From NCBI GenBank assembly GCA_963758525.1, contig CAVWVQ010000003.1, positions 3,840,001 to 3,904,000 of the forward strand: a DNA stretch of 64,000 nt, given 5' to 3'. Shown piece by piece: positions 1 to 64,000 of this stretch. The position numbers and the translations under genes were made by a program. The notes beneath the pieces are model-generated. The model saw only the letters and a list, made by a program, of their open reading frames with translations. It was not told the DNA's origin and made no database searches. Position 1 is the stretch's first letter, and every line of letters begins with the position of its first letter. This DNA is from an uncultured Phycisphaerales bacterium. Its GTDB lineage: Bacteria; Planctomycetota; Phycisphaerae; Tepidisphaerales; Tepidisphaeraceae.

Positions 1-267
1 CGAGTCGACCATCTGGATCAATCGGCGACCTGATGCGTCCGCAAGCACGTGGCGCAGGTATTCTCCCACGCCGCGAAAACCGCCCGCCCGAATCGGGGCG
101 GCAAGCCGGGCCTGTACAAGGTCTTTCTTCCCGCTGTGCAGGTTGATGCCGCAGTGAGTGCGCACGACTTCGCTAAGCTCGGAATAATCCCGCTCATTGC
201 AGTCGAGCGGATCTCGCGGGAACAGTTGTGGCGACAATGGAATCGCTTCCTCACTGACCATGTTCAT
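1..267 (-). CDS. cheR: Chemotaxis protein-glutamate methyltransferase CheR, N-terminal part (runs off window)
   Basis: Manual translation MNMVSEE...YSELSEVVRTHCGINLHSGKKDLVQARL...EYLRHVLAD resembles the CheR N-terminal domain; directly downstream of the MCP. Confidence 0.8.
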   Translation of the reverse strand, partial: MNMVSEEAIPLSPQLFPRDPLDCNERDYSELSEVVRTHCGINLHSGKKDLVQARLAAPIRAGGFRGVGEYLRHVLADASGRRLIQMVDS

Positions 268-273
268 CTTGTT

Positions 274-1884
274 TCATGCGGCATTGTTGAATTCACTGAA
301 ATCCTGCGGCCCTGCCGCGGGGTCGCCATCCAGCGGGAAGGTCTTCGGTGCATTGGCACCATGACTCGGCGTTCGCGAGCGACTGGCGGCGGCGGATCGT
401 TGTCCGGGACGCGCCGTCAAGACGCTTCGAGGATGCCTTCTCTCGCCATAGGCAGCCGCGCTCGATCCGCCGACGAGGCTGATCAGTTCGCGCACGACGT
501 TTCTCAAATTCTCCGCCTGGCTCGTCAGTTCCTCCGCGGCGGAGGCGGATTCTTCGGCGGCAGAGGCGTTGGCCTGGGTCACCTGGTCCATCTGACCGAC
601 CGCAACGTTCACCTGCTGAATCGCCTGCGTCTGCTCCTGACTGGCGGCTGAGATCTCGTTCACAAGATCGTTGAGCCGCGTCGACTCCACCGTGATCTCG
701 TCCAGTGATTTGGCAACCTCGCCGCAGATCGCCGCGCCGTTGCGAGCGCTGCCGGTGGAGTCCTCGATCAGCGCGGCCGTCTCTTTGGCCGCGCCGGCCG
801 AGCGCATCGCAAGATTGCGCACTTCCTCGGCCACCACCGCGAAACCTCTGCCCGCCTCCCCGGCGCGGGCCGCTTCGACGGCAGCATTCAACGCCAGCAG
901 ATTCGTCTGAAATGCGATCTCGTCGATGGTCCGGAGAATCTTTCCCGTCTTGACGCTCGAGGCGAGAATCGCCTCGATGGCCGACAGCATCCGCGCCATC
1001 GTTTCGTTGCTGCGTCCCGCCGCCTGCTTTGCCTGCGAAGCCGCCTTGGCGGCTTTCAATGTTGTTTCAGAGTTCCGCACCGTCATCGACCCCATCTGCC
1101 TCAGCGCGCTGGTGGTCTCTTCCAAAGCCGTCGCCTGCTCCGTGGCGCCCTGTGCCAGGGACTGGCTGGAACCCGACAACTGGGACGCGGCTGATGCCAC
1201 CTGGGCGCTTCCTTCGCCGAGCGTATCCGCCATCCGGGTCAGGGCGGTCTTGATCGCCCGGCAGATCAGATATCCCAGAACCGTCGCCGCCAGAATTGCG
1301 GCAATCACGCCCCACAGCAGCCCCGCGCGCGCCGTGTTGAGCGCTGTCTGAATCTCTTTCGCCGCGTCTGCCGCGTCCGCCTCGTTGAAATCCGTGAGAG
1401 CGCTGGTTGCGGTGTGCAACTTCTGAAACAGCGGATCCAGTTCACTTGCCATCAGGGCCGCGGCCTCCACCGGTTTATTCTGACGGCTCAACGTCAGCAC
1501 CGGTTGCCGCGCCTTCCAGTAGGCATCGCGCGCCGCGAGGATCTGGTTGTAGATTTCGCGCTCGGCAGCGCTGGAGACCACGGCAGAATAATCGTTCAGC
1601 AACTTCTCGCACGATTGCCGCAGGGATTCCATGTCCTGCTCCAATGCCTGCTTCTGCGCCGGGTCGGATGCGATGATGTGCTGCAGAAGGCGTTTGTCCG
1701 CCTGACCCACGATGGATTCGATTTTGTCTCCGAGAATGACGCTGGGGAGCGCATCGCCGGTGACGCGCTCGCTGTTGCGCGAGATCGCCTGCATGCAACT
1801 GTAAGCAACGATCCCCAGGCCCGCGGTGATTGTCACCGCGAGCGTGAAGCCGAGTCCGACTTTTTTGCCAATGGTCATGGTCAT
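274..1884 (-). CDS. Methyl-accepting chemotaxis protein (4-helix-bundle sensor)
   Basis: Two TM helices and signalling hairpin [43 protein letters not shown] at 1884 overlaps the cheW stop (ATGA). Confidence 0.95.
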
Positions 1885-2369
1885 GGTGTCTCCGAAGCAA
1901 ATAAATGATCCGCGTCCAGCAACACTTTTACCGATTGTCCGCTCCGCGCGATGCCCAGGATGTAGCTGGGCGGCGCCGCCGCGCCCAGGGCGGGCGCCTC
2001 TTCCACGTCTTGTGCTGGGATGGTCAGCACCTCGCAGACGGAGTCGACCAGCAGCCCGGTCTTCACCGTCCCGGCGGCGCGGGCAATTTCCACGATGATG
2101 ATGCACGTTTTGTCCGACCGTGCCGCGGGCGTCATGCCGAACACCTGACGCAGATCGGTCACCGCGATCACCTGTCCGCGCAGATTAATCACCCCGCCAA
2201 CGTTCGCTGCCGCGCCAGGCACGGGAGTGACGTGCAGATATTGAATGATTTCGCGCACCTTGAGGATCGGGAGCCCGTATTCCTCGGAGCCGAGGGTGAA
2301 CGTGAGGTACTTGCCCGCGGCCGCGCCGAACTTCTGGGGCATCGTTGCCACGCTGGATGAGTGATTCAC
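1881..2369 (-). CDS. cheW: Chemotaxis coupling protein CheW
   Basis: [23 protein letters not shown]...[12 protein letters not shown]...GLLVDSV motifs; lies between cheA and the MCP. Confidence 0.95.
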
Positions 2370-4182
2370 GCGTGAACTCCTTGCAATGTGTCACAGTTTG
2401 ACGTGGCGCGGCTCGCCCGCCGGATGTTTTGCCGCTGCACACCTGCCCGCTGAATAAGTCCCGGCACGTCCAGCACCAGGGCAATTCGCCCATCTCCCAG
2501 CACAGTGCCTCCGCAAATACCGGGCGTGTTTCCGACCAGCGCGCCCATCGGTTTGAGAACAACCTGCTGCTGCCCAAGCAGCGCATCCACCAGCAAACAG
2601 TACCGGTGCTGCCCATCGCGCACGACCACGCCAATGGCGCCGGGGCGATTCACCGCCTCGGCGGCGACGCCAAAGAGCTGATCCAGCCGCACGACCGGAA
2701 TTGGTTTGCCGCGAACCAGGCACATTTCCCCGGCTCCGGGTGCATGGAACAATTGATCGGGCTTCGATTGAACGCTTTCTTCGATGGTCGTGATCGGCAG
2801 CAGATATCGCTCGGGCCCCACGCCAACGGCCAGCGTATCGATCACCGCCAGCGTCAGGGGAAGCCGCACTTTGAACGACGTGCCGGCGCCGTGCACGGAA
2901 TGGATGTCGATTCTTCCGCGCAGGGCTTCGACATTCCGCCTGACCACGTCCATGCCGACGCCGCGCCGGAAATCTCCGTCACGTCGCGGGCCGTGGACAG
3001 ACCCGCATGAAACACGAATGCCCAGACGTCCTGATCGTCCGGCTCGTCACTCTGCTCGACCAACCCCGCGTCCCGAGCCTTGGCGAGAATACGCTCGCGA
3101 TCCAGCCCTCTGCCGTCGTCGCTGATTTCGATGAGAATTTCTCCTGCTTCGTGGCGTGCAGCGAAAGCGACTGTTCCGGCCCGCGGTTTTCCCAGCCGCA
3201 TGCGATCCGCCGGCGATTCAATCCCGTGGTCGATCGCGTTGCGGATCATGTGAAGCAGCGGATCGCCAACGGCTTCGATGAGCTTCCGATCGAGTTCGGT
3301 GTCGGCTCCGCTGATCTTCAGTTCAATTTCCTTCTCCATTTTGCGGCCCATGTCGCGAGCGGCGCGTGCCATCCTTTGAAACGTGGCGCGGATCGGAACC
3401 ATCCGCATGGCAACCGACAGGTCATACAGTTCGCGCGTCGTCCGGCCCAGGTGCGCCAATCGCTGCACCATCACCGGATTGCTTGACGAGCCCTCCTGCG
3501 CCTCGCGCACCATCAATTCAGCCACCACAAGTTCCCCAACGAGATTCATCAGCGCGTCGAGGCGTTGCGTCTTGATTCTGACGATGGAGTCGACGCCCGC
3601 CGGCGATGACTCGACAGCATCGAATTGACGTTGTGCGCCAACCGGTTTCCCCAATTTGTTTAGCGGCTGCCCTCCGGGCAGCGCGCATTGCTCCGTTGTC
3701 GATTCTCGTTGTTGGGCGGATTGAAGGTCGAGTGGTTCGAGCCGTGCGCAACGCTTCAGGCGCGACAGCAGGTCAGGCACGGCCGGGTCATCCGAAGGCA
3801 ATTCGCCGCCAGAGCGAACCACCTCCAGGGCGCCGACCAGAGAACGAACGCGGTCGGTCGCCTCCAGCACCAGATCCATCGCGGGACCAACCAGTTCCAA
3901 CCGGCGATGTCGGGCCTGTTCCAGAACCTCTTCGGCGACGTGCGCCAGTTCCCCGAGCTGACGCAGGCCCACAAATCCTGCCCCGCCTTTGACAGTGTGG
4001 AATCCGCGAAAGATCGCGTTGATGCTGCTGTCATCCCCGGGCGACGTTTCGAGCTTGAGCGCCGCCGCTTCGATCGAATTCACGTGCTCGATCGCTTCGG
4101 CGATGAACTCGCCCAGAAGGGCCAATTCGTCCTCGCCCATCGGGCGCGACGGCTGTCGGTCTGCGCTTGTCGACTCCGACAT
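2366..4182 (-). CDS. cheA: Chemotaxis histidine kinase CheA (one frameshift near 2965)
   Basis: Hpt (IFRGFHTVKG), dimerisation, HATPase (HMIRNAIDHGIE) and CheW domains over two ORFs; ISG-RGVGMDVV is broken by one missing base. Confidence 0.92.
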
Positions 4183-4815
4183 CAGTTGTGAAGGCCTGCC
4201 GAGGGGTCGCCCCCAAAATTGCAGCGAATTCCGATTCGCCACACCCCTACAGTCGGTATGTCTTGACACGGTATTTACCCCTATTCGTTTAATTTGGTCG
4301 CAAATTGGTCACACACCGGCCGCCGGGGGCGTGCGCCAATTTCCAGTCGCATTTTTGTTGTGGTGCGGCTTCCAGCCTGCAAACACAGCGTTGCAAAGGC
4401 AGCTCGCTCCTTTGGCCAGGAATTCGCCTCCCGCGCCCCGCGTATATCGGACGTTCTTCCCCCACTCATTCGGTCGCTGGCAGTTAAACGCTCCCCGATA
4501 CATCTGCGCGACACTCAAATCCGACTCCGATCTCTCCCAAAGTCGACGGATCCTCCGTCGGAAATGCCCCGCGTGTCGGAGCGCATCCTGCCTCCGTCTT
4601 TCATCATGCGACATCGCGCGACAGATTTTGCAGCGCCGCATGTCACACCCGTCGTGCAACTCCTTGCCCTGCCGCAGGATGTTCGCCAGCCTGGCGCGAC
4701 ACCGCGCGCAACAGTTGCGCGCCGTTTGCTGAAAACGGGGTTATCGCCACGCGCTCGCCGTGTACGATGCACCTCCTTCGCCGGTCTCCAGCCGCGCGAG
4801 CCCAAAAGAGTGATT

Positions 4816-4940
4816 GCGACGAAAAAACACAAACGACACAAAAAAAGAGAGCCTGGGGACGAGAGCAGCTTCCGATTCACTTCCTGCTCTTGCGCGTCGC
4901 CTCTCTCTTTCCCTTTTTGTGTTTCTGTGGTTTTTGTGGC
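4816..4940. repeat. Imperfect inverted repeat built of short A-rich iterations
   Basis: gcgacgaaaaaacacaaacgacacaaaaa ... tttttgtgtttctgtggtttttgtggc. Confidence 0.5.
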
Positions 4941-5128
4941 CATTCGCTCATTGATTCCAACGCGCTCGGCCATGGTCTGCGTGCATCGTCAATGAAGTGC
5001 GCCTCGGTGCTGAACCTGCCGCTGTCCAGGCGGATCTGTTGCCATTGCGTCACGACATCTTTTTCGCTCGCCCCCGTGCGACATCGATTTGCCTCCGGTT
5101 TCTCCTCTGCCAACGATTCGGTCTGTTC

Positions 5129-6197
5129 GAGGCGTAGGGTCCGCTCGGCGGCTCCTAAGGTACGCCTCGAATGACCGAAAGTGTCGAGCCGCCGTGCGGA
5201 CCATTCCTCGACTTCCGCGAGGATCCTCGACGGCGCTCTCCGCCGTCCATGCTGAGCGACCCATTCGGCGGTTGTTTAACAAATTCCGCAAATGGCAATC
5301 CACCTCGATTGTGAATCTCCCAAAGCCGACGGATCCTCCGTCGGAACTGATCTGCGCCTGGGCATCTGGTGCTCTGGCCCAGGCGAACCGAGGATCTTTC
5401 CCGGTTCATGCAATGGATCACCACCACCCACGTGCGGCGATGGCGCGAGCACCGCAACAAAGCTGCGAGGGGACCGCGGCTTGCGGTTGGACCGGCGATC
5501 CGCGACGACGCGAAGCGACACCGGCGTGCCTTGGCGAAAAATGGCGTCACGCGAACGAAACTTGTCATGGGTCGAATCACCCGCGCTGACAGCATCGACT
5601 TCGCAACCGATCGCTCTCTGTCGCGGCGTGGGGGATGAAGCCCGATGGATTGCTTTGACGCAGAGGCGTAGGGTCCGCTCGGCGGCTCCTAAGGTACGCC
5701 TCGAATGACCGAAAGCGTCGAGCCGCCGTGCGGACCACTTCTCGACTTCCGCGAGAATCCTCGACCGCGCTCTCCGCTGTCCATGATGAGCTATGCAATC
5801 AACCTGTTTCTAACAGATTTCGCAGACTGCAATCCACCTCGATTGTGAATCTCCCAAAGCCGACGGATCCTCCGTCGGAACTGATCTGCGCCTGGGCATC
5901 TGGTGCTCTGGCCCAGGCGAACAGAGGATCTTTCCCGGTTCATGCAATGGATCACCACCACCCACGTGCGGCGATGACGCGAGCACTGCAACAAAATCGC
6001 GAGGGGACCGCGGCTTACGGTTGGACTGGCGATCCGCGACGACGCGAAGCGACACCGGCGTGCCTTGGCGAAAAACGGCGTCACACGAGCGAAACTTGTC
6101 TTGGGTCGAATCACCCGCGCTGACAGCATCGACTTCGCAACCGATCGCTCTCTGTCGCGGCGTGGGGGATGAAGCCCGATGGATTGCTTTGACGCAG
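5129..6197. repeat. Two tandem copies of a 534-bp composite repeat containing hairpins and a Y1/RAYT transposase fragment
   Basis: Copies start with gaggcgtagggtccgctc at 5129 and 5663; the ORF track shows duplicated peptides offset by 534 nt. Confidence 0.9.
5363..5461 (+). pseudogene. Fragment of a REP-associated/IS200-like Y1 (HUH) transposase; second copy at 5897-5995
   Basis: HLVLWPRRTEDLSRFMQWITTTHVRRWREHR resembles the HUH-motif region of RAYT-like transposases; copy 2 has TGA in place of Trp. Confidence 0.65.
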
Positions 6198-6306
6198 CTT
6201 CGCCGGGGGGGCGGGCAGTCGCTTCGCGTCGTCGCGGACGTCGGGCTGCCGCCGCCTGCGGAGCAGAAAGCGTGCTATTGAAAGCGATCCATCTCGGCAG
6301 GTTCGT

Positions 6307-6849
6307 TCACAGTCCTGGGTACGCGGCGGTATCGGCGGCGATCGCCTTCCCCAGCGCCTCGCAGTCCGCTTCGCTGAGCCTGACGCCTTGCTTGTTGAGC
6401 AGATGGTGTTTGTCGACCACGGCGTAAGCTTCGGTGTAAATCTTCTTGCCCGCGGGGTCGGCGCCGATGCGGGAGAGCCCGACGCCGGATGCGCTGAGGT
6501 AGATGCTCTCGGCAATGTAGGCGACCGCCTCGTCGAGCCGACCGCCGATCGCGGACTGGCCCGACAGGTCCACGACCGCGTGCACACTCTCGTGAACGAT
6601 TCCCGAGCGGTCCAGCGCGTCGACGATCTTGTCACTGGAAAGAGCCATCTTTCGGATGGGCGCCGGGGAGTATCCCGCCGACAGCCTTCCGCCGGTGCTC
6701 CTGACCTCTACCTTGATGGTGCCGTTGCGCATCGCCGAGGCGACATCGCCGAGCTTGGCGGCGCTGACACTCAGCTTGCCGAGGTGGAAGTCTATCTTTT
6801 TCACGAGCGGCCCTGCCAGCACAGCTGTCACGTCGTCCACGATTGCCAT
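6307..6849 (-). CDS. Hypothetical protein with HExxH motif (possible zincin-like fold)
   Basis: 180-aa ORF with GGAGG RBS; IVHESVHAVVD followed by DEAVAY. Confidence 0.65.
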   Translation of the reverse strand: MAIVDDVTAVLAGPLVKKIDFHLGKLSVSAAKLGDVASAMRNGTIKVEVRSTGGRLSAGYSPAPIRKMALSSDKIVDALDRSGIVHESVHAVVDLSGQSAIGGRLDEAVAYIAESIYLSASGVGLSRIGADPAGKKIYTEAYAVVDKHHLLNKQGVRLSEADCEALGKAIAADTAAYPGL

Positions 6850-7015
6850 GGGAGTTCCCTCCGCTTGTGAGCTGGCGAAATCATACTTGGCGCTCCCGCT
6901 ATGTCCAATGGATGATCCTGGCCGACAATGGGGCGGCGAGCAATTGCGGATCGATCATTCCTCTGCTCAGAGGCTCCGGTGAACTCTTCGATCGCTCGGG
7001 GTTAAACTGCGCCCC

Positions 7016-7936
7016 ATGCATCTTTGCGACATTCAAATCCGCGATCCGTTTGTGCTGCCGGTCGCTTCGCTCGGAGAGTATTTTCTCTTCGGCACGACCG
7101 ATCAAAATCCCTGGAGCGGGCCGGGGGTGGGGTTCGACGCCTACCGCAGTCGCGACTTGATCGAGTGGGAGGGACCGATCGCTGCGTTTCGGCCGAGCGA
7201 GTATTTCTGGGGACGAACGCAATTCTGGGCGCCGGAGGTGCATGCCTGGCGCGATCGATATTACATGCTCGCAACCTTCAAGGCCGACGGCTTGTCGCGC
7301 GGCACGGCAATCCTTTCATCGCATCGGCCCCAAGGTCCCTTTGAGCCTTGGAGCGACGGCCCGATCACGCCGCGCGGTGCAATGGCGCTGGATGGGACGC
7401 TGCACGTCGACCCGTGCGGTGTCCCTTGGATGATCTATTGCCACGAGTGGGTGCAACTCCACGACGGAACCATCTGCGCGATTCAGCTTTCTGAGGATCT
7501 GCGGCAGACCGTCGGCGAACCCGTCCTGCTTTTTCACGGTTCGGACGGAGCGTGGGTGCGTGCACTTGAGCCGGCTTATCTACGGGAGACCGTCGGCGTT
7601 GAAACAAACTTCGGCGGGCCAAAGCGATACGTCACCGATGGTCCATTCCTGCACCGCACGCGCAGCGGCGTTCTCCTGATGCTTTGGAGCAGCTTCGGTG
7701 AACAGGGGTACGCCATGGGGCTCGCCCGGTCGATTTCCGGCTCGGTCCTTGGCCCCTGGACGCTCGACCCAGAGCCCCTCTGGCCGACCGATGGCGGACA
7801 CGGCATGTTGTTCCGCGATTTCTCCGGCCGGCTTTTCGTCACATTGCATCAGCCAAACAACACGCCCTTCGAGCGCGCCGTTTTTTTCCCGGTCGATGAA
7901 TCCGACGATTCGCTTCGATTGAAGTCTCCCTCATAG
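7016..7936 (+). CDS. Glycoside hydrolase family 43 (cytoplasmic)
   Basis: IRDPF, FWAPEV, LDGTL, CHEW, VTDGPF, DGGHGMLF motifs of a five-bladed propeller GH43. Confidence 0.9.
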   Translation: MHLCDIQIRDPFVLPVASLGEYFLFGTTDQNPWSGPGVGFDAYRSRDLIEWEGPIAAFRPSEYFWGRTQFWAPEVHAWRDRYYMLATFKADGLSRGTAILSSHRPQGPFEPWSDGPITPRGAMALDGTLHVDPCGVPWMIYCHEWVQLHDGTICAIQLSEDLRQTVGEPVLLFHGSDGAWVRALEPAYLRETVGVETNFGGPKRYVTDGPFLHRTRSGVLLMLWSSFGEQGYAMGLARSISGSVLGPWTLDPEPLWPTDGGHGMLFRDFSGRLFVTLHQPNNTPFERAVFFPVDESDDSLRLKSPS

Positions 7937-8020
7937 CGAACGATCTCGGCCCCAGCAGGTAAGCGGCGGCTGCGCGAGTCTTATTCGCCGCTCGGTATCT
8001 GAGAAGACAGTGAGACCGGC

Positions 8021-8089
8021 ATGAAGCGTCGCTTGTTCAACCTGCTGGCAGCGCTGCCGCCGCTCCTGTTGCTGGCATCGCCTCGTTAG
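8021..8089 (+). pseudogene. Truncated N-terminus of a paralogue of the downstream gene
   Basis: MKRRLFNLLAALPPLLLLASPR* resembles MRRRLFTIVSAVSLLL of 8100..8666. Confidence 0.45.
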
Positions 8090-8099
8090 ACTACCTGGC

Positions 8100-8666
8100 G
8101 TGCGTCGCCGGCTCTTCACCATCGTCTCGGCAGTGTCGCTGCTGCTCTGCCTTGCAATCGGCGCAATGTGGGTCCGCAGCTATCTGGTTCAGGACGAGTG
8201 GACCCTTCGCGCATTGCCGCGTTACCAGCCCGACGAATTCACCGCTTGGTATCAGATATGTTCGCTGAACGGGGGAATGGGGTTGATTGTTTCCCCCACG
8301 AATCCATTCAGCATGTGGGCGCGCGGCCCAAACTTTCGGTATGAACGGTGGGATCATCCCCGCTCGACGGCGTATCCAGCCTCGGGAATGATCGGGGATA
8401 TAGGATGCCACTCGTGGTGCGGGTTCATAGCCTATCACTCCGACGAATTTACGGCCGTGCCGCCGCCGCGATGGTGGATCGCCGTCCCCTACTGGGCTGT
8501 TCTCGCCACCTGCGCGTTGCTTCCGCTGTTGTGGCTCTGTCTCTGGCGACGCGCTGCGACGCGAAGAGAGGCGGGCTGGTGCCCTCAGTGCGGCTACGAT
8601 CTGCGCGCCACGCCGGATCGATGTCCCGAGTGCGGGACGATCTCTCCGCCTCGTTCGTTGGATTGA
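8100..8666 (+). CDS. Membrane protein with C-terminal Zn-ribbon (CPQCGYDLRATPDRCPECG)
   Basis: Two hydrophobic segments and paired CxxC motifs; family type recalled as expanded in Phycisphaerae. Confidence 0.8.
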   Translation: MRRRLFTIVSAVSLLLCLAIGAMWVRSYLVQDEWTLRALPRYQPDEFTAWYQICSLNGGMGLIVSPTNPFSMWARGPNFRYERWDHPRSTAYPASGMIGDIGCHSWCGFIAYHSDEFTAVPPPRWWIAVPYWAVLATCALLPLLWLCLWRRAATRREAGWCPQCGYDLRATPDRCPECGTISPPRSLD

Positions 8667-8678
8667 TGTCGACGCCAA

Positions 8679-10981
8679 TCATGGCGGAGTTTGAGGAATT
8701 TCTCGCCACGTGAATGATGCGCCATTCGTCCGGTCGGACTGGGCGCCAGGCTCGTCGGCGGTGACCGTCCCGTCCTCCTTGATGCGCAGGTGTCTGTGGC
8801 TCTCAAGGGAGAGGAGGAGCAAATCGCCACGCGGCATTTCGGTCCATTGAAAGCATTCATTAGCGGCACCGCTGCTTTGATCGACCGGCGTCAGTGAGAC
8901 TCGGCCCGCGGCGCCGAGTCCCGATACCGTCACAAATCTCCCGTCGAGGACGGACTGAAGAGCGACGCGGCCGAGCTTTCGATCGATCACTTTGAATTGT
9001 GCTGCCGATATTTGTGTGATGTCATTCGACGGGACACCATCGAGCGCCCGCGCCATTACCCCCTCTCCCGGTACGCCGGGAGAGGGATGGGGTGAGGGTG
9101 ATTTCGCGCTTGCGACGATCTTGTACGATTCCAAAGCGCCCTCGCCTCTGCCCTCGCCCGGGAAACCGGAAGAAGGGGAAAAGCTTTCTGCGATTCGGGA
9201 CTGGGCGATCAGCCCATCGCCCTTGACGACAAGCGCTGCGCCGTCCGCCATATTTTCCAGCGTGATGGTCTTCCCGATCGGAATCGGACGAGTGAATCCG
9301 TTGGGATGTGGCTCTTCGACGGTGAGTCCGTCGAAATCGGCGAAACCGCCGGGCGAGTCGCCGGTGTTGTAGTGGAACAGTGAATAGCGTACGCCCTGAA
9401 ACGTCTTGATCTGGAAGATCATGGTGAATTCATCGCCGAGGGGTTGGAAGGTTTTGCCGTCGGTGCTATAGCTGAATGTTGCCTTCTCGGTCAGGAAATC
9501 GCACGCGGCCCGAAGCCAGACGCGTTGGGCATGGAGAGGGGCGCTGGAGGTTTTGCCCGTGCTCTGATCGTATCGACTGAGGGATGCGCCATCGGCATGT
9601 TTCGTTACGCCGATCCACGCATACGGATGGTTCAGCAGGGCCAGTCCGGCGACGTCGCCAGGTTGCATTCCGGTCGTGACAAGTTCGGCCGTCGGCGTGG
9701 ATTGCGGACCAACGGCGCGCTGCGTGAGCGTGTTGCGCGCCAACCAGAAATCCGTCGCGGGCAGCGAATGGAGGCGCAGGAATCCAGGGCGTTCGGTGAG
9801 CGACCATTTCGAATCATCCGGAACGTGATTCCATTGCCAGATCGGCTTGAGCGTTGGTCCGGCAAAGTCGTCGCTCCGCTGATACGGCGTGGCGGGCTCG
9901 GAGAGGTAACCGGTATCAGGCTTGACCCACGTGCGCGGCGTGCGTTTGAGATTCCCCGGCAAGCCGAAATAAGGCCACCCGTCTTGCCAGGTCACAGGCG
10001 AGAGGCAGGTCAGTCGGCCGACCGAGTTATAGTCCATCATCGAAAAACCCCACCACTGGCCGGTGGGCGTATCAACGATGCCGCCCTGATGCATTGCCAA
10101 TCGGCCAACGCTGTCGGGACTGGGAGCCTTCAGGGCAAACGTCTCTCCCTTTCCGTTGCCCACCAGCCGGTTGCCTTCGGAGATGCCAAACTCCTCGTCA
10201 ATGCTGATTTCCGGATTCACCTCGTAAGGACCTTGCGGCTTGCTCGCGCGGCGCAGAGCATCCGCATGTGCCCATCGAACCTGTCGTTGCAGAGATAGTA
10301 CTTGCCATCGATCTTGTAAAAGTGGTTCCCTTCGCCCATGCCGGCTTCTTTTGGAATAATGATGCGCTCTGTCCCCGGCACGACGTCGGTCAGATCACCG
10401 GTCAACTCTGCCAAGCGGATATCGCCGTATCCCCAGACGACATAGGTTTTGCCGGCGTCGTCAAAAAGAACCGACAGGTCGTGGAAAGAGCCCTTCATTT
10501 CCAGATGCTTCCAGGGGCCGGCAGGATTTGTTGCGGTGAAGAGCTGAGTCTTGCGGCCGTTGACGTTGGAGAAGATATAGAAGGTCCCATTGTGATAGCG
10601 AAAGCAGGGGGCCCAGATGCCCTGTCCATAGATCGACCCGCCATTCTCCAGGCGATACTCGGGCCCAAGGTCAAGGCGGTCGAAGGCATAGCCGACAAAG
10701 CCCCAGTTCACCAGATCTTTCGAATGCAGCATCGGCAGGCCGGGCATGCAGTGCATGGTGGTGCCGGTGAGATAGAAATCATCTCCCACGCGAATCATGT
10801 CCGGGTCGGAGAATTCATCGTAGAACAGCGGATTGGTAAAGGTCCCGTTGCCGTTGTCAGCGGTCCATGATTTACCGGCGGGAGTTGATGTGTGAATTGA
10901 CTGCGCTTGGGTCGGCATGGCAGCCTCCAATGGAATTGCCATCAGAGCAATCGTAAGTATAAAGCGTCGAGTAAAGTGCAA
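8679..10981 (-). CDS. Secreted GH43 beta-xylosidase/arabinofuranosidase with GH43_C2 and extra C-terminal domain (frameshift near 10250)
   Basis: Signal peptide; FSDPDMIRVG, GIWAPCFRY, HQGGIVD, WQWNH, TLTQR motifs; CARASKPQGPYEVN is restored by adding one C. Confidence 0.9.
9059..9178. repeat. Inverted pair of REP-like palindromes inside the GH43 coding sequence
   Basis: ccctctcccggtacgccgggagagggatggggtgagggtg plus an inverted partner; related units at about 21881-21922 and 46354-46393. Confidence 0.75.
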
Positions 10982-11038
10982 CGGTTCCTGATGAACGCGT
11001 TGACCAGATCTTCCTTGATTTTGGTAACCGGCTAAGGA

Positions 11039-13188
11039 TCAATCAGACACTTCATACTGACCGCGCGAACGAATGTCCTTCGCCGAGCTTCCCGCCATCA
11101 CGTCGAACTTGCCCGCCTCGACGACGAACTTGTGCTGTTTAACGTCATAGATCGACATCCGATCCGCCGGCACCTCCTGCGTGACCGTTTGCTTTTCGCC
11201 GCGGTTCAGATGGACGCGGACAAATGCAATCAGCTTCTGATTCGGCTGCTTCACGCTGCATACCTTCTCATGAGCGTAAAATTGCACGACTTCATCGCCG
11301 GCGCGGGAGCCCGTGTTGGTCACCTCGACAGAGAGCGTGAGTTTGTCGCCTGGCTTCGCGTTTGCCGAGAAGAGTTTCAGATCGCCATATTTGAATGTTG
11401 TATAGCTCAGCCCGTGCCCGAAGGGGAACACCGGCTCCTTGTCGAAATACATGTACGTGTACCCGTGCGTGATGTCGTAATCCGTATCCGGCGGGACCTG
11501 GTCGGCCGATTCGTACACCGTGTACGGCAACCGCCCGCCGGGGTTGAAATCGCCCAGCAGCACGTCCGCGATGGCGTTGCCTCCTTCTTCGCCGGCATAC
11601 CACGCTTCGAGCATGGCCGGAACGTTGTCCCGGGCCCATTTCGTCGAAAGCGGGCCGGCGTTCATCAGCACGACGACGGTTTTCGGATTTGCCGCGTAGA
11701 CCGATTCAATCAACTTTTCCTGAGCTCCGGGCAGATTCAGGCCCTTTCGATCGCGGCCTTCGCCTTCTACCTTCAGGTTCGTACCGACGAAAACCAGCGC
11801 CACGTCCGCGCCCTTCGCCGCTTCGACGGCCTTTGCGATATCGTCGTCGTCCGTCTTGTTCGGCAGCATCTCGCAGCCGACCGCTGAACGAATTTCCACG
11901 CCATCTTTCAGGCGGTTCTTCAACCCCTCGAGCGGGTCGATCTTCTTCTGGCCCCTGGTGTAGATGTAGTAATTTCCATACTCCGGCGCAACCGACGCAG
12001 GGCCGATCACCGCAATCGTTTTAAGCTTCGATTTATCCAGCGGCAGGAAATTGTTCTTGTTCGTCAGCAACACCATCGACTCGCGGGCGCACTTCAGCGC
12101 CAACTCACGATGCTCCGGCGAATCGATCACCGATTCAGGAATTTTCGAGAACGGCACCATCTCCGGCGGATCGAATGCGCCGAGTCGAAACGCCACGGTC
12201 AACACGCGCTTCAGCGAGCGATTGAGCGTCTCCTCGGAGACCAGCTTCCGTTGCACTGCCGCCGGGATGTTCTTGCGATACTCTTCATCGTCGAGATCGC
12301 AGCCGGCGTTGATCGCCTGCGCGACGGCCTCCACCATGTCAGTGCTGATGTGATGCGCAGTCACGAGATCTTTAACGCCTCCCAAGTCGCAGACGATAAA
12401 GCCGTCCCAGCCCCACTGATCGCGTGGGATGTCGCTGATCAGCAGTTTGTTGATGGCGCACGGCACGCCGTTGATCGCGTTGTACGCCGCCATCATTGAA
12501 GTGGCATGTCCCTCGACGATGCAGTCGCGGAAGTGCGGCAGCCAGTATTCGTACAACATCCGCTCATCCACCTTTGCAGAGAGCGTGAGCCGGTCCTTCT
12601 CGACGTTGTTGACGGCATAGTGCTTGAGCGTCGCCGCGATTTTCAGGTATTTTGGATCGTCCCCCTGCAACCCCTTCACGTAGGCCACGCCCATGCGGCC
12701 GGTGAGGTACGGATCTTCACCATACTCTTCCTGAATTCGCCCCCAACGCGGGTTGCGGCTGATGTTGATCACGGGCCCGCGATACACCAGCCCCGCCGGC
12801 GTGCTCGGACCCATTGCGTGGATGTTGTACAGCGCCCGCGCTTCATCCGAGATCGCAACCGTCTCTTCGTGAACGAGCGGCGGGTCCCACGTCGCGCCCA
12901 TGGCGATGGAAACGGGAAACACCGTCGTGGTCCGCGTCTTGGACATGACGCCGTGCAGGCACTGATTCCACCCGCCCCACGCCGGCACCTTCAACCGCGC
13001 AATGTCCGATGCCTTATGATCCAGCTCGGCCGCTTTCTCCTCGAGCGTCATCTTCGAGATCAGGTCATCGACACGTTTGCCGATCGGCTGCGTCGGATCC
13101 AGATACAGCGGCGCGGGCTCGGCGCGCGCCGGGAAGCAAGAAATATGGCGACTGTTGAGAAGACTACTAACGCTGGTTTGAGATTCAT
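11039..13188 (-). CDS. Secreted GH3 beta-glucosidase/xylosidase (frameshift in signal region near 13131)
   Basis: RNPRWGRIQEEYGEDP, KHYA, GFIVCD, GEGRDR, PFGHGLSYT, Fn3-like C-terminus; ATG 13188 joins LYLDPTQPIGKRVDDLISKMTLEE after a 1-nt correction. Confidence 0.92.
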
Positions 13189-13243
13189 GAGAAATGCTCC
13201 ACTGATTGGTTTGAATATGAGTACGTTGCGCCGGGGTCTCGTT

Positions 13244-15384
13244 TCACGGACTCCGTGGTGTCACGGAATCGTCTGGTGAGTCGGGGCTTTCGCCCGCGGA
13301 GTTCGTGGCGCTCACCACGTAATAGTACGTCTCCCCGTTTTTCATCCCCTTGTCGACCAGACTCGTGCCTTGCACGGCGGCGACGGTGTGATAAGGGCCG
13401 CCCTTGGCCATGGAACGCTTGACGTTGTAACTCGTCGCGCCGAATGCCTCGAGCCAGCGCAGCGGAACCTGCCCGTCTCCCGGCCCACCATAGATGGCAA
13501 AAGGCGCCGCGGGCTTTTTGACCTGCTCGACTCCGCCCCCGCCGGTCATCCGCACGCTGTCGAATGTCGCTGTGGTGGGCTTTCCGTTGATGGTGGAACA
13601 TACAAACAGGCCAAGGCACGCGGTCTTGCCCATGTCCGGAAACAGTCCGTCCTCAATGGGGGTCCAACTGGCGCCGTCTGGCGAATGCCAGCAAGTGATG
13701 CGCTCGCCCACGCGCTCCAGTTTCAGCCAGTGAGGGATGGCCGCGTTCTCGTGCGACTGCGATGAGCTGTCATGACTGGAATGCGAGAAGCCCCGCAAAT
13801 CCGTCTCGACGCCCGGGCCTTTATCCCTGGCGTTGGGTGTTGACCATACCGCCATTCTCGCGGCCTTCGGCTGCAGCGAGTCGCGGATCATGAGGCCTGC
13901 CATTGTGAAATTCTGCACTTCCTCGACGGAGGTCACTTTCGCGATGAGGGTGGCGTCGCCCGTCACCTTCCGGTAGGCAAAATGGCAACTGTCATCCCCT
14001 CGCCAGGCCCATTTCCACCACGGGGGATTCAACATCCCGGCGGTTCCACCCCCTCGAATCGTCCACGTGCCTCCGGCAAAGGCGCCGACGCCGCGCGGCG
14101 ATGCATCGCCGATCTCGACGTTATCCAGGCCCGCGGTCAGTGGCTCGGTCGACGCCGGCGCGGGCATGGGGGCGCGGGAAGCGCCTTCGAATGATCCGTG
14201 ATTTTGTAGTACACAAAGCTGTCGCCTTCGAACGGGTTGGCGTCCATGGCCTGGTCGCTGAAAGGTGCGCCCAGTCCCATTCTGATCGTATAAGCCTTGT
14301 GAATCATGCATGCGATCCAGGGTGACGCTTTCGCGGGCGGACCGCCGTGGGCCGGATAGAAGCTGTACTTTGTCCCGAAGGGCATCCATGGTGTGGGGTA
14401 GTTCAGGTTGTAGCGGGCGTAGAACTCGCCCATCGTCAGCAGGCGGTTTTCCCGTGCCGAATACACGTCAACGCCTTGTTTCCAAAAGATCTCCGCGGCC
14501 AGCAACGTCTTGGCGAGTTCGCCGGCCGCGTGGCCCTGATCGCGCCCGCTGTCGCCGATCTCCCCGTTCGGCAGCGAGTCGGTCAACCCCGTCTCCGGGT
14601 CGGACAAAAACATCCGCACGCAATCATTGAACATCTGCCAGTCGTCCAGGAACACGGAGACGCAGACATAATTGATCAATTGCAACGAGCCCTGGTTTGC
14701 GGAGCGCAACGGATTGGTCGACCATTCGCGCGCGTAGAGGTTTCTGAAATAGGTCTTGCAGAGCGCGGTGTCTTCTTGCGTCCAGCCCGGCCACGTACCG
14801 CGCAGGATATCCGCGCCGCCGAGGATGGGCCCGGCGTAATCCCCCAGCGACAGATACATCTCCGCGCCGCCAAAACTTTTCTGCCCCGTCACGTACGCCA
14901 TCAGAACGTCGTGGCCCTGTTTCGCGTAAGCCTCGTTGCGCGTGAGATACCACAGAAGCGAGTCCTTATAGAAAGCATCCATGTCCCGCTTCCACGCGGT
15001 GAGATGGATGTCGGGCGTCCGGCAAACGGTGTCGAACGGTCCGTTCATTTTGCGGCCAAGCTGAGATGCGCGGTCGCTCTTGAGCGCCTCGAACGCGGAT
15101 TTCCATGGCTCGCGGCCGATGTTTCGCTTGACCTCGTCGAGGTCCTCTTTCGTGAGCGGAATGCCGGGATGGATGAATGTCCGCGGACCCAGGCTGATTG
15201 GGGCTCCGCGCGTGCGCCCGGCAGGCGAAGAACTCAAGCTCGCAGTCTCAGCCGGCGCGGCATTCGTCAGTCCCTGCGCCCACGATACCGTTGGAGAGGA
15301 CAGGCAAAAGAGCACCACGGGGAGCGGTCCGAGCCAAAAGTACCGGATCGGAAAAGGACGAAAGTTGTGGGAAGATAGTTGCAT
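13244..15384 (-). CDS. Secreted alginate-lyase-like (alpha/alpha) protein with beta-sandwich and FN3 domains (frameshift near 14175)
   Basis: FIHPGI, ANQG, DSGRDQGH, ENRLL motifs; C-terminal GATSYNVKRS...YYYVVSATNSAGES FN3. Confidence 0.75.
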
Positions 15385-15406
15385 TGTGTTACTCAGTCCT
15401 TAGTTG

Positions 15407-16561
15407 TTACTGCGGCACGATTGCGCCGACCACCGCTCGCATGACGAGCCCCGCGGGGATACTCCCCGGCATGTCGGGTCCGATTTCTCCGCTGTCATAC
15501 ATTCCGAAAATCGCTGGCCCGACCGACCCATTCGAGATCGCGCTGAATTCCTCCGCGAAGTTCCCTGCTTTCACCATCTCCCGGCGGCGGTAATGATCTT
15601 CAAAGAAAAACACCATTGAGGCCTTTCCATTGCTTCCCGACAGGACCGTCTGCAACAGATCGCCGGCAGCTTTGGTGGATTTATCCTTCGTGCTCCCGGT
15701 AACGACTTTGAACTTTCCCGTGATAAGAATGGCGATGTTGGTGCCCTTGACGGTTTCGCCCCCGACGATCTGCCTCGTGTCCGGCCCGCCGGAGGCGCCG
15801 CCGATCATGTTGACATTTCCGTCCTTATCGAGAGCCTCGGCGAGGCCTTTCGCAAATGAAAGATTGTCTCCCGCATGCTGACTGCCAAAAGTAATGAGAA
15901 GCTTTCCGGGGTCGGACGATTCATACGCAGCCTTGAGGGCGTCACCGATGGTTTTCCCATTGTCGTGGAGGGCCTTTGGCCGCTCTCCCTTGGCAAATGG
16001 AGCGATCGGAGCCGCCGCGGGAGTCACGGTGCAATCCCCACCGATTGCCATCACCGCAATCCCATGCGGAATGTCGGCGCCTTGCTCCGTGAAATTTCCT
16101 TCCTGGGTGATTGGAGAGGCGGCTTCACAACCATAAATGATCTTCTCGTCAAAAACCGTGGCCACGCCCTCCACCACCTCCGCACCGAATTGCGGCTTGG
16201 CGCAAAAGACGATAACCATCTTGGCTTCCTGCCCGCCGAGGGCGGCCCTGGCTTTCGTGGCAGCTTCTGTGCCGGCGGCTTTCGGATCCGGCAGCGCGGA
16301 CTGTCCGGTGGTGAATACAGGAATCGATGAGGTAGGCGGACTGGGCTCGGCTGCCGATGTTGGCGCTGTACATAGAAGAGCCATGCCATAAATGAGCGAA
16401 GCGACCAGCCGCGCAAGCTGATGGGAGAAATATCTAACAAGCACGGGTGCTCCTTGTCGGGATGGTTGCCGAGGGCAAATGGGAAACAATTGGAGTTTGA
16501 ACGGCTGCGTGCGGGAAGTCGTACGCCATGCGCCGTCGATCAGGATGCTGTGTTGTTTCAT
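15407..16561 (-). CDS. FIST-domain protein, probably exported (start uncertain)
   Basis: AGTEAATKARAAL, GGASG and FGMYDSGEIGP resemble FIST_N/FIST_C; signal-like segment ends TSAA. Confidence 0.65.
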   Translation of the reverse strand: MKQHSILIDGAWRTTSRTQPFKLQLFPICPRQPSRQGAPVLVRYFSHQLARLVASLIYGMALLCTAPTSAAEPSPPTSSIPVFTTGQSALPDPKAAGTEAATKARAALGGQEAKMVIVFCAKPQFGAEVVEGVATVFDEKIIYGCEAASPITQEGNFTEQGADIPHGIAVMAIGGDCTVTPAAAPIAPFAKGERPKALHDNGKTIGDALKAAYESSDPGKLLITFGSQHAGDNLSFAKGLAEALDKDGNVNMIGGASGGPDTRQIVGGETVKGTNIAILITGKFKVVTGSTKDKSTKAAGDLLQTVLSGSNGKASMVFFFEDHYRRREMVKAGNFAEEFSAISNGSVGPAIFGMYDSGEIGPDMPGSIPAGLVMRAVVGAIVPQ

Positions 16562-16574
16562 CGTTAAGCTCCGC

Positions 16575-18893
16575 TCAGTGTCGCTCGGCTGCGGGCATTT
16601 CATTGATCCAGCGGGTCAGTAAGTCGATGGCTCCCGGATCCAACTGATGCGTGGCCAGCGGCGGCATGCGCGGCACGCCGTCGCCCTTCAACCGCTTGAG
16701 CACCATCGAATGCCGGGGATCATGCGGCGCCGCCCAGCGATTGGCCGGGTCGTCGCCAGTGCGAACCAGCGCCCCATTGACGAGGTTTGCCTCGGCAAGT
16801 GACAGCGTCGGCCGGGCGTCAAAATTTCCCTGCGACGCGCCGCCCGGCTGATGGCACTGCACGCAATTCACCGCGAGATACGAGCGGACGCGATACTCCA
16901 GACTCTGCGTCTGGTCATCAGCTCGCGCAAAGACCGGCAGGCCCGCTGCCTCCGCCGGCGGGTTGGAGAAATATCCCGCCTTGGCCATCGCTTCGATCTG
17001 ATTAACCTCGCTCCCTGCGCTATTCACCGCGAAGGCAAGTTGGCGGGTGTTGAACCCCAGCGCATATCCCGCGACGGGTGAGTGGCAGGTCCGACATTCG
17101 CTGCGACTGGGATATCGCCATTGCTGCCGGGCCGGCTTGCCGCCGACCTGCAGTTTTATCGTTTCATCCAGCCCCGCCTCGGGAACCAGGTCGGCATCGG
17201 ATTGGTCCGGCCGCCACTTGTAGGTGATGCCGTAGACGCCATCGGTGGTCTTCACAAGGAACCGCGTCTCCAGCCGCCTTCGCGAAGACGGGTCGCCGCG
17301 CCGTGTCTCGATCTCGAAATGCTTGACCCACACCATTCCCGCCGGAAATGTCCAGTTTCCATCGCGGCTGAACTGCATCCTCGGCGCCGACCGCGGCAGG
17401 TAAAACCATCGCGTTTTGATCGCGTAATCCGACCAGAACGCCACCCTCGGCGTGTAAGCCATCAGTTCATCCGCCGGCGTCAGCGTCTTCAAATCGGCGA
17501 ACGCGCCGGTCTGCGACAGGAGCGCGGGGGGATTGATCCCCTGCGTCGATTTGTGCACCAGACGATCGATCGTGCCCTTGCCATAATCGGCGAGCAACAC
17601 GCCGCCGTCGCGCGGATCAACGCCAAACGCAGTCACCCCGCCGTCGGTGTACCCCAGCCTCTGGCATTCCCACTTTCCTTCATGCTCGCGCAACGCCCAG
17701 ATATGCCGATCGGTGTAATCGCAGAAAAGGTACTGACCCTCGAGCTCCTTAAATTCGCTTCCGCGATACACAAACCCGCCGATGATGCATTTGCCGTTGA
17801 AAGGCGTGTCTGGATTGTGCCCGTATTCATAAATCGGTGCGATGGTCTTCACGTCGGCCGGCTTGCTGTTCAGCCGCGGGCCGTCGTGCGTGCCTTCAAA
17901 AAAGCTCCAGCCGTAATCCCCGCCCTTTTGCAGGAGATCGATCTCCTCCCAAAGATCCTGCCCCACATCAGCGATGAACCACCGCCCCGTTGGCTCGTCA
18001 TACGAGAATTGCCACGCGTTGCGGAGACCGGTCGCGTAGATCTCGGTGCGAATCTGATGAGGATCAAGGGGACGGTCATCGTGCGTTGCGGCATTGATGA
18101 ACGGATTGTCCGGCGGGACCGCGTAGGCGTCAGGATTGACCGCCGACGGAAAGGTCACTGAGGGCTGCGAGTGCGGATTAGGCGGCAGGCTGCCGGGCCG
18201 CTTATCCACGTCGATTCGAAAGATGGCGGCGAAGAAATTCTTGTCGATAAAGCGGGCGTTGTTGTAGCGATCGTTGGCGTCCCCCTCGTCGCCGTTGGAA
18301 AAGTAAAGATATCCGTCCGGTCCGAACTTCATGCAGCCGCCGTTGTGATTCGCCGCGTGATCCAGTTGGGTAATCAGCGGCAACTCACTGTCGGGGTCGG
18401 CCTTGTTGGGGTCATCCTTTGCAACGGAAAATCGGGAGAGCCGGTCGAATGTCAGCTTCTTGCCCCCTTCCTCGATGGTGAAATCGTAGGTGATGAAAAA
18501 GTAGCCGTTCTCCTGGTATTTCGGATGAAAGGCTATTCCCAGCAGGCCCCATTCGACCTTTTGCGCAAGCGTCCCTGCATGCTTTGCGTTGAGCATCGCC
18601 GGCAGATCGAGAAAGACTTCTTTCTTCGGCGTTGCCTTCAAATCCGTGACGACGATCACCCGGCCGGTTTTCTCGCAGACAAAGAGACGCTGCGTCTCTC
18701 CCGGCGGCGTCTTGATACAGAGCGGCTGGTCAAACACCAGTCCCAGCGCATCTTCCGTGCCGTACCCCGTCTCCGAAGGCAACTCTGGCGGAAGTTGCGG
18801 AACGATCGATCGGCCCGGGTCACCAAACACCAACGGCAATATCGCCAGGACGGCTGCCGTGAGGGAAATGGCGGCGAATTGTGTCCTGCGCAT
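16575..18893 (-). CDS. PQQ-dependent sugar dehydrogenase (GSDH-type propeller) with two c-type haem motifs
   Basis: GLLGIAFHP, NHNGG-FGPDGYLY, GLRNAW, DVGQDLWEE; CRTCH and CVQCH. Confidence 0.9.
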   Translation of the reverse strand: MRRTQFAAISLTAAVLAILPLVFGDPGRSIVPQLPPELPSETGYGTEDALGLVFDQPLCIKTPPGETQRLFVCEKTGRVIVVTDLKATPKKEVFLDLPAMLNAKHAGTLAQKVEWGLLGIAFHPKYQENGYFFITYDFTIEEGGKKLTFDRLSRFSVAKDDPNKADPDSELPLITQLDHAANHNGGCMKFGPDGYLYFSNGDEGDANDRYNNARFIDKNFFAAIFRIDVDKRPGSLPPNPHSQPSVTFPSAVNPDAYAVPPDNPFINAATHDDRPLDPHQIRTEIYATGLRNAWQFSYDEPTGRWFIADVGQDLWEEIDLLQKGGDYGWSFFEGTHDGPRLNSKPADVKTIAPIYEYGHNPDTPFNGKCIIGGFVYRGSEFKELEGQYLFCDYTDRHIWALREHEGKWECQRLGYTDGGVTAFGVDPRDGGVLLADYGKGTIDRLVHKSTQGINPPALLSQTGAFADLKTLTPADELMAYTPRVAFWSDYAIKTRWFYLPRSAPRMQFSRDGNWTFPAGMVWVKHFEIETRRGDPSSRRRLETRFLVKTTDGVYGITYKWRPDQSDADLVPEAGLDETIKLQVGGKPARQQWRYPSRSECRTCHSPVAGYALGFNTRQLAFAVNSAGSEVNQIEAMAKAGYFSNPPAEAAGLPVFARADDQTQSLEYRVRSYLAVNCVQCHQPGGASQGNFDARPTLSLAEANLVNGALVRTGDDPANRWAAPHDPRHSMVLKRLKGDGVPRMPPLATHQLDPGAIDLLTRWINEMPAAERH

Positions 18894-18993
18894 ACTCGGA
18901 CCATCCAGAAGCGGCGCGTAACCAGATGAGTGCCGCCCACCGCGCAGCTTCGCAACTTTGGTCAGCAGCAGCGCAAAAGTCCCGCAAAGTTCA

Positions 18994-19488
18994 TTAAATC
19001 CCGGGCACGACCGCGAGGGGTCGTTCTCCATTAGGACAGGCCACGTCGCTGATCGCGGTGCCTTCGACACTACCGAGTGCGACCCACCTGGGATCGCCTG
19101 GCCTCTTCACTTCCATCGCGCCGACAGACTTGCTGCGTGCGATGCCCGCTTTGACGGCATCCCCGGTGCTTTCCATCGGACCTTGCGACTTCTCATCGGG
19201 ATTCTGGCGGGCGAGATAGCCGACAAACGTCGCGCGCGAGCCGGTGCACCGATAGACGTACGCCCGATAGGCGGGCTTTCCCTCGTGGTCAAAGGGGCTG
19301 GATTTCCCCAGTTCATCCACGAAATAGTTCTTGCCGTCATCGTCGGAGTAAAAAGCCTGCGTGATCCGCGTGCCTCGCCCCGGACCGAATGATCGGCGCA
19401 AGGAAAGACTCAGGGCCAGTGCAACCACGACCACCATCGCTCCCAACGTTAGCGCCCGGTGGCGGTTGATCATTTCTCTCATTTGCAT
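18994..19488 (-). CDS. Membrane-anchored hypothetical protein downstream of DUF1559 gene (copy A)
   Basis: N-terminal TM; AFYSDDDGK...PFDHEGKPAYRAYVYRC; paralogue at 34226..34719. Confidence 0.8.
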   Translation of the reverse strand: MQMREMINRHRALTLGAMVVVVALALSLSLRRSFGPGRGTRITQAFYSDDDGKNYFVDELGKSSPFDHEGKPAYRAYVYRCTGSRATFVGYLARQNPDEKSQGPMESTGDAVKAGIARSKSVGAMEVKRPGDPRWVALGSVEGTAISDVACPNGERPLAVVPGI

Positions 19489-19502
19489 GGTCCGCCCTGA
19501 AT

Positions 19503-20546
19503 TCAGTTAATCCCCAGCCCGCCCTCTGTGTTCGTGGGATTGAACATGTCTCCTTCGTTCGGCTGCATCATGCTGTCATTTGGATTCGCCAGAACCCAGG
19601 GGTTGGGCGTCTGGGCGGCAGTTGTCCACTTATTGGCCAGACCAGTGGTGCCCGAACCGAGACAGGTCGTGTAGATGTTGTCCTGGTTGTAGCCTGCGAA
19701 GGCCGTGGGCGACCACTCGCAATGACCGTCGGCGAACAAAACGTTCTGCCCTTTCTTGTTGTGGTTTCTGCTGTTGGCCATCATCTGCAGTTGGGGGCCA
19801 TCGGTGGGTGTCGACGGTCCATTGGATCCATATAAGCCGCTGTGGGAGACACAGCAGCAGTCGGAGTACTTTTCGCCGGGATTCAGGTCCGCCATGATTG
19901 CGAAGCCGGGATTTGCCGCGATGCCCCATCGGTAACCAATCTTCCAGGCGGTGGTCGGAGGGAATGGAAGTGAAACGCTGTAGCTGAGATTGTAGACGGA
20001 GCTGAAGTTGGATCGATGCTGCGGATCCGTGGATGCGCCGGCAACCCCGAAGGTGTTGCTGAAGTCATCGGGATACATGTCATAGCGACCCGGGCAGATG
20101 AAAAGGGCCGACGGAAGCTGATAGGTCCGAAGCAGCAGAAAGAGACACCCCGTTACGTCATTGTCGCCCGGGCGCTTGGCAACCTGCCAGGGAGGGAGCA
20201 CGTCATCGGCAAAGAGATTGGTCGCATTGGCAAATGGACTGTTGGCAATCGGATCAGAGAAACCGCGCAGCCCGGCCCAGGTGTCGGGATGGGGGGGACT
20301 GCTGGCGTAGAAAAGATCCGGGAAATAGACCCCGCGCGGGAACGAGCCCTTGTTGTCGTTGGCGTACATGACCATCGCCTGGCCCAGCTGCCGCAGGTTG
20401 CTCATGCAGGCCACCCGCCGAGCGTCGAACCTGGCCCCGGCCAGCGCCGGCAACAGCAGCGCAATCAGCAGCGCGATGATACCGATCACTACCAAAAGCT
20501 CGACCAGCGTAAATCCAGCACGCCGTTGTCCGGTTCTCGCAGACAT
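19503..20546 (-). CDS. Prepilin-type DUF1559 / H-X9-DG protein (copy A)
   Basis: [59 protein letters not shown]. Confidence 0.93.
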
Positions 20547-20611
20547 GTCAACTCCTCCAATTGCGGCTTGTGACAGGGAGTCATTGCGGCTGACTGCTGT
20601 GTCCAGTTACC

Positions 20612-20669
20612 AGCGTACCCGATATCGTGCAGTCGCGCCTGCGATTTTGCGGCTCCTTGCTACGAAATT
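20612..20669 (-). promoter_or_regulatory. Conserved upstream block of DUF1559 copy A (putative promoter/operator)
   Basis: gccgcaaaatcgcaggcgcgactgcacgat shared with 31330-31387; ends in -10-like TACGCT. Confidence 0.5.
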
Positions 20670-20715
20670 CAGGGTCATTGCCCGTCAAAACGTGAATCGC
20701 GTCATCGTTTCACGC

Positions 20716-21768
20716 TCAGATCGCAAGAGCCGGTTCCCTCGCGGGCGCACTCGCCTTGCCCGCGGGTCGATGCGAGGTTCGCATCACCGACTCCCGTTTC
20801 AGGCCGTATACCAAAGGCTGACCCGCAAGATATCGCCGCAGTTCCTCCACCATGTATCGTCCCATCCGCCCGCACTCCGCGCCGGCCGAGCCGGCGATGT
20901 GCGGCGTGAGCACCACGTTCTCCAATGTATAGAGAGGCGAATCGGCCGCGGGAGGTTCGGGGTAGGTGACGTCCAGCACCGCCTGCAGATCAGCCCGGCT
21001 GGAGAGAATCTCGATCATCTCCTCCTCGCGCACCAACTCGCCGCGCGCTGTGTTAACGAAAGTCGCTCCCCGCTTCATGGACGCAATGTGCTGGCCGGTG
21101 ATCATTCCCCGCGTTTCTGGGAATGACGGGGTGTGGAGCGAGACCACATCGGATCGCTGGAACAGAGCTTCCAGTGATACCAGCTCCACATCCAGCGCCG
21201 CCGCGTCATGCTCAGCGACGAATGGGTCGTACACCAGCACGTTCAAATCAAATGGCCGAAGCAACTCCAGCAATTTCCTGGCGATTGCCCCCAGCGAGAT
21301 GAGCCCGACGGTGCTCCCGTAACATCCCGGAACGTGATTCCGATCGGGATGGCAGCGGACCGCCCGCGTCATTCTCGCCAGCTTCCACCCGTGCTTGAGA
21401 GAAAAGAGGATGGTGGCCAGCGCGTACTCGGCGACCGGAACCGCGTTGGCTTCGAGCGCGCTGGTCACGACAATGTCGCGCTCCCAGACTGCGGGAGTGA
21501 GAATGTACCCCATCGAACCGGCGCCATAGAAGATGGCCTTGAGGCTTGGCGCGATGGCAAAAAACGCCTCGTTGAGAACAGGTCCCTGCCAGCCGGAAAA
21601 GATGAGATCCGCTCGAGCCAGCAGATCAGGCCGCGCCAGCGCGTCGGCCGCCGAGAGGGGAGGAGCCATGATCTCCACCATCGCCGCGATGTCGCGCTGC
21701 TCATCGGGGCCATAGATCAGCCCGAAGGAGTTGGGATCGAGAATATAGAGGCCGCTTTGTCCAGACAT
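20716..21768 (-). CDS. D-isomer-specific 2-hydroxyacid dehydrogenase
   Basis: VGLISLGAIA, SDVVSLHTP, FVNTARG, LDVT-PEP, LTPHIAG. Confidence 0.92.
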   Translation of the reverse strand: MSGQSGLYILDPNSFGLIYGPDEQRDIAAMVEIMAPPLSAADALARPDLLARADLIFSGWQGPVLNEAFFAIAPSLKAIFYGAGSMGYILTPAVWERDIVVTSALEANAVPVAEYALATILFSLKHGWKLARMTRAVRCHPDRNHVPGCYGSTVGLISLGAIARKLLELLRPFDLNVLVYDPFVAEHDAAALDVELVSLEALFQRSDVVSLHTPSFPETRGMITGQHIASMKRGATFVNTARGELVREEEMIEILSSRADLQAVLDVTYPEPPAADSPLYTLENVVLTPHIAGSAGAECGRMGRYMVEELRRYLAGQPLVYGLKRESVMRTSHRPAGKASAPAREPALAI

Positions 21769-21963
21769 TGAGAAAGCCTTCCGGAACGTCAGGAGACTTC
21801 TTAGCCGCGCCGCGAAGCGCGTGGAGCGACGTTTTCCGGACGCGCCGCAAAGAACTAACCGATGCGGACGCGCGTTCTTTCCCCCTCCCCTGGTACTCCG
21901 GGGGAGGGCTGGGGTGGGGGTGGCGCAGTTCACTAAACCGGCCCTTACAACCGAACGCACATG

Positions 21964-31473: not shown

Positions 31474-34211
31474 ATGTCCAAGTACACCGCGCGAAAGCGT
31501 GAGGGTTTCATCTCTGAAGGGGCTTCTTGTCAACGGCGAGACGGCTTGATTGCTAAGTTCCGTTCATTGCTCTCTCCGATCAGCTTCGCGCACTCCCCCT
31601 GCGCCCTTGGCGGGGAGGCTAACGAGGCGGGGGTTTGGGGGCAGAGCCCCCAAGTCTTTGTCGTTCTCGGCGGAACCGTGGCTGCCATCCGGCACCGCGC
31701 GGGCGGCGCGATGCGGCGGTTGAATTCATCTCTACGCGGTCATCGGACGGACGGGTCGCAATGCCAGGCCGTGTGTTCCGAGCCGAATAAAACCTTGTTC
31801 GCGTCAACCGGGCCGAATTCACACTGTCGCAGTCACCAGCAGAACCCGAATCCGACGCCAGTGGCGTCCGATTCGAACCAATGCCTGCCGGGCCGAATGA
31901 AGCCGAGTCGCGGTCTCCAGATTGACGAGACATCGTCTTGCATGGCTGCAAGAACTATTGATGTCATAAGCGTTCCGCCGAGCCGCTGGTCATGCCAGGA
32001 TCATCTCCTCTTCTTGTTTGACAGGTTGTTGCTTAGCAGATTGTTGCTTGAGCCGGGCCTTGTTGGCCGCCCGCTCGTGTCCGGTGGGCTCCTGGCCCTG
32101 GTAGGCCGTCCCGTCGCGGACCATGGCAAAGAGGACACGCAGCAGGCGTCTTCCCATCGCGACGTTCGCCTTGGGCTTGACCATGTGTCCGATCAGCCGC
32201 TGGCGGATCGCCTCCTGCTTCGCGTCGGAGCGGCAGAGGGTGACCGCGGCCTTGCACAACGCCCAGCGCAGCGTGGCGCTGCCCGCCTTGGTGATGTGAC
32301 CCGACTGGGTCCGGCCGGCCGACTCCTGGTTGTCGGGAGTCAATCCCGCCCAGAACTCGAGGGTGTCGGCGTTGGGAAAACGGGAGAACTCGCCGATCTC
32401 CGCGGCGATGATGCACGCCCAGATCTCGTCGATTCCCGGCACGCTCTTGAGAATCGCAATCAGGGAGGCGAATCGCCGGTCGCGGTTGGCAAAAATGATT
32501 TTCCTGCGCAGGCAGTCCCGCTGTCGCTCGATCAGGCAGACCAGGTCCAGGAAGTTGCCGAAGGCTTCGCGCTGCACGTCCTTGAGCAGATCGCCATTGG
32601 CCAGCAGCCATTTCTGGGCGCCGACGCCGTCCAGCTTGGGACCGCCAATGTTGGCGGCCAGGAGCATCGACCGCATGGCGTGCTTGGCGCGGGTGAGGGT
32701 GCGGGACAAATGCCGCCAGTGCCGGCCGAGCTTGCGGAGCTGCATCACTGCTTCGGGGGCGATCCATCCCAGCGGGCACTCCCCGCGGGAGAGGCGCTGG
32801 GCGATGTCGGCCGCGTCCTTGCGATCGGTCTTGCGCCGCTTACCCCGGAGGTTGGACAACTGCGTCGCGTCGGCGATCTCGATCTTGTCCACGCAGGAGC
32901 GGAAGCGGTCGATGAACCACTCGACAAAGCCGACGGCTTCCACTGCCAGGCGGCTGGGACGCGGCAACGCCAGCATCCATTTTTCGATGCGGTCAACGCA
33001 CTTGGTGTCACAGGTCAGCGCGGCGATCTGCGTCCCCGAAGCATCGACAGCACACAGCGAGACGGTACACTTATGCAAATCCACGCCGACGAACGCGGCG
33101 TACGAAACAGGCACATCAGACATAACAAACTCCGTGTTAGGGACCAAGGGAACTTAGAACACTCCCGGAAGCGTAACGGCTTCCGCAGGCCCCTTCACGG
33201 TTTTACGTTGGTGGAGCTTCTGGTGGTGATTGGCATCATCGCGGTGCTGATCGCGCTGCTCCTGCCGGCGCTGGCAGGCGCGAGTTCGAGGCGCGCCGGG
33301 TGGCCTGCATGAGCAACATGCGGCAGCTCGGCCAGTCGATGATCATGTACGCGAACGACAATAAGGGGTCGTTTCCGCGCGGGGTCTATTACCCGGATCT
33401 TTTCTACAGAAGCTCACCACCCTTGCCCGACACTTGGGCAGGGCTGCGCGGCTTCTCTGATCCGATTGCCAACAGTCCATTTGCCAATGCGACCAATCTC
33501 CTTGCCGATGACGTGCTCCCGCCCTGGCAGGTTGCCAAGCGCCCCGGCGACAATGACGTAACGGGCTGCCTTTTTCTCCTGCTTCGGACGTATCAGCTTC
33601 CCTCGGCCCTTTTTGTCTGTCCCGGACGCTACGACATGTATCCCGACGACTTCAGCAATACCTTCGGCGTCGCGGGGGCATCGACGGATCCGCAGCATCG
33701 ATCTAACTTCAGCTCCGTATACAATCTCAGTTACAGCATCTCCCTCCCATTCCCTCCTTCCTCCGCCTGGCGGCTGGGGTATCGCTGGGGTATTGCGGCA
33801 AATCCCGGTTTTGCCATCCTGGCCGACCTCAACCCGGGTGAAAAATACTCCGACTGCTGCTGCGTATCGCACAGCGGTTTGTATCTCAGCAACGGGCCGT
33901 CCACACCCACCGACGGCCCGCAACTTCAGAGGATGGCCAACAGCAGAAACCATAACAAAAAAGGCCAGAACGTTTTGTTCGCCGACGGACACTGCGAGTG
34001 GGCGCCCACCGCGTTCGCGGGCTACAACCAGGACAACATTTACACAACGTGCCTCGCCTCGGGTACCACTGGCCTGGCCAATCAATGGACAACCGCCGCC
34101 CAGACGCCCAATCCATGGGCTCTGGCGAACCCGAATGACAGCATGATGCAACCGAACGAAGGCGATATGTTCGATCCCACGAATACCAATGGCGGCCTGG
34201 GGATCAACTGA
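31474..34211 (+). CDS. Prepilin-type DUF1559 protein (copy B), interrupted by IS110 at the G-F codons; extra 1-nt shift near 33284
   Basis: GGAGG RBS and MSKYTARKREGF at 31474-31509; [12 protein letters not shown] resumes at 33205; body differs from copy A at about 22 of 302 aa by eye. Confidence 0.88.
31524..31989 (-). ncRNA. Putative bridge/seek RNA region of the IS (ends not defined)
   Basis: Non-coding end downstream of the recombinase with hairpins and four guide-like segments at 31725-31733, 31788-31797, 31818-31826 and 31898-31904. Confidence 0.65.
31990..33123 (-). CDS. IS110-family DEDD transposase/recombinase
   Basis: VGVDLHK, AVEA, KTDRKDA (D-E-D-D); SVPGI...AEIGEFSRF...AGLTP..QESAG...ITKAGSATLR. 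Confidence 0.95.
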   Translation of the reverse strand: MSDVPVSYAAFVGVDLHKCTVSLCAVDASGTQIAALTCDTKCVDRIEKWMLALPRPSRLAVEAVGFVEWFIDRFRSCVDKIEIADATQLSNLRGKRRKTDRKDAADIAQRLSRGECPLGWIAPEAVMQLRKLGRHWRHLSRTLTRAKHAMRSMLLAANIGGPKLDGVGAQKWLLANGDLLKDVQREAFGNFLDLVCLIERQRDCLRRKIIFANRDRRFASLIAILKSVPGIDEIWACIIAAEIGEFSRFPNADTLEFWAGLTPDNQESAGRTQSGHITKAGSATLRWALCKAAVTLCRSDAKQEAIRQRLIGHMVKPKANVAMGRRLLRVLFAMVRDGTAYQGQEPTGHERAANKARLKQQSAKQQPVKQEEEMILA

Positions 34212-34225
34212 ATTCAGGGCGGACC

Positions 34226-34719
34226 ATGCAAATGAGAGAATTGATCAACCGCCACCGCGGCATGACGTCGGGGCGCTGGTGATCGCGGTTGCACTGGCCC
34301 TGGGTCTTTCGTTGCGCAGCTCACTCGGTCCGGAGCGCGGGGCCCGCATCACACAGGCGTTTTATTCCGACGATGATGGCAAGAGCTATTTCGCCGAAGC
34401 GCTCGCAAAGCCCAGCCCATTCGACCATGGGGGCAAACTCGCATACCGCGCATATGTCTACCGCTGCAGCGATTCGAGCATTACATTTGTTGGCTACCTC
34501 GCCCGGCAGGCTCCCGATGAAAAGCCGCAGGGTGCGATGGGCAGCACCGCAGATGCTGTTAAAGCCGGCGCCGCACAAGGCAAATCCGCCGGTCTCACGG
34601 AAGTGAAGAAGCCCGGCGATTCCAAGTGGGTGGCGATCAATGGTGCCGACGGAACCACCATTATCAACGTAACCTGTTCCGACGGCGAACGGCCCCTGGC
34701 CGTCGTGCCCGGCAGCTAA
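34226..34719 (+). CDS. Membrane-anchored hypothetical protein (copy B; 1-nt shift near 34272)
   Basis: MQMRELINRHR start and body homologous to 18994..19488; same intergenic tgaattcagggcggacc. Confidence 0.8.
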
Positions 34720-34810
34720 CCACTCCTCCGTTTCAGTCGAGCTATTCAATGTTGCCCAACCCGGCGAGATTTACACGATCGCCGTCGCGGCAACAATGGA
34801 GCATGTCTGC

Positions 34811-35202
34811 TGTTCCCCTTCGGGCACGGGCTTAGCTACACGACATTCGACTACGGTGATCTGAAACTCTCCGCGACGGAAGTAAAGGCGGCAGGCAAAA
34901 TCACGCTCTCCATCGAGGTGACCAACACGGGCTCCCGCGCCGGTGACGAGGTCGTGCAGTTCTACGGCCACCAGCGTCAATGCAGCGTGAAACAGCCGAA
35001 TCAGAAGCTGATCGCATTCGCGCGGGTTCACCTCGAAGCGGGCGGGAAGAAGACGGTGACGCAGGACGTGCCGGCGGATCGGATGTCGATTTACGAGGTC
35101 AAGCCGCACAAGTTTGTCGTCGAGCCGGGCAGGTTCGACGTGATGGTTGGAAGCTCCGCGAAGGACATTCGTAGGCGCGGTCAGTATGAAGTGTCTGATT
35201 GA
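34811..35202 (+). pseudogene. Orphan 3' fragment of GH3 gene (Fn3-like domain)
   Basis: FPFGHGLSYTTF...VTNTGSRAGDEVVQFY...GQYEVSD*, close to the C-terminus of 11039..13188; no 5' part. Confidence 0.85.
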
Positions 35203-35270
35203 GTCCTAGATGAATCACTGTTCGACATTCACTTTGACTTTTCAAAAAAAACTTCGCATATTGTGAAGCT

Positions 35271-35588
35271 GTGAACGTCATCAGCCGAAAGAAGCTCAAG
35301 GAGTTCTACGAGGCAAAACCGGAACGAAAGAAGCACGCCGGCGCATTTGACGACTGGTTCAAGATCGCTCGCAAGGGTCGCTGGCAGAATTACCAGGACA
35401 CGAAAGCAACCTTCGGCCAAACGGACGTTGTCACTGGCGACACGGGTCGAACCGCCACAATTTTCGACATTGGCGGGAACAAATACCGCGTCGTCGCCCA
35501 CGTCGATTACACACGGCAGACCGTGAAGATCGAAGCGGTGATGGATCACAAGGAATATGACCAGGGTTCGTGGACGAAGCTTTTTTGA
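35271..35588 (+). CDS. higB: Type II toxin, HigB family
   Basis: VISRKKLKEF...IFDIGGNKYRVV...DHKEYD. Confidence 0.9.
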   Translation: MNVISRKKLKEFYEAKPERKKHAGAFDDWFKIARKGRWQNYQDTKATFGQTDVVTGDTGRTATIFDIGGNKYRVVAHVDYTRQTVKIEAVMDHKEYDQGSWTKLF

Positions 35589-35598
35589 GGAGTTGAAG

Positions 35599-36018
35599 AT
35601 GCCCAGGACAAAATTCCGCAAGACTGCACGGATCGGCGACACCTACATGGGACTGGTCCGGCGTTTCCCGTTGAAGACGATCAAAAATGATGACGGGCAT
35701 GAGGAAGCAACGAACATGATTTCGGAGCTGATGGGCCGCGATCTCGACGCTGGGGCCGGGGACTACCTTGATGCATTGCTCGTGCTGGTGAACAAGTACG
35801 AGGATGAGCACCATGCCATCGACGCAACGATGACGCCGCAGCAGGCGCTTCGGTCGTTGATGGAGTCGAATACTCTGAGTCAAGCGGACATCGGCCGGAT
35901 CATCGGCAGCGAATCGGCGGTCTCGATGTTCTTGAAAGGTGATCGCGATCTGTCGAAGCCTCAGATCAAGAAACTCGCGGACCGGTTCAAGGTAGATGCC
36001 TCACTCTTCATCGGGTAA
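35599..36018 (+). CDS. higA: Antitoxin HigA (HTH)
   Basis: YLDALLVLVNKYE, LRSLME..LSQADIGRIIGSESAVSMFLKG.R.LS; follows the toxin; GAGGAG RBS. Confidence 0.9.
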   Translation: MPRTKFRKTARIGDTYMGLVRRFPLKTIKNDDGHEEATNMISELMGRDLDAGAGDYLDALLVLVNKYEDEHHAIDATMTPQQALRSLMESNTLSQADIGRIIGSESAVSMFLKGDRDLSKPQIKKLADRFKVDASLFIG

Positions 36019-36450
36019 CTCGACTTCAAGCATCCCAGGTTTCCGACGCCTGAACCCCGGCGACAGATTCGCTCGGATCCGCTGGCGCGACCATAGCGAG
36101 CCCTTGTAGGCTCGGTTTACGGTCGACCATGCGCCGAATGGGGCATACGTGTTCAGGTCGTGGTGGGGAATGGCTGTGGCGTGCAGGCGCTGGACACCTG
36201 GGTAAAAAATAATGTCTAATTTCGTGTCTCGCCGGCAATTTGATGGCGGGCCGTGGGTCTGCATTGTCATCGGTCTGGAACCGGAGATGATGTTAAGTTG
36301 AGTGGGCGTCCATGTTTGGATGCCGGCGGCGCGAAGCTGGAGGCAGACGCATTGGGAGTGGATTGCGAGGCGGCGCAAAGCTTCCAATCAGCGCCAAACG
36401 GCGCTACGAGCCTTGGCGAAGTTGCCGGCGCGTTGAGGGTTTGAGATCCC

Positions 36451-36975
36451 ATGGCTGATTCAGAGCGCGTTGAAGAATTCATCCGGATCCTGGCGACGCA
36501 CGAGGCGCGGCTGCGGTGTTACGTACTGAGCCTGGTGTCGCAATGGGCGGATGCCGACGAAGTGATGCAGGATGTGAACGTGGTTCTGTGGCAGAAGTTT
36601 GAATTGTTCCAGCCGGACACGAATTTTTTCGCCTGGGCGTGCCAGATCGCGCGGTTCAAGGTGCGGGATTACCGCCGGAAGAAGAGTCGGGAGCGGGTGG
36701 TGTTCAGCGATGAGCTGGTGGACCTGCTGGCGGAAGAAGCGGTGGTGGTGGCGGAACGCGTGAACGATTGCCAGGCGGCGCTGGATGGCTGCCTGGGAAA
36801 GCTGAAGCCGGATCAGCGGAACCTGATTCATCTTCGCTACAACGAGGATGAGTCGATAGACGACATCGCTCAATCGGTGGGTCGAACCGTCGAAGCGGTT
36901 TATAAATCCCTTGGCCGAACGCGGCAGGTATTGCACGACTGCATCAAACGAAAGCTCCAGGCGGCCAGCGCATGA
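36451..36975 (+). CDS. ECF sigma-70 factor
   Basis: DADEVMQDVNVVLWQKF, NFFAWACQIARF, LIHLRY...VYKSLGRTR. Confidence 0.93.
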   Translation: MADSERVEEFIRILATHEARLRCYVLSLVSQWADADEVMQDVNVVLWQKFELFQPDTNFFAWACQIARFKVRDYRRKKSRERVVFSDELVDLLAEEAVVVAERVNDCQAALDGCLGKLKPDQRNLIHLRYNEDESIDDIAQSVGRTVEAVYKSLGRTRQVLHDCIKRKLQAASA

Positions 36976-38647
36976 ACACCTCTGATGAAACATTCGACGA
37001 GCTGCGCGAAGCGCGCGAGCTGATCCACGCGCTGTGTGACGATCACCTGCCGCCGGCCGGTCACGCGCGTCTGGAGGCGTTGATGCTGGAAAGCGCCGAG
37101 GCGCGGACGCTGTATCTGGAAATTCTCCGGCTGCATGCGGCGCTGCACCAGCGCACGGCTCGATTGCAACCCAGCCGCGGCTCGATGAAGCAGACATTGC
37201 CGAAGCCGGCGGGATGAACGATGTGATGATTCTGCCCGCCCTTGGACCCGGCGAACGCGAGACGATCATTCCCTACATCCGCCGGGAGAGTGTCGCGGCA
37301 GCGGAACCGACGCCCGTTTCCGCTGAAGAGTCGCGTCCGCAGGCTGTTGCGCAGGCGCGACGGCCGATGTTCCTGAGGCGTGCGGGGCTCACGTGGCTGG
37401 CTGTCGCGGCGACGATTGTCGTCGCGACGTCGGTGCTGATTGTGCAGATGACTTCCCAGACGCCGGCGGGGGCCACGGTCGCCGGTTCGGCGGACGCGCT
37501 GTTCGATTCGGGCAATCTCGATGCTTCGCGCGGCGCCAGCGTGGCAACGGGAAAGCGCTTCAGCCTCGCGGGCGGTTGCCTGGAACTGAGGTTTGGCGGC
37601 GGCGCGGACGTTGTCATCCAGGGGCCGGCGACATTCTCCGTGACTTCTTCCGTTGCCATGGCTTTGACCAGCGGGCGTCTGAGAGCCACTGCGTCGGGCG
37701 CGGCGCACGGATTTGTCGTCGACACGCCGGGTACACGGGTGACCGATCTGGGGACCGAATTTGGCGTCAACGTCACGTCAGCGGGAGCGACCGAGGTGCA
37801 TGTGTTCCAGGGTCAGGTCTCGGTGACGGAGAATCGGCGCGCCGATGCATCATCACCGCCGCCGCAGAGCCCCACGATTCTTTCGGCGGGACAGGCTGCT
37901 GTGGTCGCGAACGGATCGGTGGCGGTTTCGCCTGGCGGCGCTACGCCCCAGGCATTCGTCGGCAGCTTATCGACGGCTCCCTCGATTGATGTCGTTGATC
38001 TGATCTGCGGGGGCAATGGAACGATGCATCTTCGCAGCGGCGCGATCGATCAGCGAACCGGCGATTCGGGATTGCTCGATCCCGTGATGGGCGCGAGCCG
38101 CGAGAGCCCAAAATACCATCGTGTGCCGAGGCTGCCGGTGATCGACGGGTGCTTTATCCCCCGAGGGCACACGACTGTTGATTCCTCCGGGCACGTGTTC
38201 GATTTCGGAAAAACATCGGGCAGCAGCTTCTACCAGATTCGTGCCGGCGGCACGTTCCCCTGGCCGCGCCAGGTGAGAAGTTCGCCGGCGTCCTGTGGGG
38301 CGTTGATTACACGCAGTCGGGAAACGGCTTTGTCCTGATGCATCCCAATAGCGGAATCACCTTCGATCTGGCGCGGTCCGCCACTTGCACCCGGGGGTGA
38401 GAGTTTCTGCACTCCGTTCGGTTGTCGGCAATGCCTATACGGGTCTTCTGGCGGTCGGCCCGACGCGCGTGCTTGTTCTGGTTGATGGCGTGGCCCGGTT
38501 CGACCAACGAGGCGCTGCGCCCAAGAGAGACCACTCGATATCGACGTGCCGCTGGGTGACTCAGACCACTTTCTAACAATCGCGACAACAGATGGCGGGG
38601 TAGTCGCCCGCGATTGGATGATCCTGGGGAATCCACGTATCGAGTGA
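36972..38647 (+). CDS. FecR-domain anti-sigma factor (two or more frameshifts)
   Basis: ATGA-coupled to the sigma factor; TM; GFVVDTP.TRVTDLGTEFGV; later frames give MHPNSGITFDL and DWMILGNPRIE*. Confidence 0.8.
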
Positions 38648-38648
38648 C

Positions 38649-39710
38649 CTATTTGCCAGCGGAAAGCTCCCGCGCCGGATCCCAGCCGTCGCTGCCGCCA
38701 AGAATGTGCGCGATCGTATACCCCTCGGCCTCTTGTTTGGTCAGTTGCTTTGCCCACTTGGCCCGCGCATCAGGGTTCGCTCCTGGCCCGAAACTGTTGT
38801 ACTCGCAATACCTGGCCGTGCGTTCATTCGATTCCTTCTGCCAGTTGTTCCAGCCCGTCGAACGAATGTGGTCGCCCATCTCGCAATGGATGAACGCGAC
38901 GGCGGCGTAGGGCCGCCAGGGGCGGCCGAGCATCGCCAGTTTGCGGGGAGCTTTCGCGGGCAGGGTCGCGGCAGGGTTTGTCGTCGCGGGGTTCCATGGA
39001 ATTGCATTACCAGTCAGGCGGCATTCAAGAAAAACAAAGCCGAACGGATGGTCCCGCGGCGTGCTCGCGGCGGTTACATAGCCGCCGTTTTTGCTGTGAA
39101 TTTCGCAATGGTCGAAGATGGAGGTTCCCGATCCGTAAATGAAGTCAACACGCCCTTCGATATAGCAGTCTTTAAAGTACTGGCGGCCGTCATTGACCAT
39201 CAGGGTATCCTGCCAACCCAGCATCCGGCAGTTATGAATGATCGCGCGGTCGCCGTCGATGCGCAGCGCCAGCGCCTGTCCGTGATCACCCGAGGTGTTT
39301 TGGAACGTGATTCCGTCGGCTGAAAAGTCATCGGCCAGAATCAGCGTGCCGATTCCCTTGTAGTGGGGTTGCACGTCGGGGGGATTCGGTTCGTTTTGAT
39401 TGAGATTGAACGTCAGAATTGTTGACGCGGCATCATCGCCCTTGAAGCGGATACGCGGCTTGGTTTTGGGGACGACGATCTGGCCCTGATAAGAGCCGGG
39501 TTTTATATGGATGATGGTAGTGTCGCCACTGTTTTCCGGGGCCGCGGCTATCGCGGCTTGAACCGTCGCAAACTCCGTAGAGCCGTCGGCGGCGACGGTG
39601 ATTGCGCGCTCCGCGCTGCGCACGCTTCGGCAGATCAACAGGAGCACAAAACTGCTGACAAGGAAAGTTGCGGAAACTGCCTGGTCTCCCACAATCGCAC
39701 GGCATTTCAT
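38649..39710 (-). CDS. Pectinesterase (CE8)
   Basis: GQALAL, GWQDTL, IEGRVDFIYG, LGRPWRPY. Confidence 0.95.
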   Translation of the reverse strand: MKCRAIVGDQAVSATFLVSSFVLLLICRSVRSAERAITVAADGSTEFATVQAAIAAAPENSGDTTIIHIKPGSYQGQIVVPKTKPRIRFKGDDAASTILTFNLNQNEPNPPDVQPHYKGIGTLILADDFSADGITFQNTSGDHGQALALRIDGDRAIIHNCRMLGWQDTLMVNDGRQYFKDCYIEGRVDFIYGSGTSIFDHCEIHSKNGGYVTAASTPRDHPFGFVFLECRLTGNAIPWNPATTNPAATLPAKAPRKLAMLGRPWRPYAAVAFIHCEMGDHIRSTGWNNWQKESNERTARYCEYNSFGPGANPDARAKWAKQLTKQEAEGYTIAHILGGSDGWDPARELSAGK

Positions 39711-39713
39711 GGT

Positions 39714-41066
39714 TCACTTCACAGTCGTGGGCAGCCCCGTCACGTCGCTGAGCTTTACGATCAACGGCGGCCCCGACAAGACGTCGATGCGTGAATTGAC
39801 GAAGCGAATGCCTCGCGCGTTGACGATTTGCATCCCCTTTTCGGCCGAAACGCTGACATTCGTCATGACCACGTCCGACACCGGCATTTCCGGGAGGCCC
39901 AGGATTCGGCCCGCCATCGGCGAGTTTGCGACAGTGACATTCTCAATCCGGATGTTTCGCCAGACCGGCGTTGTCTGGCCGACCGCGATGATCGGGTCGT
40001 CCTGCGGCAGAGTCGGAATCGAAGGGTAATAGCTGGTGATGAAGATTGGCACCTTCACATGGTCCATCGTAATGTTTTGGTAGGTCACGTCTTCAACGAC
40101 GCCGCCGTAACCGCGGCCTGACTTCATGCGAATGCCCGCCTCCGTTCCCTTGAATGCGCAATCGCGCACGACCATATGGCGAAGCCCGCCGGGGGTCTGG
40201 CCGCCGATGGACATCCCGTGTCCGTGCAGGAACGTGCAGTCGGCAATGGTCATGTTCTCACAGGATGCCCGGCCAGGTTTGATGCTTCCGCTGGGCTTGA
40301 CCGCGATGCAGTCGTCGCCCACGTCGAAGGTGCAACCGGTGATGAGAAAGTTCCATCCCGAAGGATCGAGCCCGTCGGTGTTGGGCGATTTGGCGGGCGC
40401 CTGAAAATGCACGGCCTTGATCAAAACGTCCTGACACAATTGCGGCACCAGGTGAAAACTCGGAGAGTTCTTCAAAGTGACATCCTGCACGAGCACCTTC
40501 GTGCATCGGTTCAGTACGATCATGTACGGGCGGTGGGGGGGCGACGACTGATCCGCGGGCGCGGACTTCGACTTCACATAGTGTGTCCACCAGAATTCGC
40601 CTTGCCCGTCGATCGTCCCGAGGCCGGTGATGGCGACGTCGTGGCAATCGTCCGCAACGATGCAATTTTCAAACCTGTCGTTTTTCAGCCGGTAATCGGA
40701 TGCTGTGTCGCTGAGCAATAGCGTCGCGCCTTCTCCAATTTGGAAGTTGAGATTGCTTGCGAGCTTCAACGGCCCGGTGAGAAACCGGCCCCGTGCCACG
40801 AGAACGGTTCCGCCGCCGGCCGCGGAGCAGGCATCGATCGTCTTCTGAATCGCCGTCGTGTCGCGCGTCTTGCCGTCGCCCACGGCGCCGTAATCGGTCA
40901 CCGGGAATATCTTCTCCGGAATGGCTGGAGCGGAGATGTCCGGCTGGGTGTCCGGCCTCCCGCCAGCCGATGAGCGGCGCGGCACGAGGTTCGTCAGCAG
41001 CAGCGCCGCGATGATCGTGCCGCGCGCGATTCGCAAGCGGTTGTCAGGCGCATGCATATCAGGCAA
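39714..41066 (-). CDS. Polygalacturonase (GH28)
   Basis: NTDG, GDDCIAVK, GHG, GIRMKS catalytic motifs. Confidence 0.95.
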   Translation of the reverse strand: MPDMHAPDNRLRIARGTIIAALLLTNLVPRRSSAGGRPDTQPDISAPAIPEKIFPVTDYGAVGDGKTRDTTAIQKTIDACSAAGGGTVLVARGRFLTGPLKLASNLNFQIGEGATLLLSDTASDYRLKNDRFENCIVADDCHDVAITGLGTIDGQGEFWWTHYVKSKSAPADQSSPPHRPYMIVLNRCTKVLVQDVTLKNSPSFHLVPQLCQDVLIKAVHFQAPAKSPNTDGLDPSGWNFLITGCTFDVGDDCIAVKPSGSIKPGRASCENMTIADCTFLHGHGMSIGGQTPGGLRHMVVRDCAFKGTEAGIRMKSGRGYGGVVEDVTYQNITMDHVKVPIFITSYYPSIPTLPQDDPIIAVGQTTPVWRNIRIENVTVANSPMAGRILGLPEMPVSDVVMTNVSVSAEKGMQIVNARGIRFVNSRIDVLSGPPLIVKLSDVTGLPTTVK

Positions 41067-42372
41067 CCTCGCCGTTGACCGCCAATGGATCGAACGTTGG
41101 GGCCAGCAGATGGTGCACGATGAATGCCGTCACGTAAGCGACGGAGCAAACCGCAAAAAGGATGGTATAGCCATTGGCGAATCGATCGAGCACAACGCCG
41201 GTTGCGAGCGGGAAGATAATCCCGCCGATCGAACCGGCCGATGTGCCCAGGGCGATGATCTTGGCCACGGCGCGTTTTGGAAACATATCCGAGACGGTGG
41301 TGTAGAGCGTCGCAGACCAAGCCTGATGCGATGCGCCTGCGAGCCCGATCAGCAGGACGGCAGTCCAGTCGCCGACGCGGGTCGCCAGTGCGATCGGCAG
41401 CACGCAAAGAGCAAACAGCGCCATGCTCATTTTTCGCGCGCGTGTCACGCTCCAGCCCTTGCCGATGAGGTGTCCGCTCAGCCAGCCGCCGAAGATGCTT
41501 AGAACCGTGATGATGGCATAGATGGACACCAGCAGCTTCCAACTGTTCTTGATGTCCAGATGGCGCGTCTTCTTAAAAAAATCGGGGAGCCAGATCAGGA
41601 AGAACCACCAGACCGGATCGGTCATGAACTTGGCGGCGATGAAAGACCAGGTTTGGCGCTGTCGCAGAAGCTGCCGCCACGGAATCTGGTCGCCGACGAC
41701 CTGTTCCGCATCGGACTCGATGTAAAACAATTCCGCCGGCGATACGCGACGTGAACGCTCGGGGTGATCGAACAACGGGAACCAGAAGAGCAGCCAGGTC
41801 AGGCCCGCCAGGCCGGCAAAGATAAACGTCCAGTGCCAGCCCAACGAGTATGCGATAACCGGCACAATGACCGGCGCCAGCACAGCTCCGAAGTTTGCGC
41901 CGGAGTTGAACAAGCTGGTCGCCAACGCTCGCTCACGCTTGGGAAACCACTGGGCCGTGGCCTTGATCGCTGAGGGGAAGTTGCCTCCTTCGCCCAGACC
42001 CAGAGCGATGCGTGCTCCGAAAAAGCCCCCGACGCTGTTGACCAGTGCGTGCCCAAGTGCCGCCAAACTCCACGCACCGATGGAAAGGCCATAACCGAGC
42101 TTGGCGCCGAAGCGGTCCACAAACCAGCCGAAGAAGAGAACGCTCACTCCGTAGGATGCCTGAAACACGGAATTGATCGCGCCGAATTGCGTGTCGGTCC
42201 ACCCCAGCTTGGAGTCGAGGATCGGCTTGAGCAGCGAAAGGATCTGCCGATCCACGTAGTTGATGGTCGTCGCGAAGAAGAGGAGCCCGCAGATGACCCA
42301 GCGGTATCGGGTCAAAGGCGAGACCGGCGCTGTCGCGACCGGTGAGATTTCGGAGGTTTCGGTGTTCATCAT
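41059..42372 (-). CDS. MFS hexuronate transporter, ExuT-like
   Basis: RWVICGLLFFATTINYVDRQ, LGEGGNFP, WFPKRERALA, DPVWWFFLIWLP. Confidence 0.9.
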   Translation of the reverse strand: MMNTETSEISPVATAPVSPLTRYRWVICGLLFFATTINYVDRQILSLLKPILDSKLGWTDTQFGAINSVFQASYGVSVLFFGWFVDRFGAKLGYGLSIGAWSLAALGHALVNSVGGFFGARIALGLGEGGNFPSAIKATAQWFPKRERALATSLFNSGANFGAVLAPVIVPVIAYSLGWHWTFIFAGLAGLTWLLFWFPLFDHPERSRRVSPAELFYIESDAEQVVGDQIPWRQLLRQRQTWSFIAAKFMTDPVWWFFLIWLPDFFKKTRHLDIKNSWKLLVSIYAIITVLSIFGGWLSGHLIGKGWSVTRARKMSMALFALCVLPIALATRVGDWTAVLLIGLAGASHQAWSATLYTTVSDMFPKRAVAKIIALGTSAGSIGGIIFPLATGVVLDRFANGYTILFAVCSVAYVTAFIVHHLLAPTFDPLAVNGEVA

Positions 42373-42388
42373 TTTTCCTGGAGCAAGT

Positions 42389-43750
42389 TCATTTGGTCGC
42401 AAGCGCAGCCTCCTTCACGTCAATGAAAATCCTTTCCGGCCGCGCATCGGGCTTCTGAAGAATGGTCTGCACGTTTCGGAGGCTCATCCCGCGGACGTGA
42501 CGCGCGTAGATACCGCAGGCAGGCACGCTCTTTCCGAACATGTTGATCTCAGGATAGATCGCTTCCTTCTCAGAAAGTCGAACCGCCGCCTCAGATGCTG
42601 TGCCGCCGCCTGGCAGTTCCAGTTCAATATTCTCCAGCGTGAGGTTTTCGATGGGATGGCCGGGAATGCCGTTGATGAGCATGCCGACCATCCCGATATT
42701 TTTGGCGGAAATATTCTTGATCGTCACATCGCACAGTTTACCGGCGGCGGGCTTGGGCATCTGCCCCTCGCGGAACGTCTTGAGCCGGGAGCCCAGACGA
42801 ACGCTGATCGGCACTGTCACACCATCCATGGTCACGTCGCTGACGGTGACCCGGCGCAGGTCTCCGCCGTCCACGGTATAGAGTGCAATGCCGGCAAGCG
42901 CCGTGTTGGTGACCTGGCAATTCGAGACAGTGATGTCTTCGAAGCCGCCGAATGATTCAGTGCCGAGCTTGATGGCGTTGGTTCGGCTCGAGAGCTTGCA
43001 ATCGCTGGCGATGATGTCGCGGCTCGGTTTGAGATCTGTGGATTTGATGACGATCGCGTCGTCGCCGCTGATAATGTCGCAACGACGGACAGCCACATGC
43101 TCGCTCGAATCGATGTCGATGCCGTCATTGTTCCTCAACTTCTGGGTTCGTGAGCGAATGGTCACACCTTCAATGACAACGCCCCGGCTCTGAAAGAAAT
43201 CCAGCGTCCATGCACCGGGATTGGCCAGGTGGACATCCCGTACGGTGACATCGCTGCAGCGGATCCAGCGCAGCAAAAATGGCCTCATCTTGTAAGGCTT
43301 TTGGTTTGCGGCCAACTGAGCGCCTTGACCATCAATGGCGCCGCTGCCCTCGATACCGACATGCTGTACATCGATGGCGACGACCAGCGCGTGGCCCATT
43401 GGGTTTCCGTTGCCATCGACAAACGGATCGAGATTGCGGTAATCCGCCGCATCCGTGCTCCCCAACAACGTCGCGGCATTCTCCAGTCGCAGCGTCACGT
43501 TGCTCTTGATCTGGATCGTGCCTGTCAAATACCGGCCCGCGGGGAATCGGATCGTCCCGCCGCCGCTGGCGGAGCAGTCATCGATCATCTTTTGAATGCC
43601 GAGCGTGTTCAATGTCGTGCCATCACCGACCACACCGACGTTTGTCGCGTCGATGACTCGGCTCTCCGCCGCCAGCAGGGGCGAGATCGAGAACAGAATC
43701 ATCGTCGTGAGCAACCGGAGAATCGCCCGCTTGAAATGACGTCTTTGCAT
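42389..43750 (-). CDS. GH28-family beta-helix glycoside hydrolase
   Basis: GDGTTLNT, NNDGID, GDDAIVIKS, AIKLGTES. Confidence 0.88.
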   Translation of the reverse strand: MQRRHFKRAILRLLTTMILFSISPLLAAESRVIDATNVGVVGDGTTLNTLGIQKMIDDCSASGGGTIRFPAGRYLTGTIQIKSNVTLRLENAATLLGSTDAADYRNLDPFVDGNGNPMGHALVVAIDVQHVGIEGSGAIDGQGAQLAANQKPYKMRPFLLRWIRCSDVTVRDVHLANPGAWTLDFFQSRGVVIEGVTIRSRTQKLRNNDGIDIDSSEHVAVRRCDIISGDDAIVIKSTDLKPSRDIIASDCKLSSRTNAIKLGTESFGGFEDITVSNCQVTNTALAGIALYTVDGGDLRRVTVSDVTMDGVTVPISVRLGSRLKTFREGQMPKPAAGKLCDVTIKNISAKNIGMVGMLINGIPGHPIENLTLENIELELPGGGTASEAAVRLSEKEAIYPEINMFGKSVPACGIYARHVRGMSLRNVQTILQKPDARPERIFIDVKEAALATK

Positions 43751-43827
43751 TATGGTGCAGGCTTCCAGCCTGCCCGAATTCGGCCGGGTGGAAGCCTGTA
43801 AGTTAAAGTAGGGCGGGCTCATGTTTT

Positions 43828-46418
43828 TCAAGGATGTTTAGTTTCCGCCGGACACGACATCTCCGCCGGGACCGCCGCGGCTTGAATCGCGATGGAGCCG
43901 GGGGCCAATCCCTCCGCCGTTGCCGTGAGGCGGATCGTCCCGGTGTCAGTCGTGGCCTTGAGGATCACGGTGCAGCACCCGTGGTATGCATGGCGCCGCA
44001 TCGCATGAAACGGCTCATGGCTTGTTACGTCGCCGTTCTCCACCGCGATCACCTCGCCCGGACCGTCCACCGCGAACGTCATCAGATTGTCCGCCAGCGG
44101 CGCAGGAACGCCAGCGGCGTCGGTCACCCTCACAGTGACAAACGAGACGTCATCCCACACCGGCGCCAGCGAGGAGTGGTCTGTGCTGAGAACAATCTTC
44201 GCCGGCGCCCCGGCCGTGTGAAGCTCGTCGGTGGCGACGACCTTGTCTCCCTCTCGTGCAATTGCCTGCAAGGTTCCGGGCGCGAAGCGAACTTTCCATT
44301 GGCACGGCGCGCCTTGCGGCGAGCAGCGCTGCGAGCCAAGCGACGTTCCGTTCAAGATCAGCTCCGCGCTCTGAGCATTGCTGTAGACCAGCACGTTCTG
44401 CTCGCTGATATCACGGTCGGAGGGGGACCAATCCGCAAATTGGCGCGGCGCATCTGCGGTTCGCCGGGGATGTTGCCAGTGGCATCCGCACCCGCGTCGC
44501 GGACGATCGCCACCATCGCCGCGCTGCTCCAGCAGCTCTGCTGCTGGGCGCTTTGCAGATAAGGTTGATCGGTCAGATCGAGCAGCCCCGTCTCCCGCGA
44601 GATGGCCGGCCAGCGGCGCGCCTCGCCAAGGTAATCCGTGCCCGACCAGAGGAACTGACCGGCATACGGCGGGTTATCGCGAACGAACGCCCAGGCATTG
44701 AGGTCCTTCCCATTTTCGGTGCCGATGATTTTTCGCGCCGGCTTGACGCGGTGCGCGGCCAGCGCCTCGGCGTCTCGATAGTTCACGCCGATCACGTCGA
44801 GAAGATCCGCCAGCCCGTCATCAAAATCGTGGCTGACGTTGGGGCGAAACAGCGCCTGCGTCACCGGGCGCGTTGGATCGTTGTCGTGAAAGACCGCGAC
44901 GAGCGACCTGAGAATCGGAATTGCCTCCCGCGGATTGGGCGTATCGTGAATTTCATTGCCGGCGCTGTACAAGACGACGCACGGATGGTTCCGATCGCGC
45001 CTCACCGTGTCGGCGGCGTCGATCAACGACCATTGCTTGAAATAAAGGTGGTAGTCATAGGGATTCTTGGCGACGGTCCAGCAGTCGAACATTTCGTCCA
45101 TGACCAAAAAGCCCATGCGGTCGCACAAATCCAGAAAGTCCGGCGCGACGGGATTGTGACTGGTCCTGATGGCATTGCACCCCAGCCGCTTGAGCGCGGC
45201 CAGGCGATGCTCCCAGGCGCCCAGCGGCACCGCCGTGCCCAAGCCGTCCATGTCGCCGTGCAGACAGACGCCCTTCAACTTCATGTTCTGACCATTGAGC
45301 CAGAAGCCGCTGTCGGCTTTGAACTCCGCGCTACGAATCCCGAAGTGGACAACCTGGTCATCGACCGCTCGCCCGGCTTCGAGAATCCGCACCACCATCT
45401 GATACAGATTCGGATGATCCAGGTCCCAGAGGCGCGGCTTGATCGTCAACTCCTGCTCGACCTCCAGCGGCTTGCCGGGCTCAACGCTCATCGTGCTGGA
45501 CGTCACGGCGGCGGCGTGTGCACCGGCGGGATCGATCAGCGTCGCTTCCACCGTGATCTTCACCGCGCCGGCAGAGGCGTTGAGAACCGTGCTTCTGACA
45601 CGCACGGTGGCCTGGGCGGCGGTGACATTCGGGGTCGTGACAAACGTTCCCCACTCCTCCAGATGAACCGGATCGGTGAAAATCAGCCGCGTGTGCCGGT
45701 AGATGCCCGCGCCGGCATACCACCTCGAGGCGGGCTGCGGCCCGTCGTCGGCGCGCACGGCCAGCACGTTGGATTTGCCCGCTCCGAAATTCAGATGACC
45801 GCTCAACGGATAGTAAAAACTCACATAGCCGTATGGTCGCTTGCCCAGATGAAAGCCATTGATCCAGACATCGCTGTTGGCCATCACCCCGTCAAACTCG
45901 ATGAACGCCAATCGCTTGGCCCGATCCTCGGGAAGAGTGAAATGCTTGCGATACCACCCGACACCCGTGGGAAAGAAGGCACCGGCGCCGCCGGCGGGGT
46001 TGGACTCGGCGACGACGCCCTCGATGCTCCAATCGTGCGGAACATTCAGCAAACGCCAGCCGCTGTCGTTGAATTCCGCGGCCGCGGCACCGGCCGGGTC
46101 GCCCTGGATGAAGCGCCAGTTCGAATCGAATGATTCAATCACCCGGGGCCGATCGGCGTCCAGAGCGCGCGCGGTGTCCCCAACGCCGGCCGCGGCGACC
46201 GCCGCCGTTGCCAGCACAATCGCAGCGATCTGCCCCGCCAGGCCGCAGGCGGCCCAATGCACAGCGCGGCGGTCCGCAAAAATCACGAGCCGCCGGGCGG
46301 GCGCGAAGGCGCAACAAAAAGACGCGAAGGAAGAGCAGGCTCGCAAAGCGACGCCCTCTCCTGGTACTCCGGGAGAGGGCAGGGGTGAGGGTGATTTCGA
46401 GCACCAGGGGTTGGTCAT
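43828..46418 (-). CDS. GH2 beta-galactosidase-like (frameshift near 44445; true start probably downstream of the REP at 46354-46393)
   Basis: VPHDWSIE, GWYRKHF, SRWYAGAGIYR, NAIRTSHNP, RDRNHP..YSAGNE. Confidence 0.92.
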
Positions 46419-46437
46419 GTTCCTTGAGGAAAAGGTG

Positions 46438-48875
46438 CTAATGGAAGTTGATCACGATCTTGTCGAACACCATGCCCGGATCGAGCGGACGGAGTGTCAG
46501 CGTGTGTTTGCCGGCGGTGATTTGACACTCGGTCTTTCCAATGGCAGTGCCGTGCAGCACGTTTTCACTCCACTGCGGGCTGAACTCTTTAGTCTCGAGA
46601 TCGACCGAACTCGACGGCCCGTCGTCGATGCCCAGGGAGTATCGCACCTTGAAGCCATCGCGAATGGCGTGCGTGGGAATGCAATAGACGCAGACCCTTG
46701 CAAAACCCTGCTTGTCCGTCGTGAAGTCGTATTCGAGTCGGGAGGCCGCTGTCACGGAAGCCCGCGCCGGCAGCAGCGCGATCGAGTCACCGCTGACGCC
46801 AAGGCCGGGAATCACTTTCCAGGCCGCTCCGTCCTGGGCGACGTGTCGTGACGGTTGCTCGGCTTCGATGGAGACGTCGCCCTGGGCGACGCCAACCCAG
46901 CCGGCGGGAGCGGTCACCGGTTTTCTTAGATCCGGCGTTTCGTAGACGGGCCGGTTTCGCGAGTCGGCGGACATGATGTTCCTCCACTTACCAGCCGCGA
47001 GCTTCTGATTGTAATACTCGGTCTCTGACTGGATCTGTTCGTACGCCGCCTGCCGCAACTTCGCGTCGTTGCTCAGCCACTTGCGGTTCATCGCCGCCGA
47101 GCAACGAACGGGGTAGACCACCGTTTCGAAGAATGCATCGCGAAGTCCGGGCGAAACGCCGGCATACAGCGCGTCAGCACGCTCCACGAGTTTAGCGAAC
47201 CGATCCAGCCGCTGGCTCGCCGACTTTGACTCGCTGCTCAGTTGAGCAGCCAGAATGTGTTCGGGTTTCACGGCGAAATTCAGCCGGTAGTATTCATCCA
47301 TCACCGATGCGGCTTGCGCGGCATCCGACGGCCCGAAGTTGCGCGTCATCCAGTCGGTCAGAAAATTCATCTGGCAGTTTTCGTCCCACGCCGGCACGTT
47401 CCTCGCGAGTTTCAGAAAGAACTCCATATCGATCTCGGCCGGCTTGATGTCGCCGACGTTCAGAACCCAAATGCGCCTGGCATCATTGTCGTAGGCCTTG
47501 CTCATTTCCTCCCACACCAGCGCCGGCGGGGTCGTGCAGAGCCAGAGATAATCTTCGGGCTGTCCCCAATAGGACACGTGGTAATAAACACCCGATCCGC
47601 CGTTGCGGGCCTGTTCTGCTACTGACGGGAGCTCGCGAATGTAGCCATGATTGTCATCCGGCCACAGAAGCGTCACGTCATCAGGAACTTTCAGGCCGTT
47701 GCGATAAAGGGTCAGCACTTCCTTGTAGGGACAGAAGATCTGCGGAATGAGCTGCACCTTCGGATTGACGTACTTCGCCAGCAGCGCCCGTTGATCGCCG
47801 ATCGCCTCTTCCACGAGTTTCACGCGCGAGGGAACATCTTTCGGGCCCTCCAGGGGGCTGTCGTGAATCCCGCCAAGCCCAGCGTCCACGTCGACTCATA
47901 TGGCCCGCGTTTGCTGGCCCACTCTTGCCAGAACCTGCGGATCGCGTCGCGATTGGTGTCGTATCGCCACGGGCCTTGCCTCTTCTCGTTCCACGCCACG
48001 TTGGCCCGATTCATCGGCTCGGCGTGGCTTGCGCCCATGACGATCGCCCAATCGTCGGCGAGCTTGATATTTTCATCGACCGTGCCGAATTCCCGCGTGC
48101 CGCCCGCGACTTTTGTTTTCGACGCTGCCGGATGCATCGCCGGCCAGAGGTAGTTTGCCTTCAATCGCAGGAGGAGCTCGAAAACCTTCTCGTAGGTCCG
48201 GGGACCGATGTTGCCGAAATGGGGATCGAATGTCGTCGACGCCCAGGGCCGCAGGCCCCAATCCTCGTCGTTGATGAAGATGCCGCGATACTTCACCGAC
48301 GGCTCGCCGATCACGTGCGTTCCCTGTTTCACCGAAAGTGTGCTTCGATGGGCGGGTGTCACATCCGCCCACCAATACCACGGCGAGACCCCGATTTGCT
48401 CAGACAATTCAAACACGCCGAACGCGGTGCCTCGTCGATCGCTGCCGGCAATCACTAATGCGCGCTGCACATTCGGAAGCGGATCGTCGATCGTCGTGAG
48501 GACCGACGATTCCCATTTGCCCCGCACGCCGGACACATCCAGCTTGCCACCCTCGATCAATGCATCGATCAGCGAACTTTTGCCGATCGTGCCGACGAGG
48601 ATAGCGGTCTTTCCCAGCGCCGTCTTGTCGTTCTTCACGGCAGGCTTGTGAGCCGTGACCCGCTCAACGTCCTCGGACAGCAGCTTCGCGGCGATCTGTG
48701 CCACCATGGCGTCCTTTGAATCCACATAGATGTCCGCGACAGCCGCGTCAGCGGCCAGGAGAACATCATTGGGACCGGCTGATTGGGCCAGCATCGGCGG
48801 CGCGTCGCCAGCATGCGCGGCCTCAATCAAGCTGAGCAGCGTCAGGATGTTGATGGCTCGGATCAGGTGATGCAT
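46438..48875 (-). CDS. GH115 alpha-glucuronidase-like (frameshift near 47875)
   Basis: GSDRRGT, GVSPWYWWADV, YRGIFINDEDWG, NYLWPAMH, DDNHGY, NVGDIKP. Confidence 0.92.
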
Positions 48876-48923
48876 GGGCGCAAGTTCGTTTCGTTCAGAA
48901 GCAATTTCAGAACAGCGGTTCCG

Positions 48924-49015
48924 ATCCCCACGCCGAGTCTGAGGTGCTCCGAAGGCTCGGATTCTCCGGCACTCGATCCGAGGCTTCGGAGTACCTCAGA
49001 CTCGGCGTGGGGGAT
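48924..49015. repeat. Long intergenic inverted repeat (REP-like hairpin)
   Basis: atccccacgccgagtctgaggtgctccgaaggctcggat ... atccgaggcttcggagtacctcagactcggcgtgggggat. Confidence 0.8.
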
Positions 49016-49050
49016 TGTGAAACGAACTCTTAGCTTTAAGGATCGCTTGC

Positions 49051-49791
49051 TTACTCGCCCGGAGATTTCAAACACCCCTTGAGCTTCGGCTCCGCGGTCG
49101 GCAGCTCCCGCATTACGAGATCGGCCATGGCCCTTGCCCCTTTCTCGTTGAAATGGGTGAGATCGCCCTTCTTATTCGCCAGTTCCGCGCTTCCGGCCGG
49201 GCCAAGCTGTTCCACCAGTCTTTTGCTGGACGCGTGCAGGTCGATCACGGCTGCCTGCTTCTCGCTGCCGACTTCTTCCATCGCGCTGGCGTAGGGGGCA
49301 AGCGCATCGATGAGTTTCCCATCAGGATCGAACGTCCTGCGAACCATCGGAGTCACCAGGATGGGTGTCGCGTCGGCCGCGCGGGCTTCGTCGATATAGC
49401 GCCGGAGGTACTGTTTGTAATCGGTCGCCGCGTCGGTTGACTCGGGTTTGTCCGGACCGTGCGAATCGTTATGGCCGAACTGGATCAGAACGTAATCAGG
49501 TTTATCATCCAGCGCCTTCTTCCAGCGCCCTTCCTTGATGAAGGTCTTGGTGCTGCGCCCCGCCGCGGCGTGGTTGATGACTGTCACATCTTCGGACTTG
49601 AAGCGTTCCTGAATAAATTGACCCCACCCCCGGTTGGGGCTCTTCTCCGGATAATCGCAGACGGTTGAGTCGCCAATGATGATCATCCGCAACGGCCCGT
49701 GGGAGACTTCGTCGCCACGGATCGTGGACGAAACGAGCATCGCGACCGCGAACAGGGCGGCGACAGGAAAGTGATTCGGCGTCAATTTCAT
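49051..49791 (-). CDS. Rhamnogalacturonan acetylesterase (CE12, SGNH)
   Basis: GDSTV, GWG, GRST, QFGHND, DLTH. Confidence 0.92.
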   Translation of the reverse strand: MKLTPNHFPVAALFAVAMLVSSTIRGDEVSHGPLRMIIIGDSTVCDYPEKSPNRGWGQFIQERFKSEDVTVINHAAAGRSTKTFIKEGRWKKALDDKPDYVLIQFGHNDSHGPDKPESTDAATDYKQYLRRYIDEARAADATPILVTPMVRRTFDPDGKLIDALAPYASAMEEVGSEKQAAVIDLHASSKRLVEQLGPAGSAELANKKGDLTHFNEKGARAMADLVMRELPTAEPKLKGCLKSPGE

Positions 49792-49851
49792 GGCAGAAGA
49801 GGACGGGTCACGGCCAGAACACGACGAATCGCGACGTCATCTGCGAGGTTG

Positions 49852-50856
49852 TTATTTCCAATTCACCAGGGTCGCCGCATGCACGGGCACCAGCCGGTGA
49901 ACCTGCGGCGCCGACCACTGCTGTGGAGAGGTGTTGAGATCCGCCATGGTCTTGTTGGGATTGCGTCCGTCCGCCTCGGTTTCCAGGATGTCCACATCGT
50001 CGTCGATCACATAGGGCTTGTCGGCGAAGCGCCCGAGCATATTGTTGAACGCCATCGTGTCGTACACGCTCGATACGTGTCCATCGGGAAAGAGCAGGTT
50101 GAATGTGTTGGCCGTCTGGCTGCTGTTCATGTGCGTGAAACTGCCGTAATCCGAGGCGTCGAAGTTGTACACGGCATCGCTCGCCAGTTCCTTGAACGGT
50201 GGGATGTCCGCAAGCTTGCGGTACCACGTCGCCTCCGAAGGACTGGATGGGAGGTAGGCGGATGTGTTTGACCAGTGCGGGTTGAACATGTAAGCACTGC
50301 CCCATTGCGTGCTGGGAAGGCTGGACAGATCCACCTGGCCGGGGCAAAATCGCATGGGGGCGAAATTCATATCGGCGGTGTGTGCTCCGGTAAGCAGGTC
50401 GCTGAACGCGCTTCCTAAGTACCCGCGGATAATCAGCCGACCAAGATTCGCCCCGGGGTCGACACCGCGATAGGCGCCGAGGAGGGGAGCATCTGTCGGC
50501 TGAAACATGTTTATGTTGAACCAGTAATACGGAGTATTATTATTGTCCATCGAGAGGTACCCACTCCGCCACCGCTCGGGCAAAAACCCGCGATTGTCGT
50601 TGCAGTAGAGAATCGTTGCCTGGCCAATCTGCCGAAGATTCGAGGCGCAGGCAGTCAGGGTGGCCTGTTTGCGCGCTCTGCTTAACACCGGCAGGAGGAT
50701 CGCGATCAGCAATGCGATGATCCCGATGACGACGAGCAGTTCGACAAGCGTAAACGCTGCGCGTTTTCGCCTGCTCACGGCAGGCAGTTCGATAATCGCG
50801 GAGCCGAAAGCGGCGCTGACCAAGGTTCCCGATCCCTTTTGCCGTTTGGTAGACAT
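49852..50856 (-). CDS. Prepilin-type DUF1559-like protein (third, divergent)
   Basis: [29 protein letters not shown]...[10 protein letters not shown]. Confidence 0.9.
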
Positions 50857-51059
50857 GTAGGCCTCACTCGTAAATGAACGTCTGCACCATCGGGCGTTTC
50901 CAGCTGCGCGAGCATCAGCCGCGGCAGTGTGCGCCCCAAGCCTGCGACACCGGCAACTCTTCCTCCGCCAGTGATGCGTGGGACATCTTCATCCCTGCGC
51001 ATGATTGTATCCTGATCATCTCATATACCAAGCAAAGTTTTGCCACTGAATCCAGCCTT

Positions 51060-51902
51060 TCAGGGCTTGCCCGCACCTGCCGCCGGACCGCTGGCGGCGT
51101 CCGCGCTGACAACCACATCAGCATTCAACGGGCAGGCCTCAATTCCCTTGAGACCTTCGATCACCGAGCGCGCATTCAGCGCCGCTCCCTGGGGATCAGT
51201 GTGCGTATGGTCCTGCGGAAAAAACGCCTTCACCTTCTCCTCGCCCAACTCCTCATAATGCTTTGCGATGATGTCATTGAGGTCGACAAATGCGACGCCC
51301 TCACTCTGTGCGGCCTCCTGGGCCCACTTGCCGTAGTCTCCGGATGACCGGGCGACCTTTCCATCCTTCCAGATATTCCGCGGCACCGGCGAGAGCACGA
51401 TGGGCGTTGCTCCCTTGGCCTTTGCATCGGAAATATATTTCCGCAGATACCAGCCATAGCTGTGTACCGTCTCGGTTTTCCCGGCTGCATTCTTGACGTC
51501 CTGTGTCTCATCGCCGTTGCCCTTGATCGAGGCGCGGCCTTTGGGGTCGGAGAGTCCGCCGGCGTCGTTGTGCCCAAACTGCATCAGCACAAAGTCGCCC
51601 GGTTTGATTTCTTCAAGCACCTTGTCCCACAGACCCTCGGTCAGGAACGTTCTGCTGCTTCGCCCGCCGCGGGCGCGATTTTCGAGGTTGATCCTCGACT
51701 GATCGAAATCCGCGACGATCGCGGTCCCCCATCCTTCCAGGCCCTTGGTGCCGTTGTTCACGGTCGAATCGCCGATCAAGAAAAGCGTCGGCAGCTTGGG
51801 ATTCGGCCCCTTTTCCGCCGGACTGCTCCCCCGGCTGGGGCAACAGCAAATCAGCGACATGCCGATGGCTGAGAGAACGATCGATGCTCGCAATCGGTTC
51901 AT
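51060..51902 (-). CDS. Rhamnogalacturonan acetylesterase (CE12, SGNH)
   Basis: GDSTV, GWG, GGRSSRTF, QFGHND, DHTHT. Confidence 0.92.
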   Translation of the reverse strand: MNRLRASIVLSAIGMSLICCCPSRGSSPAEKGPNPKLPTLFLIGDSTVNNGTKGLEGWGTAIVADFDQSRINLENRARGGRSSRTFLTEGLWDKVLEEIKPGDFVLMQFGHNDAGGLSDPKGRASIKGNGDETQDVKNAAGKTETVHSYGWYLRKYISDAKAKGATPIVLSPVPRNIWKDGKVARSSGDYGKWAQEAAQSEGVAFVDLNDIIAKHYEELGEEKVKAFFPQDHTHTDPQGAALNARSVIEGLKGIEACPLNADVVVSADAASGPAAGAGKP

Positions 51903-53777
51903 GGTTGCACCTCTAAACGAATGGCGTCATACATCACGTCCCCGAAGTACTTTGCCCGCTGCTCGAAAGGCTCTGAAAACGGCAGGGCGTGATGCAGTGC
52001 CAGCGTGATCTGGTTGCTTCCGCCATGAAGCAGGGCGGCGTCGAATTCCGCGTATTCGACTTGATAGAGGCTGTCCTGCCCGCCGCTTCGATACGCGGCG
52101 GCGCCGCTCTTGCGCGGCTTGAGCTCGGCAACCTGCACTCCATTGACTTTGACCACCAGCGATCCGAACACCTGAGCCGAGGCCAGGCCGAGCGTCAGCG
52201 TTGCCTTGCCCGTCTGCGCGGGGCAGGTCAAAGAGGATGCTCCAGTACGGCTTCCTGCTGTACCAGTTCCACTGCGCGAAGTTCCAGTCGCGCTCTTCGC
52301 GGCTCTTGCCGATCGTAAACGTCACGTCGTCGGGGAAGTCGGCGGGATAGCGGAGGAAGTTCCCGTAGTGACGCACGTCGTCGCCACCCTTGAATTCGCG
52401 CGAGGATCGATCGGCAACGCCAATCTGCCACAGCGTCCGTCCATGCGTCACCGGCGTCCATTGCAGGATACCCAGTTCGGTCATCGACTGCGGGCGGACG
52501 GCGACGTTTTCTCGTTTCAAATCCTCAAACTGATTCGCTCCACTGACGAAAAGTGTGTAGTTTCCAGGCCGAACGTTGCGAATCGCGAAACGCCCGCTCG
52601 AATCCAGCTTTGAATAGAACATGTACCCGTTGGCGGACTCGGTCCAGTCTTTGTCATCGGGGGGAGCGAGCACGACCCATGCGTCCTTCACGCTGCCGCC
52701 GCCCTGGAGAGCGACCTGGCCGGTCACGACGCCACGTTCGAGCGGATATTCCTCGCTCTTGAGCCACGCATACGGCCACTGCCCCCGCTCGCTTGCCGCG
52801 CAAGTCTGCGCATCCTCCCACATGGCGCTGACAGACGGTCCATGGTTCACGTAGACGAACACCGGACCGAACATTTTGCTCCAGGTTTCCGCTTCCTTGA
52901 CCTGAATGGCTCCAGCGCCGAAATGCCCGCCCTGGAACATTGCCAGCAGCGTGTTGTCTGCGTGCACCGTCAGATCCTGCCGAAGGGGGCCGCCGTTGAG
53001 GAACTCGGTGCTGGGCCAGATCATCCAGAGGCCGACGCCATGTCCCGCCATGCCATGGGCAACATAGTCGCAGGTGAAAGCGGAATTGTTGTACTTTGTG
53101 TAGATCGTCCCATCCGCCAGGCGGGACGTGGCATCCTGAACGGATTGAACAACCGGCGCCGTCGAATACGCTCCCTGCCGTTTGTCATCGACAACATGGT
53201 TTGTGAACAGCTCAGGACCCTTCACGCCCCTGATGGCAAAGCGTGTCTGCCCGATGTCTCCCGCGGGCATTCCAGCGGAATGTCGATAGATCACGTATGC
53301 GTAGAAACCGCTTTGCCCGCGCCGCAATACGTAGTGAGCCTCGGTGTGGAACGGAAACCACTCGCCCGGTTCGCCGTGGAGTTCCAGGTCGGCCGACTCC
53401 GGGCCGGCGCTGACCAGACGAGCGGTGCAGCCAGAAAGCGGATGCGCGTATCCCGCCTTGGGGCGCGCCCGGTCGGCGTTCTCTGGCTCGTCTTCGGGAC
53501 CGCCGTTGGCGTCCAGGTACATTCCCAGCTTCCGATCGGTCAGCACCTGTGAATGGCGCCGATCGAGCGATTCGATCGTGATAATGTCCCCGCTCACCAT
53601 CGATACCGTCAGCGAAATCAGCCCGTTCTCCAGCACGATCTGGCCGCGCCCTTGCTTCACCGTGACCGGCGCGGTCTCGCCGGCGTTGACATGAGCGGTC
53701 AGCAGCGACGCGACGGTCGTAACGACAAGCACACATAGCCGGCTAGCACGCATTGAGTCCTGGAAGGTGGTTGGCAT
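51899..53777 (-). CDS. Rhamnogalacturonan lyase-like (PL4) (frameshift near 52225)
   Basis: YTKY, EFLNGGPLRQDL, KMFGP, WPYAW, NVRPGNYTL, LWQIGVADR, VMYDAIRLE. Confidence 0.88.
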
Positions 53778-53978
53778 GAGTGACTACGAAGTCGAAGACC
53801 CTGCCGATGAATCTCCCTCTCCGTCATCCATTATATTGCCGGCAGGCAGGCGGTTTGGACGCCAATTCCGTCATTTTCGCGATACAGTTTCCGGCGGAAG
53901 GATGACGGAACCCAATCGGCCGGCGCCGCGATGATTTCGAGTGCCGTTTGGAACCGCCGACTCCGGTAGGGCGGCGAA

Positions 53979-56900
53979 TCAGTCCTGCCGACGACGACGG
54001 CGGGCCGTCAGCATCGGCACTACTCCTGCCAGAACCAGCATCATTGTGCCCGGCTCGGGCGTGGCGTTATAGCCGATCTCCAGCGATTGGCTGCCACCCG
54101 GGCTTCCGATGGCTTCCAGGTAGAACGACGAGCCCGACGCCGTCGGATTACTCGCGACGAACGAACTCGTGTCGAGCGTGAACAGGCTGGCAGTGCCGGT
54201 CGGGCTGCCGGAGCTGGTCGTTACGGCCAATGGAGTATTGGGGGTCAGCGAGCCGGTGGCGATGTTGGCGATGACCCAAGTATAGTTGCTGGTGCTGACA
54301 AAGTTCGCGGCTGCTGTCCCAGAGCTGGTGAGCGTGATGGCAAACGTACTTCCCGTGCTGAGGGCACCGGAGTTCAGCGTTCCCATCGAAATGTCATCCC
54401 ACCCGCTGGCATTGCCCGAGGCGCCTGTGGCGTTATTGAGCTTGACGGCATAGGTGCCGCCCGCCGCAAACTGCTCGTCGCCGGTCGTAAGCTTCCCGGT
54501 GACGTTGGTTCCGCCTGTTCCCAGGGAGGTGCTGGTGCCGGCGGAAATCGTGCTGCCGGCGCCGATCAGAACTCCTCCTGCGGTCAAGCCCGTCACCGTG
54601 CCTGTGCCGCCAAGGGCCTGGCCCGCGGGCAAGGGCGATCTGCCCGCTGGTGAGGCTAGTCACGTCGAGCGTAGCACCAGTGCCAACGCTGATCGCCTTT
54701 GACGTTGAGATATTGTTCGTCGAGGCCACAACTGGTTGCAACTTCAGTGTGCCGGCGGCAATCGTGGTCGCAGCGGTATAACTGTTTGCTCCGCTGAGCG
54801 TGACAGTTCCGTTGCCTGCCATGCTGGCATTGGCGTTCGTCCCACCGGTACCGGCGAGCGTGCCTTGGCCTACCGTCAAGTTCCCCGCGCCGCTGATGAC
54901 CCCCGGGACGGTAAGCGTGTTTGTCGCGGTCGCCGCCAGGCCTCCGCCAGGCCCGATCAGGGAAATTGGACGGTTGTTGACGCCCGTTCCATTGTCCAGG
55001 GAGAACGTCCCATTGCCGACAAGGTTGCCGCCCTGCAGGTTCAGGATCGCCGCACTGCCTGGAGCGCCAATGCTGCTGTTGGCGGCGATCATCAGATTGC
55101 CGCCGTCGAGGTACGTCGGGCCTGAGTAGATGCTGGCGGTGGCGGGACTGAACACCACGGTGCCCACGCCGCCGACCGTCACGCCGTTGGTGCTGCTGGT
55201 CTTATTGACGATCTGCACGTTGACGTTCAAGAAGCCCGCCGGATTGTCCTGGATGAACACCAGATCTTTATTCGTCACGCCGGACCGAATGCTGCTGGCT
55301 GCGTTACCGGCGCCAATTGTCGCATTGAACGCGCCGACGTTGCTGGACACGAGAACTGCACTGTTGCCTAACGTCAGCAGCCGTGAGGTGCCTCCGGTGC
55401 CGAGTGTTAACGTTCGGGCGGCTGTGCTGTCGTTGAATCGAACGGAACTTTCACTCTGCGTGGCCGTGTTGCTCACGCTGAAGCTGGCGTCCATGTCAAG
55501 ATTGAGATTGGTGCCGCCGGCATTGGTAGAGGCGGGCGAGTAGAAGCCGGACGTCGCCCCAACAATATTGACGTTTGAGCCATCCTTCAACGCCCAGGTC
55601 GTGCCGCCAACCGTCGCGTAGTAAACACCACTGTCATTCAGCGCCGTACTTGCGGTCCCGGACGTTGTGCCGACGCTTCCGCTCGTCGGCAGCGCAAAAT
55701 TCACCAGTGCCCCGGTGCTTCTCGTGATCGCGCCCAACGTCAGGTTTTCAGCGGCGCCTGGGCTGGTAACGGTAACGGCTGGCCCTCCCGCGGTAATGGC
55801 AGTGCTGAAAAAGGTCTGGGAATTCCCTCCAGAGTTTCCTGCAATCGTCAGATTTCCACCGCCGAGCGTCAGGGCGGAGCTGCTGCTAATGATGCTCGTG
55901 GGATTTGAAACCGAGAAGTCCAGTTTCAGCGTGCCGTTATTCACGGTTGTCGCGCCGGTATATCCGTTTGAAGCCGTAAGTGTCCACGTACTTGAGCCGC
56001 CCTTCGTCAGTGCCGTTGCGCCGCTGCCGCTGTCCACGATAGCGCCGTCCACCTCACCCGTTCCGGCAGCAGACCCTTGGAGAGTGAGCGTCTTGGCCCC
56101 GGCGGTGCCCGCTGTCAGGGCGCTGCTGAACTTGAGCGCTCCCGTGCCGGAATCGTCGATGACTGCGCCACCGGTGGTGCCCGCAGAGATTGATCACTTT
56201 ATTGCTGGTTTCACCGATACCTGTGTAGAGCAACGTTCCGGCCGCGGTGGTCGCCCCCAGATTGATGGTGCCGTTGGTTCCCAGATTGCTGTTCGAAGCG
56301 GAGTTGCCGATGCCGGCGACGCTGACGGAGCTTCCGGACACGCTGACAGCGCCTGTGAAGCTGTTGGCGCCCGTAAGCGTCAGCACCCCGCCCGTGCCGG
56401 TGCCCGAGTTGATCGTAAGGCCTCCGCTGCCGGAGATGGCGCCGCTAATGACTCCGCTGCGCACATCGGCGTAATTGTACCAGTCACGCAGGCCGATGAT
56501 CGCGTTGGTGTTGAGTGTGATGGGTCCCGAAAAATTGCCTCCGTTGCCGTTCTCGAAGCTTAGCACGCTGTTTGTGCCGCCCGACACGGTGATGGCATTC
56601 GGAAGAGCCACGCCAGCGGATCCCTGCACGGCCAGCTCGCCCTGGTTGGCGATGGTAATCGTGCCACCAGCACCGACTGCACCAGCGACCCCATACTCGA
56701 AGATGCCGCCGCTCTGAAGCGTTATGTTGCCGCTAAAGGTGTTCGTCTGCGCCACGCGAAAGTTGCCGGTATTCGCAGTCAGCGTGCCGGTGCCCGTAAG
56801 CGTGAGTGTTCCGCTGCCCAGCAGAGTATTGGAAGTATTAAAGAAATATTGGCCCGTGGTGGTCACGTCAATGGTGCCTCCCGAGGCGCCGATGGTGACC

Positions 56901-57910
56901 GCATGGCTGTCGGTTACAAACGCCGTGGTCTTGAGCGTGCCGCCGTTGAGGGAGACTGCGGCGCTGCTCGCCCCGAGATTGTTGTCCGCAGCGATGGACA
57001 CGGTCCCAAAGAGAATATTTGTGGTTCCCGTGTAACTGTTGGCCCCTGCAAGTACCAACGTTGAAGCGTCCGTAGTGCTGTTGAGCGTGACGGAGCTGAC
57101 GCTGGCGCCCAAATTGCCATTGAGGGTGACCCTTCCGAGGTCGTAGATGTCGCTGATCGCGATGTTTGCGCCCGAAGTCCCAATATCACTGTTGAGCGTT
57201 ACGCCATTCCCCGCCGACTCGATCCCTCTAAACGTCAAATTATGGGCGGCACTCGCATTGCCGGTGCTTCCGGCATTGTTGAGCGTTGTCGATCCCAACG
57301 TTCCAATTGCCAGATTTGACGTGCCGGCGGTGCTGTAGGCGGCGCCAATATCCAGGTCGGTGTTGAACATGGATATGTTCGCGTTCAGCACTGATGTGTT
57401 AATGCTCGCGGACATGCGTATGGCAGCGACGCCTGCATCTCCAAACACATTCGTCCCCAGTCCCGTGCCATCCAAGGTCAGCGTGTGGTAGTTGGACCCG
57501 TCGTACAGGACGTTCCAGTGGGCGCCGCCGGTGGTGACGGCGCCATTGATGACCTCGCCCGCCGTCGCGTCGACATTCAAGGTGACTGCGTCATTCCCGG
57601 CGTTCGCCTGCGTGATGGTGACGATCGCACCGGCTGCGTTCGGGTATGTGGCGCTCTTCCAATCCGTTGAAAGGCTCGTGCTGCTCCAGGAGCCGGTTGT
57701 ATCACCGGTGGTCCAGTTGAAAGTGGCAGCGTGCGCCGAATGGCAGGCCTGAAGAAGCGCGCCCGTGGCCGCCGCAGTGCGGACGAGAGTCTTCCGCCGC
57801 CGGCTCGATCGAGGCGGATTGAGCTTCGGCTGCCGCTTCATGGAAGTCAGTTCAGCGCCTGCGAGTTCGACCTGGTTGGTTCCGATCTGTCGCCTGGAAT
57901 CGCTTGCCAT
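53979..57910 (-). CDS. PEP-CTERM surface protein with autotransporter-associated beta-strand repeats (two frameshifts, near 56188 and 54628)
   Basis: Three consecutive ORFs; repeat motifs; C-terminal TPEPGTMMLVLAG...RRRRR. Confidence 0.88.
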
Positions 57911-58612
57911 GCTTTCGCCTCCGAATGAAGTGCTGCTCGCCGGTCTCCCTCGAAAGCTAAATTGCCACCAGAGCGACGGATTGGACAGGAAATTCATTCC
58001 GCTGCGTTTTTCGCTGTTTGAAGCGGTTGCTCGATGGAGCCGACGAGCTCGAGCGGCCCGTGTTCTGCCACGATGACAGTCGTCAGCTTGCGGTGAACGG
58101 TGACCCTCTACTGAATTTCGGCGACTATTCGTCTGCCGTCCAAATATCCGGTCTGCGGGCGATAGGAGGGTATGTCTTGCCCGTCACCTTTATGTCTTCA
58201 CCGACACACTGGCGACAGCTTTTGCGGAGGATCATGACAGCGGAGTACCGCACTTCGCCGACGCCAAGTGTCGACGCCGAGTATCCGGCGCTCGCCGCCC
58301 GAATCCATCAACGCTTGATCGCGATTCCGAACCTACACGGACAGTTGATTAAGATCACAAAATCCTCCGTGTGATCGTCTTTTGGCTCTCACCGGCGCCC
58401 ATCAGCATAGCAAGGTTGTCACATCTTGTTGTTTTAACAAGCACCTTCCTTCCTCCCTTCGTGCCTTGCGTTGGGTGCAGCCCTCACGGCATTTATCCGC
58501 GGTTCCACCTCTCCCTTCGCTACGTTACACTCCGGGGATTCGTCATCACTTCTTCACCATGCTGTCGGCGACGCCGCTGCTGGTGTGACTGCTTTATCAA
58601 ACAGAAGAAAGG

Positions 58613-58733
58613 GAACCGCAGATGAACGCAAATGAACGCAGATTGAATGAAATCACTGAGAAGATCATGGACGTTAAACGCATTGTACGGAGTCTCTGAT
58701 CAATCTGCGTTCATCGGCGTTTATCAGCGGTTC
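58613..58733 (+). mobile_element. Miniature element: 34-bp inverted repeats around an internally deleted GxxExxY-like gene
   Basis: IRs 58613-58646 and 58700-58733 (30/34 match); ORF 58622-58699 MNANERRLNEITEKIMDVKRIVRSL*. Confidence 0.6.
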
Positions 58734-58908
58734 AATCTCTTTCCCTGCGTTCCGCGGTCAGATTCTTTTCTTTGGGTTGCGGGCGCAGCCAGCGCCGTCA
58801 AATCCGCGGTTGAGAGAACCCTCGTACTGTGCGCGGGCAATCGCGACGCAGCCTGGGTAAAATGCACCTTGCCTCGAACCGCTCACGTCCGACTGGAGTG
58901 CACAACAA

Positions 58909-60068
58909 ATGAAAACCAAGCAGGTTGCGCTGCTGATTGAGACATCCAACGCATATGCCGCGGATTGCTCGCGGGGATCACCGCGTATATTCACGAGCAC
59001 GACGCCTGGTCGATCTTTCTCCCCGAGAGCGGCAGGGGGGATGCTGAGCTGGCCCGGTTGTCGGGATGGAGCGGCGACGGGATCATCGCCCGCATTGAAA
59101 ACCGCAGGATCGCGCGGGCCGTGAGCAAAGCGGGCGCGCCGGTCGTGGATCTGAGCGCGGCTCAACTCTGCAAGGGCGCCGCATGGGTCGAGACAGACGA
59201 TCAGGCGATTGCCCAATTGGCGTTCTCCCATTTGCTCGAGCGAGGGTTCCGGCAGTTGGCCTTCTGCGGGCTCGCCCAATACAACTGGTCCACGCGCCGC
59301 CGCGACCATTTTTCCCGGCTCGCGGCCGAAGCGGGGATTCGTTGCTCCATCTTCATGGCCGCCGGATCGCTCGCGAATGCGGCCGACTGGGCTGGCGATC
59401 AACGTGATCTGGTTCGCTGGGTGCGGGCGCTTCCCAAGCCCGTTGGAATCATGGCCTGTTTCGACCTGAGAGGCCGCCAGCTTCTCGACGCCTGCCGGAC
59501 CGCGGACGTGCGGGTGCCCGATGACGTGGCGGTGGTGGGGGTGGACAACGATCCGATCCTTTGCGAACTGGCGGACCCGCCGCTGTCGAGCGTCGAGCCG
59601 GACACGCACCGCACCGGGTACACCGCCGCCGGGCTGCTGGCGCGCATGATGAACGGTGAAAAAGTGAAGGGCGGAGAGTATCCGGTGGCGCCATTGGGGA
59701 TCGCCGTGCGCCGCTCGACCGATGCGCTGGCGATCGACGATCCGGACGTTTCGGCGGCCGTGCGGTTCATCCGTCAGCATGCCTGTGAAGGAATCAGCGT
59801 GAAGCAATTGCTCGACGAAGTGCCAACCTCGCGTCGCAATCTCGAACGACGCTTTCGCACTCTGCTGGGACACAGCCCTCACGAGGAGATCGTCCGTTGC
59901 CGCGTCGAGCGGGCCCAACAGTTGCTTCAGACCACCGATCTTCCGCTCAAGACCATCGCCAAGCGCATCGGCGTCGCACACGCCGAATACGTGAACGTCA
60001 TCTTCCGCAAACTGACCGGCCAGTCGCCCGGCGCCTACCGGCGGAAATTCCGAAAGCATTCGTCATAG
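58909..60068 (+). CDS. XylR-type regulator (PBP sensor plus AraC HTH); frameshift near 58960
   Basis: VALLIETSNAYA-RGLLAGI, DGIIAR, VPDDVAVVGVDND, RRSTD, SRRNLERRF. Confidence 0.92.
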
Positions 60069-60128
60069 CGCGTTTGGTCCCACCCCGGCGACGGTTTCTC
60101 AATGTCAGCACGACCAACTACACGAAAA

Positions 60129-61382
60129 CAACCACAGAGAATTCAGAGACCCCGGCGCTGCCTCGCTTCGCTCGGCCGCAACCAAAACGAAGAGCCGCGA
60201 AGACGCGAAGAGAGACGCGAAGGTAAGAAAATCAAAAATGCGGGATCGAAGCCCAAGGAAGTGCGCCTTCGGGTTTCAGGTGCAATTGAATTGTCTTCCT
60301 TCGCGTTTGTCTTCGCGGCTTCGCGTCTTCGCGGCTCTTGACCGCGGTTAAATTATCTTCTTTGGGTTGCGGGCGCAGCCAGCGCTGTGTTCTCCGTGGT
60401 TGTCTTTGGCGCCGCGGCAGGAAGACGACTCGGCCCCTACGCTGGATAACTCGCCCACACCGTGATGCAACCACAGAGAATGCAGAGACCCCAGCGCTGC
60501 CTCGCTTCGCTCGGCCGCAACCAAAACGAAGAGCCGCGAAGCCGCGAAGACGCGAAGAGAGACGCGAAGGTAAGAAAATCAAAAATGCGGGATCGAAGCC
60601 CAAGGAAGTGCGCCTTCGGGTTTCAGGTGCAATTGAATTGTCTTCCTTCGCGTTTGTCTTCGCGTCTTCGCGTCTTCGCGGCTCTTGACCGCGGTTAAAT
60701 TTTCTTCTTTGGGTTGCGGGCGCAGCCAGCGCTGTGTTCTCCCGTGGTTATCTTTGGCGCCGCGGCAGGAAGACGACTCGGCCCCTACGCTGGATAATCG
60801 CCCACACCGTGATGCAACCACAGAGAATTCAGAGACCCCGGCGCTGCCTCGCTTCGCTCGGCCGCAACCAAAACGAAGAGCCGCGAAGACGCGAAGACGC
60901 GAAGAGAGACGCGAAGGTAAGAAAATCAAAAATGCGGGATCAAAGCCCAAGGAATTGCGCCTTGGGGTTTCAGGTGCAATTGAATTGTCTTCCTTCGCGT
61001 TTGTCTTCGCGTCTTCGCGTCTTCGCGGCTCTTGACCGCGGTTAAATTTTCTTCTTTGGGTTGCGGGCGCAGCCAGCGCTGTGTTCTCCGTGGTTGTCTT
61101 TGGCGCCGCGGCAGGAAGACGACTCGGCCCCTACGCTGGATAACTCGCCCACACCGTGATGCAACCACAGAGAATGCAGAGACCCCAGCGCTGCCTCGCT
61201 TCGCTCGGCCGCAACCAAAACGAAGAGCCGCGAAGACGCGAAGACGCGAAGAGAGACGCGAAGGTAAGAAAATCAAAAATGCGGGATCGAAGCCCAAGGA
61301 AGTGCGCCTTCGGGTTTCAGGTGCAATTGAATTGTCTTCCTTCGCGTTTGTCTTCGCGGCTTCGCGTCTTCGCGGCTCTTGA
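60129..61382. repeat. About 3.6 tandem copies of a 347-bp nested-palindrome unit
   Basis: Units start caaccacagagaa at 60129, 60468, 60815 and 61162. Confidence 0.93.
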
Positions 61383-61651
61383 TCTTTTGGCTGATCGCCT
61401 GCCCGGGAAAATTTGCGCAGCGGGCGAAGATCTCAATGGGTTGTGGCACAGAGCACACGGTGAATATCCAGTAAAAACGAGAAGATTGACGCAATTGAGC
61501 CAACTGTCTCGATGTGAGTCCGAGCCACCCGCCTGATCGGCAATGACCTTTCGGTCGCACTTTTCGAACGATTGACTGACATTTTGCAACGCGCCAACAC
61601 AGAGGCTCGCCGAACATATACAATGTAACTGGCGGACCACTCAGGAGGACC

Positions 61652-63118
61652 ATGTCGAAAATCACCCGTCGATCGTTTTTGGAGCAGACGCTCTATTCCG
61701 CGGCAGCAGGACTCGCGGCAGCGCAAAGCATCGCCTCCGCACGTGGAGCCGAGCCGGCCACCGCTCCCTCCGCACGCGGCTCGGCCAATGAGCGCGTGGC
61801 CGTTGCTGTGATCGGGTTGCACGCCCGCGGCCTCGCCCATATCCAGGGCTACGCCGACGATCAGAGCGTGGATATCGTCGCCATCTGCGATGTCGACACG
61901 GATCAGTTCGCCAAGCCCCAGCAAATGCTCAAAGATCGCGGCCGCCCGCCGGCGAAGGAGTATCAGGACATCCGCAAGTTGCTCGAAGACAAGGATGTTC
62001 AAGCCGTCTCCATCGCAACGCCTCATCACTGGCACGCCCTGGCCGCGATCTGGGCGATGCAGGCGGGCAAGGACGCCTATGTCGAGAAGCCAGTCAGTCA
62101 TAATATTTCCGAAGGCCGACGCATCGAGCAGGCGCGCGCGAAATACGGCAGGGTCTGTCAGGCAGGAACGCAGACACGCTCCAACCGCGCCGCCCATGAA
62201 GCAATTCAATTCATCCAGGACGGGAAGATCGGAAAGGTTTTGCTCTCCCGCGGACTCTGCTACAAACGCCGACCGAGCATCGGGCACTTTGACGACAGTG
62301 CCGCCCCCAGTTCCCTCAATTACGACATCTGGCTCGGACCTGCCCCCGTCCGGCCATTCAACAAAAACCGCTTCCTCTACAACTGGCACTGGAACTGGGC
62401 CTACGGCAACGGTGACCTCGGCAACCAGGGCATTCACCAGATGGACATCGCCCGCTGGGCTCTGAAGGACCAGACGCTCGCAAGCTCCGTACTCTCCGTC
62501 GGCGGACGTTTCGGATACACCGACGACGGCGAAACCCCCAACACCCAGCTTGCTCTCTACGACTTTGGCGGCGGGCCCCAGATCCTGTTCGAAGTGCGCG
62601 GACTCAAAACTGATTCGCTCCAGGGAGTCATGATCGGCAACATCGTCTACGGCACCGAAGGGATGGTCGCCTTCGGCGTGAAAGACGGCGGCATCGTGCA
62701 CCTCGACAAAGACGGCAAACTCGTCAGCAAGTTCAAGGGCGGCGAGCTGAATCACTTCAGCAACTTCGCCTCCGCCGTCCGCAGCGGCAAGCAGGAAGAC
62801 CTGCACGCCCCGATTCTCGAAGGGCATTACTCCAGCGCCCTCTGCCACATGGGCAACATCTCCTACCGCCTCGGCTCGCCCGAATCGTTTGACGCTGTCA
62901 ACAAGGCCTATTCCGGTAATGAGCCGATGACCGAATCGCTGAAACGCTTCGAGCAGCATCTGGAGAAGAACGCGTTGCAACTTAAAGATCTCCACTGCCA
63001 ATCCGGCCCGGCGCTTGCGTTCGATCCCAAAGCCGAGAACTTCGGATCCAACGCCGCGGCCAATGCGCTGCTGACGAGGGAATACCGGGCACCGTATGTT
63101 GTGCCTGCGGAGTTGTGA
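61652..63118 (+). CDS. Tat-exported Gfo/Idh/MocA oxidoreductase
   Basis: ITRRSFL Tat motif; IATPHHWH, AGKDAYVEKP, WLGPAP, GNQGIHQMD. Confidence 0.93.
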   Translation: MSKITRRSFLEQTLYSAAAGLAAAQSIASARGAEPATAPSARGSANERVAVAVIGLHARGLAHIQGYADDQSVDIVAICDVDTDQFAKPQQMLKDRGRPPAKEYQDIRKLLEDKDVQAVSIATPHHWHALAAIWAMQAGKDAYVEKPVSHNISEGRRIEQARAKYGRVCQAGTQTRSNRAAHEAIQFIQDGKIGKVLLSRGLCYKRRPSIGHFDDSAAPSSLNYDIWLGPAPVRPFNKNRFLYNWHWNWAYGNGDLGNQGIHQMDIARWALKDQTLASSVLSVGGRFGYTDDGETPNTQLALYDFGGGPQILFEVRGLKTDSLQGVMIGNIVYGTEGMVAFGVKDGGIVHLDKDGKLVSKFKGGELNHFSNFASAVRSGKQEDLHAPILEGHYSSALCHMGNISYRLGSPESFDAVNKAYSGNEPMTESLKRFEQHLEKNALQLKDLHCQSGPALAFDPKAENFGSNAAANALLTREYRAPYVVPAEL

Positions 63119-63285
63119 GTGACGGGATAATACGGAGGCTCTCTCAGATTCCTGGGAAGAACTCTCGCTTCCTCGCGCGATGTCTCCGTGTGTGTAGCCG
63201 CCGAGCTTGCTCGCGGTTTTCCCTGCGGGAATAGTCTGGATATCAGACGATGTTGTCCCAGTGATTTGCCTGTATAAGCGATGCC

Positions 63286-64000
63286 GTGAAGACCACGCGC
63301 ACGCAAACCGCCGGCGGCTTTCCCGATCTTTCCCGCCGAAGCTCCGGCGTGCTTCTGCATGTCACTTCGCTGCCTGGCCGATTCGGCATCGGCGATCTCG
63401 GACCCGCGGCTCACCAATGGGTCGACATGCTCAGCGCCGCGGGCCAGCGCTGGTGGCAAATGCTGCCGCTGGGGCCCACGGGGGATACCACGTCACCGTA
63501 TCAATGCCTCTCCTCCTTTGCCGGCAATCCGCTGCTGATCAGCCCCGAAGAATTGGTGAAAGACGGCTTGCTCGCGGCGTCTGATCTGCGCGGATTCTCG
63601 CTGCCGCCGGGAAAGACCGATTATGGGCGGGTCACGCGAAAGAAGTGGGCGCTGCTCGCTGTTGCGCATGATCGGTTTCAACGTCGGCGCGTCAAACGCC
63701 TCACCGAAGAGCTGCGCGAATTCGAGGAGCAGCAGTCGGGATGGCTCGCCGATTTTGCGCTGTTCATGGCGCTTCGCGAAGCGCATTCGTGTCAACCCTG
63801 GGAGCGATGGCCGCGCCCGCTCCTGCGCCGACAACCGGCGGCGCTCCGCGAGGCTCAGCGGGAGCTTGCCGGCTCAATCGATCTGCAAACGTTCGCGCAG
63901 TTCATCTTCTTCCGCCAGCTTCGATCGCTTCGGGCCCACGCACGTTCCGCCGGCATTGCGCTGATCGGCGATATGCCCATTTTTGTCGCCCCCGAATCCG
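63286..64000 (+). CDS. malQ: 4-alpha-glucanotransferase (GH77), 5' part
   Basis: RSSGVLLHVTSLPG..GIGDLG, WQMLPLGPT, SPYQCLSSFAGNPLLIS, LIGDMPIFVA. Confidence 0.93.
   Translation, partial: MKTTRTQTAGGFPDLSRRSSGVLLHVTSLPGRFGIGDLGPAAHQWVDMLSAAGQRWWQMLPLGPTGDTTSPYQCLSSFAGNPLLISPEELVKDGLLAASDLRGFSLPPGKTDYGRVTRKKWALLAVAHDRFQRRRVKRLTEELREFEEQQSGWLADFALFMALREAHSCQPWERWPRPLLRRQPAALREAQRELAGSIDLQTFAQFIFFRQLRSLRAHARSAGIALIGDMPIFVAPES

Follow-up and report, generated by a model that had tools for sequence, protein, structure and literature searches.

Inteins are inserted in frame at a conserved motif, co-translated with the host protein and later removed. The large integrase-based elements SXT/R391, for which prfC is the single site, provide the gene that they enter with a new 5' end and so restore it. 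In the IS110 family, Piv reportedly inverts a fixed pilin cassette, and IS492 is said to switch by excision. The presence of IStrons in a gene is presumed to be phenotypically silent, and a group I intron removes them from RNA (10.1101/2023.11.20.567912, in its available part). Known targets of the IS1111 group, as given in the accessible text of PMC11187229 and PMC11208160, include REP, attC, transposon ends and short motifs, whereas ISEc21 of the IS110 group is directed to the catalytic-motif codons of IS3-family transposases (PMC11187229, same extent).

The element described here is located in a window (the whole stretch of 64,000 nucleotides that was analyzed) and targets the cleavage codons of a host protein family (Table 1). 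With ISEc11, ISKpn4, ISPa11 and IS4321, as far as they are described in the accessible text of PMC11187229 and PMC11208160, it shares the DEDD and Tnp domains, subterminal inverted repeats, a 7-nt left extension, a long 3' non-coding end, a top-strand guide located 5' of the bottom-strand guide, fixed position and orientation, and a target duplication limited to the shared base. Unlike the IS1111-group elements described there, it is open along its whole length as an in-frame antisense reading frame. The resemblance to ISEc21 lies in an RNA guide acting on conserved codons of a multi-copy gene family, but ISEc21 belongs to the IS110 group, targets a mobile element and has its RNA upstream, and the available part of PMC11187229 describes no read-through or rescue.

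Like an intein, the window element is in frame at a conserved motif, and its translation followed by removal is proposed; unlike inteins, it has no self-splicing domain and involves no ligation, the N-terminal part would be thrown away, its mobility enzyme is encoded on the other strand and the translated peptide is unconserved. IStrons are taken out of the RNA, whereas here a host protease would act on the protein. As with Piv and IS492, an IS110-family enzyme is found at or near a surface-structure gene, but the window element is a multi-copy IS, and its sequence points to a gene kept expressed while inserted. SXT/R391 are paralleled by the restart lineages of the element (those with their own RBS, ATG and leader, see below), while nothing in them corresponds to the full read-through form. 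A search of literature listings and abstract openings, ISfinder and most subscription journals excepted, returned no report of such an element or mechanism; the supplements of PMC11208160 and PMC11187229 may list these elements. The word "pilin" is absent from the seekRNA paper; the bridge RNA paper has it two times, in the accessible text only in a reference.

The occupied gene, the element and its relatives

The original prediction that an IS110/IS1111 element separates the native RBS and leader from the pilin body was confirmed on re-check, including all window coordinates, the element limits and the length of 1,695 bp. In the transposase, PF01548 (E = 1.9e-12) and PF02371 (E = 9.9e-21) both exceed the cut-off, as expected for the IS110 family, and the protein matches the IS621 and ISCro4 structures. 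Across 22 transposase sequences, D15, E62, D100 and S268 are invariant and D103 is nearly so; from motif positions, we take these to be the catalytic D-E-D-D residues and the Tnp serine. The 9-bp subterminal repeats (7–17 bp in the IS1111 group), the 7-nt left extension and the non-coding ends of 480 nt (right) and 57 nt (left) correspond to the long-right/short-left layout of that group. The -35 box reads TTGACA in 47 of 63 representatives (TTGACN in 61); we infer that only the circle junction would bring it together with TAAAAC, giving a junction promoter. An Rfam search of the element matched no family (E ≤ 1), including the group I intron typical of IStrons, and terminator-like hairpins on the read-through strand are not above chance (one found, shuffle mean 2.5).

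Table 1. Features of the occupied prepilin locus (window positions; ↓ marks the predicted cleavage position).
Feature	Position	Strand	Basis
Host prepilin gene: native RBS GGAGG (31462-31466), ATG start (31474), class III leader MSKYTARKREG-F	31462..31509	+	
IS1111-group IS110 element, 1,695 bp; core a single shared A (31510/33205)	31510..33204	-	Four near-identical copies with different flanks; ends kept in relatives
Whole-element antisense frame free of stops, 565 codons, from native start to pilin body, in register with the transposase	31510..33204	+	Openness conserved
Subterminal inverted repeat, right end (TGAAGGGGC)	31515..31523	.	
TTGACA -35 box, 17 nt from core; putative junction promoter	31528..31533	-	Conserved in representatives
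Weak terminator-like hairpin, read-through strand	31629..31651	+	Chance level
Bridge/seek RNA predicted within the 3' non-coding end, approximate boundaries	31670..31960	-	Alignment A3
Donor guide AGAGAUGAA, matching the right end	31725..31733	-	Changes with right end in some lineages
Donor guide GGUUUUAU for left end and core	31787..31794	-	Changes with left end in one clade
Guide CAGUGUGAA, matching the F-T-L codons	31818..31826	-	Target match
Guide GGCUUCAU for the target side that holds the -1 and Phe codons	31897..31904	-	Covariation
DEDD recombinase/transposase, 377 aa from ATG 33123 (385 aa from TTG 33147)	31990..33123	-	Pfam, structure matches
In-frame ATG, antisense of the His17 codon CAT, without clear RBS	33073..33075	+	
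Element-encoded cleavage context RKRNGFRRPLHG↓F, ending RRPLHG↓F in frame	33166..33204	+	
Left-end subterminal inverted repeat (GCCCCTTCA); distance to the end 7 nt	33189..33197	.	
Host DUF1559-like prepilin body with frameshift near 33283-33285	33205..34211	+	Pfam and paralogue comparison

The prepilin body scores above the cut-off for PF07963 and below it for PF07596 (E = 1.8e-4). At the fusion junction, PF07963 likewise exceeds the cut-off, and the hydrophilic leader ending in Gly/Ala, about 21 hydrophobic residues and Glu5 are all present; the host genome encodes two PF01478 peptidases. The Phe codon TTC ending at 31509 is derived from the target, and this last base varies (C/T) among identical element copies. 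With the paralogue at 20516(-) as the reference for an intact pilin reading frame, the window copy has one base fewer near 33283-33285, and via this frameshift the stop at 33310-33312 ends the pilin after 36 mature residues. The frameshift, overlooked in the original prediction, is either real or an assembly error; as it stands, it would spoil the product of the window copy even after read-through and cleavage. An orthologous empty site exactly matching the window gene was looked for without success. Four contig sets yielded only fragments from relatives, which include neither an empty site nor a circle junction and reach neither the element ends nor the window frameshift region; no reads of this strain spanned the junctions.

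All four copies of the element in this genome lie within the [G/A]-F-T-L-x-E codons of prepilin genes, between Phe and Thr, with the transposase antisense; the insertion at cleavage codons anticipated for the window gene thus recurs at the same codon in 4/4 copies, beyond chance. Among the relatives, 93 of the 100 loci with a readable left end lie in prepilin genes, and a further three represent tandem insertions into the end of another element. Elements at 34–37% identity (L115, L128, L129) likewise end in (P/S)LHG↓FTL. The supposed specialization on the DUF1559 family stood only in part: prepilin cleavage codons are indeed targeted, but a DUF1559 match was obtained for 36 of the 53 scanned targets, and GspH-like and GspG-like pseudopilins are also among the targets, so DUF1559-only targeting was rejected. 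In one operon, two consecutive pseudopilin genes are occupied, yet form whole ORFs of 728 and 880 codons; their orthologues in genomes G002 and G005 are uninterrupted. Matches were found in 2 of 401 genomes of a phylum-wide sample and, at a looser cut-off, in 18 of 401 genomes of a class-level sample. A plasmid search retrieved distant IS110s only (<60% identity, best rows about 30%), and a viral pattern scan gave one locus, without a transposase match.

The stop-free frame

The open frame, initially seen at the element end only, extends over the whole element. In the window copy, the host-pilin frame has no stops against 7–21 in each of the other five frames, and both non-coding ends were stop-free in just 64 of 20,000 base shuffles. 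Of 57 dereplicated full-length elements, the length is divisible by three in 55, and 51 are stop-free in the read-through frame (20 and 18, respectively, of 22 after clustering at 80%); 36 distinct lengths, from 1,578 to 1,899, occur. Since pairwise nucleotide gap sizes are uninformative (33 of 110 gaps are multiples of three, and compensating gaps are present), it is the total lengths that carry the frame argument. In the right non-coding end of the relatives, none of 10,163 codons is a stop, against 314 and 260 stops for the other frames and about 307 for shuffles, such shuffle counts overstating the significance because related elements are non-independent samples. The window transposase uses no TTA, CTA or TCA codon, and the transposases of 70 pilin-targeting representatives contain 4 TCA and CTA codons vs. 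212 expected.

A GC-driven shadow ORF or a functional antisense protein would make the open frame a by-product or an overlapping gene, which we regard as extremely improbable. The genome does permit long frames of this kind: 399 of 2,068 windows of 385 codons (19%) lack TTA, CTA and TCA, and two of nine control transposases from unrelated IS110s (L132, L158) have no antisense stop. None of the nine controls is open across transposase and flanks; the open non-coding right end and the multiple-of-three lengths are left unexplained and already contradict such an origin. As to an overlapping gene, substitution rates at the three codon positions of the read-through frame are equal (0.158, 0.160 and 0.160; 21 pairs), hence there is no selection on the sequence of the read-through peptide. 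The 564-aa antisense peptide matched no Pfam family and no Hint splicing domain of the intein type. The functional antisense protein was rejected for want of codon-position constraint.

Another explanation, put forward in the original prediction, is a phase-variation switch, the occupied gene being OFF and turned ON by precise, IS492-like excision or by Piv-like inversion. Precise in silico removal of the element restores the host gene in 4/4 genome copies, and Piv and IS492 provide precedents in the IS110 family. However, an OFF state would exert no selection for a stop-free frame and would leave it unexplained, and the element occurs in several copies, in pilin genes unrelated to each other, not fixed at one locus. 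For ISEc11, the rejoined target was undetected (PMC11187229, in the text available). Switching of this type found no support and is deemed highly improbable.

Guides of the predicted bridge RNA

Insertion is likely steered by the predicted bridge RNA of the element. In alignment A3, made without the first guide and without the retargeted L068 and L071, compensatory changes occur in 14 of 38 predicted pairs; folding of a single RNA was uninformative (z = -0.33), the structure being visible in the alignment alone. The guide GGCUUCAU covaries with the -1 codon of the target (110 matches vs. 86.4 in shuffles, n = 51, with 0 of 5,000 shuffles reaching 110) and matches the third base of the Phe codon in 42 of 54 cases. 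The first five bases of the guide CAGUGUGAA match the target in 65–66 of 66 cases, G-T wobble allowed, and this guide is altered jointly with the target in L016, L068 and L071. The left-end donor guide becomes GCUUUUAU in the clade ending in CGCTTTTA; the right-end donor guide tracks the right end in L070, L071, L080 and L100 but not in L081–L083. Overall, the guides match both target strands, the top-strand match being 5' of the bottom-strand match, and covary with the target, as is characteristic of the IS1111 group. Two independent lineages targeting non-pilin sites (L016; L068/L071/L073) carry 2–7 transposase stops in the read-through frame, whereas the sister clade of L068/L071/L073, at similar GC, carries none. 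Such natural guide–target pairs with codon wobble, together with the two retargeting events, inform the bridge-RNA rules of the IS1111 group.

Proposed read-through, restart and fate of the leader

At the element end, residue -1 is Gly in 74 of 75 representatives and Ala in one; K+R amount to 5.25 per 15 codons vs. 2.46 in shuffles, and D+E to 0.55 vs. 1.15. Position -5 shows synonymous Arg codons (CGG/AGG) and exchange with Lys in the relatives. Hence, the expected conservation of the basic-residue-G↓F frame holds, but the Gly-Phe conservation is no independent proof of peptidase selection because these codons double as the donor recombination site.

Likely, the host translates the element as a leader, because the opposite strand is in frame, stop-free and ends with a basic stretch and Gly. 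We assign a probability of about two in three to the reading that the element is read through as a 565-residue leader extension, which the host prepilin peptidase would remove to give the normal mature protein. Its demonstrated parts are the target site, the orientation, the open frame, the frame-preserving lengths and the guide–target covariation. A circle with the junction promoter would drive the expression of the transposase and bridge RNA, and the guides would read synonymous G/A-F-T-L codons, G-T wobble covering TTC/TTT and CTN/TTG. Once inserted, the element would be transcribed from the host promoter and crossed by ribosomes, which may also limit polarity in operons. The SRP would recognize the hydrophobic helix late, the long leader remaining cytoplasmic, and the prepilin peptidase would cut at HG↓F. 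In effect, a gene family of which each genome has dozens of copies would be parasitized almost silently.

Prepilin leader length varies, and cleavage requires just G/A on the cytoplasmic side (PMC10191384, PMC4471445, in their accessible parts); natural leaders have 6–26 aa (PMC4471445, same extent). The predicted 577-residue read-through leader lies far outside this tested range, and leaders of canonical length (16–19 residues) occur only in the restart lineages. For a T18-PilA fusion, a cleavage-deficient pilin was employed to prevent processing (PMC7196804, available text).

Some lineages likely restart at an element-encoded RBS and ATG shortly before G↓F, with the same outcome. A clear RBS and ATG are present 16–19 codons upstream of G↓F in L003, L025, L056, L057, L059, L060, L075, L130 and L139. 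In L007, L051, L055, L123, L125, L127 and L136, stops cluster at transposase codons 42–43, just 5' of the His-derived ATG; a sister clade probably does employ the ATG equivalent to 33073. In five of the six exceptions to openness, an ATG preceded by a purine-rich stretch lies after the last stop and ahead of G↓F. Extending restart to all lineages, i.e., obtaining the mature pilin by re-initiation near the left end (at ATG 33073 or similar) with the fusion being incidental, appears very unlikely. An in-frame ATG within 50 codons of the element end exists in 34 of 75 representatives only, and 51 of 57 elements have no stop to free ribosomes for restart. The His codon opposite ATG 33073 is CAT in 24 of 82 relatives, i.e., at the rate of all His codons (30%), so this ATG was rejected as a general start. 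Nor did its proposed role as the repair route in the window element hold, the ATG lacking a clear RBS; repair of the window gene would be best read as full read-through from the native start.

It is also conceivable, though rather unlikely, that the open frame serves only to sustain ribosomes for downstream genes, the fusion being degraded and the occupied gene effectively lost. Openness does have a second value, because restart lineages keep the unfused transposase antisense frame open: in L056, L057 and L060, it is retained although each end carries a stop together with a new ATG. The unconserved read-through peptide, the insertions within operons and the downstream truncations of several occupied genes (L001, L020, L052–54, L100) also fit this explanation. 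Still, such anti-polarity has no need of a basic, acid-poor stretch, of the Arg codon and Lys exchanges at -5 or of a canonical short leader, equipped with an RBS of its own, that recurs ahead of G↓F.

Building on read-through with peptidase removal, we lean, with some reservation, towards a broader picture. In this RNA-guided IS lineage (34–100% transposase identity), the non-coding strand would act as a disposable leader erased by the host prepilin peptidase, a third way for selfish elements to hide in genes beside RNA and protein splicing. Transposase codons, guide RNA, promoter and indels would all obey a no-stop, multiple-of-three rule; sub-lineages would repeatedly switch to a coupled stop–restart relay, tandem copies would pile up in frame, and a shift of the Phe codon may allow hosts to escape. 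By leaving its removal to a host protease, an RNA-guided element could colonize coding genes cheaply, and the prepilin peptidase and SRP are predicted to accept leaders of 500–650 residues. The insertions would also indirectly indicate processing of, and selection on, the large planctomycete prepilin/DUF1559 families. At the same time, annotation will label occupied genes as broken, though they may work.

Hydrophobic windows in the read-through peptides could mis-anchor the fusion: the 19-residue hydropathy reaches at least 1.6 in 39 of 53 peptides and at least 1.9 in 17 of 53, the top scorers being near the N-terminus, and the maximum in the window element is 1.33.

The element and its copies in the genome

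The sequence agrees with the original prediction at each coordinate of the element, the native leader and the pilin body, and a domain search places both IS110 domains in one minus-strand gene (33123-31990). Searching the genome with the element by BLAST returned four full-length copies (99.7-100% identity); beyond these, the transposase had no match at E<=1e-3 in the whole genome. In each case, the insertion follows the Phe codon within a [G/A]-F-T-L-(V/I)-E motif, and the orientation is the same in all four; 4 of about 62 such sites (62 PF07963 matches) are thus occupied. In-silico removal of the copies rejoins the prepilin motif, e.g., RSA|FTLIEMV; switching, which such rejoining would serve, is considered very unlikely as an explanation of the arrangement.

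Read in the pilin frame, the 565 codons of the element hold no stop, whereas each of the five remaining frames has 7-21. This holds for 4/4 copies, the resulting open frames being 632, 728, 918 and 889 codons long. This frame runs in exact antisense register to the transposase, in which TTA, CTA and TCA codons are all absent. Taken alone, this absence is poor evidence, since 399 of 2,068 genome windows of comparable size lack these codons as well. In the window element, the non-coding ends represent a stronger test: both were stop-free in only 64 of 20,000 shuffles.

Near 33283-33285, the window pilin gene is one base shorter than its paralogue at 20516(-), leaving this copy with a stop after 36 mature residues. 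An assembly error is possible, given that the pilC-like gene at the operon locus is likewise split; the lack of indels among the four element copies counts against it. That pilC-like gene (L142:3746-4967; G000:C3 about 4,123.7-4,125.0 kb in the window's own genome) lies in two frames in the operon holding two element copies. These two occupy successive pseudopilin genes that overlap each other in a PilB/PilC-type operon (gene names interpreted from translations), and the orthologues of both genes are uninterrupted in the genomes G002 and G005. In the third occupied gene (L143; G000:C3 about 2,706,420-2,706,500), the leader carries an extra FTLVEPQRCLRRRSKSA ahead of the true cleavage site.

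Target sites and open frames of relatives

The set retained comprises 110 loci, each aligned over at least 300 residues (L030, L032, L033 and L098 were left out, the last being frameshifted and 1,621 long). It is biased toward close relatives, since one search, with 234 confirmed hits, contributed its best 80. Among 27 titled records, 21 are labeled Planctomycetota; the other six are contigs <5 kb with different labels, which may be mis-binned. The left end, adjoining the pilin body, is readable in 100 of the 110 loci and unreadable in 10. In line with the original prediction, most homologous copies sit in prepilin genes (93 of the 100 readable loci, a few resting on short matches at contig ends), with three inside another element's end and four elsewhere. 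Of the 74 target proteins, 53 were scanned: 36 matched DUF1559, one each GspH, T2SS G and a laminin-G domain, three the N-methyl motif only, and 11 had no match. Hence, the proposed specialization on DUF1559 describes most targets but is too narrow, GspH and T2SS G proteins being targeted too. Among identical copies, the third Phe base is either C or T, a variation confined to the right-end side, so the core is a single A.

Stop-free multiples of three account for 71 of 79 full-length loci. Clustering at 90%, with retargeted elements excluded, left 55/57 multiples of three and 51/57 stop-free; the respective figures were 36/38 and 34/38 at 85%, and 20/22 and 18/22 at 80%. Across 10,163 codons in the right (non-coding) ends of 53 representatives, the frame contained 0 stops, while the other two frames had 314 and 260, and shuffles 306.6; this count was made before the ends of L056, L057 and L060, which do carry stops, were located. 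In the transposases of 70 pilin-targeting representatives, four TCA+CTA codons were observed versus 212 expected from fourfold sites, an expectation probably too high for CTA. The (P/S)LHG|FTL end persists in elements at only 34-37% identity.

The clade of L068, L071 and L073, residing in non-pilin DNA, is sister (support 0.999) to the pilin-targeting L056, L057 and L060, and GC is similar in the two groups (0.47-0.51). Antisense stops in the transposase number 4-7 in the former and 0 in the latter. L016, 1,865 long, branches within the read-through elements; its guide is altered, its target is non-pilin, and it carries two stops. Non-pilin elements show 9 TCA+CTA codons versus 30 expected, still a deficit, as recent descent would predict. 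In nine unrelated IS110s, the transposase held 0-4 stops, and 0/9 were open across transposase plus flanks. A frame open as a mere by-product, conceivable from the transposase codons, is the least probable of the readings. Overall, the data strongly support the open frame as a real selected feature, and targeting together with selection for openness is about as well shown as sequence allows.

The retargeted L016 lies on the opposite strand of another gene (L016:2703-2948, minus), at codons FDRY. This gene presumably resembles Rpn/PD-(D/E)XK transposase genes, i.e., another multi-copy family, and by this resemblance L016 would represent a switch to a second such family. In L068, L070 and L071, of the non-pilin clade, TACAAC flanks both element sides, so the core or boundaries are unlike the pilin-targeting form.

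Putative read-through and its alternatives

Right-end substitution rates at the three codon positions are equal (0.158, 0.160 and 0.160; 21 pairs), so the peptide sequence is irrelevant and openness alone matters. The last stretch before cleavage is the exception: here K+R amount to 5.25 per 15 codons (other frames: 1.57 and 2.51; shuffles: 2.46), acids are few, and residue -1 is Gly or Ala in 75/75, which bears out the predicted conservation of a basic-residue-G-F end. Anti-polarity alone, for which openness would suffice whatever the cleavage context, seems a rather unlikely account; it is compatible with rescue, and both can hold. We favor, at odds of roughly two in three, read-through of the element followed by its removal by the host prepilin peptidase.

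Mature pilin would then be released, judging from general prepilin rules and one T18-fusion figure legend. According to passages of PMC10191384 and PMC4471445, the leader is hydrophilic and variable and is cut after Gly/Ala on the cytoplasmic side, and SRP recognizes the hydrophobic helix. A figure legend in PMC7196804 mentions a cleavage-deficient pilin that served to block processing of a T18 fusion; a passage of PMC8727766 describes working T18/T25 fusions to two mature pilins and unexpressed ones to other minor pilins. In the passages taken from PMC3584216, long leaders are not mentioned. A difficulty for the read-through reading is that 39 of 53 read-through peptides have hydrophobic windows; the strongest lie just beyond the -35 box, where the DNA is rich in T (T fraction 0.37), and may stem from promoter sequence.

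Six full-length loci are informative exceptions. In L056, L057 and L060, the native leader is followed by a short stub, a stop and, two bases on, an ATG opening a frame to the left end, where an RBS and ATG give a 16-residue leader, e.g., MKHRLNYTRVRKPIHG. In the clade of L007 and L051, stops are grouped at transposase codons 42-43, just ahead of a His-derived ATG; L099 is shifted by one base, which may reflect decay or mis-assembly. Restart only, which such forms illustrate, is improbable as an explanation of the largely stop-free set. The target ORF is short and closed at eight pilin-targeting loci, some near contig ends (flagged: L001, L020, L036, L052-54 as one insertion or cluster, L064, L100 and L113).

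The element end rebuilds a usable target at L077, L056 and L089 (left ends) and at L024, L078, L096 and L103 (right ends), so elements or remnants stack in tandem with the frame kept. At the L124 left end and in the L125 and L126 left flanks, pieces of earlier elements' left ends, duplicated or left over, lie beside intact elements, upstream of pilin.

In the features checkable from sequence, the element agrees with IS110 and IS1111; it resembles inteins and IStrons in effect and belongs to neither. The IS family is known; neither a publication on the element nor a precedent for the host-rescue strategy was found in the literature searched, including term searches of the main texts of PMC11208160, PMC11187229 and 10.64898/2026.08.14.744561.

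Predicted guide RNA, host codons and neighborhood

Four 3'-end segments of the predicted guide RNA match two target halves and two donor halves, in an order agreeing with that given for IS1111 seekRNAs in passages of PMC11187229. Across 51 clusters, the -1-codon guide covaries with the actual targets (110 matches vs 86.4; 0/5,000 shuffles reach 110), and the guide base for the third Phe base agrees with the target in 42/54 (Fisher p=9e-5, uncorrected for kinship). The first five bases of the F-T-L guide match in 65-66 of 66 with G-T wobble allowed, the match being loose beyond them. The donor guide fails to track the element end in L081-L083 and L092, which counts against the guide reading. 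The core is 17 nt away from a -35 box, for which a matching -10 would arise in the circle. We infer that the guide RNA is expressed and binds.

Uninterrupted prepilin sites in the window's genome have Phe as TTT in 38 cases and TTC in nine, with 79% TTC for Phe before Thr genome-wide; 4/4 occupied sites had TTC, agreeing with the guide. The TTT excess could be due to host escape or depletion, which is only suggestive, since the TTT:TTC bias is alike in G064 (110:14), G067 (14:1) and G012 (49:16), genomes in which this clade's elements went undetected.

Other features noted in the window
Feature	Position	Strand	Basis
Large autotransporter-repeat/PEP-CTERM-like gene, split into three ORFs (646, 614, 997 aa)	21964-28500	-	interpretation of translation
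ECF sigma factor + FecR/laminin-G anti-sigma pair, one side of pilin gene	28635-30892	-	Pfam
HigB/HigA-like toxin-antitoxin pair	35271-36018	+	translations' resemblance
ECF sigma factor + FecR/laminin-G anti-sigma pair, other side of pilin gene	36451-38338	+	resemblance

Upstream of the pilin gene, a short palindromic repeat (window 31250-31325) attracted contigs of unrelated organisms in 4/4 runs.

Follow-up and report, generated by a model that had tools for sequence, protein, structure and literature searches.

The window, a stretch of 64,000 nucleotides from an uncultured Phycisphaerales bacterium, contains a complete insertion sequence of the IS110 family (IS1111 group) within a DUF1559-like prepilin gene. 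The recombinase is encoded on the strand opposite to the interrupted gene, and the back strand of the element continues the host reading frame. The features of the locus are as follows.

31474..33312, plus strand: read-through frame, consisting of the host ATG, a 12-codon leader, 565 stop-free element codons and the mature pilin N-terminus TLVELLVV
31510..33204, minus strand: complete IS110-family (IS1111 group) element, 1695 bp or 565 codons, with common ends in four copies
31515..31523, plus strand: sub-terminal inverted repeat TGAAGGGGC, 9 bp; both arms change together in relatives
31528..31533, minus strand: TTGACA, predicted part of a junction promoter; circle joining would place it 17 nt from TAAAAC
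31713..31980, minus strand: predicted bridge (seek) RNA, from the consensus fold of 41 relatives, with predicted ends
31725..31733, minus strand: right donor guide AGAGAUGAA, matching the left junction
31788..31794, minus strand: left donor guide GGUUUUA, matching the element end at 33199-33205
31818..31826, minus strand: right target guide CAGUGUGAA, pairing with TTC ACR YTG
31848..31874, minus strand: hairpin between the target guides, hypervariable, changing length only in steps of 3
31898..31904, minus strand: left target guide GGCUUCA (Gly/Ala and Phe codon, then A), from sequence match
31990..33147, minus strand: DEDD recombinase gene, a TTG-started ORF of 385 aa (PF01548 and PF02371)
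33145..33204, plus strand: element-encoded replacement leader end QGNLEHSRKRNGFRRPLHG↓F, basic, with Gly at -1 (...RRPLHG↓F)
33189..33197, plus strand: sub-terminal inverted repeat GCCCCTTCA, 9 bp, also coding for part of R-P-L-H in the host frame
33205..34211, plus strand: remainder of the interrupted DUF1559-like prepilin gene (PF07596 below cut-off), with a frameshift at about 33280-33300

The element, its ends and its host genes

The genome carries four copies of the element, which are 99% identical. Insertion is site- and orientation-specific and leaves no target duplication, as seen from reconstructed empty sites; the crossover contains a single shared A, here assigned to the left end. 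The recombinase matches NF033542 at 184 bits (cut-off 140) and has the catalytic DEDD and Ser residues, with D15, E62, D100, D103 and S268 invariant across 20 relatives; the combination of DEDD and Tnp20 domains is that of the IS1111 group. The ATG at 33121-33123 is a likelier start than the TTG that opens the ORF. The 9-bp sub-terminal inverted repeats fall within the 7-17 bp of this group, and the non-coding ends have its layout, with 480 bp downstream of the recombinase gene and 57 bp upstream.

The empty site had been given as GGTTTCACGTTG in the first-pass annotation, and this proved correct. Identical copies in one relative genome have either TTC or TTT at the left junction (L006, L008 and L021 compared with L023), so the left Phe codon is derived from the host and the donor joint is CACGGTTTTATCTCT. 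This joint is directly visible in L097, which is inserted in tandem behind the end of another element. An alternative empty site (TTT, core TT) was ruled out by the left-junction variation and by L097. No RNA run was listed among 13 public runs, and four DNA contig sets showed neither a circle joint nor a natural empty allele; these negatives do not speak for or against. By analogy with known IS110 biology, the element would form a circle, use a junction promoter and recombine under RNA guidance; we read the TTGACA-17-TAAAAC arrangement produced by joining the ends as the likely promoter (PMC11208158, PMC11187229). An Rfam scan of positions 30000-35000 returned no match at E<=1. A terminator-like hairpin at 31629-51 (plus strand) was within chance (1 versus 1.7).

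The frameshift in the host gene of the window possibly reflects decay or an assembly error. The other three host genes are intact, encoding 328, 144 and 299 aa, and two adjacent members of a pseudopilin-like gene cluster (G000:C3:4127929-4132400, in the same genome) each carry the element. The genome also encodes two PF01478 peptidases and Rho.

Bridge RNA and choice of target

The region downstream of the recombinase gene had been proposed to contain four guide segments, each preceded by GAA, of a bridge RNA aimed at the codons of a protein motif. All four were recovered on the sequence. The segment at 31725-33, TTCATCTCT, equals the left junction at 31507-15 in 9 of 9 positions, and the reverse complement of 31788-97, CAAGGTTTTA, matches CACGGTTTTA at 33196-205 in 9 of 10, although the contiguous match is only 7 nt. 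The segment at 31818-26 is TTCACACTG, and 31898-904 reverse-complements to GGCTTCA. GCCGAA precedes three of the segments and TTGAA one, and the hairpin between the two target guides is present with its core at 31848-74. Of 3000 sequences obtained by dinucleotide shuffling of 31524-31989, 3, 17, 13 and 740 contained the respective single matches, and none had three or more of them together.

The guides had been expected to lie in loops when the minus strand of 31524-31989 is folded. This does not hold for single-sequence folds (z -0.55 and -1.08), in which the guides are largely buried (mean unpaired probability 0.12-0.61) and forcing them open costs about 10 kcal/mol, but it does hold for the target guides in the consensus fold of 41 sequences, where both are unpaired. 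The consensus layout combines an outer stem and a 5' hairpin with an internal loop for target binding and a second hairpin that has the donor guides on either side, an arrangement that agrees with the multi-loop donor site of IS1111 RNAs (PMC11208160, section 12). In the named consensus structure, 96% of cells pair, compared with 23-42% in slid controls, and 29 of 52 pairs are altered on both sides, a value as high as in none of 500 shuffles. Against this layout, in the RNAalifold structure the donor guides are paired to one another, via nearly invariant columns. We confirm the region as a predicted IS1111-type bridge RNA with target and donor guides. After strand exchange, the 3' part of the right donor guide appears to fit TTC from the host better than TTT from the donor, which would resemble the handshake-like mechanism model taken from PMC11208158.

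Relatives were collected at 112 loci (27 genome loci, 80 of 199 metagenome loci and 5 further ones), of which 79 are two-ended and 33 lack an end. Their recombinases form a tight clade in a quick tree, with about 62-88% identity and the nearest full-length outgroup at 41%; since relatives share ancestry, counts across the family overstate independence. Phylum searches of 401 genomes found the family only in its own genome, plus the distant L029. Among the two-ended elements, 69 of 79 sit before [TS]-L/M-[VIL]-E; the other ten comprise four with short or N-containing flanks, one at S-T-F↓T-P-V, two that belong to tandem arrays, and three that were retargeted.

The idea of an IS1111-type bridge RNA directed at a codon string is supported. 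The motif scores above cut-off for TIGR02532 and PF07963 and is the signal for prepilin cleavage and methylation. The four copies in the genome interrupt four separate genes at an identical base of [G/A]-F-T-L-[V/I]-E, always with the recombinase gene on the strand opposite to the host gene, and the suggested G-U/G-T wobble is compatible with all four occupied sites (ACA/ACG followed by YTG). What did not survive is the exact Gly-Phe-Thr-Leu programme: the family reads [G/A]-F and F-T, and the Leu codon is unconstrained. In 57 elements, the left target guide reads AF in 27, GF in 22, VF in 4 and something else in 4 (one misparsed), and the right target guide reads FTL in 30, FTR in 19, FTW in 3 and something else in 5. 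Left-guide positions 2 and 6 match the targets of these elements 38 and 43 times, compared with 24.6 and 28.8 expected (permutation p 1e-4); right-guide positions 8-9 show no covariation with the targets (p 0.06 and 0.91). Tree-aware covariation, from which 10 named atypical rows were left out, pointed in the same direction at low power, with median p 0.25 and 0.375 from only 5 and 7 independent pairs.

It is likely that the bridge RNA placed the element at this Phe codon of the prepilin cleavage motif. Guide pairing alone, however, does not explain the choice of site, because the genome has 45 empty sites that could pair equally well, and 44 of these are not pilin motifs; either a wider context is read or insertions elsewhere have been purged. 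Three of the four occupied sites have Ala codons, which mismatch the Gly guide of this element. That every pairable pilin site is filled was refuted by one empty site (C3, AFTLTE). The motif Phe codon is TTC in 4 of 4 occupied sites compared with 8 of 50 empty prepilin motifs of the same genome (Fisher p 0.0016).

In the 42 other unoccupied motifs of this genome the Phe codon is TTT, although TTC is commoner genome-wide (30179 versus 16079). This excess of TTT may possibly reflect host escape from TTC-reading guides or the scars of past elements.

The open frame on the back strand

The frame that runs through the whole element is the main feature of the locus and was overlooked in the first-pass annotation. 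The only Pfam match in the read-through product is PF07963 (28.9 bits, residues 575-597), and the features of a class III signal peptide are present: a hydrophilic leader ending in Gly/Ala, a hydrophobic stretch and Glu5 (PF07963, TIGR02532). Two such products that were looked up have no entry in the protein collection, which is uninformative. This element alone is a weak case, as 236 of 1053 similar-length ORFs of the genome also lack TTA, CTA and TCA, and no stop arises in 80 of 2000 shuffled versions of its end. Across the family, 67 of 69 pilin-site elements have lengths that are multiples of 3 and 63 are fully open; after dereplication at 90%, these numbers are 48 and 44 of 50, with 34 distinct lengths of 1578-1899 bp. 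The non-coding end is stop-free in the host frame in 46 of 50 elements and in the other five frames in 0, 2, 0, 0 and 0. Four sub-segments of this end hold phase in 47, 47, 47 and 46 of 47 elements while taking 12, 11, 2 and 25 lengths.

The recombinase genes point the same way. In 47 elements, a count that excludes L085 (frameshifted recombinase) and the low-GC L058 and L112, usage of CTA is 1/1455 and of TCA 1/530, and TTA occurs once, compared with 3.6-4.1% for GTA, CCA, ACA and GCA. The corresponding values in 13 outgroup IS110 genes are 17 of 415, 12 of 134 and 18. Codons that create stops on the back strand have been purged from these genes. In the host frame, dN/dS is about 0.89 (23 disjoint pairs) with substitutions even over the codon positions (439/482/478), and no amino-acid constraint is seen in the non-coding end. 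The last 19 residues of the insert differ from the rest in their net charge, which is +5.6 compared with -0.06 elsewhere (50 elements). We propose from these patterns that the inserted polypeptide is a filler, selected only for the absence of stops, and selection for the passage of ribosomes through the element is very probable.

Relatives that were retargeted have lost the read-through trait. L010 is nested in the clade and occupies a non-pilin gene; it does not keep the frame and has 10-21 stops, and L062 and L063 are likewise out of frame with stops. The guides of L010 and L063 match their own sites, and those of L062 match poorly. The gene that received L010 (L010:1610-4389), which we take to resemble an Rpn/YhgA-type transposase gene, has the same orientation as the L010 recombinase.

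Other relatives keep a long frame in a different arrangement. In a nested low-GC lineage (L057, L058, L112 and the partial L111), the frames are coupled through a stop and an ATG: the host frame stops at codon 11, a frame of about 537 codons reopens at an ATG 2 nt on, and it ends 1-7 nt before the ATG of the element's own 16-codon leader, which ends in PIHG↓F. The distant L029 (G369:C15; 34% identical, 1395 bp) lies at AF↓TLIE; its single stop is followed at once by ATG. L029 and the partners found in the right flank of L083 and the left flank of L057 represent two further, more distant IS110 lineages, about 32-37% identical to the outgroup queries, which have LHG↓F ends or start at prepilin sites of this kind and have long open back strands. 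The partners of L083 and L057 stack in tandem with the main family at one site because each end recreates H-G-F.

Two intact DUF1559-like genes of the genome (G000:C3:687725 and C3:4773160) have leaders ending in SRRPLHG↓FTL, with no transposase match nearby. These leaders resemble the element end at the DNA level; either they were domesticated from the element, or the element took its end from them.

Probable read-through, its alternatives and known systems

The arrangement suggests how the element might stay silent. The bridge RNA would guide it to the Phe codon of a prepilin cleavage site, and host ribosomes would translate all 565 back-strand codons in register with the host gene. Membrane insertion would then proceed despite a cytoplasmic leader of 530-635 residues, and prepilin peptidase would cut the Gly-Phe bond supplied by the element, freeing an unchanged mature pilin; ribosome cover of the 1.7-kb insert would also avert polarity on downstream genes. 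Prepilin leaders differ in length, are hydrophilic with Gly or Ala as the last residue, and are removed on the cytoplasmic side (PMC10191384); the insert thus falls within the segment of the protein that is discarded. Judged from the sequences, read-through of the back strand followed by release of the pilin from a long precursor by prepilin peptidase is probable. To our knowledge, no prepilin leader of 500 or more residues has been described, which counts against read-through, and co-translational targeting would have to work behind a leader of this length. In addition, a 19-residue hydropathy window of at least 1.9 occurs in 15 of the 44 open inserts, in 14 cases near codons 9-13, and such windows could mis-anchor the protein; the maximum of this element is 1.33. 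The frameshifted host gene of the window, which looks dead, also speaks against read-through, although the three other host genes are intact.

The open frame could instead act only against polarity, keeping ribosomes on the message and thereby preventing Rho from ending transcription of the operon genes downstream, the fusion being degraded and the pilin being made by re-initiation about 44 codons before the cut. The low-GC lineage fits this explanation, as it keeps a back-strand frame of about 537 codons unfused to the pilin with stop-ATG couplings on both sides, and so does L029, in which the ATG directly after the stop lies 35 codons before G↓F. Rho is present, both adjacent pseudopilin-like genes of one cluster are occupied, and an in-frame ATG or GTG is commonly found about 44 codons upstream of the cut, lying opposite the conserved His codon in most elements. 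However, in 44 of 50 elements the long frame runs into the pilin without a stop, and both junctions preserve the phase. The internal start arises as a by-product of the invariant D-L-H motif, and inspection by eye showed no conserved ribosome-binding site. We consider an effect on polarity alone to be unlikely, although it deserves the most weight among the alternatives.

That the frame remains open even where it is unfused to the pilin, as in the low-GC lineage, and that each of the 50 open elements has some ATG, GTG or TTG in the range of codons 5-21, would also fit a functional protein of the element, for example a regulator, whose fusion to the pilin is incidental. The dN/dS of about 0.89 and the even codon-position counts argue against such a protein, as do the scattered position of the first ATG (codon 10 to 203), the lack of any Pfam domain in the insert and the loss of the frame on retargeting in L010, L062 and L063, and we regard it as highly improbable. 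Still less credible is an open frame that is a mere by-product of high GC and codon bias, with the element simply knocking out redundant pilin-like genes. The three codons are absent from 22% of similar-length ORFs, the host gene of the window is broken, and losses may be cheap with about 50 such motifs in the genome. Yet this leaves unexplained the 3n lengths and the frame-specific absence of stops in non-coding DNA; CTA and TCA are about 30-fold below other A-ending codons, also at about 47% GC, and 11 of 13 outgroup IS110 elements are without equal openness.

Read-through with cleavage by prepilin peptidase, the reading we prefer, would mean that a host enzyme neutralises a transposon post-translationally and that a single stretch of DNA serves at once as recombinase gene, structured guide RNA and open back-strand frame. 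Prepilin peptidase would have to accept leaders of 500-600 residues, which bears on the targeting and cutting of class III signal peptides. On balance, we incline to see here a route of silent insertion besides introns and inteins, in which an RNA-guided insertion sequence enters at a protease cleavage site and provides a translatable back-strand leader that is cut off; at least three divergent IS110 lineages, regeneration of the target, tandem stacks and element-like host leaders would belong to it.

Inteins are likewise selfish in-frame inserts at conserved protein motifs that are translated with the host protein and removed, but they splice themselves out and rejoin the flanks, whereas the insert described here is a non-conserved back-strand filler that would be discarded with the leader, without ligation. 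It contains no Pfam domain and no Hint splicing domain. Type IV pilin genes are also acted on by Piv, a domesticated invertase for phase variation, in contrast to the mobile multi-copy element inserting at cleavage sites found here. The Piv invertase of Moraxella is named as an IS110 relative (PMC11187229). IStrons (10.1101/2023.11.20.567912) share the principle of an insertion sequence in a host gene that is silenced phenotypically after transcription; they do so by group I intron splicing at the RNA level, whereas proteolytic removal by a host enzyme would apply here, and the Rfam scan of 30000-35000 gave no sign of an IStron or group I intron.

The element is an IS1111-group member with a predicted bridge RNA, and for its way of staying silent we found no described counterpart. 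With the bridge/seek RNA systems of ISEc11, ISPa11 and ISKpn4 (PMC11208160, PMC11187229), it shares the DEDD recombinase, the RNA in a long downstream end, sub-terminal inverted repeats, four guides with the donor guides in a multi-branch setting, a (here predicted) junction promoter, a fixed site and orientation, and the absence of target duplication. It differs from them in aiming at a site of host protein processing that is common to a large gene family, and in that the whole element is an in-frame leader; its crossover has one invariantly shared base (A), compared with CT in IS621. The targeting of motif codons was already known from ISEc21 of the IS110 group, which is directed at codons surrounding the second Asp in DDE transposases of the IS3 family (PMC11187229). 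Unlike the present element, ISEc21 targets other mobile elements and has its RNA upstream, and no preservation of frame is reported for it in the accessible text of that paper. No description of an IS110 element at prepilin sites or of a read-through element was found among the literature matches listed or by term counts, and the accessible text of 10.64898/2026.08.14.744561 makes no mention of pilin, in-frame or antisense; ISfinder or the supplements of PMC11208160 and PMC11187229 could list a member. Planctomycete DUF1559/prepilin-like gene families gain a dedicated mobile element, and the pairing rules of IS1111 RNAs can be studied on about 60 natural variants of the guides in a compact bridge recombinase system, retargeted members included.

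Elsewhere in the window, a short ATTCGTG-rich repeat at 31250-31325 is matched by many unrelated metagenome contigs, is possibly a dispersed repeat and adjoins an apparent truncated regulator fragment. On the minus strand, positions 26560-30892 encode in a row an ECF-type sigma factor, a FecR/LamG anti-sigma-like gene and a PATR-repeat passenger gene, and a HigB toxin (PF09907) with an HTH_3 antitoxin-like partner lies at 35271-36018.
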